Origin: Patellaria atrata CBS 101060
Lineage: Eukaryota
Assembly (NCBI GenBank): GCA_010093705.1
Contig: MU006101.1
Coordinates: 605,673-669,672, forward strand
Length of the DNA: 64,000 nt
Direction: 5' to 3'
The notes beneath the pieces were generated by a model. It saw only the letters and a program-made list of their open reading frames with translations, was not told the origin of the DNA and ran no database searches. A program made the translations under genes and the position numbers. Below are positions 1 to 64,000 of the stretch, piece by piece (the stretch's first letter is position 1; each line of letters starts with the position of its first letter).

Positions 1-611
1 GCCGAGGTACAGTAATCGATAAGATAGCAATTAGAGGTTGGCCAGATCGACTGGCACTGAGGAGGACTTCCGGTTAGATGTTGCGATCAAAAAGTGAACT
101 CGCGTGGTATGTCAAGGCGGCAGAGCTCGATGTTTGCCGGGGGCAGGGGTATGAAAATACGCCGACTCTAGCTAATCTGGTTTGTTGTAGAAGAGTATCA
201 GAGCTTAGAGATCGACTTTGTTAAACCACGGAGGTGTTGATAGGGAAGCAGAGGATATGGGACGTTGTCGATGAATTGGATGAGGTCACAACCTGAAAAT
301 CCAGCCTTGAGTAGCGGGCGTTCATGCATATTTTGGCGTGCTTTTCATGAGGCCGGCTGTAACCTCCGGTTTACAACTACAGTACAACTCGTGAAGAGCG
401 TGTACAGATTTTGGCACAAGAGATCGTATAACATATAATAGATGTGTTTTAAGATCTTGGTATGGTTTTGTGTAATGCTAGAATAGATGCACCAGAATGA
501 ACATCTGTCACCGACTACCCCTGACAACACCATACCCAACACGCTCCCTAACGCTTACTACAACTAAGAGACCTTCTCCAGTAATGCGAAGACAATAGTC
601 GAAACACGGCA

Positions 612-2015
612 CTAGGTACTCGCCGTGCCATTAGTGCTAATAACAGAGGATGTACCTTTGGTTTCGCTACTTTGTCCAGGCATTGGTACAGGACCCCCTG
701 GAGAATCTGGCAACCTCGCTGTCAAAATCTCAACACCATCTTCAGTGACCAGTAATGTGTGCTCTACTATCATGTCAGTATGGGATCTTGGATTATGGGT
801 TATGGGAACACCAACCGAACTGGGCGGACCTCAAACCATCTTGTGTTGTACTAGTCCAGTCGTCCGGCCACGTCTTATCCTTGTGTGTACCTAGATTGAT
901 CATTGGCTCTATTGTAAAGCACATTCCAGGCTTTGCTTGCCCCACAGCTTTGTTTTTGGCGTAATGAGGAACATTTGGTGCACAATGGAAGAGTTGGTTG
1001 ACGCCGTGACCGCAATACGTTCTGACCGCAGAACAATTTTTACTCTTGGCATATTTCTCTATTACATTGCCTGGATCACGGAAGAGCATGCCTGGTTTGA
1101 CGAGTTTAATGGACTCATTGAGACACTCCCTTGCTGTTTCGACAACTCGCACTGCGTCTGGGTCGTCCAATGCCTTCTGGCCGATGTAATATGTCTCGTT
1201 CAAATCACCGTGGAAACCGCCGTGATACAAAGTGACGTCAATGTTCAATATGTCACCATCCTGTAAGACCCTTTGGTCCGGAATTCCGTGACAAATGGTT
1301 TCATTTATAGACGTACAGACTGATTTAGGAAACCGGCAATAGTTTAACGGCGAAGGATATGACTAGGAAATAGTTAGCTCTCGACATGACTCCAGCAATG
1401 CAGAAACCCTCTCACATTTCTTTCAATACAAGCATTGTGCACTATCTCATCAATATAGTCCGTTGTAACTCCAGGTTTTGCCGCTCTCGCCGCAATGTCT
1501 AAAACCTCCCTTGCTAATCTGCACACTTTGCGCATAGCATCTTGACCCTTCTTGTCAAGTATGGTAATATTGTGTCTACCCACAAATTGTCTTTCGGAAC
1601 GAGGAATACCGTCTTTGGCGTAATCGGGAAGCTGGATATGCGACGGTACTTCTCTTCGCGGCGAAAGGGGGTATACAGGTCGTAGTGAACCCGCAAATAG
1701 GAAAGTCGGGAATGGATTGTAATGGCCGGTGTCTGGATCGGGTTTAGATATGACGTTTGGAGGTATGAAATTTCGAAAGATATTACTTTGAGACTTATGT
1801 AAAGATTTGTGTTCGCCCTTAACCTTCTGTCAGTTTGAGTGATCTTGAGGTAAAATGACTGGCTAACCATGTACCCAATTTCTCTTAAAGCAATCTTGTG
1901 AGCAGAAGAAGCTATCCTTACCCATCTTCTGGCACGTCGGGCATTGTAACGCACCCGCGTCCTTGTCGCAATCTGCTCCAAGACATTTCCGCTTTTGCGC
2001 AGATACGCCTGTCAT
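612..2015 (-). CDS. MAP1: Methionine aminopeptidase 1 (multi-exon)
   Basis: N-terminal Zn finger ([19 protein letters not shown]...FFCSQDCF) from ATG 2015; M24A motifs [42 protein letters not shown] across exons; stop TAG 612-614. Confidence 0.95.
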
Positions 2016-2432
2016 GGTGGCGGTAATAGAGGGGTTCGTGAGAATTGAAAATTGGAGTGTTGGAGGCAGGCGGTAGTGTTATGATCGAGTGATGTATGCG
2101 CAGAGTCTCGCTGAGGACTACTCAATGTCATGGAGTATGTAGAGCTTTTGGTTGCAAAACGGTAAAGAAGCTTAAGTACGGAAAGATGTTTCTCACAATG
2201 AAACTATGCTGTAGAGGTTCACCGATAAACTACTAGGATCTACCGACCGAGCAGACAGGCACACGAGGGGCAAGTTCGGCAAATCGTAACATTTCCAGGC
2301 TAGAATTGCCTCTCAAGCGGCCCGGACCTACCCGGGCACTAATTCTGAAGGTACCTCTTAGCGTGAATCAATGACTTATAATTCCGTGACTCTTTTTCTA
2401 CGGAGACATCTATTGAGATGTAGAGCAAGACA

Positions 2433-4042
2433 ATGGTAATTCCTGCACATATGGCGAGTAACAAAGGCCATAAAACTCTGATAGTAGGAGCGGGACCAGT
2501 CGGTGCTCTTGCCGCCATATATGCTGCACGACGGGGAGATAATGTAGAGATATATGAGTTGAGATCTGGTAAGCCCAGTCCTCCCATTCATGATACTCCA
2601 ATTTTGAAGAGGATACTGACACCCCTCCAGACCTGCGGGATCCTTCTACAACTCCGCTGAACTTTACGAAATCCATCAATCTCGCCCTATCAGAACGTGG
2701 TATCAATTCCATAAGGAAAGCGAATTCTCCAGGTCTTCTTGATTCTGTTCTTAATGAGACTGTTCCTATGTATGGACGCATGATACACGGTGAGATTAAT
2801 GGTAAACTCTATGAAAACGCCCAGTCATATGATATCCATGGCAGAGTACGTCCGCTACCAGCACCGAATTGTTAGATCTCAACAATTGTCTCATTCATGT
2901 AGTATATTAGAGCTGTTGATCGAGGTGGCTTGAACAAGCGTCTTCTTGATGAACTTGCTCACATGCCGAACGTCAAATTCTTCTTCAATCATAAACTCAC
3001 CGGTGCGGACTTTAAGCGTAGAGTTGCATGGTTTGAGAAACGAGATTCTTCATCTCAAAGCAATCCCCAAAGACGTAGTCCCGAGATTGAGGTATCATTT
3101 GACTTTATGATTGGTGCTGATGGAGCTCACTCAGCTGTCCGATTCCATCTGATGAAGTTCACCAGGATGGCATATCAACAAGAATATATAGACACGCTGT
3201 GGTGCGAGTTTACAATCCCCCCATCCGAAGATAACGAATATCGGATTTCACCCAATCACTTACATATATGGCCAGGGGGTTCGTTCATGTTCATCGCTAT
3301 CCCTAGTCTCGACAAGACCTTCACTTGCACCCTCTTTCTTGAAGCCGATAAATTTACCTGCCTGGACAAAGATCCTTCTCTAGTAGTCCAGTTTTTCCGA
3401 AGGCAATTCCCTGGCGTAGTCCCTGGTCTCATTTCCGAATCAGAGCTCAAGCAACAATATTCTCAAAATCCTCATCTACCCCTTATCTCCATCAAGTGTA
3501 CTCCGTATCATTATAGTTCCAGCGTAGTCATTGTCGGCGATGCCGCTCATGCTATGGTACCATTCTACGGGCAGGGAATGAACGCCGGCCTCGAAGATGT
3601 CCGTGTTCTCTACGATTTCCTTGATGCTCATCAAGACTTAACTGTCGATTCGGAAGTGGTCCAAGACTCCCAGGGTCGCGCGCTTGACGCATACTCAAGA
3701 CAACGCGCTCCTGACGCCGCTGCTATCAATGATCTAGCTCTCAAAAATTACAATGAGATGGCACACCACGTACAAAATCCGACCTATCTAATACGCAAGT
3801 GGGTTGAAGAACGTGCAGATAGGTACCTGCCAAGCTTGGGGTGGGCAACGCAGTATTCTCGCATCAGCTTCGGGAACGAGCGATATTCAGAGATCACTAA
3901 GGCTACCAGGAACCAGGGAATTGTTTTGATGAGCTTCGTAGGTTTGGTTATTGGCACGACAATGAGCTGGGGCGGCTGGTGGGCATGGAGATGGACCCGT
4001 ACCTCGCGTCCCACAAGAGTTCTTTCGAAGTGGTTTACGTAA
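2433..4042 (+). CDS. BNA4: Kynurenine 3-monooxygenase (FAD-dependent), 3 exons
   Basis: [11 protein letters not shown] motif, [45 protein letters not shown]-terminal hydrophobic anchor; introns ~2569-2630 and ~2846-2902. Start could be ATG 2451. Confidence 0.95.
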
Positions 4043-4545
4043 TTTTCAAGCGACGAAAGCTGAAGAAACTGGGGGGGGTGTTAGGGTTCTCTAAATCAAT
4101 ATTAAACATTCAGACTAGAAGATTACCTTAGTCTTTCATTGAGCCCCTGAGCCTCGTCAGGGTTACCAGATGAGGTGCTAACTGTACAAGATTCAAACTT
4201 ATTATATAATGAAATTTTGAGATGAGATACTAGGAGCGATAGAATTATACAGTTCTATGTCTAATATAAAATGACTATTAAAAAAAAGCTATTCTTTTAT
4301 ATAATTACTCAATTAAGAATGCGATACCAGCCGGGCTCCCTAACTTACCGGAGCCACCTACCTAGTTCTAGCGACGTCACCGCCATCTCATCGACAACCC
4401 ACCGGGCCAAATCCCTCTCAATAATAACCAATTCCAAATCCGATCTTTCCTTCAACCCTTATAACGTAGATTCTTTTACTGAAATCTGAATTATAGTCTT
4501 GAATACCTCTTCCTGACCCGTACACGCCCCACAATTTTACCAATC

Positions 4546-5730
4546 ATGACCACTGCGGAGAAGTATATTCTCAAAGTAACTGCGGGGGATTCATACGAGA
4601 TATCGACCCAAAGCACCGTTCTCGTAAATACCTCTATACCTACCACCCTCACAACTCCGCACCTCTCTGTCCGGCTGCACGTACGCGTCGCCAACTACCG
4701 TGGACTTCCGCATTCCTCCCCAAACACCTCACCCTACTTCTCTCACCCGGCGCATCGCAGCGATCGCTACTCACTTCAATTCAGCTTCGTATTCAATGAG
4801 GACGTTAACGGTGATGATCTTGTTTTTGGAAACGATTTCGATCATCCGATAAGAGATCGATTGCCTTACGGAACACAAATGGCTTTCAATTTCGCGAAGA
4901 AGTGGGTAGATCCTGGACTTTACGGCGACTTCTATGCGGATGAGCCATATTTATATGGGCTGCTGTTGAGCTCGGTCAATGTGCTGAGGGTTGGGGGGTT
5001 AGAAGGGAAAGAGAAGACTAGAAGAGAGGGTAAAGAGAACACTGTGGAGACGGAGGAAGTAAAAGAGGATAGGGAGATATCGGATGAAGAGGAGGTCGGG
5101 ATATTAGAAGAAGGGGGCGAGAATGGGGGAGAAGAAGTGCGAGACATATTCGAGGTACCGAGAGCTGCAGCAAAGAGGATGGCACATTTTTTACAAGAAG
5201 AAAAGAGGAAAGAATTTATACTTGAAAAAGGGAGGCGGTATGAATGCGATTTCCACAACCCGTACTTGGATTTTAACGGTATGTTTTACTGCACTCATTT
5301 AATCAGCGTCGCCTCTCTCTATAATCCATCTTAAGTTCCTTTGCAGTAGAAAGGCATTTTTAACCAGTACGCTACAGACTTTTCCCTTAAACTACCCGTC
5401 ATAACAATCCCCATTATGGGTCACTGGGATGGACAGCCCCTACGGTGAGTGTTTCTTTTATTCATACACCCCTTTTCTGTCAGACAGAAGCATGAAAGGC
5501 AAACAATGAAGACACTTTTCCTATAGACATGCCTAACTAACCATAGCACCCACCACCTTAGATATGTGCTTAAAAATCGCCGAACGAATACCCTATACTT
5601 TGTTGTTAACTTTGGGTTAATACCCGTAGAGGAGGTGAAGGCACAGGAGAAACAACCTGGGTCAACTGACAAGCTACGAGAGGAGAAGGCCTCTGCGTCG
5701 ATAGGAGGAGATGACGATGAGTTGGATTGA
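4546..5730 (+). CDS. DUF1769-family (UPF0590-like) uncharacterised protein, 3 exons
   Basis: KYILKVTAG start, DLVFGNDFDHPIRDRLP, DPGLYGDFYADEPYLYG, DFHNPYLDFN, then spliced HWDGQPL-RYVLKNR; stop TGA 5728-5730. Confidence 0.8.
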
Positions 5731-6442
5731 AAATAGGTGAAGATGGAAGCGTTATTATTGCCAGCAGGGGAAAGTCATTTTGTAATAACATTGAGAATCC
5801 TTCCTGCGCTATGGGAACCAAAGGTTTTCGTGTTTCGAAGACAATTGCTTTCCTTTGAGCATAAAAGAGTTATTATCGGCTATCCAAAAGGTGAGTATCT
5901 TATCAATATCGTCTATCCCTGTTCCTGAACCCATCCCAGTTATATTCGGACGTTTTTAAAGTATGAAAAAGCATATGGTAAGGGAATACGGAGGTCTCCC
6001 AAATTATCTTCTTGATTTTATCTAGGCGTTCTTCTAAGTTAGTCTACTGTCTACTTCGCAACAGGTGCTGATCTAAATATATTGTAGAAATGCATATCAA
6101 CTATATAAATGCTCCGATAGAGTTGAACCCCATGCTGTTTCAACCAATACAATTGTATGCTGGTCAAGGGTATTCCGTGACCAGTTACTACCGACGATTA
6201 TGCTGCACCAAACGGCGTCCTATCAAAAAAGGAGAGATATTCTTACTGGATAACTCGAGAGTATCCTTCAAATAACGAATAGCTCGTCGCCTTTTTCGTC
6301 TCTTGCGCGAACTATATCCTGAGGAATCTTAATATCTATTCTTTCGGATAAATAGATTACAACCTCTGAGCTGTGAATTTGTTGCAGTCTCGGCCTTCTC
6401 ATAAATATTTCCACTCTAATCTCCGTGAGCGAGTCATTGAAT

Positions 6443-7850
6443 ATGGCATCACTTCTAGCACTATTCAAGGAATTACTCGACGAAATTTGTCTTTTGGTCG
6501 AAGGGGAAGACCTACAACGACTGCGAGCTGTTAATTACCGTTTACTCCAGGTATCGCAACGGATTCGCTTATTACAGGAGAAATTCAGCTGTTTTCAATC
6601 TGCCAAATGTCCTTCGCGGTGGCTTTGGCATAATCTCACTTGTAGCACATTTTCAAGCACTGCCGGGAAAAGTTTCGTGGACCACATTGCTTGGAGTAAC
6701 TACAATAATTCCCATACCGATCCTCGGTTTCACAACAGAAACCATCTCAGTAGCCCTTGCAAAAGTAAACTTGTTTTAAAAGGAAGGATGAATGTTATTG
6801 TCATGGTACTGGGCTACACATCCATCGTGACTCGACAGTTCAGGACTGGGATATCAACACCAATTCACCTATCCAAATTCCATCCGCACCTTGTGAGCCG
6901 AATGATCTGGCACGATTAGACGCTATTGTAGACTTATTGCCTTGGCTGGAGATGAACTTCAAGACAGATGAGCTCAAAACAGATCTTCAAAGATCTCATA
7001 ATGAAGCAATACTCGCCGTTCTAATACCATATCTTCCTAACCTACGTACCCTATCACTGCATCATTTTGGTACAATAAGTTTCAAATACCTGCGTTCTGC
7101 CGCTACGTATACTGTTATCCCAAAAGATTCGCTGTCTACTCAGAATCTCTTTCGAAACCTGTGCAATAGAGATTTTCAAAATAGTAAAATGTATTCTCAG
7201 GAGGATGGCATTTCACTCCAATTCCTTGCGACTTTTATGGCTCCCGAGCTTGAAAACAATCGAAGCAGATGTAGTTAGGAACGCATCAGACGAATATAGC
7301 CATGAAGGACATACATGTCATTCTAATGCATCAGATGTCCTATTCGAAAGTGTTGATTGCTCCATAAGAGCGTCAGGTCGCCTACCGGCATACATCCGGC
7401 CAATAGATAAGCTTCATGTTGGGTTTGACTCTTCTTTACCGTTGGTCGACGTGGACTGGTTTTCCGGTGTACTTTGGGGTTCGTCACAAAATTCACTCAC
7501 AACACTGGTATTAGATGGTTATGCCTACGCAGGCCCAACAATCCTGCTCCAGCGGTTTACTCACATGAAGGTGATAGCCATCAGTACAATCTTCTTAGAT
7601 CTCATCAACATAGATGCTCTTCCTGGCTACCTTCCAGCGTCAATGGAAAATTGGACCTAAGATGAGGCCACTCCAAAAGTCTGAGTCCTATATGGGTTAT
7701 TCTGGGCGCTAAATCCCAATCGTTTCCGAGTCTGAAGAATCTCTATTAGGGGCGATCAATACATGACCCCGAGTTGAGAGACATACAACTTGCCTGCGAT
7801 CAGCTCGGTATGGGTTTCCAAGATTATTCGTCATATTTCTTTCCAGCCCT
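6443..7850 (+). pseudogene. Degenerate F-box / leucine-rich protein
   Basis: F-box-like start MASLLALFKELLDEICLLVEGEDLQRLRAVN; later fragments (EAILAVLIPYLPNLRTLSL; LPSLKTI; SLTTLVL) lie in different frames without convincing introns. Confidence 0.5.
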
Positions 7851-8894
7851 TGACTAGGAAGTCTTCGGAACTGTTGGCCATTATTAGTTTCATTTGATAT
7901 AGAGTTCTCTTTTGTTCTAGGGGCCAGAGTTCTGCGACGTTAGCACGGGATTATTAAAAAAATTTACAGTAGAATGGGACTAATGGTTACATAGAATTTT
8001 TCTTTGTCTCAATAATTGTCAAGCCTCTTTTTATTACGTGATTTACTCCCAGAACAGGTCGTATATTTGTTCGTATACCCATTATGCAGATATTGCAGAT
8101 GAGGCCCCATGTCATTCTGGACCATATCTATATATAGCTCTGTTAACAGTAGCGCTAATAATTATCTAAAGCTCATCTAGCTCCGTCTAAAAATAATGGC
8201 TTCCCGCAGTGACTGCATAGAAATATATGATTAGTCTACGGCCCCTTTAACGAGTTTTGGAATACCGATGACAGCCCTGGAAAGATATAATATCTATTGT
8301 AAATGCGTCGACACGGCGTTCACCGCAAAATGTGATGTCATGCAAGAAGATTACGCCATCTTGGGCGCGATGGTTGTGGTAGTATATTGTATGGCACATT
8401 TAGAATCTTGAATAGGCTATAAGTTTACCTTCGTTACTCAGTGGCAATGGATTTACACAGAGATCTCTTAACAAGAGATGAGCGATATGAAACCCTACAT
8501 ATAAATGTCCTATTAAAGGCGGGCGAATATTGGACTTCATTCGCAGTACTAAGCACGTGCTAGGGTAATATGTAGAACTAAAGGAAAGATGGAGGTCTGA
8601 AAAAGCTTTGGCTTGCCGAGAATCTAGCGCTACAAAATTTCATTCGCTCAGTTTTTCATCTTTTGTCTAAAGCCCGGACTCCGTGCAAACTTCTGCTCGG
8701 TATCAACTTTTAAGATGGATGTGGTGAGAGGTGTAGTGGGAGTGCTCCGGTGATGTAGATTCTACTCTCTTGATCCCAATCTATTTCTTACCATTCATGC
8801 TACTTCCCTTTTAATAAAGTTGTCCTTACTCGTTGCGCTAGGGGCAAACATCTTCTGTGATACGATCTTCCCTTAAGTCTTAGATTGCTACTTC

Positions 8895-11312
8895 ATGAAA
8901 CCTCACGATGGTATTACGAGCTCAACCTCGTCAGCAAGACATGTATTTCACGATAGATGTGCCAAAAGGAATCCCCGGGTTTTATATCTAGACGCCTATG
9001 ATTCTTTCTCTAATAACATCATAGCACTATTAACTACATCGCTCCAGGCGACTGTAGAATCGGTTCATATTGATGATCTAAGATACTTGCAAAATCAAGG
9101 GGCCTTCTACAGCCTTCTGGAAAAATTCGATGCGGTGGTAGCTGGACCTGGTCCTGGAAATCCCGCTAAGAAGAGCGATGTAGGCCTTGTTGAGCAACTA
9201 TGGAATCTCCCAGATGACCAATTGCTCCCGATCCTGGGGATATGTCTGGGATTTCAGTCTCTCGGTCTAGCGTATGGAGCTCAGGTAGAGCGTCTGAAAG
9301 AACCCCGGCATGGACTTGTAATGAACGTTACCCATAACCAGCGGTCTATCTTTAATAAGCTCGACAGATTTACGGCTACGCAGTATCATTCCCTATTCGT
9401 CAATATTGGGCATTTTCTTCAATCAGGGCGACACAGGTCTTTATCAGATAATCTCTGGAACCCCACGAGCAAATGTCCTTTACTACAACCATTAGCTTGG
9501 GATTTAGAAGATACTGAGAACGGACCGGTTCTTATGGCAATTAGACATATGGAGAAACCATTCTGGGGCGTTCAATATCATCCCGAATCCATTTGTACGG
9601 ACGAAGAAGGAGCTAAGGTCATTAAGAATTGGTGGTGCTTAGCAGACGAGTGGTTGCAAAGCCGTAAAGGGGTAGTTTTACGGGATTACAAAACCCTAAA
9701 AGTTCACGGTCTTAGTGTCTTAAGCCCTACGAAGTCAAGTATTCTATCCGAGGCCGTCAACTTGCATTCGTGCCATCCGACATTGAAGAAGGTATTATGG
9801 CAAAGTATGGACCTGGGCGCATTGAATGTTCCACGGATGTTTGAATTACTGCAAGCGGGTAGAAAACAAGCCATTCTCTTAAAATCGACCACGAATCCCC
9901 GAGTAGATGCTTCCGACCCTGGAACGGGTTCTCATAGCATCCTCGGCGTAACTGATCCGAACGGTGTAGCTCAAATTTGTTATTTTCAGAAAGAATCGAC
10001 CGTGAAGTTTCTCTCCGCGAACGGCCAAGTGACCTATAGCTCCAAGTGCGATGATATATGGTCATTCCTTCAGGGGTTTACGCAAAGGAGACGGGTTACG
10101 GGAGGACCGGAAAATTCTCCCTTTTGGGGAGGTCTTATGGGGTTCGTGACTTATGAAGCTGGGCTAGAAACAATCTCCGTCAAATCCTGTGCTATGGAAC
10201 ATCCATCGAGGAGAATTACACGCCGCCCAGATATATGCTTCGCTCTTGTTACACGGAGTGTGATTGTTGACCACCTCCGTTCGACCGTATTCGTTCAAAG
10301 CATCCGTAAGGATGACCAGGCATTCATCTCAGAAACCATAAATGCCCTGTGTACTGACGTCAAACCTCAGGGTTCCTCAATCCCTGACCCAGTATACTCT
10401 CCGCCTCCTATATCTTCGACGACGAGCCCCGTACGCGATACTTACTGTAATCAAGTTCGTCAATGCCAGTCATCTATACGTGCAGGCGATTCCTACGAAC
10501 TTTGCCTCACGGATCAGAGCACGGTCGTTCTTTCAGCCCCTACGGATTCCTGGTCATTATACCTACATCTCCAGAAAGTCAATCCAGCACCGTTCAGCGC
10601 ATATATCCGCCTTGGACGACTTGGTAGCGGAGTAACAATTCTAAGTAGTAGCCCTGAACGCTTCCTCCGATGGACCAGAGACGGAGATGCTCAATTTCGT
10701 CCTATCAAGGGGACAGTGAAGAAATCGAAAGACATGACACTGGAAAAAGCAACTGAGATCTTAAACTCCTCCAAAGAGAAAGCAGAGAACCTCATGATTG
10801 TCGATCTCATACGTCACGACCTTCACGGCATTGTAGGTGCAGGAAACACGTGGATGAAACAGCTCATGTCAGTCGAAGAGTACAAAACCGTCTACCAACT
10901 CGTCAGCGTCATCGAGGGACGGCTCAGGAACCGTATCCCAGCGGGCGAAGCGGAAGATAAAAGCGGCATCGAACTTCTCGCTGCTTCGCTGCCCCCGGGT
11001 TCGATGACCGGAGCGCCGAAGAAAAGGTCTTGCGAACTGCTGGCGGACATCGAGGGGAAGCCTCGTGGTATCTATTCAGGGGTAATCGGATACTTGGACT
11101 TCGGCGGTGGGGGTGATTTCGCCGTGGTCATACGCACGGCGTACAAGTGGGATGATGAGACCGGGCCGGTTCACGAGGGTAGTGAGGAAGTCGGCGAGCG
11201 CTGGCACGTGGGCGCTGGAGGGGCGATTACGGCGCAAAGTACCCCTGAGGGGGAGTGGGCAGAGATGTGGACGAAGAGAGAGAGCACGATGAGGATGTTT
11301 GAGACGGCGTAA
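8895..11312 (+). CDS. ABZ1: Aminodeoxychorismate (PABA) synthase, fused PabA-PabB, intronless
   Basis: GATase motifs DAYDSF, GPGPG, LGICLGFQ, QYHPES; chorismate-binding domain SSSPERFL, PIKGT, KEKAENLMIVDLIR, PPGSMTGAPK, GAGGAIT. Confidence 0.95.
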   Translation: MKPHDGITSSTSSARHVFHDRCAKRNPRVLYLDAYDSFSNNIIALLTTSLQATVESVHIDDLRYLQNQGAFYSLLEKFDAVVAGPGPGNPAKKSDVGLVEQLWNLPDDQLLPILGICLGFQSLGLAYGAQVERLKEPRHGLVMNVTHNQRSIFNKLDRFTATQYHSLFVNIGHFLQSGRHRSLSDNLWNPTSKCPLLQPLAWDLEDTENGPVLMAIRHMEKPFWGVQYHPESICTDEEGAKVIKNWWCLADEWLQSRKGVVLRDYKTLKVHGLSVLSPTKSSILSEAVNLHSCHPTLKKVLWQSMDLGALNVPRMFELLQAGRKQAILLKSTTNPRVDASDPGTGSHSILGVTDPNGVAQICYFQKESTVKFLSANGQVTYSSKCDDIWSFLQGFTQRRRVTGGPENSPFWGGLMGFVTYEAGLETISVKSCAMEHPSRRITRRPDICFALVTRSVIVDHLRSTVFVQSIRKDDQAFISETINALCTDVKPQGSSIPDPVYSPPPISSTTSPVRDTYCNQVRQCQSSIRAGDSYELCLTDQSTVVLSAPTDSWSLYLHLQKVNPAPFSAYIRLGRLGSGVTILSSSPERFLRWTRDGDAQFRPIKGTVKKSKDMTLEKATEILNSSKEKAENLMIVDLIRHDLHGIVGAGNTWMKQLMSVEEYKTVYQLVSVIEGRLRNRIPAGEAEDKSGIELLAASLPPGSMTGAPKKRSCELLADIEGKPRGIYSGVIGYLDFGGGGDFAVVIRTAYKWDDETGPVHEGSEEVGERWHVGAGGAITAQSTPEGEWAEMWTKRESTMRMFETA

Positions 11313-12564
11313 TTGTGGTGTTATTCGTTTATGTACAGATTATTTCAACAGCAGCTCTTAGTCACGGAGGAGTTTGTTAAAATGTACAACAAAGTAAGGC
11401 GTTCAACACCTTAGGAGAATATACAGTGATTTTATCCGTGTATGACTGGTCCATCACGCAGAATAGCTCGTGAATCCCGTCTTGAAATGTTATACGAAGC
11501 TTCGTGTCACTACGCCAGTTGAACAACTACCTGGACCAACTTGTCTACGCTCACGGTCAACCCACGAGTAACTCAGATAACAAGGCACGTTACTCATTCG
11601 GCCATGTCGTGAACACCCCCAAACCTAGCTCGATGTAGTAATCCCTGTGGATTCTTCGTCGAACCTCTACCCAGCTTGCGAGGGGCAACGGCACCCGCCA
11701 CGCGTTCATACGACCGTGACTTTCCAGTCCGTGACAGAGATCTCTGATTTGCTTCTCCCCGGCTCTGGGAGCACGTGCAGCGCGTCTCGGCGCTTTACCG
11801 TAGATGGAGCGGTCCATTACGTGGGCAAACACACGTAACCCTTACGGTTTCGTATTGAAGAGACTTAGTGTGGAGCTCGTTGATAGATGGTAAATCACGG
11901 TTATTTGACGTGCTAATCCTAAGGTAAGAATATGGTGCTGAGTGCTTGGAAATGGGATATGTTCACTTCGATCTAGTTCCCCGTTCACATCTTATGATTA
12001 GGACTGTTGATCATCGAGCCCTGTACAAGCATGTTCGCTATGTAAGTTCATACCAAGGTCACTGATGTCGCGCTGATCATACATGACATTGAAACTCATG
12101 GGGAGTGAGGATCTCAACATTGAATTCATGTCCTTGTCTATAAGAAGGGTTAAGTCACTGTGCTATTGTTAGATAAACTGGATCTGCAGATGCACTGAAT
12201 ATATCGCTTGATTCTCAAAAGAGTGGCTCTATCTAGCTGTTATATACTGCAGGTGTGTATCAAAACGGACGGAACCGTATGAAATCTATGTCTTAGAAAA
12301 CAGCAAATATGGATACCAACAGTAAGCACTAAAAGATAGTACTGTATCAGATTAGTAACCCTGGTTACGGTCGCCGCCGGTAGGACCAATACTCTAACAG
12401 CTCTACTATCTAACAGCTATTCACTAACGCCTGACCTCCAGACATGCCCGCCGGAATCTCTAAACCCCGGATACATCATCACGCATCTAGGACAATCTTT
12501 ATAATCAATACCTTTTTGCCTTATCACAAATTCTCTATTCCGGTCTAGCGAAGCTACTTGCACC

Positions 12565-13254
12565 TCACTTCTCATCTAACCGCGCACTCTCCCTCCTCAC
12601 CATCCGACGTATAGCTTCATTGCTAAGCCCCAGAACTCTTGCCATGTGAAATGTAGATCGTAGCTGCTCGGAAAGTGCATTTTCTGCCGCGGCGTTCCTT
12701 ACATTCCCTGCAGCGGCCTGCTGGCCTTGATGAGCAAGAAGGGATGTAGCAGGTGTCGAATTTTGGGTAGAGGGTTGAAGGACGGGATTTGCGTTAGTGT
12801 TTTCCTTGCGGTTTGATTAGCGTTTCCTAGACGACGGTATTAGAGGAGTAAGGACTTACGAGTGCACCGCTCGTCCTGGGGTTTGGTAATCTTGTTCGTG
12901 GCTGCGGGATGCTAGGCCTTATTCTCAACTTCTTCAGTGGTTTAGGAGGTTCGTCATCATCGCTTCTGCTGCCAATACAGATTTCTTCTTCGTTTACTCG
13001 CTGGGTGTATTTCTGTTCGGACCTTGTACTCCCTGGTTGTGGTGATGATGGAGGCAGATGAACAACCACGTGAACTTCTCCCGTTTACGATGTTCATCCC
13101 AGATGTGCTTGCATCGATCTCTCATGTTGTTGAATGTCCCGTGTATAAGCATGTCCTGGACGCTGCAGTAATCACACATAATTTCGCGTTTGGAGAGGTA
13201 GAGTCCGCCTGTTAGCGGCCAGTGTTGGGTATGGCCCCTAACGTTGCAAGGCAT
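12565..13254 (-). pseudogene. Orphan Zn-finger protein, copy A (one frameshift)
   Basis: MPCNVRGHTQH...CDYC...F...KHIWDEH; continues in another frame (VHVVVHLPPS...); phase-0 GTAAGT...GCTAAT...AAG intron; last exon ends FHMARVLGLSNEAIRRMVRRESARLDEK-TGA. Similar to 28267-29306. Confidence 0.5.
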
Positions 13255-13665
13255 ATCTCTTAATATCAATGAAAGAAATAGGAAGATGGGAGTGGGTATA
13301 ATCTAGAATTATTAAGGTGAGTATAGAAGGATGAATAGTAAGAAAGACTTTTTCTTGGATAAAATAGTCACGATAGAAGTGGAGAGTAAGAGGGCTAAAG
13401 AAAAGAAAAGGCGTGAGAATAGGAGTAAAGATAGAGCTTGTGAACCACCTGCATCTACTAGAGATGGTTGAGGTTTGGATAATAAACAAACTGAACTAGG
13501 GTCCGTTTACCATGTCAAGTTGCAGATAACAATAAGATACTGCTTACCTACAGTGAAATTATTTACCATTAATGGTAGTAGAAATTTTACTTGCTACTAC
13601 ATGGGGAAGTCTGATTAGATATCCCTTATTAATCACTACACGGAACTAATATTATACAACAAAGC

Positions 13666-16520
13666 CTAAAGTTCATCCCTCACCCTCTTAGTCCCTTCTA
13701 AATTCGGCATCCTCATAATCTTCACTACCAAGCTCGTCCACCCTGTGAAATGCTGCGTCCGCTGACCCGCCCCTGTATCAGGATTATACTGCTCCCACGC
13801 GAATCCCGTCTCCTTCCAACTCTCAAACACCGTCTTGACCAGGTTAATCCTCAACTCCTGATACATCGTCATAGCCCGTCCCTTGTAGGGGTTACCCGTG
13901 CCTGAAGGCGCTTGAGCGATCTCAAGCAAACGGAGCACGATGAGGTAATTTATGTTGATCCAAACGGGGCCGCGCCAGTAGTTCTCGTCCGTGCCGTAGA
14001 GCGGGTCACGTAGGGAGAGTGAACGGATGCCGTGAGTGGACCAGAGTTCTTCGGGGTTGGCGATGAGGTCGAGCACTGCTTTCAATTTCTTCGAGTCGTT
14101 GTCTAGAAGGCCTGTGATAAAGGGGAAGAGGGAGATGTAGCCTTTGTGACATACATGTACGCTTTCTTCGTAATCATCGATGGTAGCATCACAATATGCT
14201 TGTTCCTTTTCACTCCAGTGTAGGTCGTCAATATTACGCTTGATTGCCTCGAGGTTCTTTGCAAATTCAGCGGCATCTTCATCCTCACCTATGGTAGTGG
14301 CAATGTCACGGAGAGATGAGGTCATCATGCCCATCCAGCTAATCAGGTCGACATGGAGCTCTCCTGGATGTGGAGGTTGCGCGCGGGGATAGTCATCGAG
14401 ACCAGATGTAAGAATGTGCCGTGGGGTACGTCCGCGCCATCGATACGCTTCCTTGGTTGAAAAGGCTTCACGGTCGTAGGCCTTAATCTCACCACGCTGT
14501 GTCTTCTTAAACCAAGCGTATTGGCGCTTAAGCAAGGGATATAACTCTTTTAGGTAGTTCAATCCCACCGCACCGTTTATAAGTCGGCCACTGTACTGAA
14601 CCCCTGGTATGACCTCCTGGTCGGTTGGAGTCGAAGCCTCTTGTCTAAGCTTTTCAATGAACGTAGTTAAGACCATAAAAAGCGTTGGCGGGTTGGCGTA
14701 ATGAGGATACTGGACTTGGAACTCAGGGGGCACTTTACTACGAGCTTCGGCGCCGAGTATTTGTTCACGAGCAATCCAGCCCTCATCATCCATAAGGTTA
14801 AACCAAGATTTGATAATGTCCAGCCTGGATTCTTAGCACAATGAAACAAATAGCTGCGATGGAAACGTACGTCAGATCGACATCCCAGTCGATAATGGGT
14901 AGAAGATGAAAGCCCTCATCCCACAAAAATCCTCTTGGAAAAAATGGTCTTGACGGGATACTCGTAAAAAGTTCCGATGGCCCTTCAAGCTGCTCAGCAT
15001 GTCGATTTCGAGCTTCTTCGGCGTCTTCCCAGAATCCTTCGTTCTCTTCTTCATACTCTTCGGCATAGGAGCGATCGACTCTAGCATCGCCGTGGAAATA
15101 ACCGATACCTCCTAGAAGGTTTGAGAAGAGCGACTTGGAGAATTCGAGATATCGATCATAGTTAAACGGTGCTACAGGCTTAAATACCCGGGAGAAACGA
15201 TCAGAGAAGGACTCTGTCATAATGTTAACGCGGTGTGTTACATCTTTAGCTAGTAGAACTATAAGTTTTCCGTGATGGATGCTGATGGTATTCACTTACA
15301 AGTAATAACTGGCTTTATAGTCGCCGAGTTCGAAGAGTAAAGAACGTCAAACTTAGGCCGTTAGCTCGTTGATGATAGGGAAGAGAGGTGCGAAAGTACT
15401 TCAAACTCTCCTTGAAATGTTTTTTGTACCATATGCACATTGCCCTGGGCGATATGATGGTCCATAGTGTATATCTGCTCGGGAGGAGGGGGGTTCTCTT
15501 TCCCGTATTTTGCCAAGTATGCATCAATAACCGTCTTTATATGGGCAAAAAGTAGTGCTTCACTCAAGTTCAGGAGTTAGTCTCTTTCATCAAATAGCCT
15601 TGCTCCATTCTCATGCCGTCCGCTCCCTGACAATGTGGGAAGGATCGAAGTGGTAATGGACTCACGTTTCGTTTGCCATAATCCTTCGTCTGGAATGGAG
15701 AAGCTATGCACAATAGCTCTATCTAGTGGCTTATCTGCGTAGCTTTGGTGCTGATGAAGTGGGTGTTCCCCCTTTCCCTTCGTCAACACGATATCAAACT
15801 CTCCTAGGCCCGCAACATCGCCCTCAATTTTCACGTCACCCTCAAACCCTAAATCATCATTATCGCCTTGCTCTTTGATCTCGATGGTACCCAGGCCTTC
15901 GCGCGCAACATAAAACACAAGCGTAGTTCTCAAATCGGAGGGGAAGTCCTCGCGAGGTTTGCCCTTAATACGTACGCCCCAGCTACCACCGTGTTCACCG
16001 CCAGGAAATTTGACAAAGGAGGTGGTAAGATCGAGACCATTTCCCGCATCGTGGATCGTTTGGTGGCCTCCAGTTCGGGCGTCATAGCTGTCCCAGCCGT
16101 AACCGGCCATATTTTCGTTCTGTTCGCATGTGTGGCGGAAGTCTACAGGGTTTATCAGCGACCGAATCCCATAAAAGCTCCATGACAACTTTGAGCCCAA
16201 ATTGCCTCTGAATTGAGAAACTGCTTGCGGCTTGAACTAGTAGTAGAGGAATACCCACTATGCTGCACCGTCTGATAGTCTTCAACACGAGACCACATCA
16301 ATCCCAGCAGTAAGCTCTTCGGTATCCGGGGTCTGAGGCCAAAGTATAGATTTGGTCTGTAGGGACCCCATAGTAAGCTTTGATTTGACGCCTTTTCAAA
16401 ACTTTCAATTGATTCGGTTTCGTCTGTAATTGCTCCAGATCTTGCTATGGTAGGGTTGAAGAGAGACAATAAGACGAGTGATACGGTAAGTGACGCTATA
16501 TGTATTTCCAGTGCTTTCAT
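13666..16520 (-). CDS. CWH41: Mannosyl-oligosaccharide glucosidase (glucosidase I, GH63), multi-exon
   Basis: Signal/anchor MKALEIH..., SLLWGPYRPNLYFG, RHTCEQ, PSRPFFPRGFLWDEGFH, GWIAREQILG, SGLDDYPR, NYWRGPVWININY, HFTGWTSLV, C-terminal RDEL. Confidence 0.95.
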
Positions 16521-17207
16521 TTTGTACGATTTATGTCTGAGGATGCAAGGGGAAAAAGCTCCAATTTGGAGGGTAGAGCTCCTTGTCCCAATGTTTGTGA
16601 TTCTGGAGCTTTGGTGGGGAAGCTCAAAGAACACGTTTTCCCGACAACCGACGCGGTCCGCAAGTCATTCTTCAGCAAACAATTAGATATCAGGTTCGTA
16701 TAAGGGTATGAGGCGATAATGTCAATTTTCTGATAGTATTGAATTGAATTGAATAGACATCACTTCAACTCGAGATCAGATGGCTCGCATGCTTATAATG
16801 TTCGAACAAGTGTATTCATAGAGGAAGTGATCTCTGAATAATACAAGTACCTAGAGATTCTCTAGGCTGAGGCTCTTTCGTCTCATCGTCTGTGAATACT
16901 ATACAAGAATGCTGTCCTGAGAACCTCTCTCAGCCGCCAGGGGGTTTTATTTGACCCTAGAGAAATCCCTCGTATATCTTAACTTTTCTACCAACTGTCT
17001 GTTATAAAGATTATAGCATGTGATATGCTTCTTGGGTACGTCCGATATTAGTTAAAAGCCCCTTGTTAAAGCTCGAGCTAAACAGATATCATAAGAAAAC
17101 TATGACAGAGCTATAATAGGTGCAAAGAGAAATACCAGATAGTGGATGAATTAGTGCATGTTGAAAGAGCAGCCTCATCAAATAAAGTCCCAAAATCAAC
17201 ACGTGCT

Positions 17208-18019
17208 TCACCGACTGCAAAAACATTAGCAAAACTTCTTATGCTTCACTTTCTATCGATTAATACTTACGAAGGACTAAGGGGGCGATTGAAACCTCCA
17301 ACGCGGTTCATGTACTGCCTGTACTCGGTCTTCTTCTCCTTTCTCACAGCGTAGTTTCGATCATTCCCTGGGACCTTAGTATTTTTGGTTGTTTTGAAGG
17401 TGGCAAATCCCATCATCTTCTTCATCCGTGTTTCCAGATCATCTTCGTCATCCGCTTCGCCGTCATCCTCCATCCTGGTGTCTCCGTTCATTGTGGCTAC
17501 TTTAGCCGGGGGTCGACTGCTGGGTTGCGAAGGAGCAACAATGGACTTTTGATGTGACAAAGCTCCATTCCGACGATCGCGTGGAAGTACTGTTGCCCGT
17601 GGACCTCGTGCTGGTGAACGAGCCCGAACATCTCGCCCATTCTCCCGTGCGGGAGATCTCGACCTGGATCTAGTACGCCTATCATCTGGATCGCCATTAG
17701 ATTTATTCTCCAGAGATCTGACTCTCCAAAAATTCATCCACTTACCGCGTCGTCCTTTATGCCTCTCCCGACTACCGCTCCGATCTCTCCTTCTGTCCCT
17801 ACTCCTATCTTTATCCTTTCCTTCCCGCCAATCGCGCGATCGTGACCTATGTCTCCCCCCATCTCTATTACGGTCTCGATGATGATCTCTATCTCGTCCA
17901 CCTCCTCTCCTATCGCCGCGACCGCTGCCTCGTGGTGGTGAGTCTCGGCGTCTCTCGCTCAGGTCGAATTTTGAAGTGGTGTCAGTATGACGGGCACGTT
18001 TAGATGGCGGCTCCGCCAT
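17208..18019 (-). CDS. SNRNP27: U4/U6.U5 tri-snRNP 27 kDa protein (DUF1777)
   Basis: MAEPPSKRAR start, RS/RD-rich region, C-terminal MMGFATFKTTKNTKVPGN...KTEYRQYMNRVGGFNRPLSPS; terminal intron 17215-17270 gives ...SPSR-TGA. Confidence 0.9.
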
Positions 18020-18653
18020 CTCAGAATATAAAGGTCCAGGGTTTAAGGTATCCACAGGTTGTATACCAGGGCTAAGGGTTCGTACGCCGTATGGGTTAAC
18101 AGTAGTTTTGCACTTGAGGGAGCGGGTTTTGTCCTTGGACAACAGGGAGAAAGAGAGCTTAGTATTTGTTAGAGCTTTGGATGAGATAGCAACACTAGAT
18201 TTCTGCACGACGATAGAGTCCGGAAATATATGCGTTTCGGGGATGTTGCGAAGAACTGATGTCGTGGACGACTCTTCGCCCGTCCTGAACTTCAAGTGCT
18301 CCATGATTCGCTCTGTCCATAAGCGTGTAGTCTTGGCGTAATTCCGCCCCGCCCTGTGAACTCCGCTACGGAAAATCTTGGTTAAGTGTAATTTTTCGAA
18401 AAATCTACGCAGCTAGAAATTATATCGCTGTAAGGATCAGATGTAGTGTACTAGGTGGTGAAGGAAGTTGTGTGGAGAGAAAAAGAAAGGTCAGTCATGA
18501 GGGCGATTTCAAGGCACAAACGACGTGGAATGCTGTGAATGGCAAGCAAGACATTGTTCTTAGTTTGTCTTAGCTATTTTTTCGTTGCATTACCAGGAGT
18601 AGCTACTGATATCCGTCTAGAGAGTGAAGATCCTCTATGAGAAACCATATCTC

Positions 18654-19763
18654 TCAGATTTCATCCTCCTCCTCATCGAAATCATCCTCTACACCCATAT
18701 CATACAGGATTCTACCCCCCTCTCCACCTTCACCTTTCTGAGCATCGAAATAAGGTAGTACAACTCCTTCTCTATCCCTTCTCTGCTTCTCCGTAAGCCC
18801 AAGGTCAAAAGTCGTATCCATCCCGTCCTGCCCACTACTCTCCTTCGTCTCGGACATCCGTGCGTAAAGGGGATGGTCTTCCAGTAAAATTACGCTTTCT
18901 TTAGGCCTAGTGGTGGATGACGCAGACTGTTTTACACTGTGGGGAAGGAAATACCATTCCTGCATTCCGCGCCCTGATTTACGTCGGAACTCTACCTCTA
19001 AAACCATCCCTCGGGAGTCATTGCTTCCTAAGCCAACAATAACACCTTCATTCTCTTCCGATAGACCGAATACTGGTTCAGCAACACTACGGTCTCGAGC
19101 AGCCTTTTCAGCTAGGAGGTGAGAGATAGAATGAACAGTGACAATGGTGGTGGATAGGTATTTGAGTAGAGTCAAAAGGGAAGGTGAATAAGGAGATTGG
19201 GATAAAGACGAAGGGGTATCCGCATGATAGATAGCCAGTAGTGATGTAGCTGGAGAGATGAAGGATGAAAGGTATAGAGGAAGATTAATGGATATATGAG
19301 AGGAAAGGTTTGTCAAGCTGTCAAAGATAATAAAATGCCCTTCAGATATCAGAACATAGTCTTAAATATTAGTATGATGGTCGTACTTGTAGTGTTATTA
19401 GGAGAGAAATGGTCCTGAATGTTCTTTTGCAGGGCTTCCGGATTCAATCTAGAGCCTTGAATGAAAACCTCAACTCCTAGAGGTTTCCGTAGAGTTTCGA
19501 ACGAAACAAAAATGACACGCAGTTTTGAAACCTAGTATCCCATCAGTGTAAGTTCTATCTTCGGGATGGTTCATTCAACAATCGCTTTTGGGGAGACTCC
19601 GCACCACTGCCCGTTTAATATACTCCCTTACGAGCGGCTTTCCCGACTGCTCCAAATTATCCACAATAAGTGTAAACGGCGATGCGTTTTCTTTGTTATT
19701 CAATAATTTAGAGATAAGGAGCAAATGATGGGTGCGGCGGTGCCGTAATGATCCTGTATTCAT
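18654..19763 (-). CDS. ELP5: Elongator complex subunit 5 (Iki1), 3 exons
   Basis: HRRTHHLLLISKLL...SPFTLIVDNLEQSGKPLVREY; FVSFET; EFRRKSGR; TFDLGLTEKQRRDREGVVLPYFDAQ...GGRILYD...DDFDEEED. Confidence 0.9.
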
Positions 19764-19922
19764 CCTGAAAGATTGAGGTTCTGGTTTTGAGAAAGAGTTC
19801 GCGCTAAGCGAGACTTATACTTATGGGCAAGGGGAGCTGTTGTTTTGGCACCCTCTTTATTACAACACGTTCTTTCTACTTGCAGCTTATAAACAAATAA
19901 ACCGTAACTTTTTTCTATATTC

Positions 19923-20090
19923 CAGAGACCCGTGGCCTAGTGGTGGGAAACCCAACCACACTGATCAGGCCCAAACCAACCAGTCCAGAGGTCGAACCTT
20001 AGAGGAGGGGATAATGCCCTCAAGTAGAAGTACCACGCCGCTCGTCCAATGGATAGGAGCGGATGGGAAATGTTTTGTCCTTTTTTTTTT
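19923..20090 (+). ncRNA. Candidate RNA polymerase III-type structured ncRNA (or tRNA-derived SINE), unassigned
   Basis: TATAAA 19888-19893, A box TGGCCTAGTGG 19933-19943, B-box-like GGTCGAACC 19990-19998, T10 at 20081-20090; four GC-rich hairpins inside a closing stem. Confidence 0.55.
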
Positions 20091-21637
20091 CCAGTTCTAG
20101 AGACCGTTTAGAAAGGGGTATTAATATAATGAAGGGGTGTCAAATAACAGCTCCCTATACTTATTGTTTTGACAACCCCTCGGATGTCGTTTTGACTATG
20201 TATTGGTATGATACTATGACCCCTTTAGCGTCTTCATACTTGATTAACTCTGAGCAAATCGAATATACGTCATCTTGCCATTGCAAAGAATGGCAGTAGA
20301 GCCTAGCTTCCATAGAGTATTAAGCTGTTATAGTACATTGAGAGGACTTGGAAGGGACAAATCTAAAAGCCTTCTTGAACCCCACAACTTCCCTCTGAAG
20401 CATCTAATTGAGACCGTGTAGGACACTATTTAATTTATTAGACTTGTTTGATTCCAAGCTCAGCTCCCACTTGCTGCTCATCTACATAGATATTCTTCGT
20501 TTACGTGTAGTCTTTTCATTTGTTAGTATAGGTAACCTTCACTCTGACGTATCTTATACTTCACATCTTGCCTTTTTAACCCATTGCATGGAACTAGACC
20601 TGCAATTCGCTGACTCCTCGCTATTCACACTATGTCTCATATCCCAGTGCTGCTCTTGCGCTGTGATAGCTTGCTTGCCATAACCTGGAACTTGAGAAAC
20701 CCGAAGTATCCGTTCCATGGTAGAGCATCTTGCTCTAATATCTCCGCATGTGAAATGCTCCTCATATCATTAATCTGGCTCTCTGGTGTAGAAGACGGGC
20801 ACGGACGGGAGTGTCACCACCAGAATGATCGTGCGGGAGCTCAAGAGCATCATTCATGGTGTATCGCCCTACCGTGCTCTATATTCTATTTCTGTCTTGT
20901 GTAAGTTGAACAAGTAGGTGTAAGTTTAGCGCCATTGAAAGGAGACCTGAAGTGTGACCTATGCAGGTCCATAGTGCCCTATTATGACCACTCTCTCACT
21001 ATCCAGCTCATAGACTTGAAGGCCAGTAATTCAGCAGGGGCACAGTCCAGCTGAATGCATACTTACTAGTTGTATTATATTGCATATTATCAGAATGCAT
21101 AGCTAATTATGCAGTCCAGTGGGGTAACCCCATTGCGGAGTGGGTTGCGGAGAAGAAACCGGCTGGTATAAGGTATGTTAATGCGCCATTCCATGTCTCC
21201 AGACAGAGCGAAAAGTATATAGAGGGGTCTGTCGAAGTTGTTCCACTGCTAGCTTTCCCGAAGGAATCCTGAGGCTGCGGATTATGATGCATGTTTGTTG
21301 GCTTTATTCGGAATCGGTTTGTCGGCTTGGTATGGATTGTGTGCTCGCAAATAGGCCGAAAAGAAGGAAATTCTGGTTAACCATAAGAAGAGGCTTTAAG
21401 AAGCAATAATTATAAAGTCAAAGAAGTAGAATGTGCTCCTGAGCTTCTATAACGGTGATTCCGAGGGAATAGAGAAAACTACTCGTAGTGCACAGATTTT
21501 CGAAGGGGGTAGCTGGTGATCGCCACACCCTGACATATCTTAGGTCGACTTAATTTTGAAAATACTCTTTTCCCAAAATCGCAACCATCACATCCACCAC
21601 CTTCCGCGCAGAGATCATACAGCCCACAATAACGACC

Positions 21638-23073
21638 ATGCTTCCGTACTCAGCAAGTATGGCAAGAAGAGGCCTGAGCCAAAGAGTGTCCCGGATCCCA
21701 TCCCCGTTCCCTCTCCGGTTGCCCTCAACTGCCGATCTAGTGGAAAGCCGAATGGAAATTAGCAACCTCGCAGAAATCAGAGATCATAATAACATCGGAC
21801 AAAACCATTCACCATCTTTCCCTCCATTCATACCACCACCGCTCCCTGATGGATCTATAGCTTCCCCCCTTCAACTCACTCGCAATCCCCTCAACCACAC
21901 CCCACACCCGTCTATCCTTAGAATGAGATTTTAGACCCGTGGATGATCACTGGGAGGGAGGATGAGGACTTGACGAGCTTTTTCAAGCTTGAAAATGAGG
22001 TTATGAACAAGATCGGAGCGTTGCGCGAGGACTCCGAATCCCCGGCGGCAGCGAGATCCACGAACGCCACGGCCGAGAAGATCAAAGCTTTGGGAAAGAA
22101 AGCTGCCGAAACCTTAGCAGCGGTTCTATCCTCGACTGAGAGATACAAGGAACTACGGAAGGACGCCGAGGACCTATTGGACCAGGCAAGGAACATCAAG
22201 ACGATACGGGGAATCCTAAAGCAACGTGGAGACAGCACAACACTGTTTCGATACATGTTTGTAACATCGGAATGGGAAAAAGTAGACGAAAGCCAGAAAG
22301 CCCTGACGGATAAACTGGATTTCTTGCAGGGAGAAGATGGGCTCGTAGCGGGAATAGAAAGAGCGCGGAACAAGCATAGAACAGAATCAGAGAGGCTCCA
22401 AGAGGAAATACGCCTCCTCCAAGAGAGTCAGTCTGGGAATATCACTGGTGCTGATTGTTATTGAAAGAAAGAGTAAATGGACGGTATGGGGAAATGAGTT
22501 TGTCTCCCAAACTTGCTGAGCTTGTGCTTGTAGCTAACTGTACCTCATACAAAACCCGAAAGTGTACCATCTGATTGTACGGAATATCGATCAGGGAAGG
22601 TCTCGAGCATGGCACCCAAGAGATTGTACTGCATGCCAGTGAAGGAAAACACTGTAAAAAAAAAAAACCACCTCGACGAAGAGCTCACACGTTTGCGACC
22701 GTGTCGAGGATCAGTAGCCTTAGGGTGAAACCAAGACGAGCTCAGTATACAATACCAGGAGTATCCGCAGAAGGAAAGTAAGAGTTGCTCAACGGAGGAG
22801 AAGAGCATAAACAGAGAGGGGATACTTATTCTGGTACTGGTTCGACAGCAAAAAGAACACATGCACGTAATCAAAACTATGGGAAAGGAGACTCGAAGCA
22901 GTAAAGAGAAGGAGGAAGAACTTCCTGGCCTTACAAAAAGGTATCTTACTTCTGAAGGAACTTTGGCCTATCAACACACCCGTTCCTCTGAGGGAGTCAC
23001 CGCCATGATGGACATTGTAAGAGAAAGACTTAAGGGGACCTTGTCAAGGGATTTAATCTCTAAGATGAGTTAG
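21638..23073 (+). pseudogene. Degenerate orphan gene with coiled-coil core
   Basis: 173-aa helical ORF 21943-22464 preceded in frame by a TAG and Pro-rich codons, and followed by broken frames with an intron-like GTATGG...GCTAAC remnant. Confidence 0.35.
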
Positions 23074-23585
23074 ACTTACAACTTCTATTTAGTAGAAGAA
23101 GCTACTATTGAGAATCGGAAAGACTGCTTGTTGGTGCGGCTAGTATCCTACCGTGAAGCCTATGTTATAACAGCAATAACATTGGCTGGCGAGATGGATT
23201 TTAGACGAAATTAGCATTCCATCAGGGAGTCGTGGAGGTGTCATGACTTACCATTGGTCTTTTAATGCTTTTCCCTCCCCAACACATACGACAATACGAT
23301 ACCTTATAGCACTTGACGAGATCAATTTTGAGCCAAAATGACGTTTCCGCTATACGACAAAGAGAAATACATCACCATACAGGCGTATAATGCAAAAAGT
23401 AGTCGCTGGTATTCGGTCTCTTTTTACACAAGAGCTTTTCAAGAATACCCAGGAAATAAACGAGCTGATGAAAGCTTCAATACACCATTCCGGTGTTTAT
23501 CAATTCGCATCTCATCTTAAGACGCCGATGTGGTATCATATAGTCCGAACATGCACCAACTATGCTAGGCCAAGGTCCGATATCT

Positions 23586-24498
23586 TCAAAGAAAACGCCA
23601 CCAAATGAATATAATCATGATGAATGCCAGACCTCCAATAGGGCCATACTAGTAGTATGTTAGTTTCACATTCTTCTTATAGCGTTCTGGTGAGTTATAC
23701 TCACCTGCTTTAGAAGCAATTCCCAATTGATTCTGACAGCTGCTCTCCTATATCTTTTGCTATCTTCCCTCAATCGGCCACTCATTTCTCCCATTCGTTC
23801 TAAGCCCTCTCCGCGATACAATAGATCCTCGATATTTTTAGTCATAACTTTCGTTACATCTTTCAATTCGTCATTGAGCTTGTCCAGGTTTTGCGTAGCT
23901 CGTGTATCCTGGTATGTCTTCTTCGTCCTCTGGATGAAGGTGTCGAATTCGACAAAGGCGAAGGGTCTGCATGTGGGAGAGAGGTATTGACTGGAAGAAT
24001 ACGTTGTTGTGAACTCGGTCGAGAGATCTTGGAGATAAGTGAAGGCCAGTTTCCGCGGGTAAGACCTATCGCAGATACAGAGAAAGACGAGTGTGTCGTT
24101 GATGAGGTAACTAGTCAGCGTCAGCGCAGAGTCAAAATGGGTTTAAGACCTAAATCTGCTTACTGAATCGTATGCTTGCCGCTCTCGATTGTCATTTGAG
24201 GCTCTGAATTGCGGTTGACACGACGCATGAGCTGCTTGACGTGGGTTTTGATCGTCGAAAGCTCCGACTCGGTCTGGAGAAGAGATTACCCTCAGTGGCA
24301 CAAAGGCATCGTATTGTGAAAATAATGGCCGTATAGGCACATGATGGGGACAAAACTCACTCCTTCGTCATCTACAGACGCAGCGAGTATCAAGCCTGGC
24401 GCAAAGCGTGCTGTCAGTAGCTGTAGGATAAATTGTGAGAGTTAGGAGGGGAAGAACAGCATACCGTCGAGACGGGCGATCTGCGTAGAGCGGATCAT
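23586..24498 (-). CDS. SEC22: R-SNARE Sec22 (longin + synaptobrevin + TM), multi-exon
   Basis: MIRSTQIARLDG-LILAASVDDE; SYPRKLAFTYL; RPFAFVEFDTFIQRTKKTYQDTRATQNLDKLNDELKDVTKVMTKNIEDLLYRG; TM ...IIFIWWRFL-TGA. Confidence 0.95.
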
Positions 24499-25875
24499 CT
24501 TGCTCGCGCCTACAAAAGGACATGCGTTACCGCAAGGCCAAAGAATGAGACGAAAGCTCCTAGATCTTTGTTGCTTGTTGACAAGAAGGATGTGTCGTCC
24601 TGGGAAAAGACACGAGCCACCAAAGCTTGCCGACCCAGAGAGTCGGCTCAGGCCCATCATTATTGGTGCTTCAGCCGACGCTTGATCGGACGACCCCTGC
24701 AGGTCAAAACGACGTCGACGACTACGGAGGAGAGAAGAATTGCCAGAGTACAGTACATCTATTTGATCATTACCCATCGAAATGATATACTTCTATTGGA
24801 TGGTCAAATTGAAGCTTATACAGCACTCGGGGGGGCACGATGGGGATGCAACAAGTGCGTGCAGTTAAAAGAACCTTCACTCATTCAACGAGTGTCAAAA
24901 CATTCACTATCCAGCTCTAGCTCCCCCGGGGATATACTTCAGTTTGAGACCTTGACTCTGCTGGTAATCATCCGGGATACCGTTCTCAGAGACATCTATA
25001 CCCATAAGTAGGGTCTACAGAGCCTACCAATCCGTCCCAACCGGGTTCCATCAGCGTATCCAACCGTCACCGTACGAATAGACCAAGTACCCCTATACGG
25101 AAGTCCATAGCATCGATCGCAGAAATTCCCAGTTGAGAATAATCTTTTGGGATTCAGCGTAATTCGAGAGCAAAATTTCATACCGAATCCTCAAAAGCAT
25201 TTTGCTATCTCCAACCTTACCAACCACAGAACGCCTCATATCCACTAGCTAGACACATCCAGAACTATCCCAAGTCCACCGGATGATATTCATACTTTGA
25301 AGCCCGAGTTCAGAAGTTAGTATTGCTCCCTGGTGAGGAATACTGTGACCCGGAATCTCAACACTAAAACCGTCGAGATTCAAGCGGCTAAGTACACCTT
25401 CGAAAGATTGCACTATTGCATGGTTCCTTTTGCCTCACCCAAAGAGATGATGTATGAATAGAATGCTGGAAGCATACACAAAAAGATCCAGTCTTTTTAG
25501 TAACTGTTGTCTCTGTCTGTCTTTAGTATCCCCGGAGCTTGACTAGGCTTCCCTTACTAGCTGAAGCATTACCCTGCTGGAGAGTTCACTACCTTCACAT
25601 AATAGAGAGGTATCGTTCGGCGCATCTAACTGTACGAATAGCGTCTTCTTGTTGCTATCAACGTTGCGTACGTCTTATTGTTGTGGTAATTGCAGAAGGC
25701 ATACTTGTGAACGGTTTATCGAAAGGACCCTACCTATCAGGCAGCTCAGGCAGCTCATTCACTCTATTGTCACTGTACCCAAAAGACGTCATATCCGCCG
25801 ATGACTGCACTCGACGTTCCTGCCCAGCCTCGCGAATCACGCTAGTCGCACCAAAATTTGTTGTTGTTTTACAAA

Positions 25876-27479
25876 ATGAAATCCGCTTCTTCATCACCTC
25901 TCTCTTCCCCACCTTCATCTCCATCACCACCATCACCAGAAACCCTCACAACTAGAAATATGGATCATACAGGATTCTCAATTTCTGAGATGGCAGCTGC
26001 CATCAAAGCCTCTCGTGAGGATGCCGAAAAGGTCGCCCACGAGAGGGCGTCAATGCCGCCGCCACTACCACCACCCTCATCCTCCCTGTGGCCCCGCGGG
26101 TCACAACCAACTGCGTATTCTGCTGAGGCATCCGCCTCAACCTCTGCTTTTGGCGGAGGGAGCAAGAGGTCGCGCTCTCCGGATCTTCAAGATCCGAACC
26201 CGGCGTGGAGCTGGGGTACCTCACCCCCCGGCCCTCGTCGGCGCAGGCGTCGTGTGAGGTCGCCCTCGCCTGAACATGGTGGTTTTAGACCATCCACTCG
26301 GGTTATGGCCAGCCCAATTTCAAAGCTGGGAAGGGCGAGCGTGCTTGTAAGTATCTCATACATTAGCTGTATAGTTGATCTCTAATGTTGCGCAAGGCGT
26401 TGCTAGATGAGAAGGATGCCTGGTACAGGCTTGACCAGACGCAGAAGCAGGAACTGATAGACGCGCTGATTGTAAGTTATCTATGTTTCAATCTTCCTAT
26501 GGAATATATCTCTAAGATACTTAGGGCGAATTGGGGCAAGATGAATCTTTTCACGTACTTCGCGATGTTTACTATGAGCATGTACGAGAAGGAGATAAAG
26601 ATGTCGGCGAAGACGTCTCTCCAGTCCCCGAGAGCGAACTATTAGCTACCATGACAGAGGAGGAGCAAGTCGAGTGGGCATTACAGATGTCCCTGAAACA
26701 GGATGAAGACCATCCTGTACCGAATCACGATGCACCGGCTCGTCCACGAGGCGATATCCTACGAAACCAGAATCCACTGTCTTCTCTCCTAGCCACTAAC
26801 GCAGCCTTGAGGAGCGATGCTTACCAGTACCAGGAAGATCTTCGCAACGGACGAGAGAGGCCAATATATTGTGCTGAAGCAGCTTCCGCCATGGAACAAA
26901 GGCGGAATGATACGTTAGAGCCGTTCAAGGAAGATTCTCTAGAAAGGTTCTGGGGTCAGAAGTTGCTTGGACCCTTTAATCAGGAGAGTCCCGAATCCGA
27001 ATGGAAAGGGATGATCAGGGAAGGATTTATCAATGTGGAAGACCATTTCGAGTACAAGAGAAGGTTTGGAGATATCACTGTTGAGAAGATGGTCAGGGTA
27101 AATATGTCCTTTCTCAAACGATTAAGCGCACACATTACTAAAATTGCTACAGGCAGAGGAAGTACGCGGAGACGGCTATATGATCTTCACCGTGCGCGAA
27201 AGCGGTCCCGAACTGGAACTCCATGGACCAAACCCTGTGATCTTGGGGGAGAATGAACCTATCACGGGCCCGTCTGCTCTAGAAGCCGCGATTTTAAAAG
27301 AAGACGGTCGAATCCTCGACCCCGAAGAGGGAGATCCCTGGAAAAGCATGCATAAATACAATTGCCGTGTTCTAGCACATCTATTTTGCAGTCTAGCTTC
27401 TATTAGGAGAAGGTATAGGAGGCACATGGCGAGTAAGCAGGAAAACATCGGAGAAGAAGGTGAATTTGGCCTTCATTAG
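25876..27479 (+). CDS. Asx-homology (ASXH/DEUBAD) domain protein with UIM(s) and a C-terminal globular domain, 4 exons
   Basis: Three phase-0 introns join one open frame; SPISKLGRASVLALLDEKDAWYRLDQTQKQELIDAL...NAALRSDAYQYQEDLRNGR...PFKEDSLERFWGQK fits the fungal ASXH pattern; UIM-like TEEEQVEWALQMSL. Start could be ATG 25960. Confidence 0.75.
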
Positions 27480-28266
27480 GTCTATATCATGTATTCGACA
27501 AGCTCCCAGATACGAAGAGAAGGAGGCATTCTTCGAAAGAACCTTATCATCGGATCGCAAGTTCCAAAATACTTTTCACCGAATGCACAAATACGTCACC
27601 ATCATATCGGCTTTGGATTGCTGGATCATTCGCCGGCCGGAATCTGACTAAGAAATGGAAAGAGCTATTTGTTGGAGGCTCTCCATATCAACATTCCAGC
27701 AGCCCTTTAATGGGTTAGAGACGACTACATTTCAATCATACCAGAGAGCGATAAAGATGAGTTCATATAGAGTATCGGGATGAGTTATATGCAAGAAATA
27801 GGAAAGGATAGCTCCTGATTGTTTTGTCATAAAAGTTTGTTTCCATCGAGGGTTTTCATTACTGAGAGTACATTCTACACCTCGATAATACCCCTTTCTT
27901 GCAGTTGGAGAGTTCTTTTTTCGAATTCATGTTTCAAACTTGATTGCGTAGTTTCTTTTCATGAAGTGTAAACTTCGAGATCCATAATGTGACTTTACAT
28001 AGCGTGGCTCTACAACAATTTTGGGTCTCTTGGACTCGATTTCAGATTGAATAGTCAACATATTCCCGTTCTCTCTTTCTTCAATTTTCGTAACTCCGCT
28101 TGACTCCCTCTATCGAGTGTTGGCTATCATTGTTTGTATCTCTTCGTTCAACATGGACAACTTAACTCTGGATTCTACCTTACAGGACAACCTTCTCATA
28201 TCAGGTCAAGGTGTCCACCTTTCCTTGCTTCTGCGTGGTCTTCCTCCTTACAGCATAATTATCAAC

Positions 28267-29306
28267 ATGCCATGCGACGAGATCGGACACAATCACCTAG
28301 GGCTCAAGCATGGTATACTTGTAGTCAGGTCTTGTGAAAAGTACTGTGGTTACTGTGATGGCGGTGAAAATGGGGATGAAGAGTTCCTCTCGCCGCAACA
28401 CCTGACTTACCATGTTCGTAAATGGCACATCAACAAAGAGGAAAAGCGTGATGTGGTAGTCGCTTCCATTACACCAAAATAGGCGAAGTAAGTAGTTCCA
28501 ACAGCATCATAAGATTCTTTCTCCCCTAACCCACATCGCATAGGCCCGTATCTTTTGGAAACGACCTACCACCTTATGAAGATTTCTTTGGTGAGCAATT
28601 TACTACGCCATCAAAGATAAAGTCTACATCCACCTCAATAACACAATCGGCACAAAGTACATCTGCAATGCAAGCTGGAGACAGTGGTGCTATCCCAACG
28701 CCCATACAACGCATCTTTTCTGCAAACACTTCCTTAAGTCACCCAGTTACCCCCGATGCAACCCTTGGTAAGACTGCGAGGCGGAATGAATTCTCTTTTT
28801 CAAACCCGTTTCAGCAGATGATATCGAGGCCGCAAAAAAGCCTTAGAAATGGAGACGGCAATTGTATGTCCGCTAATCGGCAACGCTCGTCTCCCATCAA
28901 TTTAGTGAGTGATGACGAAGAACACCGGGTACGCCAGGTGTTGGACCTCAGTCCAGATCCAACCCCGCGCCCTGAAACCCTCGAAGCAAATGTAAGTCCC
29001 TCGAACATCAGAGTTTGAGATCACTCTTTAACACTAAGTAGTAAGAAACCAGAACACCCCCTTACACCTCCCAGGTTGGCCATAAAACCTCCTATGAAGA
29101 GATTACCTAAAATACCTGCATCCGAACGCCGTCCATATAGGGGATATGCTCTTTAAGCTAGGGAAGAGATGGTGCAAAAGACTATTGGAGCGGCGTTCAA
29201 TACAGCTGAAGCAATGGGTATCGACAAGGATGAAGTGAAGAGCTTAAGTCTGGATGAGCTATTTATTTTCGATGCTGGACATGCGGATGTAATCCGCTTC
29301 AGATAA
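28267..29306 (+). pseudogene. Orphan Zn-finger protein, copy B (two in-frame stops)
   Basis: MPCDEIGHNH...CGYC...F...YHVRKWH; TAG 28480-28482 and TAA 29154-29156 interrupt a frame kept across two GTAAGT introns; ends AFNTAEAMGIDKDEVKSL...-TAA. Confidence 0.55.
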
Positions 29307-29957
29307 CTAAGACTGTAGCTGCTGCAGAAGAATACTTCCCAAAGGCCATCGGCAACTATGTTCCTCTCAATTGGAGCATACATGACGCTTTCTTTGATTG
29401 GTGTGTATCCTTTTTCTCTGGAGCTTTGTTTCTTTGTTGAAGGTAGAAGATTTGCGGCTGTGATGGACGTTGTCATGAAAATTCGTTCAAGAGGTGGTTT
29501 GGTATCGCCAAAAGTCTTTTTACGATAGTTATCTTAGTTACCATCATGCCGGGATGTAAGGGTCCTAGAATGGGTTCTTCTATGTGTATGGCCTTCTGAA
29601 CGATTTTTAACGCAGCATTCACTTATATATGATTTCACACGATTTTCCTCTAGCTGGCACAAAGTTCTGTGAACGAACAAAGAATCATTGTCCGTCTCGT
29701 GTCTATTTTGATCATACTTTCACACTTGACATGACGTCCCACGGGTAAACTTTCTTTTAGATTAAGTATCACGAGTTAAATTAATCTTGTTCTGCGTTTC
29801 TAAATATTCACCCCTGAATACCTACTTAAAATCCATTCTTGATATTTAAACCCATCGAGCCGGGAAAATATATAAGCTCGCCATCTATTGTAAGACCACC
29901 TACTACCTCAATCTAACTAGAACAATTGTCTCCCTATCCTCTTCCCAACAAACAACC

Positions 29958-30381
29958 ATCGATACAATTCTACAGTGTCAAGCTCTCGAAGAGCGCATCC
30001 TCAGTAAGCCGTTTTCCGCCCCACTCTTCACTCCTCTGCCTCAATTCCGCATTCTCGCCCCTCAGCCTGATGCCTCACTCATCTCCCCTCTAAGAAACCT
30101 CCCAAGCTAACCGTACCACCCCCACAGAAACCGCTCCCTTCGTCTGGCGCTCAGAACCCTTGCACCTCCTTCAAAACCTCAACTTGCAAATCGAACATCA
30201 CGACGGTAAATACAGGGCACTCATCATCCGTGCTTATACGAGAGATCAGTTCATATGGACGAGGGTCATTAAGGCGGCGACGAAGCGGTTTGAGACTAGA
30301 TTGGAGGCTCTGGTCAATTTGTTGGAGTGGTTGGAGACGGGTTTTAATGTGGAAGGACAGGTGGCGGGGGATGTGGTTTAG
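29958..30381 (+). pseudogene. Small two-exon orphan gene lacking an ATG (ATC at expected start)
   Basis: TATATAAG ~29870; CAAACAACC-ATC-G; exon 1 IDTILQCQALEERIL splices in frame (GTAAGC...TAAG) to ...HDGKYRALIIRAY...TRLEALVNLLEWLE...-TAG. Confidence 0.4.
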
Positions 30382-30504
30382 GCGACAGGGAGTAAAGGGG
30401 CACTTGGGATTGAGGTGGTGCTTGAGGGGGTAGTGTGGGTTGCTTAAGAGGGTCTATAAGGGTTGGTTGTTGATTGAAAATGGTAGTTTGATAGGTTTTG
30501 ATGC

Positions 30505-31016
30505 TTGACAGTGTGGAGCAGGCTTCTTCAAGTCATACTTGCAGAGGAATCGGAAAGGATACTGAAGGGAAATGTTTTGGAGACTGGAGGTTTATCCAAA
30601 CCCCAAGACATCTGATTCTTCACTGCAAACATTATTCCAAGGAACGAAAAATCATGGAAAAGCAGCTAAAGTCAAGAATAACATTAGAAAAACTCTTTTG
30701 TACAGAGAAGGGGAAAGAAGTACTCTTCCAATACTTACATAGTACACAAATCTCAACAGCTAACTGGCTGCTACATAAAAGAGAAATCAATGAAGAAGAA
30801 CAAGAAACCCATTAAAAATGATAGCATACAGGGGAAAAACTAGATCGATGTATAATGCAGGGAATTGAAGAGCAAAGGATATAGTGGAGTTGGTTCAGTT
30901 TTTCTAATGCTTGGATTAGACTGCAAAGTTTGAACAACTGGGGAGCTTCAATCCCCAGACACTCTCACTAGACATATTATTGCCCTAGAATAGGGATTTA
31001 TGTAGATAGAAGAGTA
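30505..31016 (+). mobile_element. 5'-truncated non-LTR retrotransposon (LINE, Tad1/I-like) 3' end
   Basis: ORF2 C-terminal Cys/His region GKCF...QTPRHLILHCKHYSKER...LFCTEKGKEVLFQYL; 3' UTR motif AGGGATTTATGTAGATAG shared with the opposite-strand copy; runs into the N gap. Confidence 0.75.
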
Positions 31017-31116
31017 NNNNNNNNNNNNNNNNNNNNNNNNNNNNNNNNNNNNNNNNNNNNNNNNNNNNNNNNNNNNNNNNNNNNNNNNNNNNNNNNNNNN
31101 NNNNNNNNNNNNNNNN
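31017..31116. other. Assembly gap (100 N)
   Basis: Run of n characters between two repeat fragments. Confidence 0.99.
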
Positions 31117-31270
31117 AAAAAAGAACCCGACCGACCTTTCAACCCACTGTTTCTCTGACGAGGAATCCATGATCGAAATCCAAGCTCACAATTCCTACAT
31201 CATGGACACTTTCAAATTACTCTGTTCGAGATAGAATAAACAATGTAGGAAAGGAACTATCGGTGTCATA

Positions 31271-32330
31271 TTTTTTTAATTCCATTGTATTGTATTATGT
31301 ACAATACTGCGCATGCAGCCTTCAAGCTAGGGCGCAACTCCCTATATACATAAATCCCTTTTCAGGATCCTTATATGCTTAGTGAAGTCTTCAGTAGTTT
31401 AATCCACTGATAATTTATATATAAAGGAAAGTCATTACGTTTAAACTACATACGAAGGAAATTGTTGGAAAAACGTCTTTATTCCTCTTTACCATCTCTT
31501 TTCTAATGCCAGTTCTATGCCATACATCTTGTTATCTTCTGTAGACTCTACACTTCTACTTTGTCAACATCTCCTGCGCGTATTTACTATCTGGCAGTAG
31601 AGATTTGAGTTCTTGTTATATACTTGAATAACACCTATTTGCCTAACTTTGTGCAAAAAAGCTTTGCCATTGTTAGCTTTGATCTTAGTTGCCTCCTCAT
31701 TTCCTTGCGCTCTTTAGAGTAGTGTATACACTGTAAAATAAGGTGTGTTGGTGGTTGGAGTGATTGACAGTTTCTGAAGCACTTCCCTTCTTCATCTTTC
31801 CCAATCACCTTAGAGTAAGACTTGAAGAATCCAATCCCCGTCTTAAGTTAAAAGTATGCTGCTTGAATCGTTTTCTGGACATTGGATCTAGATATACCGA
31901 GTGAGAAACGCACAAGATTTCTGCAAATGCTTGTATAATGTTTGCCTTGTTTCTTGCTATGGGCTTCCCAGCTTTGTTTCCAATTAGATAAGATCTTTTC
32001 CTTGCATTTTCGTTTAATATGACTGAGTAATGTGAATGAAGTGTCTATGGCTTACGGTCCAGTCCCTTTTTTGCCAGCTTGTCTGCTATGTCATTCCCAA
32101 AGATATCTTTATGGCCGGGAACCCAGCTGAAGGTAATTTTCGTTTCCCATTCATTGGTAAGAGTATTGCATAGGTCTGTTATCATTACACTTAATTCTTC
32201 TCATCCATCAAGGCTATTCTTTTGTAGTCTCTTAAGTGTTACCTTGCTATCCACAATTGGTGTCATATTAGAGTTAAATCCATCCACTTCTCCAAACTTG
32301 CAGTTTCAGGCATCAGTCATATTTCATAAC
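31271..32330 (-). mobile_element. Degenerate LINE fragment (RNase H + Cys/His C-terminus + 3' tail)
   Basis: RNase H motif ITFSWVPGHKDIFGNDIADKLAK; GFFKSY...GKCF...HLILQCIHYSKER homologous to 30505-30815; many stops; tail AATACAATACAAT then A7. Confidence 0.8.
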
Positions 32331-32944
32331 ACCGAAGACTAACTTATACGACTATTTTAAGTGCCGTGTATGCCTTCGAGGACTTCAGCTTTGATTTTCC
32401 TTGCGTGCGAGCTTGAGAGATTAGTATATTGGCGTGGGCATAAAGAAGATGACCAGGGTGTTAGTGGAAGTGAAGAAGTAAACGATAGTGTAGAAGGTTC
32501 AGGGTGATAGCTAGGTATTAAGTCTACAGTGATGAGGCAGGGTCCCAGTCATTGCTATTGAGTGAGAATCGACATTGGGAGTTCTATATCTATACCAAAT
32601 TCTACCAAAGGATAAGCAAGCTGTGAGACCGATACTTTGCATATGATATAAGATCTTATTGGTAAAATTCCCCAATGAATACTTAAACTGTTATATGAGG
32701 TATATTACTGACCTTCACCCGTTGCCCCGGCAACCAGAAACCTTCACGAGTCACACTCTTACGTCATGGACTCCTAAGAGCTACACCAATACGGCATATG
32801 CCAGAATCTCGCAGTCACGAGATCTTTATCGCTGCCTACGCCAAGCCCGACTCAGAACAAAGGCACGCTCCGCCGCTTAATTTCTATCTTTCTACTTCTC
32901 CACCTCAACCTCAACCACCATTCTTAGAGGTTCTCACTACAACA

Positions 32945-35896
32945 ATGACTCTCAACAAATCTTCCGCTCCGTCGTCGGCTATGGACGCTGCAGTCGCTCA
33001 GCTCAGGTCCGACAATCTTGGCGCAGGCGTGTGTAAGGATGCAGGCGATTCAGTCGCCGCCTGTTCCGGTTCCGGCTGGAACTCTTTGCGCTGCTCCGGC
33101 CTTTGGGACGGAGTTAACACTTATTACGACAAGATGGTTGTACCCAATCCAGATGAAGCACAAGGCGTTGCGCGCGCAGAGAACACTCAGATCTTTGGAG
33201 ATACGCTGTTCCCACCTGCGAAGGAGACGTTCGTCAACGGGGCAGAATTTGGTGACGTAAAAGGTAAATACAGCACTCGCCCCTCTGACATGAAAGCGCT
33301 GTGGGCCGAATGGGACGAAAAGCCTTGTGGCAGCAGTGCGCCCAAGGGAGACGGAATTAACACACCAGATACTGGTGTGAATCCAGATAGCAAAGCACCC
33401 AACGAAGAGGGAATCAACACAATTCATACCTACAAACAAGAGATTCTCGACATCGCTCGATTTCAACACGGAAACAATAGCTTCAACTACCCGAAATTGA
33501 ACGTCATCCTTGACGTCAACGAAGGTCATTATCGCGCTTTACTCGTGTTGACCGAAAATCAAATTAGACAGCTTTCTAAGAAGTTGAAGAGGGCTACGGG
33601 CAAAGAAGATAAGAGTACTGTTGTCACCGCCGGGGTTTGGGCTCCAAATAGGATTGCCGCACTGGCTGATTTGATGGAAAAGGTCGAAGGGACATTAGCT
33701 AAGAATCTACCGAAGCTAGTCGACATTGACAATCTGAAAGAGGGAGTAAACCCTAAGGTCAATCCAACTGCTTCTAAGGCCGTAGAAAATGATTTCGACA
33801 AGGCCCAAAAGCGAACAAAGGCCCTTCGTGAAGATTTTCAAGCGCAGAAAGTCTCTTTTAGTGCCGACACGGCATCCTCCTACCTACCTTTAACGGATAG
33901 TGACAGTCCATTGGAATCGAATGAAGAGAATAAATGGAATACTGAGTTCAAACGACCTCTTCCTCCACCTTGCCAGAAGTTACCTAAGGCAAAGGTATCC
34001 GAATCGAAGAATAGTTTCATGTTTCATCCCCTTGATACCGCATCACAGGCCTTTAAAACCCAAGAATATAGTTCAAAGGAGCCTCAGATGGACCCGTTCA
34101 TGTCATTCCTGCACGCAGTTAGACAAAGCCCCCTTGGACCGACTCATATACCTGCTTCGGACAATTTGCTATCGAAAGTTTATCAGAACGAGAACAGATC
34201 TCTGCTTGAAGAGCTTGTGCGCGCCAAATCAAGCTTGGCGACGGACAACCGCAATCCGAATGTAGACTTGGAGCTCGCAGAGCGTATGAACAAGACTCAT
34301 CTGAAAGAGCTCAGCATTCTTAGTTCTATCAAGAGAATGGAGGGTGGAAACCATGCAGACAAGACTCGTCAAAATAGGGCCATACATCTACGCGTTGAGT
34401 TGGAGAGTGTCGAGAAGACCCACCGTAGTGAAATTGATGAGGTCTTTAACAAACTGAAGACTGTTGAACAGCCTAAAGCACCCTTGCCCAAAGATAATCA
34501 GCTCCAGGGGGTAGTAGAGTTTGAAAAGAGCACGAAAACGCACGAAGATGTTAAGAATATGCAGAATTTGGAGGATGAGATGAAGCCTGTTCAGGATGTC
34601 GACGCACTCAATGAATTGAACTGGTCGAGGGAATGCCCACCCAAATCATCCAATGCTGAGGAGCTACAGAGGAAATTAGACCTAGAGAAGGACGCCAACA
34701 TGAAGTATCAAGCTGAAATTGCTGAGATGCGTACGAAGACAAACGCTACGCAAATCGCAAATACGAACTCCCGAAAGGAAATTCTAGAGCTACGTGAGGA
34801 TCTAGAGTTCACAAACAAGAGCAACTCGGAAATGATACTCGAAATAAGCAAACTGCGTAAAGAGTTGAAGATTGCAGAGGATTCTGGCAAGAGGCAACAA
34901 ACCGAGCTTGGTAAAGTGCGTGATGATTTGAAGATCGTGGAGTGTGGGATGCAACGGGACCAGGGGAATATCAAGGAACTCAAATCGAAGCTGAGGGACG
35001 AGCAGGATCGTCACGAGAACGAAAAATCAGCTAATCGGGAATTACGCACAAAGTTAGGCTCTGCGGAAAAAGCCAACAAGGAGCACCATTTGACCATCGG
35101 CAAGCTACGCGCAGAGTTAGATCTTGCTCAGACCTCTGGAGCGACCCTTAAGGTTCGTAACTGCATGCTACGCCATGACTTAAACTATGTAAAGGAGGAC
35201 AACAATCAGCTTCGGAGACAGGTTGAGCAGCTAGCCGAGAAGTTTGATCATGTAGAATGCGCGAATATAGACTTCGCATCCGATAGTCTAAAGCTATGCG
35301 AATAATTTGAGAAGTCAGAGCAAGCGAACAAGCAGTTATCCAACGAGAATGAAAAGTTCCGCGAGCGTTTGGAGCAGGCCAAAGAAGATGCGAATAAATT
35401 TCACCAAGATGAGCTTGAGGGGCTGCGCGAAAAGCTGTGGGAAGCAGAGTACATCAAGGACAACCACAAAGTTACTATAGGTGATCTATACGAAGACTTA
35501 AAGCTTTCAGGGGAGAAAGAGAAGTCTTACGCAACCGAGATCGAGAACTTGCGCAAGAAGTTAGCTGTCGCCGAACGTGCCAACGCAGCACACAACAAGA
35601 TCAACTATACACTTCCCCAGTCAAAGTTCCCGGGCTTTTCAAATGATACTTTCCAATCCAAGGACAACTGGCCTTTCGAGGATCACCACCCGAGATATAA
35701 ACAAACGGATAGACCGAAGAAGCCAGGGGCGCGTAAGATGTCTACTACGGCATGGACCTGGACGGATACACAGGGGAAGGATCAAGATTCCAAGGAGGAT
35801 GCATGCCTGGATTATGATTCGGACGATTGGGTTAAAGAAAGGTTTAACCATCAGCGGCCTGATTCCGAGACAGGACTGGGGCGAAGAACAGGTTAG
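32945..35896 (+). pseudogene. Large orphan coiled-coil protein with ~21-aa repeats, split by one in-frame TAA
   Basis: ORFs 32798-35305 and 35369-35896 share a frame and the gap between them is open; first plausible ATG ~32945 (MTLNKSS). Confidence 0.55.
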
Positions 35897-36476
35897 TCAT
35901 GGGCTATCTCGCCCCGATGTCGACTGGAATGCTCCAAAGTCTCTTCCTGAGGGTCATAGCTGGTCCGATCGCTGGTGAGCCGCAATGCTCAAGTCACTCC
36001 ATGCGTGGAGCGACATTCTCTGAGCTGAAAGAAAGCTCGATCACATATCTGTATCTGGTATCTAGGAAATGAAGGGAACATCATGCTCTTGCTTTACTCC
36101 TTGAAAACGTGTGGTCTGACCGTGACTGTGCCCAAAAGTCTTCCTTTGTAGCAAACATGATATCAAAGATTCAGTATTTGGTGAAATATTTGTGGAAACT
36201 GACCTATGACTTGCTTAGCATAGTGTTATCTATCTTTTCCACTTATAGATCTCAGGTCGTGGGATGGTATTGATAGGTTGAATCACGCGGATTGCGACCA
36301 CACTGGAACTATGATTGCCGCCCTTGAGGTGAGAACGTTTGACATCTCATCAAATCTCATCGAATTTTGTAATCTTGATATGTTACCATATGATACCATG
36401 GTACCAGCGTCTCGATAGATCCACTGCAGGGAACGCTGACTCTCCCTACCAATCCTACCTCATCCCACAAACGTCC

Positions 36477-37924
36477 CTAAAACCCCTCCAGCGGATACTC
36501 CGTACTCTCGATCCTCTCCGGATATACCAAACCCCCCTGCCGTCTAACCTCATCCATAACCTCCATGATAACAACACTCTCCTCCCACCCCAAACCCTCA
36601 CTTTCCAATTTCCCATCCCTCAGACACCGTGCGCACTCGTCCGCCTCCCACATCATGCCATGGCCGCCCGGAATCGGCTTCTCCACGTCCACGGGGGACT
36701 CGCCGTGCCCGGGGAAGAAAACGAGACGGTACTTTGTGGGGCGGTAGGCGGGGCCGAAGACTTGAATCTCGCCGCGCGTGCCTTGAATGCGGATGGCGGG
36801 GCCAGCGGTGCCGCGTTTGTCGGGGTCGTGTGCTGGCTATATGACTCTGTCAGACTCAAGAATCTCAAAGTTGATTATATGTAGTAAAAAGGGGGACGGA
36901 GGGCTTACACGGAGGGCCGTGGTGGCGATACCGTGGGTCGGGGGATCGCTTGGGAAGGTGAATATCATCGAGGTCATTTCGTCGGCGCCGGTGACGGGGT
37001 ACTTGGTTATGGACGAGGCGACTGAAGGGAGTCTGCGGGAGCCGGCGGGTTGGAGGTGGTAGAGGAATTGGAAGACCCAGGTGATGCTATAGATACCGAC
37101 TGTACCACATCATATATCAGTACATAAGCCCAAATGAGGTATTTAGGACCTTTAGTTAGGGTAAGGTGGGATAACTCACGATCCAACAACGCGCCTCCTG
37201 CCAAATCCAAATTCACCATCCTGTTCTCCGGCTTGAAGGACTCAGCAATCTTCTCGCCCTCGCCGATACTGAGGTCTGCGAAGACGCGCTGCAACGTCCC
37301 GATCTTCCCCTGCTTCACCATCTCTCTCAGCTCGACGCTGATGGGGAAATACCTCGTCCACACCGCCTCCATTAGAAACAGTCGCCTCTTCTTCGCCTCC
37401 TCAACCAGCAGCTTCGCTTGCGCCGCGTTGACCGTAAACGCCTTCTCGCACAGCACATTCTTCCCCGCTTTCAGGCAGAGCATGGTGTTCTGGTAGTGGT
37501 GCGAGTGCGGTGTGGCGACGTAGATGATGTCGACGCTGGGGTCGGCGACGAGCTCGGCGTAGGAGCCGTACGCTGTGGCGCCGGAAGGGACATTGCATTC
37601 TTTGAGAAAGGCCTCCGCACGATCTTTGGAAGTGGAAGATGCAGCGGCGACCACGGTATGGCGGACGTCTAAGACATCGCGGGTGCTGGGGTCGACGAGG
37701 AGGTCTTTGGTGAAAGCTGGGGGATGTTAGACAGGATCGGGGACAAAAAAAAGGGGAGAGGGGGGGAAGGGGGGGGGGGGGGGGGGGGGGGGAAGTCGTG
37801 GCTACTTTTTGCTATGCCTCCGGTGGCTAGAGTATCGTTAGCTCTAAGCTTTTTCTTAGGACTAGTGATTGAGAAATATACCTAGAATACCCCAACGAAC
37901 GGTATAGGGCTTTGATTCAGCCAT
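36477..37924 (-). CDS. Gfo/Idh/MocA oxidoreductase (dihydrodiol / D-xylose dehydrogenase-like), multi-exon
   Basis: MAESKPYTVRWGILATGGIAK; YVATPHSHH; VLCEKAFTVN; LMEAVWTRYFP; AGGALLD; GHGMMWEADECARCLRDG. Confidence 0.9.
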
Positions 37925-38527
37925 GATGGTTGATGGATAGAGTATGGCGGTAGCACTTTATTATTCAAGGTGCCCGAGTTTAAGAAAGTTTTACAACAGT
38001 TTCGAGTATATACTCTAGCATTGGGCTGCCAAACAGGATATATAAATGAACGCATGGCTACTAACGAGGAGTAAATACTTCCCTCTCTTACTCAGTCTAA
38101 TGCGGGACATGAGTGAGGTGGGGTTAGAGTTTATCCCACTATACCTTGCACCGTGCCTAAAGTAGTAATATAACCGGGGTGTCACCATTACGTCTGCCCT
38201 TTTGGCACGTGTAAAAGTGACTAGTGTATATATTTAGTGTTAACTGAATAGTTCATTTGGTACAACCTTATCTCATGTATTTCAGGTAAATATCATCAGT
38301 AGTACATTACAGTACACTAAAGAATACTCAACGCCCCAGCCTTTCATAGATCTTATCCTGATACTTCACCTTAGTAACGAAGCATAATGTTATGAAGAAA
38401 ACATATCGTCCCAACCTGACTCTTTAGCTAGGGATATATATATCCAATTCCGAATAATAGCCGTATTTGGTGGAGATAGGGCGTGATGCCAACGGTATAC
38501 GGCCCGAATTTGCGTACAGTAGGCAAG

Positions 38528-39678
38528 CTATATTTTCTTAGCCGCGGCTGCTCTTCTAGCTTTGATGGTCATATTGTAAAGAGCGTCCTTGAAGGCGAAA
38601 AGAAACGCGGCTGTTATAACGCTCTGGGTGACCTTTGGTCCAATTCCTAGCAGGATTAGAATGATCCTCGACAAAGGGTCATTGGAAATACCATACCTCC
38701 ATATAAACCACTCCATCCCTCTTCTTTCAAAATCTTGTTGAAACTTGTAATCATGTTATCCTTGGGTCCTTCCTTCCCTGCTACATGCATTCTGCTCTTG
38801 ACCGTAATATACGGATAAGTAATACTTGTCGCCAACAGCTTTCCCAATGCTCCTAGATAGAATGAATCTGTTGGAGTAGTTCTTCGTCTCTTCTCTAGGA
38901 AGTTCTTCATCTGCTCAAACAGTGTATATTGCAGAATGGGGTTTATAACGAGCACTAACGCAGGGACTACACCGGCGAAAAGCCTTGAGAATCCCTCTTC
39001 TCGGATGATAGCCAGTAATGTCCCGATTGTTGAAGGTGATTTAGCAGGCGTCGAACCTGGCAAGACCGCCTCCTTAGAGTCCGACTTGCGCGCAGTCATC
39101 CGAGTATTGACCACCCAGATAGGATTCGTTATCAAAACCGTGGCGCTGCCTGCAATCGCGCCGGCCATCATGGACTCGACAGTGGTAAGTTTCTTTGAAG
39201 CGCGTCCAGCCTTGATGGCCGCTTTCTCGAGTGCGGATCTGGTCCATTCGTACCCTAGATAATCAACGGATTAGCTGTAATAGCCGTATATAGAGGTGTG
39301 AGTAGTACAGTAGTAGTATACGAAGTTTGTGACACTGATACCGAAGAGAGCTGACTCAAGGCCGGCGTACAGTCCGGTGAACCCCTCTCTTTGAACTATC
39401 CGGCGCGCCGCATCGAGAGTTGAGGATTGTGCACGCTTCGATTCGACTTGAGCTCGTGTAGAAAGAGTAATCAGAGGGTATCTGGAGATAATTGTCAGCG
39501 TTATCCTCTCGTCTGAGACATAATCACATGCAACCTACGTCAACGCCATGGACAACAGCCCTCCTCCTGCACCAGCAAGGGCATGTGCGACATTATCACT
39601 TTGTTGTGCGGCAGTATTATGTGGCACGGTAGTTGTTGATTGCGCGAGATTCTCCTGGATCTTCTTTGCTTCCGCCAT
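38528..39678 (-). CDS. Peroxisomal PMP47/PMP34-type mitochondrial-carrier-family transporter, multi-exon
   Basis: DNVAHALAGAGGGLLSMALTYPLITLSTRAQ; ITNPIWVVNTRM; LVINPILQY; TYPYITVKSRM; GIGPKVTQSV: three carrier repeats of the SLC25A17 type. Confidence 0.9.
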
Positions 39679-40415
39679 GATGTGAAGCTTGGGTTGTGAT
39701 ACTGATGATGTAGGTCCAGGAGGGGTGTAGCAAAGCAGTAACAGGGGAGCGCAGCAGGATAAAGAGACGAAGGTTGTCGATGATGTAATGCTAAACGGGG
39801 GGCACGTTATCTGAAGGAGGTTATAGAAGTTTTATTTAAAATAAGAATAGGGATAATGAAGACGAGCTATATGGAGTTTATTAGATGAGCTCTGAGGTGG
39901 TGGTGCTTCCGCGGCCTCATTGTCCCGTAAACCTCGGCATAGTTTGATTGCCGCATTGGGTTAGGTGAAGAGTTAAAGCATCAGAAGCAGAGGGGTCATG
40001 GACTGACATGTGCTGCACAGTACAATTTTCCCCGATAGTTGAAACCTTTGTGTGGATTAGCGGAACTATACAAGCAATTATGATCGGTAGCATTCATCGA
40101 AAGGGTCCATACCGGCCCCTACCCAACTATATCACCAGAAGGAACAATACAAAGTAGAAGGACTTAGTAGTCCAATTCGGGATATCAAGCCTATACTATT
40201 ACACAACTCATGGCTACGCAAGAGGCATCACCTATCCGCCCGCCGCTCAGCACGCTTTTCCGAAGACCTTTCGCCGGAAAAATGTAAGACCAAAGCGTAC
40301 AAATACAAGCATGTCTTCCCGTCCAATGGTTGTGATAAATCATCACCATGGCACAAAGGAGATTTACCATCCGTAGACCTCATTGATTCCTGATTCATTT
40401 ATGCGTATCATCTCT

Positions 40416-42478
40416 TCACGCGTTTTCCATATTTTGGCCACCGCGACCTCTGGGTGCAAAGCCTCCTCGATGACCTCTAAACGGCCCACGCCCCCTGCCG
40501 AATCCGCGTCCCCTTCCGCGTCCACGGTGTCCGCCGTGGTAACTATCCACATTGCTTTGTCCAAAGGTCTCAAGATTTTTCTTCCGCTCTTCGGCCCTGA
40601 ACTCAGAGCCTCCCAGCTTAGCATCTTCCCTGTCTTTGAGTTCACTCGAGATGTTATCGAAGAACGAGGTAGACTTGTTGTAAGTAGCGGTTGAAGAGCC
40701 CGGGATGACAACATCCTCCTTAGAATCCCCGCCATTTATATAGCAGGTTTCTCCATTGAGGCCGTTAGCAGGTGTTTCAGTAACAGGAGAACCCGTAGCA
40801 ATCGCCTCCTTGACAAGATCTTGCTTGTTGAACTTCGCATTCGCGGACTGGAAATCGAAATCGGTTTCTGGGACCTCCACTTTAGCTGAATGATGGTCTC
40901 GTCCGCTACCACGACGACCTCCACGGCCACGGTGGTCGCCACGATGGTCACCACGATATCCCCCAGCTCCGTATCCACCTCTTGCTTGGCGAATTTGGTC
41001 ATTAGTGCGCATTTCATTCACCTTCTTTGTAAGATTATCGATTGCACCGTCGTTCGTTGTCACCTTCTGTGTTCCGGGAGCAGGTGGTAATTTCGCCATA
41101 GCGGCAGCAACAGCAGCAGTTGCTGCTTGAGTAGCATTCTGATACTGAACTGTAGGATTAACAGTCGCTTGAGTAGGTTGAGAACTACTTGCAGCGCCCG
41201 TCGCGGTTTTGGGCTTCATTATCATGCCCGAAAGAGGAACTGCAGGTACAACCCGTCCAGACTTAGGCCCTGTGGGCGCTGCATTCGCTGCATTTGAGGG
41301 TTGGTTCTGTGGGGAAGCCACGGGGGCTGGGGGAGCAAGAGCTACAGCAGGATCAGGCTTCGATTCCAGGGGAGGAGGAGGAGCCTGTGCTGATACTACG
41401 GGTGTTGGAGTTGAGGTCTTGCTAATTGGCTTTGTGTCTGTAGATTTCTTGGGCGCCTCCCCATCTGGCGTCTTCTTTTCATTATCCCCCTTCTCCTTGT
41501 TCGCAGTGGGACCAATTGGAATAGGCTTCGTATCGCGCTGGTTCTGTTGAACTGCGCCTTGTCCAGGAGGACCGATAGGGCCCTGATTACCCTGTGCTGA
41601 GAAAGGACCCGGAGGGTGTGGGAATCCTTGACCAGGGGGTGGGTACCAACCAGGAGGAGCACCATAGGGCATGCCGGGATAGGGAGGGAAAGGCCCAGGG
41701 CCTCCAGGAAAACCACCTGGTGGGCCAAAACGTTGACTGTGGAATGGAGGATACGGTGGTTGGAAAGGTGGAGGAGGGTATGGATGACCTTGAGGAGAAA
41801 ATTGTTGTGGGGGTGCCTGTCGATTCTGTTGCTGCGCTGAAGTAGATGTAGGCGGTGGGGGAGGTCGGGCGGCCTTTTGCAAATTTATAGTCAGCTATCG
41901 AAAGACTGTCGCGCGATGTAGTTGGGTACATAAATGAAAAGACTTAATCAGAAGGAAGGCAACGGAAATTTCCACATAGTTTTTGCGCCATCGGTATTGT
42001 TTTTACATCCAATATGTTTCATCATACAAGAATTAGGAGAGAGTAATGGTAATGAGCTTTGGAGTCTTACACCAAGAATCGCAGGGTCATTTGGCACAGG
42101 TGGCTGCGGCGGTTTATTCTCCTTTGGAGGTTCTTCGATTCTGAGATCTTTCACATCGCTTCCTCTGAAGACAATGTACTCATAAATGTTATCCGAAGCG
42201 GGAACCTCTTCGTCAGGTCGCCGACCTTCAGTACCGTGGGAGATGACATTTTCGAGCGCGACTGTGGATTTTTCTGAGTTGATCTCGTGAAGAGTCCCAA
42301 CATAACTGGAGATGGAAGTTAGTACTATTGGAGCTATTTATACTAAATTCTGGGTCATACCGTATATCGCTCTTTGAGATGAGCGATATGCGAGACCTGT
42401 TTGAAGCTCATTGTCAGCTTATTCGTCTCGTGCCTATTCGGAGTCGGTCGCAGTTACGGACCCTATGAACTCAGACAT
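40416..42478 (-). CDS. SCD6: Scd6/Lsm14 (Sum2) P-body protein, 4 exons
   Basis: MSEFIGSRISLISKSDIRYVGTL...YEYIVFRGSDVKDL LSm14 domain; DFDF (TDFDFQSANAKF), FFD (SFFDNIS) and TFG (NLETFG) boxes; RGG tail. Confidence 0.95.
41943..42030 (-). ncRNA. Box C/D snoRNA, snR52-like (predicted guide for 18S Am420-equivalent), in SCD6 intron 3
   Basis: Box C ATGATGA 42025-42019, box D CTGA 41951-41948; upstream guide TGCCTTCCTT is complementary to conserved 18S AAGGAAGGCA. Confidence 0.8.
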
Positions 42479-42877
42479 TGTGGCTGTAAGTCATGAGCTA
42501 TAAACGTAAGAAAGTGGATGCAGAAAAGTGAAGGGGAAAAGAAATAGAGTATAAGAAGCCGTGTTCAGAGGAATGACAATTGGTACGAAAGAGAACGTGA
42601 TGGAGGCTTGGAGTGGTCTTGTGGTGCCGCAAGTTGAAATGAAGTTGGGAGGAGCGCACGGTTCGGCTTGGCCAGACGTGATATGGAGGTTTGAGATTCG
42701 GAGCCTTATGAATCAACTTCCCTGATTCCATCACGCAGAACCCGCGCCAACTTAAATATCGTACACTCCCGCTTCTATAGAGTTGTGATACAAACCGTCC
42801 GGTCTCCATAAAGCACAATTCCATGTAGATTTGTGCAAACAAATTTAGAGCATCTGCGGCCCTGCATCTGAGTAAAC

Positions 42878-43510
42878 ATGGCCACCGAACCCCTCCCTGC
42901 AATGTCTCCTTCTGCGACGGTTTATGCCGAGGTGGATCAGTATCCGTGGGATACAGACGAAGATTTCCAAGGTGGATTGTCTGCGATACTAGGTTCTACA
43001 TCATCTCCAGAACAGGCAAATGAGCTTGCTCTTCGAGCTCGTTGTTTCTACTATTCCCGGTACGAACACTGATAGCATATTGGAAGAAGGTTATTGACTA
43101 ACAAGCCTAGGAAATTCGATACTCCAGTCGATTTTGATGCATATAAAGTTTACCGAGCCCAGCACTCCTCCGACGTCCTGTCGAAGGTCAATGGACCTGT
43201 GAACTCCCCGCCCCTGGCCAAACCCGCAGCTGATATCCCTGAGCCTCCCGTACTCTTGTCCGCGCATCAAACAACGTCAAATGCTCCTTCTGCCAACCCG
43301 CCAAGTAGCAATGATCCAGCCGCACCCTATCCCACCTCTTTTGCTCACATTGTGGACCTTATAACCACGGGTCGACCTATTCCCGGGATCAAGGAGATTG
43401 CTGACACCGTCCTCGAAGGTCAAGGAACTCAAAGCTCAAAGCCACTGAGGAAGAAACCATGGGAGAATACCGCCACTAGCGTTGATACCGCATCTCATAC
43501 TAAACCCTAA
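42878..43510 (+). CDS. PEX39: PEX39-like peroxin (DUF5572 + KPWE motif), 2 exons
   Basis: YPWDTDEDFQGGL...RARCFYYSR|KF...DFDAY; PYPTSFAHIVDLITTGRPIPGIKEI...RKKPWE; intron ~43060-43110. Confidence 0.8.
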
Positions 43511-43840
43511 AGAATTATCACCTTAAATTTGAGCTGTTGACGCTGTGCAGTTGACCTTCGCTTGTACAGTGCTCACTAGGTTCGCCGACGAACCCATATC
43601 AACTGGCTGGTAACACCTTCCCGGAGCTTTTGATTCCAGATATGAACCTTATACTAAAAACGAGGCGATAGTATTGTAGGTTGTGGTGATAGTATTTTAT
43701 GGGAGCCACATGTTTCGGAGATAGGTTGTAAAGTGGTTACGTCCGAGCCTTGGTCCCGCACCTGAGTCCAAGTGAAGAGTTGTATCGGTTGGTATGAACT
43801 CCAATTGCTCCATTCGTCTGCAATCGGATTTGGAGGTCAC

Positions 43841-44335
43841 TTACGCTGTGGGGAGAACAGCAAGTTCTATTTCTTCAGTACTTCCATCACGCTCCTCCGC
43901 TTCCCCAAGACCGAAACTCAGGTCCAGGGACATCGTTCTCGTCTTCACCCTGGGTGGATCTTTACCCTCCCGCTCTCCGGCATATGTGGACAGTACTCGG
44001 TCTTCCCAATCATCTACGTCCACGGATTGCTCCTGTGTAGTTATCGCCTCATGTGGGTCGGAAGGACGAGGTTCCATGATCCGCTCTTCATTGCATCTCC
44101 TACCGCACTCACACACGTGAATTCCGCTACCATCAGGAAGACCAGCAGCAATCTCGTCCAGTGTTTGACTCCGGGGTAGTTTATCCCACGACGGCGGCCG
44201 GATGTAGGCCATGCGAACGCATGTGGGTGTATAAAGCATCGAACAAGACCTCGAAGTTATATTCGATCCCCAGTTCACCCTCTTGCAGGTTGCGGCTTCG
44301 GTAGGTGTGACGGAACGCGACGAACAGCAACCCAT
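43841..44335 (-). CDS. Hypothetical small protein with MGCCSS lipidation motif
   Basis: 164-aa ORF from ATCA-ATG-G, TATA-like run ~44430; no recognisable domain. Confidence 0.35.
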   Translation of the reverse strand: MGCCSSRSVTPTEAATCKRVNWGSNITSRSCSMLYTPTCVRMAYIRPPSWDKLPRSQTLDEIAAGLPDGSGIHVCECGRRCNEERIMEPRPSDPHEAITTQEQSVDVDDWEDRVLSTYAGEREGKDPPRVKTRTMSLDLSFGLGEAEERDGSTEEIELAVLPTA

Positions 44336-44713
44336 TGATCGAAATTGTTAGTGTATGATGTGGCATGGGTGATAGATAATGTTTGGAGATATATATTTTT
44401 TCCGAGAATCTAAGATGTGTGATAGATATATATAGAACGTCCATTGTGATTTTAGCCGACTATCTTGAAAGTGGGACTAGTCAATATCGCGATTCTTGTT
44501 TCATAGTACGGTACCAGTATCTAGGTTAGCTCACCATCTCACTTGAAAAGTAACATTGGAAAATAATCATCAACGAATGTCATTATCATGAATCTAAGCT
44601 ACGAATGGCACCCAGTCAACTCCTCGCAGTGAAAACGCTTCAAAACGCGAAACACTAACCATACACCACCTACTCCTACCATAGTTCACTTCGTACCATC
44701 AAGCCCATCCATT

Positions 44714-47700
44714 TCAATACTGTCCCGCCCTCGCCATTACCCTATTAAAGTACGCCTGCGCGAAATGCTCTGCGTAAAAACTATGCTTTGGCCCATGATC
44801 CTTGATCAGATTATGCGCCAACTCGTGACAAAAATTCATATACCAATATGCCAAGGCCTCTTGTCTCTTCTCCTTGCGCCCCATGGTCCCTTCGAATGCT
44901 TGCACATGCTGCGTGACGAAGTAATGAAAGTTGAAGAACAGGGCGCCGCCGCTGTTGAACGCGATGGTGGATCCGCGGTCGTTGTAGAATATGTGCAGCG
45001 TCTTTGTTGGTAAGTCGAAGAGCGAACCGATGTCGAGGAGGAGCTTGGAGAAGGTGTTGAGTGCGGATTGGTACGCGGCAATATGAGCGTCCTGGAGAGG
45101 CAGGAGGTGTAGGGCGAGGAAGACTTTGATGCCGGATTCGGTGGTGGTGACTTGTTGGATGTTTTGGCCCGCGGCGGAGTCGCAGTAGGTTCCCCGGGCT
45201 TCCTCGACTTGCTTCTTCCAGGGCTTGCTGTGATGGTCGGGAGAGTTGTAAGAGCGGCATGCTTGGATGGCGGTCTGGAGGTTTTCGTGGTGCGCGCTGT
45301 AATTGTCTACGACATTGACCGGCGACTCGGGCCGACGTTTGAGTTCCTGAGTTCCCTCTGAGATGTTTTCATGTGAGTCTAGCCCAAGTCGTTTGGAGAG
45401 TTTGCTGAAGATAGTAGAGCCGCGACGTTGGCGAGTATTTGGCATTGGTTCAGGGGAATCGGGTCCAAAACCGCCGGGCATATTTTCTATACCTGTTTTT
45501 CTATCTGATATCGGAGTATGCATAACTTGCTGAACGTCTCTCTCGGGCGTTGGGGGAGCAGAAATTTGGTGTTGTGCTCTCTCCATTTCAGCCTTCTCAG
45601 CCCGCACCTTCTCGGTCTCTCTTACGCGTTGTTGCTCCCGCTCAGCAAGACGATGTTCGTGTTCCTTCAAACGTAAAATACGATCGACATTATACCCCTT
45701 TCGTTGCAGACGTCGAAGATCTGAGGTGAGAATGGTCTCAAGAGCAAGTGTATCCCGCTGCTTCGGTCGCTTAATCAAGATGGGAGCAAGTTCCTTGCTA
45801 ATATCGTACCAATCATAATCCTTTGTGATAGATAGAGTCATAGAGTTCATCAGAGCAGAGGCTGACTTTTTGAAATGCGCATTGGTACCCTTAAGCACAT
45901 ACCTGATAAGAATTGACCGCACCATAGTGACATTCATGTTCTGAGCTAGCCAACGATGATCTCGTGCAATGGCCTCTCGCGGGAACTCGTATAAAAAGAG
46001 CCTTGTGCGCTCAATAATATGTTTCTGTAAACGTTGCGCCTCACTCTGATCATTCAGGGGCTGCCCCGTGTTATGTTGGAACAGGACTTGAGATGAAAGT
46101 GATGTCGCTCCAATATCTGCATAGAAGGCCTCCAGTTCGTCACTAGTAGGTGCAATGAAAAGGTGTTCCCGAAAAGGTCCATAGAGCTCTATGGAATCTT
46201 GGATAGTGATCTCTGAAGCGCGTTTTAGATACCACAATCTTGTATCATCCTCTTCATAGTCCGCAAATTGGTCATCTTCGACGTCAGCAGAATTGATCTT
46301 CGAAGATTTACCTTTCTCGATCTGGAATGCGAGAAGACAGGGGGCCTGCTTCATTCTCTTCCATAATTCTTTACCAGCTCTACCATCATTCTTTACTCCA
46401 CTCCCACCTTCAGCTAGCTTGAAAAGCAAGGTTTGATATTTGTCACGACCTAGCGTGCCTAATACTTGCTCTGGTTGTTGAGTAATGATTTGCATCAAGT
46501 CCTTCACACCAGGTTCCAACTTGGCTCCATGAGTGAGCAGAAAAGCATTCGCGTCTTTACCGAAGTCTACGAAATCCAGAATGTCGCCATACGTCGAGGA
46601 ACTACCCAGAAAGCACATGTTCGGAGAAATGTGTTTGTAAGCTCGATCAGAACTATCATTCTTCATAGTGACTGGCACGAAGAATGCGGTAGATATCCTC
46701 TCCTGTTGCTTTTGATCGATTTCGGGCAATCGAGTGGCCATGTAACTAAATGCAGCCGCAGCTTGGGAATGATCATGAAAGGGTTGCTCAACGAGGCGTG
46801 CAACTATACTAAGGATCGGGGGATCTTTAGGAACACCAAAAAGTGTTGCGTCATCCTGATATGCTTGAGCTAGAACAGCAAAGCTAAAGACGGAAGCTCT
46901 AGGGTTACTGCATAGTTCGCTCGGAGCTTTCAGAACGGTCCACGGCTCGGATTCTGAAGGCAGAAAGCGCCATGTCTTGATCACTGACAAATCCGTAGTA
47001 GCATAGTGGCTAGAATACCAGTGACTTCTCCAATATTGTATCACTTTTCGGTATCCGTCGATATCTTTTCTCTTGGCGCAGTTCTGAAGCATTTCCACAA
47101 GGACAGAAACTTTTGGATAAGGGAGGAGGCCCAGACGTGAGAGAAACTTACCCTCCACCGACGTGGATCGGTATGGAAGAGGCCATTGCAAAGTTCGGAC
47201 TCCGAGTTGGATATTATCTTCAGTTGGCTCGTAGAGTTGAGATACTTTGAATAACTGGCTGGATTCAGCCTCTCCTCGGGCTTGACAAAACGGAGTCTCT
47301 TTCAATCTGCCGATGTCCTTCGCTGGAATATCATCCTTTATAGTCACTAGATATTTGATAAGTTCAATATGACTCCACTTTACCGCTGGCTCTTTCCCGT
47401 CTGGCGCAGATTGCGCCATAAGCCTATCGAAGATCACAGAGACTTCTACCACCTTACGCACTCCAAGAGCACCTAAGAATTTATCTTTGACGGCAGGAAG
47501 AACAACAACGGGAAGGTCATCAAAGAGCTTTACTGAGGGGAAATATGAATCGCTTGGTTTATACAATCCCATCTTCGTAGGCATAACCGTCAGAGGGGAG
47601 AGAATTTCCACAACTGAGGCTTTGGAGGACTGGCTTAGGGATTCCCATTGTTTTGAAATGATTGCAAGCACGCGGCTAGCGAATTCGGGTGAACTAGTTA

Positions 47701-49909
47701 GCTCATTTGGTGAATATCCAGAAATGCGACTGCGCTCGGTCAATGACCTTAGCCAAGGTACGATTTGTAATTCTTCCCAGCCTAAGGAGAGCAATTCGGC
47801 TCTGGAGAGCCCTTTTGTAATTTTGAAGGGAATGACTTGCTCCGGGATTGGAAGGTTGGCCGGAATCTTAGCAATATTTATGAAGAACTTGATAGTACTG
47901 AGTACAATGACCTTGCTCGAAGTCGTGGTCGGGGTTGGCTGCGTATCTGTGGTTGCCTCATCCTCTTGGACTGATGCAACAGTAACATCGAATAGACTTT
48001 GTATAACTGTGATATCTAAATCCCCAGAAGAAATCTTCTTGACCGCCCACTTCAGTAATTCAATAAGCTCTTCCTCGGTTAGTGCTTTTCGGGAAAGACC
48101 CTTCTTAATATCCTCAATACTCATATCCGATATGAACCCATAATTATACAGTTTTCGTATGAAGTCCCCGGCACCGGAGGTCAAAGCCTCAGGAATTACA
48201 GGTACACCCTCTAAGAAGCTAAGCTTTTCTGTGACAACACGCACTTGCGTACTTGGAAGTATCCCATAGGAAGACAGGATATCCATGGAACAGCTGGTAT
48301 TGCTTTCCCAAAATGCTTCCTCGATGATCTCGCCTACTTTGGATGATGGAGTAGATTCGTGAGCGGTAAATTGGCGAAGTGTATGTACCGCACTGGGGCA
48401 AACTGCTTCTACTTTAGACTCAATCGTAGTTTGGCCATTTGGTGCCGAAGGCCTATCCAACGTTCTCTTAAAATCTATGAACGCTTCACTATAAGCGATG
48501 CGACAGGCAATTCCAGCAGCCCTAAGCATCTCCATATTCCAGGTCCTCACAAACCGTGCGTTCAAATCAATGCTCTCGCGCTCAACTGTTGGTATGACTG
48601 AAGGTGCTGAAATATGGCAGAGCATCCCGGTCGTTTGGCCAGTTGGAAAGCCAATAAAGATCTTTCCACTCTTAGTTGGTAAAATGGATGAGAATATCTC
48701 ACTAGCGTATTTGGAAGTTGTTCCAGACGCTGTTGACAACGACGCTGCGGTTTCATCATAGGGTGATGTTAGCACTTGTATCCTTGTACGCTTTGGAGGC
48801 GGTTTCTTCGTTGCGCGTTCAAGCTCATTAGCAAAACTCTCTGTGAAATTGGTTTGAATATTGACGGTATTGATACGCAAGAATACTGTCGAGCCAGAGT
48901 TCCCATGAAGATCTTCCATGATAGCCTTTTGCGTCGCTTCTGCTTCCTCTGCTGCCCTTTTAGCCGCATTATTAGCTTTCTTACCACCCACCGTCAAGCG
49001 GGAGAAGAATGTTCTCAGTGACGCAGTAGCATCTTCGATATTCGTGGCCGGCGCCTGATAAGGATTATTAATCATTGAATTCGAAGGTTTCGTATATGCT
49101 ACGGCGTTCATCCACTTCGCACTAATTTGAGTAACTTGTTGAGTTATCCCCGTGATCTTCATGGTACGTTCCTTGGTAATATGATTGATGTCTTTCCTAA
49201 GTTGGATATCAGAACTTGGTGCTGAAACCTTCGTTAGAGACAGTATCGTCCATTGGTCAATGATCAGCTCTATATGCTGTAAATTGACAAAGGTTAGACT
49301 CGTGCAAAGGAACTGCGATAATGAGAGCAAATCAGGCATTGGGGTCGTCGTATTTCTGTAGGGCAGGATAAAAGTCGTTTCTCTTTTAGCATGCTCTCTC
49401 GGTACCGTTCCGGCTTTGGTGAATAAGCTATTATCTTTCCAGTAAAATGCCATTGTTTTGTCACCCGAGACTACAAATGGTTCCTCGCAGTCAGCGAATA
49501 CGCTATAAAAGCCTACTCCAAAGGCGCCTATCTTCGTTTCGTCCGGGTTTCCTTCGGCGATGCGCTTCAACCGGGCCCAGTCGCTTCCGACAAAGACCTC
49601 ACCGTCATTGGAGACAATGGCTTGTTTTAAAGTATGGTGTTCCAATACGTGCTGAAGATGTGCTGAAGGGTTTGACCCTGATGGTGCAGGTACGGTGGTT
49701 GAAGGAAATGTCTCAATCTTGATAGATACTTTAGTAGCCGATGCGTCAGCAGCATTCTGAATGAGTTCTCTGTACGTAGTGTGATCCCCTGAGTATCGAG
49801 CTAAGACTTTATCAATCAATGCTCTGGTATTTGTAGTAACGGCTTCGTCCAGTCCGGAGTTTAGTGTCTGATCTCGCAGCCGAGCAAGATCAAGTGTACT
49901 TAATGCCAT
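44714..49909 (-). CDS. DUF3684-family protein: N-terminal GHKL (Hsp90/sacsin-like) ATPase + C-terminal HExxH metallopeptidase, intronless
   Basis: YRELIQNAADA, NDGEVF, IAEGNPDETKIGAFGVGFYS; C-terminal TIAFNSGGALFFN...CHELAHNLIKDH; ATG 49909. Confidence 0.85.
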   Translation of the reverse strand: MALSTLDLARLRDQTLNSGLDEAVTTNTRALIDKVLARYSGDHTTYRELIQNAADASATKVSIKIETFPSTTVPAPSGSNPSAHLQHVLEHHTLKQAIVSNDGEVFVGSDWARLKRIAEGNPDETKIGAFGVGFYSVFADCEEPFVVSGDKTMAFYWKDNSLFTKAGTVPREHAKRETTFILPYRNTTTPMPDLLSLSQFLCTSLTFVNLQHIELIIDQWTILSLTKVSAPSSDIQLRKDINHITKERTMKITGITQQVTQISAKWMNAVAYTKPSNSMINNPYQAPATNIEDATASLRTFFSRLTVGGKKANNAAKRAAEEAEATQKAIMEDLHGNSGSTVFLRINTVNIQTNFTESFANELERATKKPPPKRTRIQVLTSPYDETAASLSTASGTTSKYASEIFSSILPTKSGKIFIGFPTGQTTGMLCHISAPSVIPTVERESIDLNARFVRTWNMEMLRAAGIACRIAYSEAFIDFKRTLDRPSAPNGQTTIESKVEAVCPSAVHTLRQFTAHESTPSSKVGEIIEEAFWESNTSCSMDILSSYGILPSTQVRVVTEKLSFLEGVPVIPEALTSGAGDFIRKLYNYGFISDMSIEDIKKGLSRKALTEEELIELLKWAVKKISSGDLDITVIQSLFDVTVASVQEDEATTDTQPTPTTTSSKVIVLSTIKFFINIAKIPANLPIPEQVIPFKITKGLSRAELLSLGWEELQIVPWLRSLTERSRISGYSPNELTSSPEFASRVLAIISKQWESLSQSSKASVVEILSPLTVMPTKMGLYKPSDSYFPSVKLFDDLPVVVLPAVKDKFLGALGVRKVVEVSVIFDRLMAQSAPDGKEPAVKWSHIELIKYLVTIKDDIPAKDIGRLKETPFCQARGEAESSQLFKVSQLYEPTEDNIQLGVRTLQWPLPYRSTSVEGKFLSRLGLLPYPKVSVLVEMLQNCAKRKDIDGYRKVIQYWRSHWYSSHYATTDLSVIKTWRFLPSESEPWTVLKAPSELCSNPRASVFSFAVLAQAYQDDATLFGVPKDPPILSIVARLVEQPFHDHSQAAAAFSYMATRLPEIDQKQQERISTAFFVPVTMKNDSSDRAYKHISPNMCFLGSSSTYGDILDFVDFGKDANAFLLTHGAKLEPGVKDLMQIITQQPEQVLGTLGRDKYQTLLFKLAEGGSGVKNDGRAGKELWKRMKQAPCLLAFQIEKGKSSKINSADVEDDQFADYEEDDTRLWYLKRASEITIQDSIELYGPFREHLFIAPTSDELEAFYADIGATSLSSQVLFQHNTGQPLNDQSEAQRLQKHIIERTRLFLYEFPREAIARDHRWLAQNMNVTMVRSILIRYVLKGTNAHFKKSASALMNSMTLSITKDYDWYDISKELAPILIKRPKQRDTLALETILTSDLRRLQRKGYNVDRILRLKEHEHRLAEREQQRVRETEKVRAEKAEMERAQHQISAPPTPERDVQQVMHTPISDRKTGIENMPGGFGPDSPEPMPNTRQRRGSTIFSKLSKRLGLDSHENISEGTQELKRRPESPVNVVDNYSAHHENLQTAIQACRSYNSPDHHSKPWKKQVEEARGTYCDSAAGQNIQQVTTTESGIKVFLALHLLPLQDAHIAAYQSALNTFSKLLLDIGSLFDLPTKTLHIFYNDRGSTIAFNSGGALFFNFHYFVTQHVQAFEGTMGRKEKRQEALAYWYMNFCHELAHNLIKDHGPKHSFYAEHFAQAYFNRVMARAGQY

Positions 49910-50703
49910 ATTGTGTAGGTTCTCAAAGAAAGATAGTGTTGTGTGTTTAGTAGTGCTCGGTGGCAATGGGCAAGGTTGGCAGTCAAGGCAACTATAAGTA
50001 GGATGTACTTTGCAAGTTGACTTTAAACTAAATAGAACACTTTACAGGAGAAAAGAGATCTACGATGCCTAGACTTAACGCCGAAAATGAATGATGGGAA
50101 ATGCTAAAGTGACTATCATCAAACTCCATGAACGTGTGTTTATATGTTGGAGAATTATTGACGTGAAGTTGAGGCTTTGTCGGTTACCGCATTGAAGGGG
50201 GCGCAATCCCTGTCCACTTTGTTGACGGTCTTGGCGCGCCACATCGCTTTCATAGGTGCCATCACTCACCGGTTCAGCTCTTAACATTTACAAGATGAAA
50301 AGTGTGAGGCTGTATTCCATACAAAGGGGTATGTACATTTGCTATATACTCCGCGGGAACTCTCTAATCTGAATTCTAAGATAGCTTTCCCGAATGATGT
50401 ACGATGTAGTATTTGTACGACCTGAAGTCCGTTGTACAGTCCGACATGGTACATACAAGCTCAGTCAGAGCCTATTTTTATACGCAAGTGTACAGTGACT
50501 CGAAGGTTTTACATCAAGGAGGAGTATCAAAGTACACAAGTGTTTGATGTTGCCCCAGATCTCTTTCACGGGCGGGTGTGAATTGGTTCCCTGAACATAC
50601 TCGTGATAATGTCATTCGTCAAAGGCAAAAAGGGATATATTGCGACAAAAGTTTCTCCATAAAGCTAATTCTTCATAAAATAGCTAACTATGTCCGTTGA
50701 AGA

Positions 50704-51917
50704 TCAGACACCAACGCAATACTGATATCCAAGCCACAGATTTGTACAGTCCGGTAGAATTTCCGTGTTCCATTGCCGTAGCTGGGCTAGAGTCACACTG
50801 AACTGCGACTGTATGGTCGCGCAAGTATTTCCACTGGCTACGGTGTAGAACTTCTTGCAATTGGAAACCACGCCAGGAGCCGTGGGCGAAGGAGCCGCAG
50901 TTGAGGTAGTACTCGTTGGTTTCGCCGACGTGGATGTTGGCTTGGTCGTAGTGGTAGGTTTGGAAGTGGTTGAAGACTTAGAAGTAGGAGTAGGGGTAGG
51001 AGTAGGTTTGGATGTGGTTGTTGGCTTGACAACGACCCCATTATTGTTCCCAATCGTGTTTTCATTGCATCCTGACTTGGCGTTGACCCATCCTGTCAAC
51101 CTATTGGCAATGTCTGATGCGTAGCAATGCGTAGCAATACCCTTGCCTAAGTTCTTTGACGGATCGATACTTCCGGAGTTGTAAAGCCTCGCCGCCTTGT
51201 AAAACCTACTGATATCGGTAGCGCCAGATCGAGCAACGCACTGCCTCAATCCTTCACCAGACTTGGTTCCATTCGCACCGTCCATGAGCATTTGCAAGAT
51301 AGTAGCCGTCGGACACGGGTTCGTGACCTTGTTCTTGTCGTTGCAAGTCCCTACGCCATTATGGGATTGCATCAACCCAGGATTACGGACGCCATTGTTT
51401 GTTGTGGGAGCGCGAACACAGCCTTTGCTCTCTTGCATTATGACGGCAAGGACGAAACGGCGATCCATTCCAGCTGCCTTTGCCGCTGTCGTGATACTTT
51501 GGAAAATAGCAGTGATTTCAGCGTCGCTATTGTTGGGAAGGTTCCAGATATTCTTGCAAGAAGCTTTCATCAACGGTTTGTTGGCAGTAAACCTAAAACT
51601 TATTTCAGCACTGGATATTTAAACGATACAATGAGTAATCGTACATCTCCTCGTATGTTTTCCACCAAAGAGGGAGGTCAGGCCACCCATTGAGAATGTC
51701 ACCAGTACCGCCATAGACTTTGTATGTGTCTGTAGCGCGCTCTTCGAATGAATGGACGTGTAAGCTTTCATGATAGGCAGCATGACCATGACGTCTGGAG
51801 AGAGTTGCTCCCAAAGTGAATGAAGAAAAAGTGGCGGCAGCCACAATCTGTCCCTGGATCAGTCTTCAACTTTCCCTTCTCGTCACAGGAGAGTCTCACC
51901 AAAGGAGTATATAACAT
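50704..51917 (-). CDS. Secreted lysozyme-like / lytic transglycosylase (SLT, GH23-like) with Thr/Pro linker and C-terminal LysM, 3 exons
   Basis: Signal peptide MLYTPL|IVAAATFSSFTLG; AVIMQES (catalytic Glu), GLMQ, ARLYNSG; LysM CKKFYTVASGNTC...WN...CTNLWLGYQYCV. Confidence 0.85.
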
Positions 51918-53700
51918 GTTTATGTTTGATATGCGTTAAATTATAATAAAAGAGTGAATCGGTCGGTAAACGACGAAAGAACAGCAACAATACAAAGAAT
52001 GACTTGGTTAGGAGCGTGAAAGAGTGAACGCAACCTATACCTACCTACGATACAGAGGAAAAGATGCAAGCCTGGGGTTTGCGACCATTTTATCATCTTT
52101 TCATACGCGACAAGCCACGGGTAGTAGCGTAGGAGCTCAAGGCAGCATCGGACGCCATGGCGAAACCGAAATTGACAGTATCGTGAACAGGGGCCAATCC
52201 GCTGTGGAATTTGAGTCTTCGAGATCTAAAAAGTTGTTAGCGAACAGTCTTTACCCCTGAGAAGGCTGAATATTAACCGCAGGATTTCGCGTGATGTTGT
52301 ATGTATTAGGCTAGTTCCCGGCTCGGTAAGCCCCGTTGCTAGTTCTAGTCTAGAACTAAAGCGTTCCTTAAGCTGAATTTAAGCAGCTGTCTGCCTGTCT
52401 AACCAATCCTACATGGATCTCATTCCTGAAAATCCAGAATCGGGCGTATGGTTATAGACTCGATACTGATTGGATGAAAATACAGGAAGAATTGTTCTGT
52501 TGCAGAGTCGTCACCTTCAAATATTCCTTTTTGGGCCGTTCGGAGACCTCGGTTGAAGTTCTGGGCGCGAAGAGGGAAAATTGGAGCACGGAGCATATTT
52601 AGAGGTACGGAGTACTCCTATAGTTCTACATCAGTATGCGTAATAATCTAGATCTTGTTAGGCGTGACTCTTCAATTTTCAGAGTCAGCCTTGATATCGT
52701 ATAAAATAGTAGATACTATACTTCACTATACTTGACCCAGAGAACTAACAGATGCAACACTACCTTAGGTACTATACAAAGATGTGAGTTTTATTACGGG
52801 AATGACGGCTCGGTAAGCCGGGCTACTGTACCTTAGGGCTGTTGCCTTTCACTCGCGTGTCATACACCCTGATAGCTAGAGGAAAGGAAGGAAAATACGA
52901 AATTGCGTACCGGTAGTACTAAAGCACTAGTACTACACTCCTTGTTGGAAGAAGAGATGGATACTTAGTTAGGAAGGTACTTTGTAAATGACTGGTTTCG
53001 ACTTTTCGAGAGATACGTCCGAGAGAGCTCGTATTTCATGAAACAGCTTCTTGGGGAGAAGAGTGAGCACATCATACGCGCTGTGACTGACGGCACGAAG
53101 GCACACATGTAATATATCGTGCATCAGAAATAAGGTGAAGCTGATGATAAGTAACAGGAGTCTGGGGAGTATGCCATAGCCCTGTGTATGCGCGAGACGT
53201 CTCGGTTCTGAGACATCAAAATGAAGGGGCAACCGGGTGTGCACTCTATTTTCCCACGTCCATTTTCCGTAGGAGCTTCATTGACTCTTCGACCAAACGA
53301 GAGATGGGTTATCAGTAAAGCTTCGATATGCTCTGAGACGTTTTGAGGGAACCCGTCGTGCAAAAAGATGACCGATAATCCGGGGCAAAGGGCCTTGTGG
53401 AGTGGCTACTGTGGCTCAAGGGGCTGATGGTTGAGGCTTGGGGTCCGTTCACCGGATCAACAATATTGCGCTTCTTGCAGACCTCCAATATCATAATATA
53501 TGCGTTCAACAAGCAGCTCGCTCCTACGTCTTCTAAAAGCGGAGTTTTAATTCTCATTGCGAAAGCTCAAGTGATACTGTATGCTGATTCAAAGAGAATG
53601 AGGTCTCCTTTGATCAAATCACCTGGCTCTGGCATCGTTCTCGTAGAAACTTTCAAAATCCGATGAAACGAATAAATTTTGCAGGAGGATATCGAATATC

Positions 53701-56700
53701 ATGGTGGTCGACTCATTCTCACCGATCGCACCGGCGCGCATAAAAGCGCTGCTGTTACCAGTAGGGAAAACTAAGCGTTCCAGGTTCTTAAGCTTTGTAA
53801 AACGATTACAGCAAGACTCTGTCGTCAGACTGGGAGATATCACTCCTGACCCGCGGCCAGATAGAAGTACGCTCATCTTATGAAAAGGCTCAACATTCGG
53901 AGATTAGTTCCAGGCTAATAGAGTTGAAATTCAGATATGTTTTCTCCATTAGCTTTCCCCAAAGGCTTACTTCTATATGATCTCTCAACTGCATTACCGT
54001 CAGCAGCGCAGCTTGCTCTATCTCCCTTTGAACTTTACAGAGAGCCCTTGTTGATTTTAGGGCTATCTGATGGTGTTGAATATCACCTCGATGAATATTC
54101 TGAGGTGGACAGCAGCGAGACATCACAAAACGATACCTCAAGCGGTGACTTCAAACATGATGACGCAGAGAAGGAGCTCCAAGGCGTTGTGGAAATGCTA
54201 CGAGAACACTATCCAAAAGCTTTAGTTCATCAGCTGCTGATATTTGATTCTGCATTGCCCGCAAATCCTTCATGGCTCCCTCACGGGTCAATCCAGATAC
54301 CTTCTATCGATCATTCGAAGACTACAACAATGAAGACGGTGATGTGTGATATATCTGCACTGTTTCTCGCGGAAATGACAACATTAGCAAAGTCATATGA
54401 AGCACTTACAATGATTCCGACACCCTCAAATCAACCTGGACAATTGGAGTCTTGGGGAAGTAATGGTTTCTCTTCGGATAGCCGTAGAAACTCTCAAACA
54501 ATCATCAATTCTTCGGCTTCAACGCCCACCACAGTTCAACACCATCATCGAATGTCTATGCCTGCCCACTTACTATCAGCAACTTCTTCTGGGAGCACTC
54601 CAGTATCTCCTTTTCCCTCCTCCCCAGCGACAACACCACGACCAAATACTCCCAACTTTCCCCCTGGGTCCGGTCATGCGACTCCAACCGACGCATCTAG
54701 GCCTAGTTCAACACATGCTAGACATCAGTCGGTTCTTTCGCCTGGGCCAACAAACAGTAATATTTCGATACAAGGATTTGGATCCAATAGCGGCAATGAC
54801 ATTGAACGTAGAATTAAAAATTCACGCATGGGAATTCTTATGGGTCTGTTTCATCTCATGGCAGGTAATTGGCCAACTGCATTACAACTTTTGTCAGAAC
54901 ACATCAGTGATGCTCGCCGTACTCTTGACCATGCGTGGATCGCGCAGTCTTTACATCTGATGCTTGTCTCTATGATTCTGTATACATCGGAGGGCTTATC
55001 GTTCGAGGTATGTTAATTGAGACACAATTGATGGATTTACTGATGTGTCAAATCAGATGCCCTCCGTACTCAATGCAATGCTTCCAAACGGAAGCAAAAT
55101 AACTCCCCAAAATGCATTTAATCGGCTATCGTCTATCCCTCAAATTGAGCTCCAACCAAATCCAGACACCGAAGCTGTCAACGCCCGGCTTCTGTTGAAT
55201 AATCTGGATGACTTGGTTTCGCAGGTATTAAGCTACTATCATCGCACCACCTCGTTACCCAAACAGATCGTCCACGAGTTTGCGCTACGCATGGGCAGAG
55301 CAATGTTCATTGTCTATAGCCAAAATGGGAGACTTAATAACGACATTTCTCGGAACCAGCTATATGGGACATTAGCGACTGCTAAATTATCCCGGCGTGA
55401 TATCAAATGTTCTTTTCAAACATGCAGAAAGATAGCTGCAATTGTGGAACAAGCATTCCCAACTGACGAAGATAAGTTCCTTGCCTCAGATCACAAGCTA
55501 CATCTATTCGGTGGCATTGCCGAAATTTTCGGGGATATTGGACAAACCAGACATCAAGCTCTTGCTCTCGAGGAACTTGTCACCACCTTGACCTCCGAGC
55601 TCATCAGAAGCAGGACCCAGCAAGCCGCTCATCTTGGAGTCCATCCAGCCACGAACATGTTTCTGAAGAATGCTGCTGATACCGTACGTGGTATTGATAC
55701 ACTTTTAGATATATATCGAAAGAATGTCAAAGGGAACCCGGCTCTACAGTCTCATGCAATCGAAAGATGCATCGACTTCTTCCAAGCATATGGTGATGTA
55801 CAGGGGGTCCAAAAGCTCTCGGCAGAGAAACTGGCAATGAAGATCAATATTCCGGCATACATGATAGATCAACAACGCGCATATGGAGCGCTGGTACGCA
55901 CTGAGGGTGTTGGTGCTGCATTGTCAGTAGATGCAGCCGGATTGTGGTGGGATAAGGATGCACTCCAGTCTATCACTATCTTAAAAACGACAAAGGACCT
56001 CGAGCTGAAGTTCGTCCCCGCAGCTAGCATCGCAACGCCGACGATCTCTGGTCCATTTTTGTATAACCCAAACCAGACTAGATCTGACAAACTAGCCGCG
56101 CCTGAAGTTTTCGTCGTCGATACCTATCGAAGCATACAGATTACCCTGCGAAATCTTCTCGATGTCGAAGTCCTTCTTGAGTCTCTGGAGCTTGTCATAG
56201 ATGGCGGGGAGTCCAAGGATTGGACTATTGTTCCTCAAACATACGTGAGCTTAAAGCCACGAAGCGATAACGGCATCATACTCTTCGGTATGCCGCACAC
56301 CGAGGGCGAGTTCACAATCACTGGTTGCCGACTGAAGGCCTCGGGATGCAAACAAAAGAACTTAATACCCAGAAACAGACGAGACTCATCCTCACGGGTC
56401 CAAGTCATCGGCCCACAACCACTCCTTAAACTCCCCGGAATCAAAGCAACCACACCCCTAGCTGTTGGACCCCTCTTGGCTGGCCAATCCAAGATCTTCA
56501 CGGTACCCCTTAAAAACCTCTCTCCACCCTCCAGCCGCATAACCTGCATCCGGATGATCAGCACTGACACCGCAACCACCGCTCTCGAAGTGACACTTAA
56601 ATCCACCACAGACGCTATAAGAGCATTCCAAACGGAGCTTCTCCTAGCTCAACCCGCATTTGTAATTAAGTCTATCCAAACCCCTTCGAAATCCTTCACT

Positions 56701-57486
56701 GATCCTACCGATATCGACATTGCACACTCCGAAGATTTGACCCTCGAGATACAAGCGCATGGTAAACCCAACTTATCCACCGCGTCTATCCAGCTAGACT
56801 ATGGTGCGGCTGCATCCTCAGAGGCCTTCTACACACGCACCCTCACCCTTCCCATCGCTCTCTCCGTAACCCCTTCGTTGTATTTACATTCTCACGCTAT
56901 CCACCCACTGGCCCCTTCAACCTTCCAGCACCTCCGCCGTCTCCCTACACCACTTACCCCCACAACGCTACCCTACCTCCCCATCCTCCCTCCTTCCTCG
57001 GCCCCCACACGCGCTTTCATTCTCACCCTCGCCCTCGCCAACGCCTCACCCAAGCCTCTCACCGCTGACCTCCTCTCCCGTCCGCTCCCCTACACTCCTC
57101 CCTCCTCAACCAACCCCCTAAAACACATCAGCCAAGTAACTATCCCCGCAAATGACGTTGCAAAGCTCTTTGTCGCCTTACCTGTTATGAAGGTCGATGA
57201 ATTGACGTTAGAGAAGCCGATCCCGAGTCGACGGGGCAGGCAGTTCGTCGTCAACGCGAGTCTGAGCGAAGAGCAGGTTAGGAGGGAGAGGGTTGGGTTT
57301 TGGTGCGGAGAGGGTCTCATCGGTGCCGTGAGGGTGGTGTTTACTGAGGGGGAGAAGTGGGAGGCTGGGGATGACTGGGAGGAGGTGGAGGGATTAGGGG
57401 ATGGAGATGCTAGAATTGGAGAAGTTAGTTTGAGCGGGTTATTAAGGCTGAGTGTGGAGGAGGTGGGCGTTGTAAGGGAAGCGTGA
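53701..57486 (+). CDS. TRS120: TRAPPII subunit Trs120 (divergent C-terminal half), 3 exons
   Basis: FSPIAPARIKALLLPVG...VRLGDITPD|MFSPLAFPKG...LSPFELYREPL; TTMKTVMCDIS; GPFLYNP; RQFVV. Confidence 0.85.
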
Positions 57487-58155
57487 GAGGGTTTTCTGAT
57501 CTGCTATGTTTTCTTCAAGCTAGTTGAGTAAATGGGCTTGTGTTGTACTTAGTATGGACAAGTTATTGAGTCTCATTACTGATTATTTCTGCACTCCGGA
57601 TTGTCTCACGTCACTGTACGTGCAACTGCAAACTGAAATGGGGTTATTTGGATGTATGGATATGGTACCGTACTGGGAATACAGGACCCTGAACGAGCGG
57701 ATGCATTATACACAGCGGTGTATTGCGAAATCTCCAACAGTACTTCCTTCCAGCGGCCCTAAATTATACTCCCCTCTGCAGCAGATGACGTACTCTCCAG
57801 TTGAAGTTCGTATAAGATTTCAATGATCTGTATTCCAAACTCCTATCCGTACTGAAGCATTGGCATATGATATAACGGGAAAAGTAAGCTAGAACGGCCC
57901 GACAAAGAGGCGGTAAGATTTTCACAAGTATCACAACATCATATAGCGAATTGAGAAAGAGCTAATGTGAAAATCACAAACTTTTGTTCATTCACTATGG
58001 TAAATCCAGCTTGTAAATCCCTCGTACACCCATATATCCAATCCATGCACACCAATTTTATCCACCCAAAAAGCAAAATCAACAACACCCGGGGTATAGA
58101 ACGCCCACACAAGAACCTCCTCCGCGCCCACTGCGCCATACCAACCACCACTCCC

Positions 58156-61100
58156 TCACATTCCGGAGCCGCCGCTCCCAGTCCTCTCCATCTCCGCACC
58201 ACTCCGGCCCTCAACCCCAAACGTCGCTGTACTCGCGCGCTTGAACAGCGTGCTGGTATCCCTGGTGATGAGGGCGCCCGGGAACTCCCGCTGTACGAGC
58301 GGGCTGGTCGCCTCGCCCGTGCCAGGGGGCGTCAGTGTACTGACACCCCTCAACTCCGCCGGGGTATGCTTCTCCCGGAGCTTGTTGATCTCCCGGAGTC
58401 TCGTACGCCAGGACGAGACGTGCTCGCCCATGAACCGCTGGGTCCAGACGGTACAGAACACACTCGCGTTGAGCGCCAGGAGGCGTACGAACGCCGGGAG
58501 AGACTTCCCGGAGACGATCTTCGTCTCGAAGGCGGGGGAGATTTCGGGGAAGTCAGATTTGCTCAAAACTTGGACTTTGAAAAAACGTTGTTTGGCCCTG
58601 TCTGGGCTGGGTTGCAGCCGAGATTCCGCGAAGGTATTGAACGCTTCTGGCGTGATGACTATGTACACGAAGTTGAAGTCTGAGGGGAAGGTATCGAAGC
58701 GGAATGGACGGCCTGAGTCATTGAAGATGATATTGACGCTGTCGTTACCAGTGTGCTTCTTCTTGTTAATGCATTTTGCATCGTGCTCCAGGTTTGTTGG
58801 CATCAGGGTAGTAGCGTGAAAAACGATCTCAGAAACGCGGTCGCGCCAGCAGACAGCAAAGTCGCCGTCAGTGCCATATTCCCTATCGAGACCTTGTGTA
58901 TTGAACTGTGCACCCTTGAGTGGTATCATAGTTCCCAGCTTGGTAATAAAGTCAGTGTAATCGACAGATCCCATCACGTTGGCAAATATCTCTGCTTCCT
59001 CCGTTTGACCTTCTCCAATGTAAATTACACCAATCTTGTGACCGTCAAGAGGGGAGACACGGTCAAAGGCCTCGATCGCTCGACGGGTCATATCGTCGTC
59101 AGGAAGTGCAACTGGAGGGTCCAGGACTGGAGAAGGTAAAGCACAAATGGAAATAGGGGCGAAGAATGCTTGATATACATCATCTGGGAGTATACCAACA
59201 TAAGATGAGGTGTAATATGTCTCAGCGGTAAGTCCGGTGATTATTGGTTGTTGGTGACGCGGTGGTGTGTCCAGTTGAGGCCTTGCAACATAATAGCGGG
59301 TCCCTGAAGGTCGACGGATTGTGATTTGGCTTAGTCCGGTTCTGCCGGCTGTTTCAATGGTGATCAAGCTCGTTCCGTGAACCCAGGTCTTAGAGTTGAT
59401 TTCCCCATCAGCAGAAGTAGCGAATTTTGGATCGTAGATAGTTTCATCATGGTCGGAGTATGCCATTCTTTCCATCATATCCATAGTAACTCGTCCCTGC
59501 TCCTCAATGACTCGGGTGTTGTTCTTGTCTGTGCCAATAAGGTTTCTGTGGATAAAGGCAATGTGTCTCTGACGATCCTGCATTTTCGAAGCAATATACC
59601 AAAATGCTATAACATGGTATGCAAGAGCATACACGTATTGAGGAAGATCGTCGGATGGTTGCGTACTACCGGACTTGAAATCCTTGTCCTGTGAACCACT
59701 AAATTCCCGCGATGGACCACTATGCCGTGACGTTGGATGCCCAGTACGAGAGGGATTTGGATGACTTACCCTCCCCTTCTCGCGCGAATTGCGGACGTAG
59801 TCGAGATACCGGAAACAAATGCCGAAGACTGTTCGGAAATTATCTTCCCTACAGTTCTTAATAATTTCAGGGAGACGTGACACCCCTGCAAGGAATTCCA
59901 GAATGTGAATGGCGATGTTTGGTTGCGTGATAGACTGAGACATTTTCGTCAATATGCTTTCCATATGTCTGCTGGTCGAGAGTGGTAGTTCATGACAGCA
60001 CACTGCAAGAGCATGTATGCACCATTTGGTGGTTCTGTCCCACGATCCGATCCCAGACAAGAACGACCTGACTAGATCTTCAAGCTCGTTCCTTGTAAAG
60101 TGAGGATGATAGCTAATGATCATAGTTAGGATGTGAAACAAGCACACCACAACGTCGCCTTTCTTCAGCGACGTGTAGCTCGGAGGCTCATGGAAGGTGG
60201 TAGACCTAATCTGCTCGCACAAGACGCTTTTTAACAGCTTGACCTGCGGAATAGCACTAGCAAATAAGGATTGGTTTGTCAACTGAGCGCCTAAGTGTGC
60301 TAGAATGTAACTGTAGAGCTCCCAATGCGTACCTTTTTGCAAGATAGAGATGTTGAGTTCAAGCCATCGAGTGATCTCAAGGACGATCCTATCAGTAGGG
60401 AGGTCTTCAGTGTCTAGCTTAGAGGAGAACAGAACAGTGCTTGCGGTTTTTTGGGGTTCCTCAGGGAGAGCTCTGAAGCCACCATACATCCATACCGGTG
60501 ATGCAGGTCTTGTTGTTCGCTGTGGTCCACTTGTTACACGTGTAACCTGCTTCATGGTTGCAGTTGGACTACTGCTGTTTTTATAGTCTTGAGACTGCGA
60601 CCTCTCGTCTGTTCTGGATTGTCGACCTTGATCATCTTCCTCCTTAGATTCCCAAGATACCGCCGTATCCTGAGTACGACTGAGAACTGCAGCCATTCTT
60701 TGGCCCTCGGAAGACTCAGCAATGAACAAGGCGTGGTTTGTATCACTGCGTAAACGGAAAAGTAGCTTGAAAGCACTGACACGAGCATCAATCTCTGAGG
60801 TTTCCGAACCAGCAACGAATAGTAAACATTCGAACAAGATTTTCGCCCTGCGACCATCGCTGTTGATGGTACGAATAAACATGCGTACTAGAGCCCTTAC
60901 AACGACGTTGCATAAGGAGCCTGGATCTTCAGACCATGGTATAGTTGCGGTACTTGAGAAATTGACTTCCCGAGGGGTTGGTTGCTCCAGTGTCGCCTTC
61001 GGTGTTTTTATCAACCTTTTGAAATGCGCTATTGTAGCATTGAAGACATTATCAGATGACCACTGAACATTTTCTATGGCAAACTCAGTCAAGGTATTGA

Positions 61101-62976
61101 GAACTGCCACATCAGACTCATCACCAATCGTTTCGATAAGAATTACGGCATATGATGATACGTCAGCGGAGTGAGGAAAAGGTTCGATTGCATAATAAGC
61201 ATCCTGAAGATACTCTAAGAGCTTTAGGCGAAGTTCGGTCGGGCGCTTTCTATCTTGGAAGATACACTCGACCAGCTTGCGAGCGTCTCGTAGATAACCC
61301 TCATTAGATGGATAAAACCGACGCTCTTGATTGCAGTATTCAACGAGCCAATAGGCCGCATTGTGACTGATCTGGCGCCCAAAACGAAGGAACAGATTCA
61401 TCAACACTGCCTTCTTTAAAATGTCCATATCTGGCAATGAAGTGACGAGACTGTTGATAATTTCAGATAGACAAGCTGCATGATCGATATTCCCATTAGC
61501 GTCGCGTCTGTCGGTACTAGACTCAGTTGACTTATTGGAGAAACCAGAGAGGCTACCAATTCTGGCTGTTTCTTTAGGGGTTGTTTCGTGTATACCGTAC
61601 TGCGCCGCGAATTCGGCCAAAGTTCGAGTAAGATCTGTCCAATCATCTTCTGCTACTAGTAAATTTCTTAGCTTGTCAGTTTGTAGAATATCTAGGAGTA
61701 GGGAAATTATGTCTCCATCGATTTTCAAATCTTTGTACGAAGAAACGTGATTTAGACTCGGTAGCAGAAGATCCAGTCCCACTTTAGGGAAACCTTCAGC
61801 GCCATCTAATATTAGGAGTTTTCGAAGCGTGTAGAGAACTCCTCGGACGATGCTTCGATGTCTGGAATACTCTCCTTCGTATGTATTCTCAGTAAGTATT
61901 GAAAGAAGGGCAGACACTGCAGATTGTCCGACGTGAGAGGTGAAAAGATTCCGCAGGGCATTCCAGGTGTGCTCCTCAACTGCTTTCAATTGACGGTAGA
62001 TATCGCAAAGAACAGCCAAGCAGGATTTCAAAGATGTTGGTGGAACTTGAGTGTATGTTCCTAATGCGTCGAATATGGCGACGGCGTATCGGATATCACT
62101 TTCGACATTCGTGGTCCGACACACGTTGATGACATTCTCTAGAAGTTGCTCCACTTCTTCTTCCGGAAAGACCTTGGAGTTAAAACGCGTAACATCAATG
62201 ATGAACTGAAACAGCTGCTCTAGAAGGACATTTTCTTTGATTTCTACACCAGCTTTTGATTTTCCCCTTTCCTGCTTGCGCGCTAGGACGGTTGAACGTA
62301 CGGTTCGTTCTAACAAGTCCCTAAGAAATGGTGCGATCATTGGTTCGAATCCATCGACATTCCGACCACCGTTAGTTAGTTCAACTAAGATGGGAAAAAT
62401 CTGTTCGAATGATGGGTCGTTCTTCTTGCTTGAGATTACCTTGAAGAATACATTCCGTTCCATGGCACTAAGCGTTGGTACCTTTGCACAACTCTTCAAT
62501 AGGTCATAACCTGCGCGTGTAGCATCTTGATGTTCGGCATTATCAATAAGATCACTAGCTGAAGACCAGATGGTCAAGATATCGCTGACTGCATATTCCT
62601 CGACTATCTTGCAAAGATTCTGTGCTGCTGCCACCCTATCCTTTACATTAACGTAACCATGGCCACTTATTTGTTCCAGTAACTGGTTGAGTTCGTCAGG
62701 TCCTCCGAGCACATGACCAGGTGGTGCAGTGATACCTTGAGCAGACTCTCCGCCAACATCTCCTATGCCGCTACCCCTAGCTATTGTTTGAAGCACAGCA
62801 GTGCTGTCCCGCCGTGCAAATGCCGAACTGCCGGGAGTGATAATAGCGGAAGTAGACGGAGCTGCAGGAGGTGTTGCCTTAGCACGTCCGGTGAGAGCGC
62901 GAAAAGCATCAATTATGGTGGAGGACGATTGTCGCCTGTCAGGAGTCTTCGGCCCATCATCTTGACTAGGAGACAT
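58156..62976 (-). CDS. TSC2: Tuberin (Rheb GAP), intronless
   Basis: 1606-aa ORF; WELYSYILAHL, CIHALAVCCHELP, ITIRRPSGT; RapGAP domain HKIGVIYIGEGQ...EIVFHATTLMP...KKKHTGND. Confidence 0.95.
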   Translation of the reverse strand: MSPSQDDGPKTPDRRQSSSTIIDAFRALTGRAKATPPAAPSTSAIITPGSSAFARRDSTAVLQTIARGSGIGDVGGESAQGITAPPGHVLGGPDELNQLLEQISGHGYVNVKDRVAAAQNLCKIVEEYAVSDILTIWSSASDLIDNAEHQDATRAGYDLLKSCAKVPTLSAMERNVFFKVISSKKNDPSFEQIFPILVELTNGGRNVDGFEPMIAPFLRDLLERTVRSTVLARKQERGKSKAGVEIKENVLLEQLFQFIIDVTRFNSKVFPEEEVEQLLENVINVCRTTNVESDIRYAVAIFDALGTYTQVPPTSLKSCLAVLCDIYRQLKAVEEHTWNALRNLFTSHVGQSAVSALLSILTENTYEGEYSRHRSIVRGVLYTLRKLLILDGAEGFPKVGLDLLLPSLNHVSSYKDLKIDGDIISLLLDILQTDKLRNLLVAEDDWTDLTRTLAEFAAQYGIHETTPKETARIGSLSGFSNKSTESSTDRRDANGNIDHAACLSEIINSLVTSLPDMDILKKAVLMNLFLRFGRQISHNAAYWLVEYCNQERRFYPSNEGYLRDARKLVECIFQDRKRPTELRLKLLEYLQDAYYAIEPFPHSADVSSYAVILIETIGDESDVAVLNTLTEFAIENVQWSSDNVFNATIAHFKRLIKTPKATLEQPTPREVNFSSTATIPWSEDPGSLCNVVVRALVRMFIRTINSDGRRAKILFECLLFVAGSETSEIDARVSAFKLLFRLRSDTNHALFIAESSEGQRMAAVLSRTQDTAVSWESKEEDDQGRQSRTDERSQSQDYKNSSSPTATMKQVTRVTSGPQRTTRPASPVWMYGGFRALPEEPQKTASTVLFSSKLDTEDLPTDRIVLEITRWLELNISILQKGTHWELYSYILAHLGAQLTNQSLFASAIPQVKLLKSVLCEQIRSTTFHEPPSYTSLKKGDVVVCLFHILTMIISYHPHFTRNELEDLVRSFLSGIGSWDRTTKWCIHALAVCCHELPLSTSRHMESILTKMSQSITQPNIAIHILEFLAGVSRLPEIIKNCREDNFRTVFGICFRYLDYVRNSREKGRVSHPNPSRTGHPTSRHSGPSREFSGSQDKDFKSGSTQPSDDLPQYVYALAYHVIAFWYIASKMQDRQRHIAFIHRNLIGTDKNNTRVIEEQGRVTMDMMERMAYSDHDETIYDPKFATSADGEINSKTWVHGTSLITIETAGRTGLSQITIRRPSGTRYYVARPQLDTPPRHQQPIITGLTAETYYTSSYVGILPDDVYQAFFAPISICALPSPVLDPPVALPDDDMTRRAIEAFDRVSPLDGHKIGVIYIGEGQTEEAEIFANVMGSVDYTDFITKLGTMIPLKGAQFNTQGLDREYGTDGDFAVCWRDRVSEIVFHATTLMPTNLEHDAKCINKKKHTGNDSVNIIFNDSGRPFRFDTFPSDFNFVYIVITPEAFNTFAESRLQPSPDRAKQRFFKVQVLSKSDFPEISPAFETKIVSGKSLPAFVRLLALNASVFCTVWTQRFMGEHVSSWRTRLREINKLREKHTPAELRGVSTLTPPGTGEATSPLVQREFPGALITRDTSTLFKRASTATFGVEGRSGAEMERTGSGGSGM

Positions 62977-63698
62977 ATGTTCCAGATTATCAGGCCGTAA
63001 CTCGAGAGGACTTTTTTGTCAGGTTTATTGTGTCAGGCTGATTTCGTGGAGGATTCGAATTGAGTAAACACCGGAAGGATCAAGTGGAGAACGATTGCAA
63101 CGGTCTACTCAACCGCAGCTCTTGTGAGGTGTTGGGCGTGTACGAAATCTACCCAAGGCATGAGATTCGACAGTAGCCTGAAGATAGGAGAGAGAGTTGT
63201 AAAAGATAAGGACAGGGCGAGAAAATTTCGAACAATTAAGTCAAGATATCTCGCCCTAGGTAGATTGTTAAACGTGGGCAAACGCGAGCGCGTAGCCAAG
63301 AAAAAGGAAGGTCATGTCCATGACTTCATTCATAAAGTGAAGTCAAACTATATATATTTTAAGTGAAGTTTTAGTGGTGTGAGGTGAAGAGCTGTGGTGA
63401 GCACGAGGGTTGCGGGATGATGCTGTTGCGGGATATGATCTTCAATTGCTCGAACTTGAAAAAGCTGGGGTAAATGTTACAAAACCTGGACAAGCCTTGG
63501 CCCTTGAGCCCTGCCCACCGGCCGATCCGTCCCACACCGATAACCATCTAGCAGCGCCAAACCTACAATGGCTAAAGTGGAACGTTATTACAGTATCAAA
63601 ACTTCAGGTACAGATACTTTACGATGCTGAACAAAATACCAAACCCGTCACTTACTCTTGTTTACCAATACAATCCTCAGCTTCTTCATTCTCCCAAC

Positions 63699-64000
63699 AT
63701 GGCCGCAGACCTACCTGGTATTGCACGTCTTTTAGAAGCAAGTCTTGATCCTCGACACAATAAACAAGGTACGCCTCTAACATTTGCTGATTATTTTTCT
63801 GTACGACGCACTAAAGATAATCTATCCCGCGCGCAATGGTCTGCGCCGACTACCACCCGCGAAGGGAACACAGTCGGATACTGATTCTCCATGATAGGAT
63901 TTAGCTAACATCTTCTCATAGCCGAGGAAGCCATCAGTCGGGAAGAATCAAAACCCGGATTCTCTCTTACGTTATTGAACATCGTAGCATCAGATTCGTT
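63699..64000 (+). CDS. CSE1: Importin-alpha re-exporter Cse1/exportin-2, 5' end (runs off window)
   Basis: MAADLPGIARLLEASLDPRHNKQ|AEEAISREESKPGFSLTLLNIVASD; intron 63769-63921. Confidence 0.8.

Follow-up and report, generated by a model that had tools for sequence, protein, structure and literature searches.

A candidate family of short, dispersed Pol III-type units with one member divergent from ELP5 in a filamentous fungus

Introduction

The nearest published description that we found for the unit reported here is that of AfuSINE2 of Aspergillus fumigatus, a low-copy, tRNA-related, SINE-like sequence of 140-493 bp that carries degenerate A and B boxes, has no cloverleaf and is defined by target-site duplications of 4-14 bp (PMC5063351). 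As far as that description reaches, the two are alike in being short and low in copy number, in coming from a filamentous fungus, in having A and B boxes followed by an unrelated 3′ part, and in a 5′ region without a cloverleaf. They differ in that our unit has no valid duplication, an exact A box, a TATA-bearing 5′ flank that is common to its copies, and T tracts, a separation drawn from the description of AfuSINE2 and not from its sequences. The rodent 4.5SH and 4.5SI RNA genes combine A and B boxes with a TATA-like box at -31/-24 (PMC10137851). Within what this source describes, they share with our unit the layout of a lineage-restricted small Pol III RNA, with internal boxes and a TATA-like box ~30 nt upstream. 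Their origin, however, has been traced (7SL RNA, tRNA), whereas the unit is known here from DNA alone.

Primate snaR is a further example of a lineage-restricted small Pol III RNA. In filamentous ascomycetes, the 5S genes are singly dispersed and TATA-dependent, with the TATA box upstream, and their small size lets them escape repeat-induced point mutation. Our unit resembles them as a short dispersed Pol III unit with an upstream TATA box, but it has no Rfam match to 5S at E ≤ 10, and its promoter looks like type 2 (A plus B box) and not like the 5S type. It resembles tRNA genes in its exact A box, in the B-like box that begins 57 nt further on and in its T-run terminator; it differs from them in its length of ~165 nt and in the absence of a tRNA called by ARAGORN at default settings. 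To our knowledge, little has been recorded of what Pol III transcribes in filamentous fungi beyond tRNA, 5S, U6, SRP RNA and RNase P RNA. The kind of element that we describe, a family of small Pol III units, is already known, and what is new here is the dispersed copy number of this family.

Results

The window that we analysed is the whole of a 64,000-nucleotide stretch from Patellaria atrata CBS 101060, and all positions refer to it. The A-box consensus is TRGCNNAGTGG, and the B box, with the consensus GGTTCGANNCC or GTTCRANNC, is located 30-60 nt downstream of the A box. On the forward strand of the window, TGGCCTAGTGG at 19933-19943 matches the A-box consensus exactly, and GGTCGAACC at 19990-19998, which begins 57 nt past the start of the A box, departs from GTTCRANNC by one mismatch, at the conserved first T. 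A TATAAA box is present upstream (19888-19893, forward strand) and a run of ten T residues, the putative Pol III terminator, downstream (20081-20090, forward strand). Among the features of Pol III type-2 genes, the unit has the exact A box and a multi-T terminator on the coding strand. Judging from the positions of the TATA and A boxes, and with an end placed within the T run, the primary transcript would cover 19917-20085 of the forward strand (~165-170 nt), with its start ~25-30 nt 3′ of the TATA box.

Results showed that TRGCNNAGTGG occurs three times in the 64-kb window when both strands are counted. Of these, the site at 19933 alone is followed by a B-like box at a distance of 30-75 nt and by a run of at least six T within 300 nt, with TATAWA upstream, in a scan that covered both strands. 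Of 300 sequences of 64 kb simulated with a first-order Markov model, none contained this full layout. In addition, the T10 run at 20081-20090 is the single run of ten or more T on the forward strand of the window, and the A-box 12-mer, with up to one mismatch, occurs twice in the window compared to 0.19 expected. The Pol III-type layout at 19888-20090 is well beyond chance. It had been proposed in an earlier note made from the letters of this DNA; every motif of that note is at its place when checked on the letters, and the layout was borne out by its uniqueness in the window and its absence from the simulations.

The unit is divergent from ELP5/Iki1, an intron-containing gene on the minus strand (18654-19763) with its ATG near 19763, ~125 nt from the TATA box. 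This orientation, which had also been suggested before, was confirmed by Pfam Elong_Iki1 matches to the minus-strand neighbour, with E values of 1.7e-69 for 18654-19361 and 9.3e-13 for 19575-19763. ELP5 is adjoined by a minus-strand sequence (17267-18304) whose protein is rich in Arg, Ser and Asp and has an SNRNP27 domain at its C-terminal end (Pfam E 2.1e-25). On the other side, the ~1.4 kb located 3′ of the unit (20106-21540) contain no open reading frame above 96 codons on either strand and no Rfam match.

A search of the window with Rfam 15 at the gathering score gave no match at the unit, and its sole match in the window was snR52 at 41940-42034. When 4227 Rfam models were applied at E ≤ 10 to 801 nt or 181 nt, only unrelated matches of 6.6-16.4 bits were returned. 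In agreement with the earlier claim that the unit lacks the signature motifs of 5S, U1-U6, SRP, RNase P and MRP RNAs, the Rfam check gave no family; the RNA of the unit belongs to no catalogued Rfam family. A highly diverged version of a known Pol III RNA (5S rRNA, the Alu domain of SRP RNA, U6, RNase P/MRP) could lie beyond the reach of Rfam, and what speaks for it is limited to the use of Pol III by these RNAs and the scattered position of the 5S genes in filamentous ascomycetes; with 0 related matches among the 4227 models at E ≤ 10 on either length we consider this origin very unlikely.

ARAGORN at default settings found no tRNA at the unit. With the threshold relaxed to 80%, a minus-strand tRNA was called at c[19977,20046], which we rejected as noise: the window gave 30 such hits, compared to 19-37 in each of ten shuffles. 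The absence of a cloverleaf by ARAGORN and of an Rfam tRNA at E ≤ 10 agrees with the previous assignment of the unit as something other than a tRNA. In contrast, the tRNA-derived origin that had been offered as one interpretation was not supported beyond the A and B motifs, as no tRNA-like fold rises above noise.

Relatives of the unit were sought at several scales. Within the 64-kb window, no second copy was found by repeat search, by blastn with a word size of 7 or by nhmmer --max, where the next match had an E value of 0.11. A core pattern gave 0 matches in JGI metagenome contigs, and a pattern running from the A box to the B box matched 12 loci in those contigs, none of them resembling the unit outside the pattern. 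The core pattern also gave 0 matches in prokaryotic genome and viral contig collections, a result that is expected for a fungal element and carries little weight. The literature, searched by words and not by sequence, returned no described fungal family of such Pol III units.

Copies of the unit were read from the contigs of X1 and X2, the only two public runs found to contain the stretch, which come from the same organism and one sample, possibly the window's own source. In each run, one long contig spans all 3501 bases of 18300-21800 with 0 differences and without joints across the ELP5 introns; therefore, X1 and X2 are DNA. Further contig pieces match the unit at 90-99% identity, 19 of them in X1 and 12 in X2. 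The contig matches to 19895-20088 at this identity have different flanks. Among the matches listed, 14/14 further pieces fall inside 19927-20088, and two more junctions, at 19895 and 19917, come from loose ends. Long contigs (16.7, 5.9, 6.4, 4.2 and 2.6 kb) enter the unit from unique DNA, and their depths are 301.7-320.1 in X1, against a single-copy value of 322.6, and 443.3-471.2 in X2, against 448.6. Since these depths are near single-copy, the long contigs represent other loci of the same genome. The 5′ junctions of the other copies lie before 19895, 19917 and 19927, and with the junction of the window added to these three, the loci number at least four. Summed contig depth over 19938-20054 reached 2668 in X1 (single-copy 322.6) and 2887 in X2 (single-copy 448.6), a ratio of ~6-8-fold that is a rough guide and not a copy number. 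In one contig, a different sequence of 33 letters stands in place of 19933-20008, which points to a rearrangement in at least one copy. All in all, the ~200-bp unit is one copy of a small dispersed family with at least four loci, and the single "unassigned gene" of the earlier note has to be replaced by this family.

The copies also decide on a chance arrangement of motifs in the promoter region of ELP5. Such an arrangement would agree with the weak z-score of the whole molecule and with a direct repeat at chance level, both described below; it is effectively refuted by the copies at several other loci with 90-99% identity, the 0/300 simulations speak against it as well, and we regard its probability as negligible. 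Repetition in the genome is also what a short dispersed DNA repeat without Pol III transcription would show, such as a MITE, a solo LTR or a transposon fragment in which the motifs are incidental. An overall fold that is not significant would agree with such a repeat, whose homology might run past the 90% cut-off of the alignments. The depth profile, however, limits the repeat to ~19895-20090, neither terminal inverted repeats nor TG...CA ends were seen by eye, and the full layout, in which the exact A box is combined with the TATA box, a B-like box at workable spacing and the only T10 run of the forward strand, was produced by 0 of 300 simulations. On balance, we consider an untranscribed DNA repeat improbable.

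A near-direct repeat of 11 nt, TTCCAGAGACC at 19920-19930 and TTCTAGAGACC at 20095-20105 (both forward strand), had been noticed previously as flanking the unit. The repeat is present at these positions, but its similarity is at chance level: 11-mer pairs with up to one mismatch and a spacing of 100-300 number 96 in the window and 48-92 in 20 shuffles. Moreover, the left 11-mer lies inside the stretch common to the other copies, whose matches begin at 19895, 19917 and 19927. On these two grounds we rejected the pair as a target-site duplication. A decayed, tandem second unit downstream was likewise ruled out, as the local alignment between the unit and its downstream flank was equalled in score by 131 of 500 shuffles, a result that also places the 11-nt repeat at chance level.

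Copies were compared by eye on 30-letter fragments from one sample. In the copy with the 5′ junction at 19895, where the computed match ends, the TATA box is disrupted or lost. The letters that precede the junction at 19917 in a second copy fit 19886-19916 over a 23-base run that has two substitutions and one indel and includes TATAA, and the TATAAG-bearing 5′ flank in this by-eye alignment corresponds to 19886-19909. Upstream of the junction at 19927, in a third copy, ~20 T-rich letters are ~70% alike by eye, which is a weak match. Thus, 22-30 nt at the 5′ end are common to two of the three other copies, perhaps by eye to the third, and the distal flanks differ. This homology lies 5′ of the start that the A box predicts, over 22-30 nt, and amounts to ~70-80% identity compared to 90-99% in the core.

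These 5′ ends bear on whether the family could be a low-copy, non-autonomous retroposon (a tRNA-related SINE), in which case a Pol III transcript would have been copied back and the copy on the ELP5 side would be one insertion. Dispersed copies that are 90-99% identical with different distal flanks, rearranged or truncated variants, and internal A and B-like boxes would all follow from such a process, whereas 22-30 nt of upstream homology including the TATA box would not be carried along by transcript retroposition. The 3′ ends, visible in three copies, consist of T7 behind 20077, T7 behind 20088 and, in the third copy, T4-A-T4. No A-rich tail was found at the 3′ end of either strand of the unit or in the three visible copies. 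The unit also has no simple-repeat or visible LINE-like tail, and its T run would stop Pol III inside the element, two further points against a SINE, to which the 11-mer pair, at chance level and with its left copy within the common unit, and the absence of a tRNA-like fold above noise have to be added. On the other hand, the size of the unit is inside the 140-493 bp range of AfuSINE2, whose 5′ regions are also without a tRNA fold, and few dispersed copies with A and B boxes are what the published description reports, in the part that concerns us, for low-copy fungal SINE-like sequences (PMC5063351). Weighing these observations, we regard a SINE as a serious but somewhat unlikely explanation. 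The rule formulated in the earlier note, that many dispersed copies make a SINE, applied here in part: the copies are dispersed over at least four loci, but they are few, end in T tracts and have a common 5′ flank.

We analysed the predicted RNA for structure on the forward strand. In the minimum-energy fold of 19929-20067, a closing stem pairs CCCGT (19929-19933) with ATGGG (20063-20067) and is predicted to enclose hairpin 1 (19934-19971), which has an asymmetric internal loop at 19960-19966, hairpin 2 (19988-20000), with 5 bp and a 3-nt loop in which region the B-like box is located, hairpin 3 (20005-20021), with a GAGGG/CCCUC stem and a 7-nt loop, a small extra stem (20024-20033), and hairpin 4 (20038-20062), with the basal stem CCGCUC/GAGCGG. 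The stems drawn earlier from the letters are equal to this computed fold. Comparison with shuffled sequences gave a z-score of -1.97 for hairpin 1 (-15.4 kcal/mol, 10/200 shuffles as good), -2.26 for hairpin 2 (6/200), -2.58 for hairpin 3 (3/200) and -3.14 for hairpin 4 (0/200). The z-score was -1.46 for the whole fold of 139 nt (19929-20067; 18/200 shuffles as good) and -0.95 for a 161-nt stretch (38/200). The modelled thermodynamic signal is therefore mixed and supports structure in part, with hairpins 3 and 4 standing out and hairpin 1 marginal, and the fold of the whole molecule, as modelled, is not significantly stable.

Hairpin 3 sits where most contig pieces from other copies overlap. 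By eye, two other copies retain the basal stem of hairpin 4 and differ in the sequence and length of the apical part, which is much shorter in one of them and longer in the other. A kept base with a varied tip could reflect an RNA structure under constraint, and deletion within a palindrome could be the alternative. The disrupted TATA box and the rearranged copy indicate that some copies are decaying, as expected of a functionless repeat.

Discussion

We propose that the unit is a member of a lineage-restricted, multi-copy family of Pol III small-RNA genes, a reading to which we give about an even chance. It is preferred over a classical SINE because the copies share upstream homology with a TATA box and end in T-rich tracts. 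Transcription, the start site, the ends of the RNA, the mode of spread and any function are what we infer from the DNA. Each member of ~200 bp would be a tRNA-type Pol III transcription unit with an added upstream TATA box. TFIIIC would bind the A box at 19933-19943 and the B-like box at 19990-19998, and TFIIIB would be placed on the TATA box at 19888-19893; Pol III would initiate near 19917-19925 and terminate in the T10 run at 20081-20090. The product would be an RNA of ~165 nt with an oligo-U tail, in which a closing stem would enclose four to five hairpins. The lower identity of the flank compared to the core would be the result of gene conversion or stronger constraint acting on transcribed sequence. 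Since copies have in common a 5′ flank that would not be transcribed, TATA box included, the family has more probably spread as DNA than by retroposition of a transcript.

Beyond a gene family as such, the copies might represent a class of structured Pol III RNAs of ~165 nt that is lineage-restricted and new to the literature, encoded by several dispersed genes that each have their own TATA box, A and B boxes and terminator. Under this proposal, selection would hold the core at 90-99% identity and keep the base of the 3′ hairpin, the flanks would drift to ~70-80%, and the RNA would serve the cell, for instance as an RNP scaffold, instead of being a selfish repeat. We put this forward tentatively, as a possibility that we would not yet call probable. 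Repeat-induced point mutation acts on sequences above a certain length, and units as short as these would escape it, which would let several copies persist.

Of the overall interpretation in the earlier note, the layout, the distinction from tRNA and from Rfam families and the divergence from ELP5 stood, and the single gene and the tRNA origin were not supported, nor did the near-direct repeat qualify as a target-site duplication. A multi-copy structured Pol III RNA that is absent from Rfam would, if true, be a new entry in the Pol III output of fungi, and the case illustrates how short Pol III units can increase in number where the genome otherwise eliminates repeated sequence. If the family were a SINE-like repeat, it would be a routine matter of annotation. 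Under both readings, a probable TFIIIC/Pol III site lies ~125 nt from the start codon of ELP5 and could affect the ELP5 promoter. A discrete transcript together with covariation across species, if found, would raise the importance of the family.

Elsewhere in the window, the snR52 match corresponds to a C/D snoRNA homologue on the minus strand (41940-42034, within ~41875-42070; Rfam 84.6 bits, E 1.7e-15). It lies between same-strand exons that encode an LSM14/Scd6 Sm domain (42071-42337) and an FDF domain (40416-41894), with a GTAAGA 5′ splice site just upstream of it, and looks intron-encoded in an SCD6/LSM14 gene. In S. cerevisiae, SNR52 is an independent Pol III gene. Because snR52 is intronic here, its promoter cannot be used for comparison with that of the unit. 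The window also contains an assembly gap of 100 N (31017-31116) and, on the forward strand at 50927-51022, a G/T-rich, degenerate repeat whose copies recur every 12-18 nt and are 60-71% identical to each other; it may belong to repetitive coding sequence of the opposite strand.
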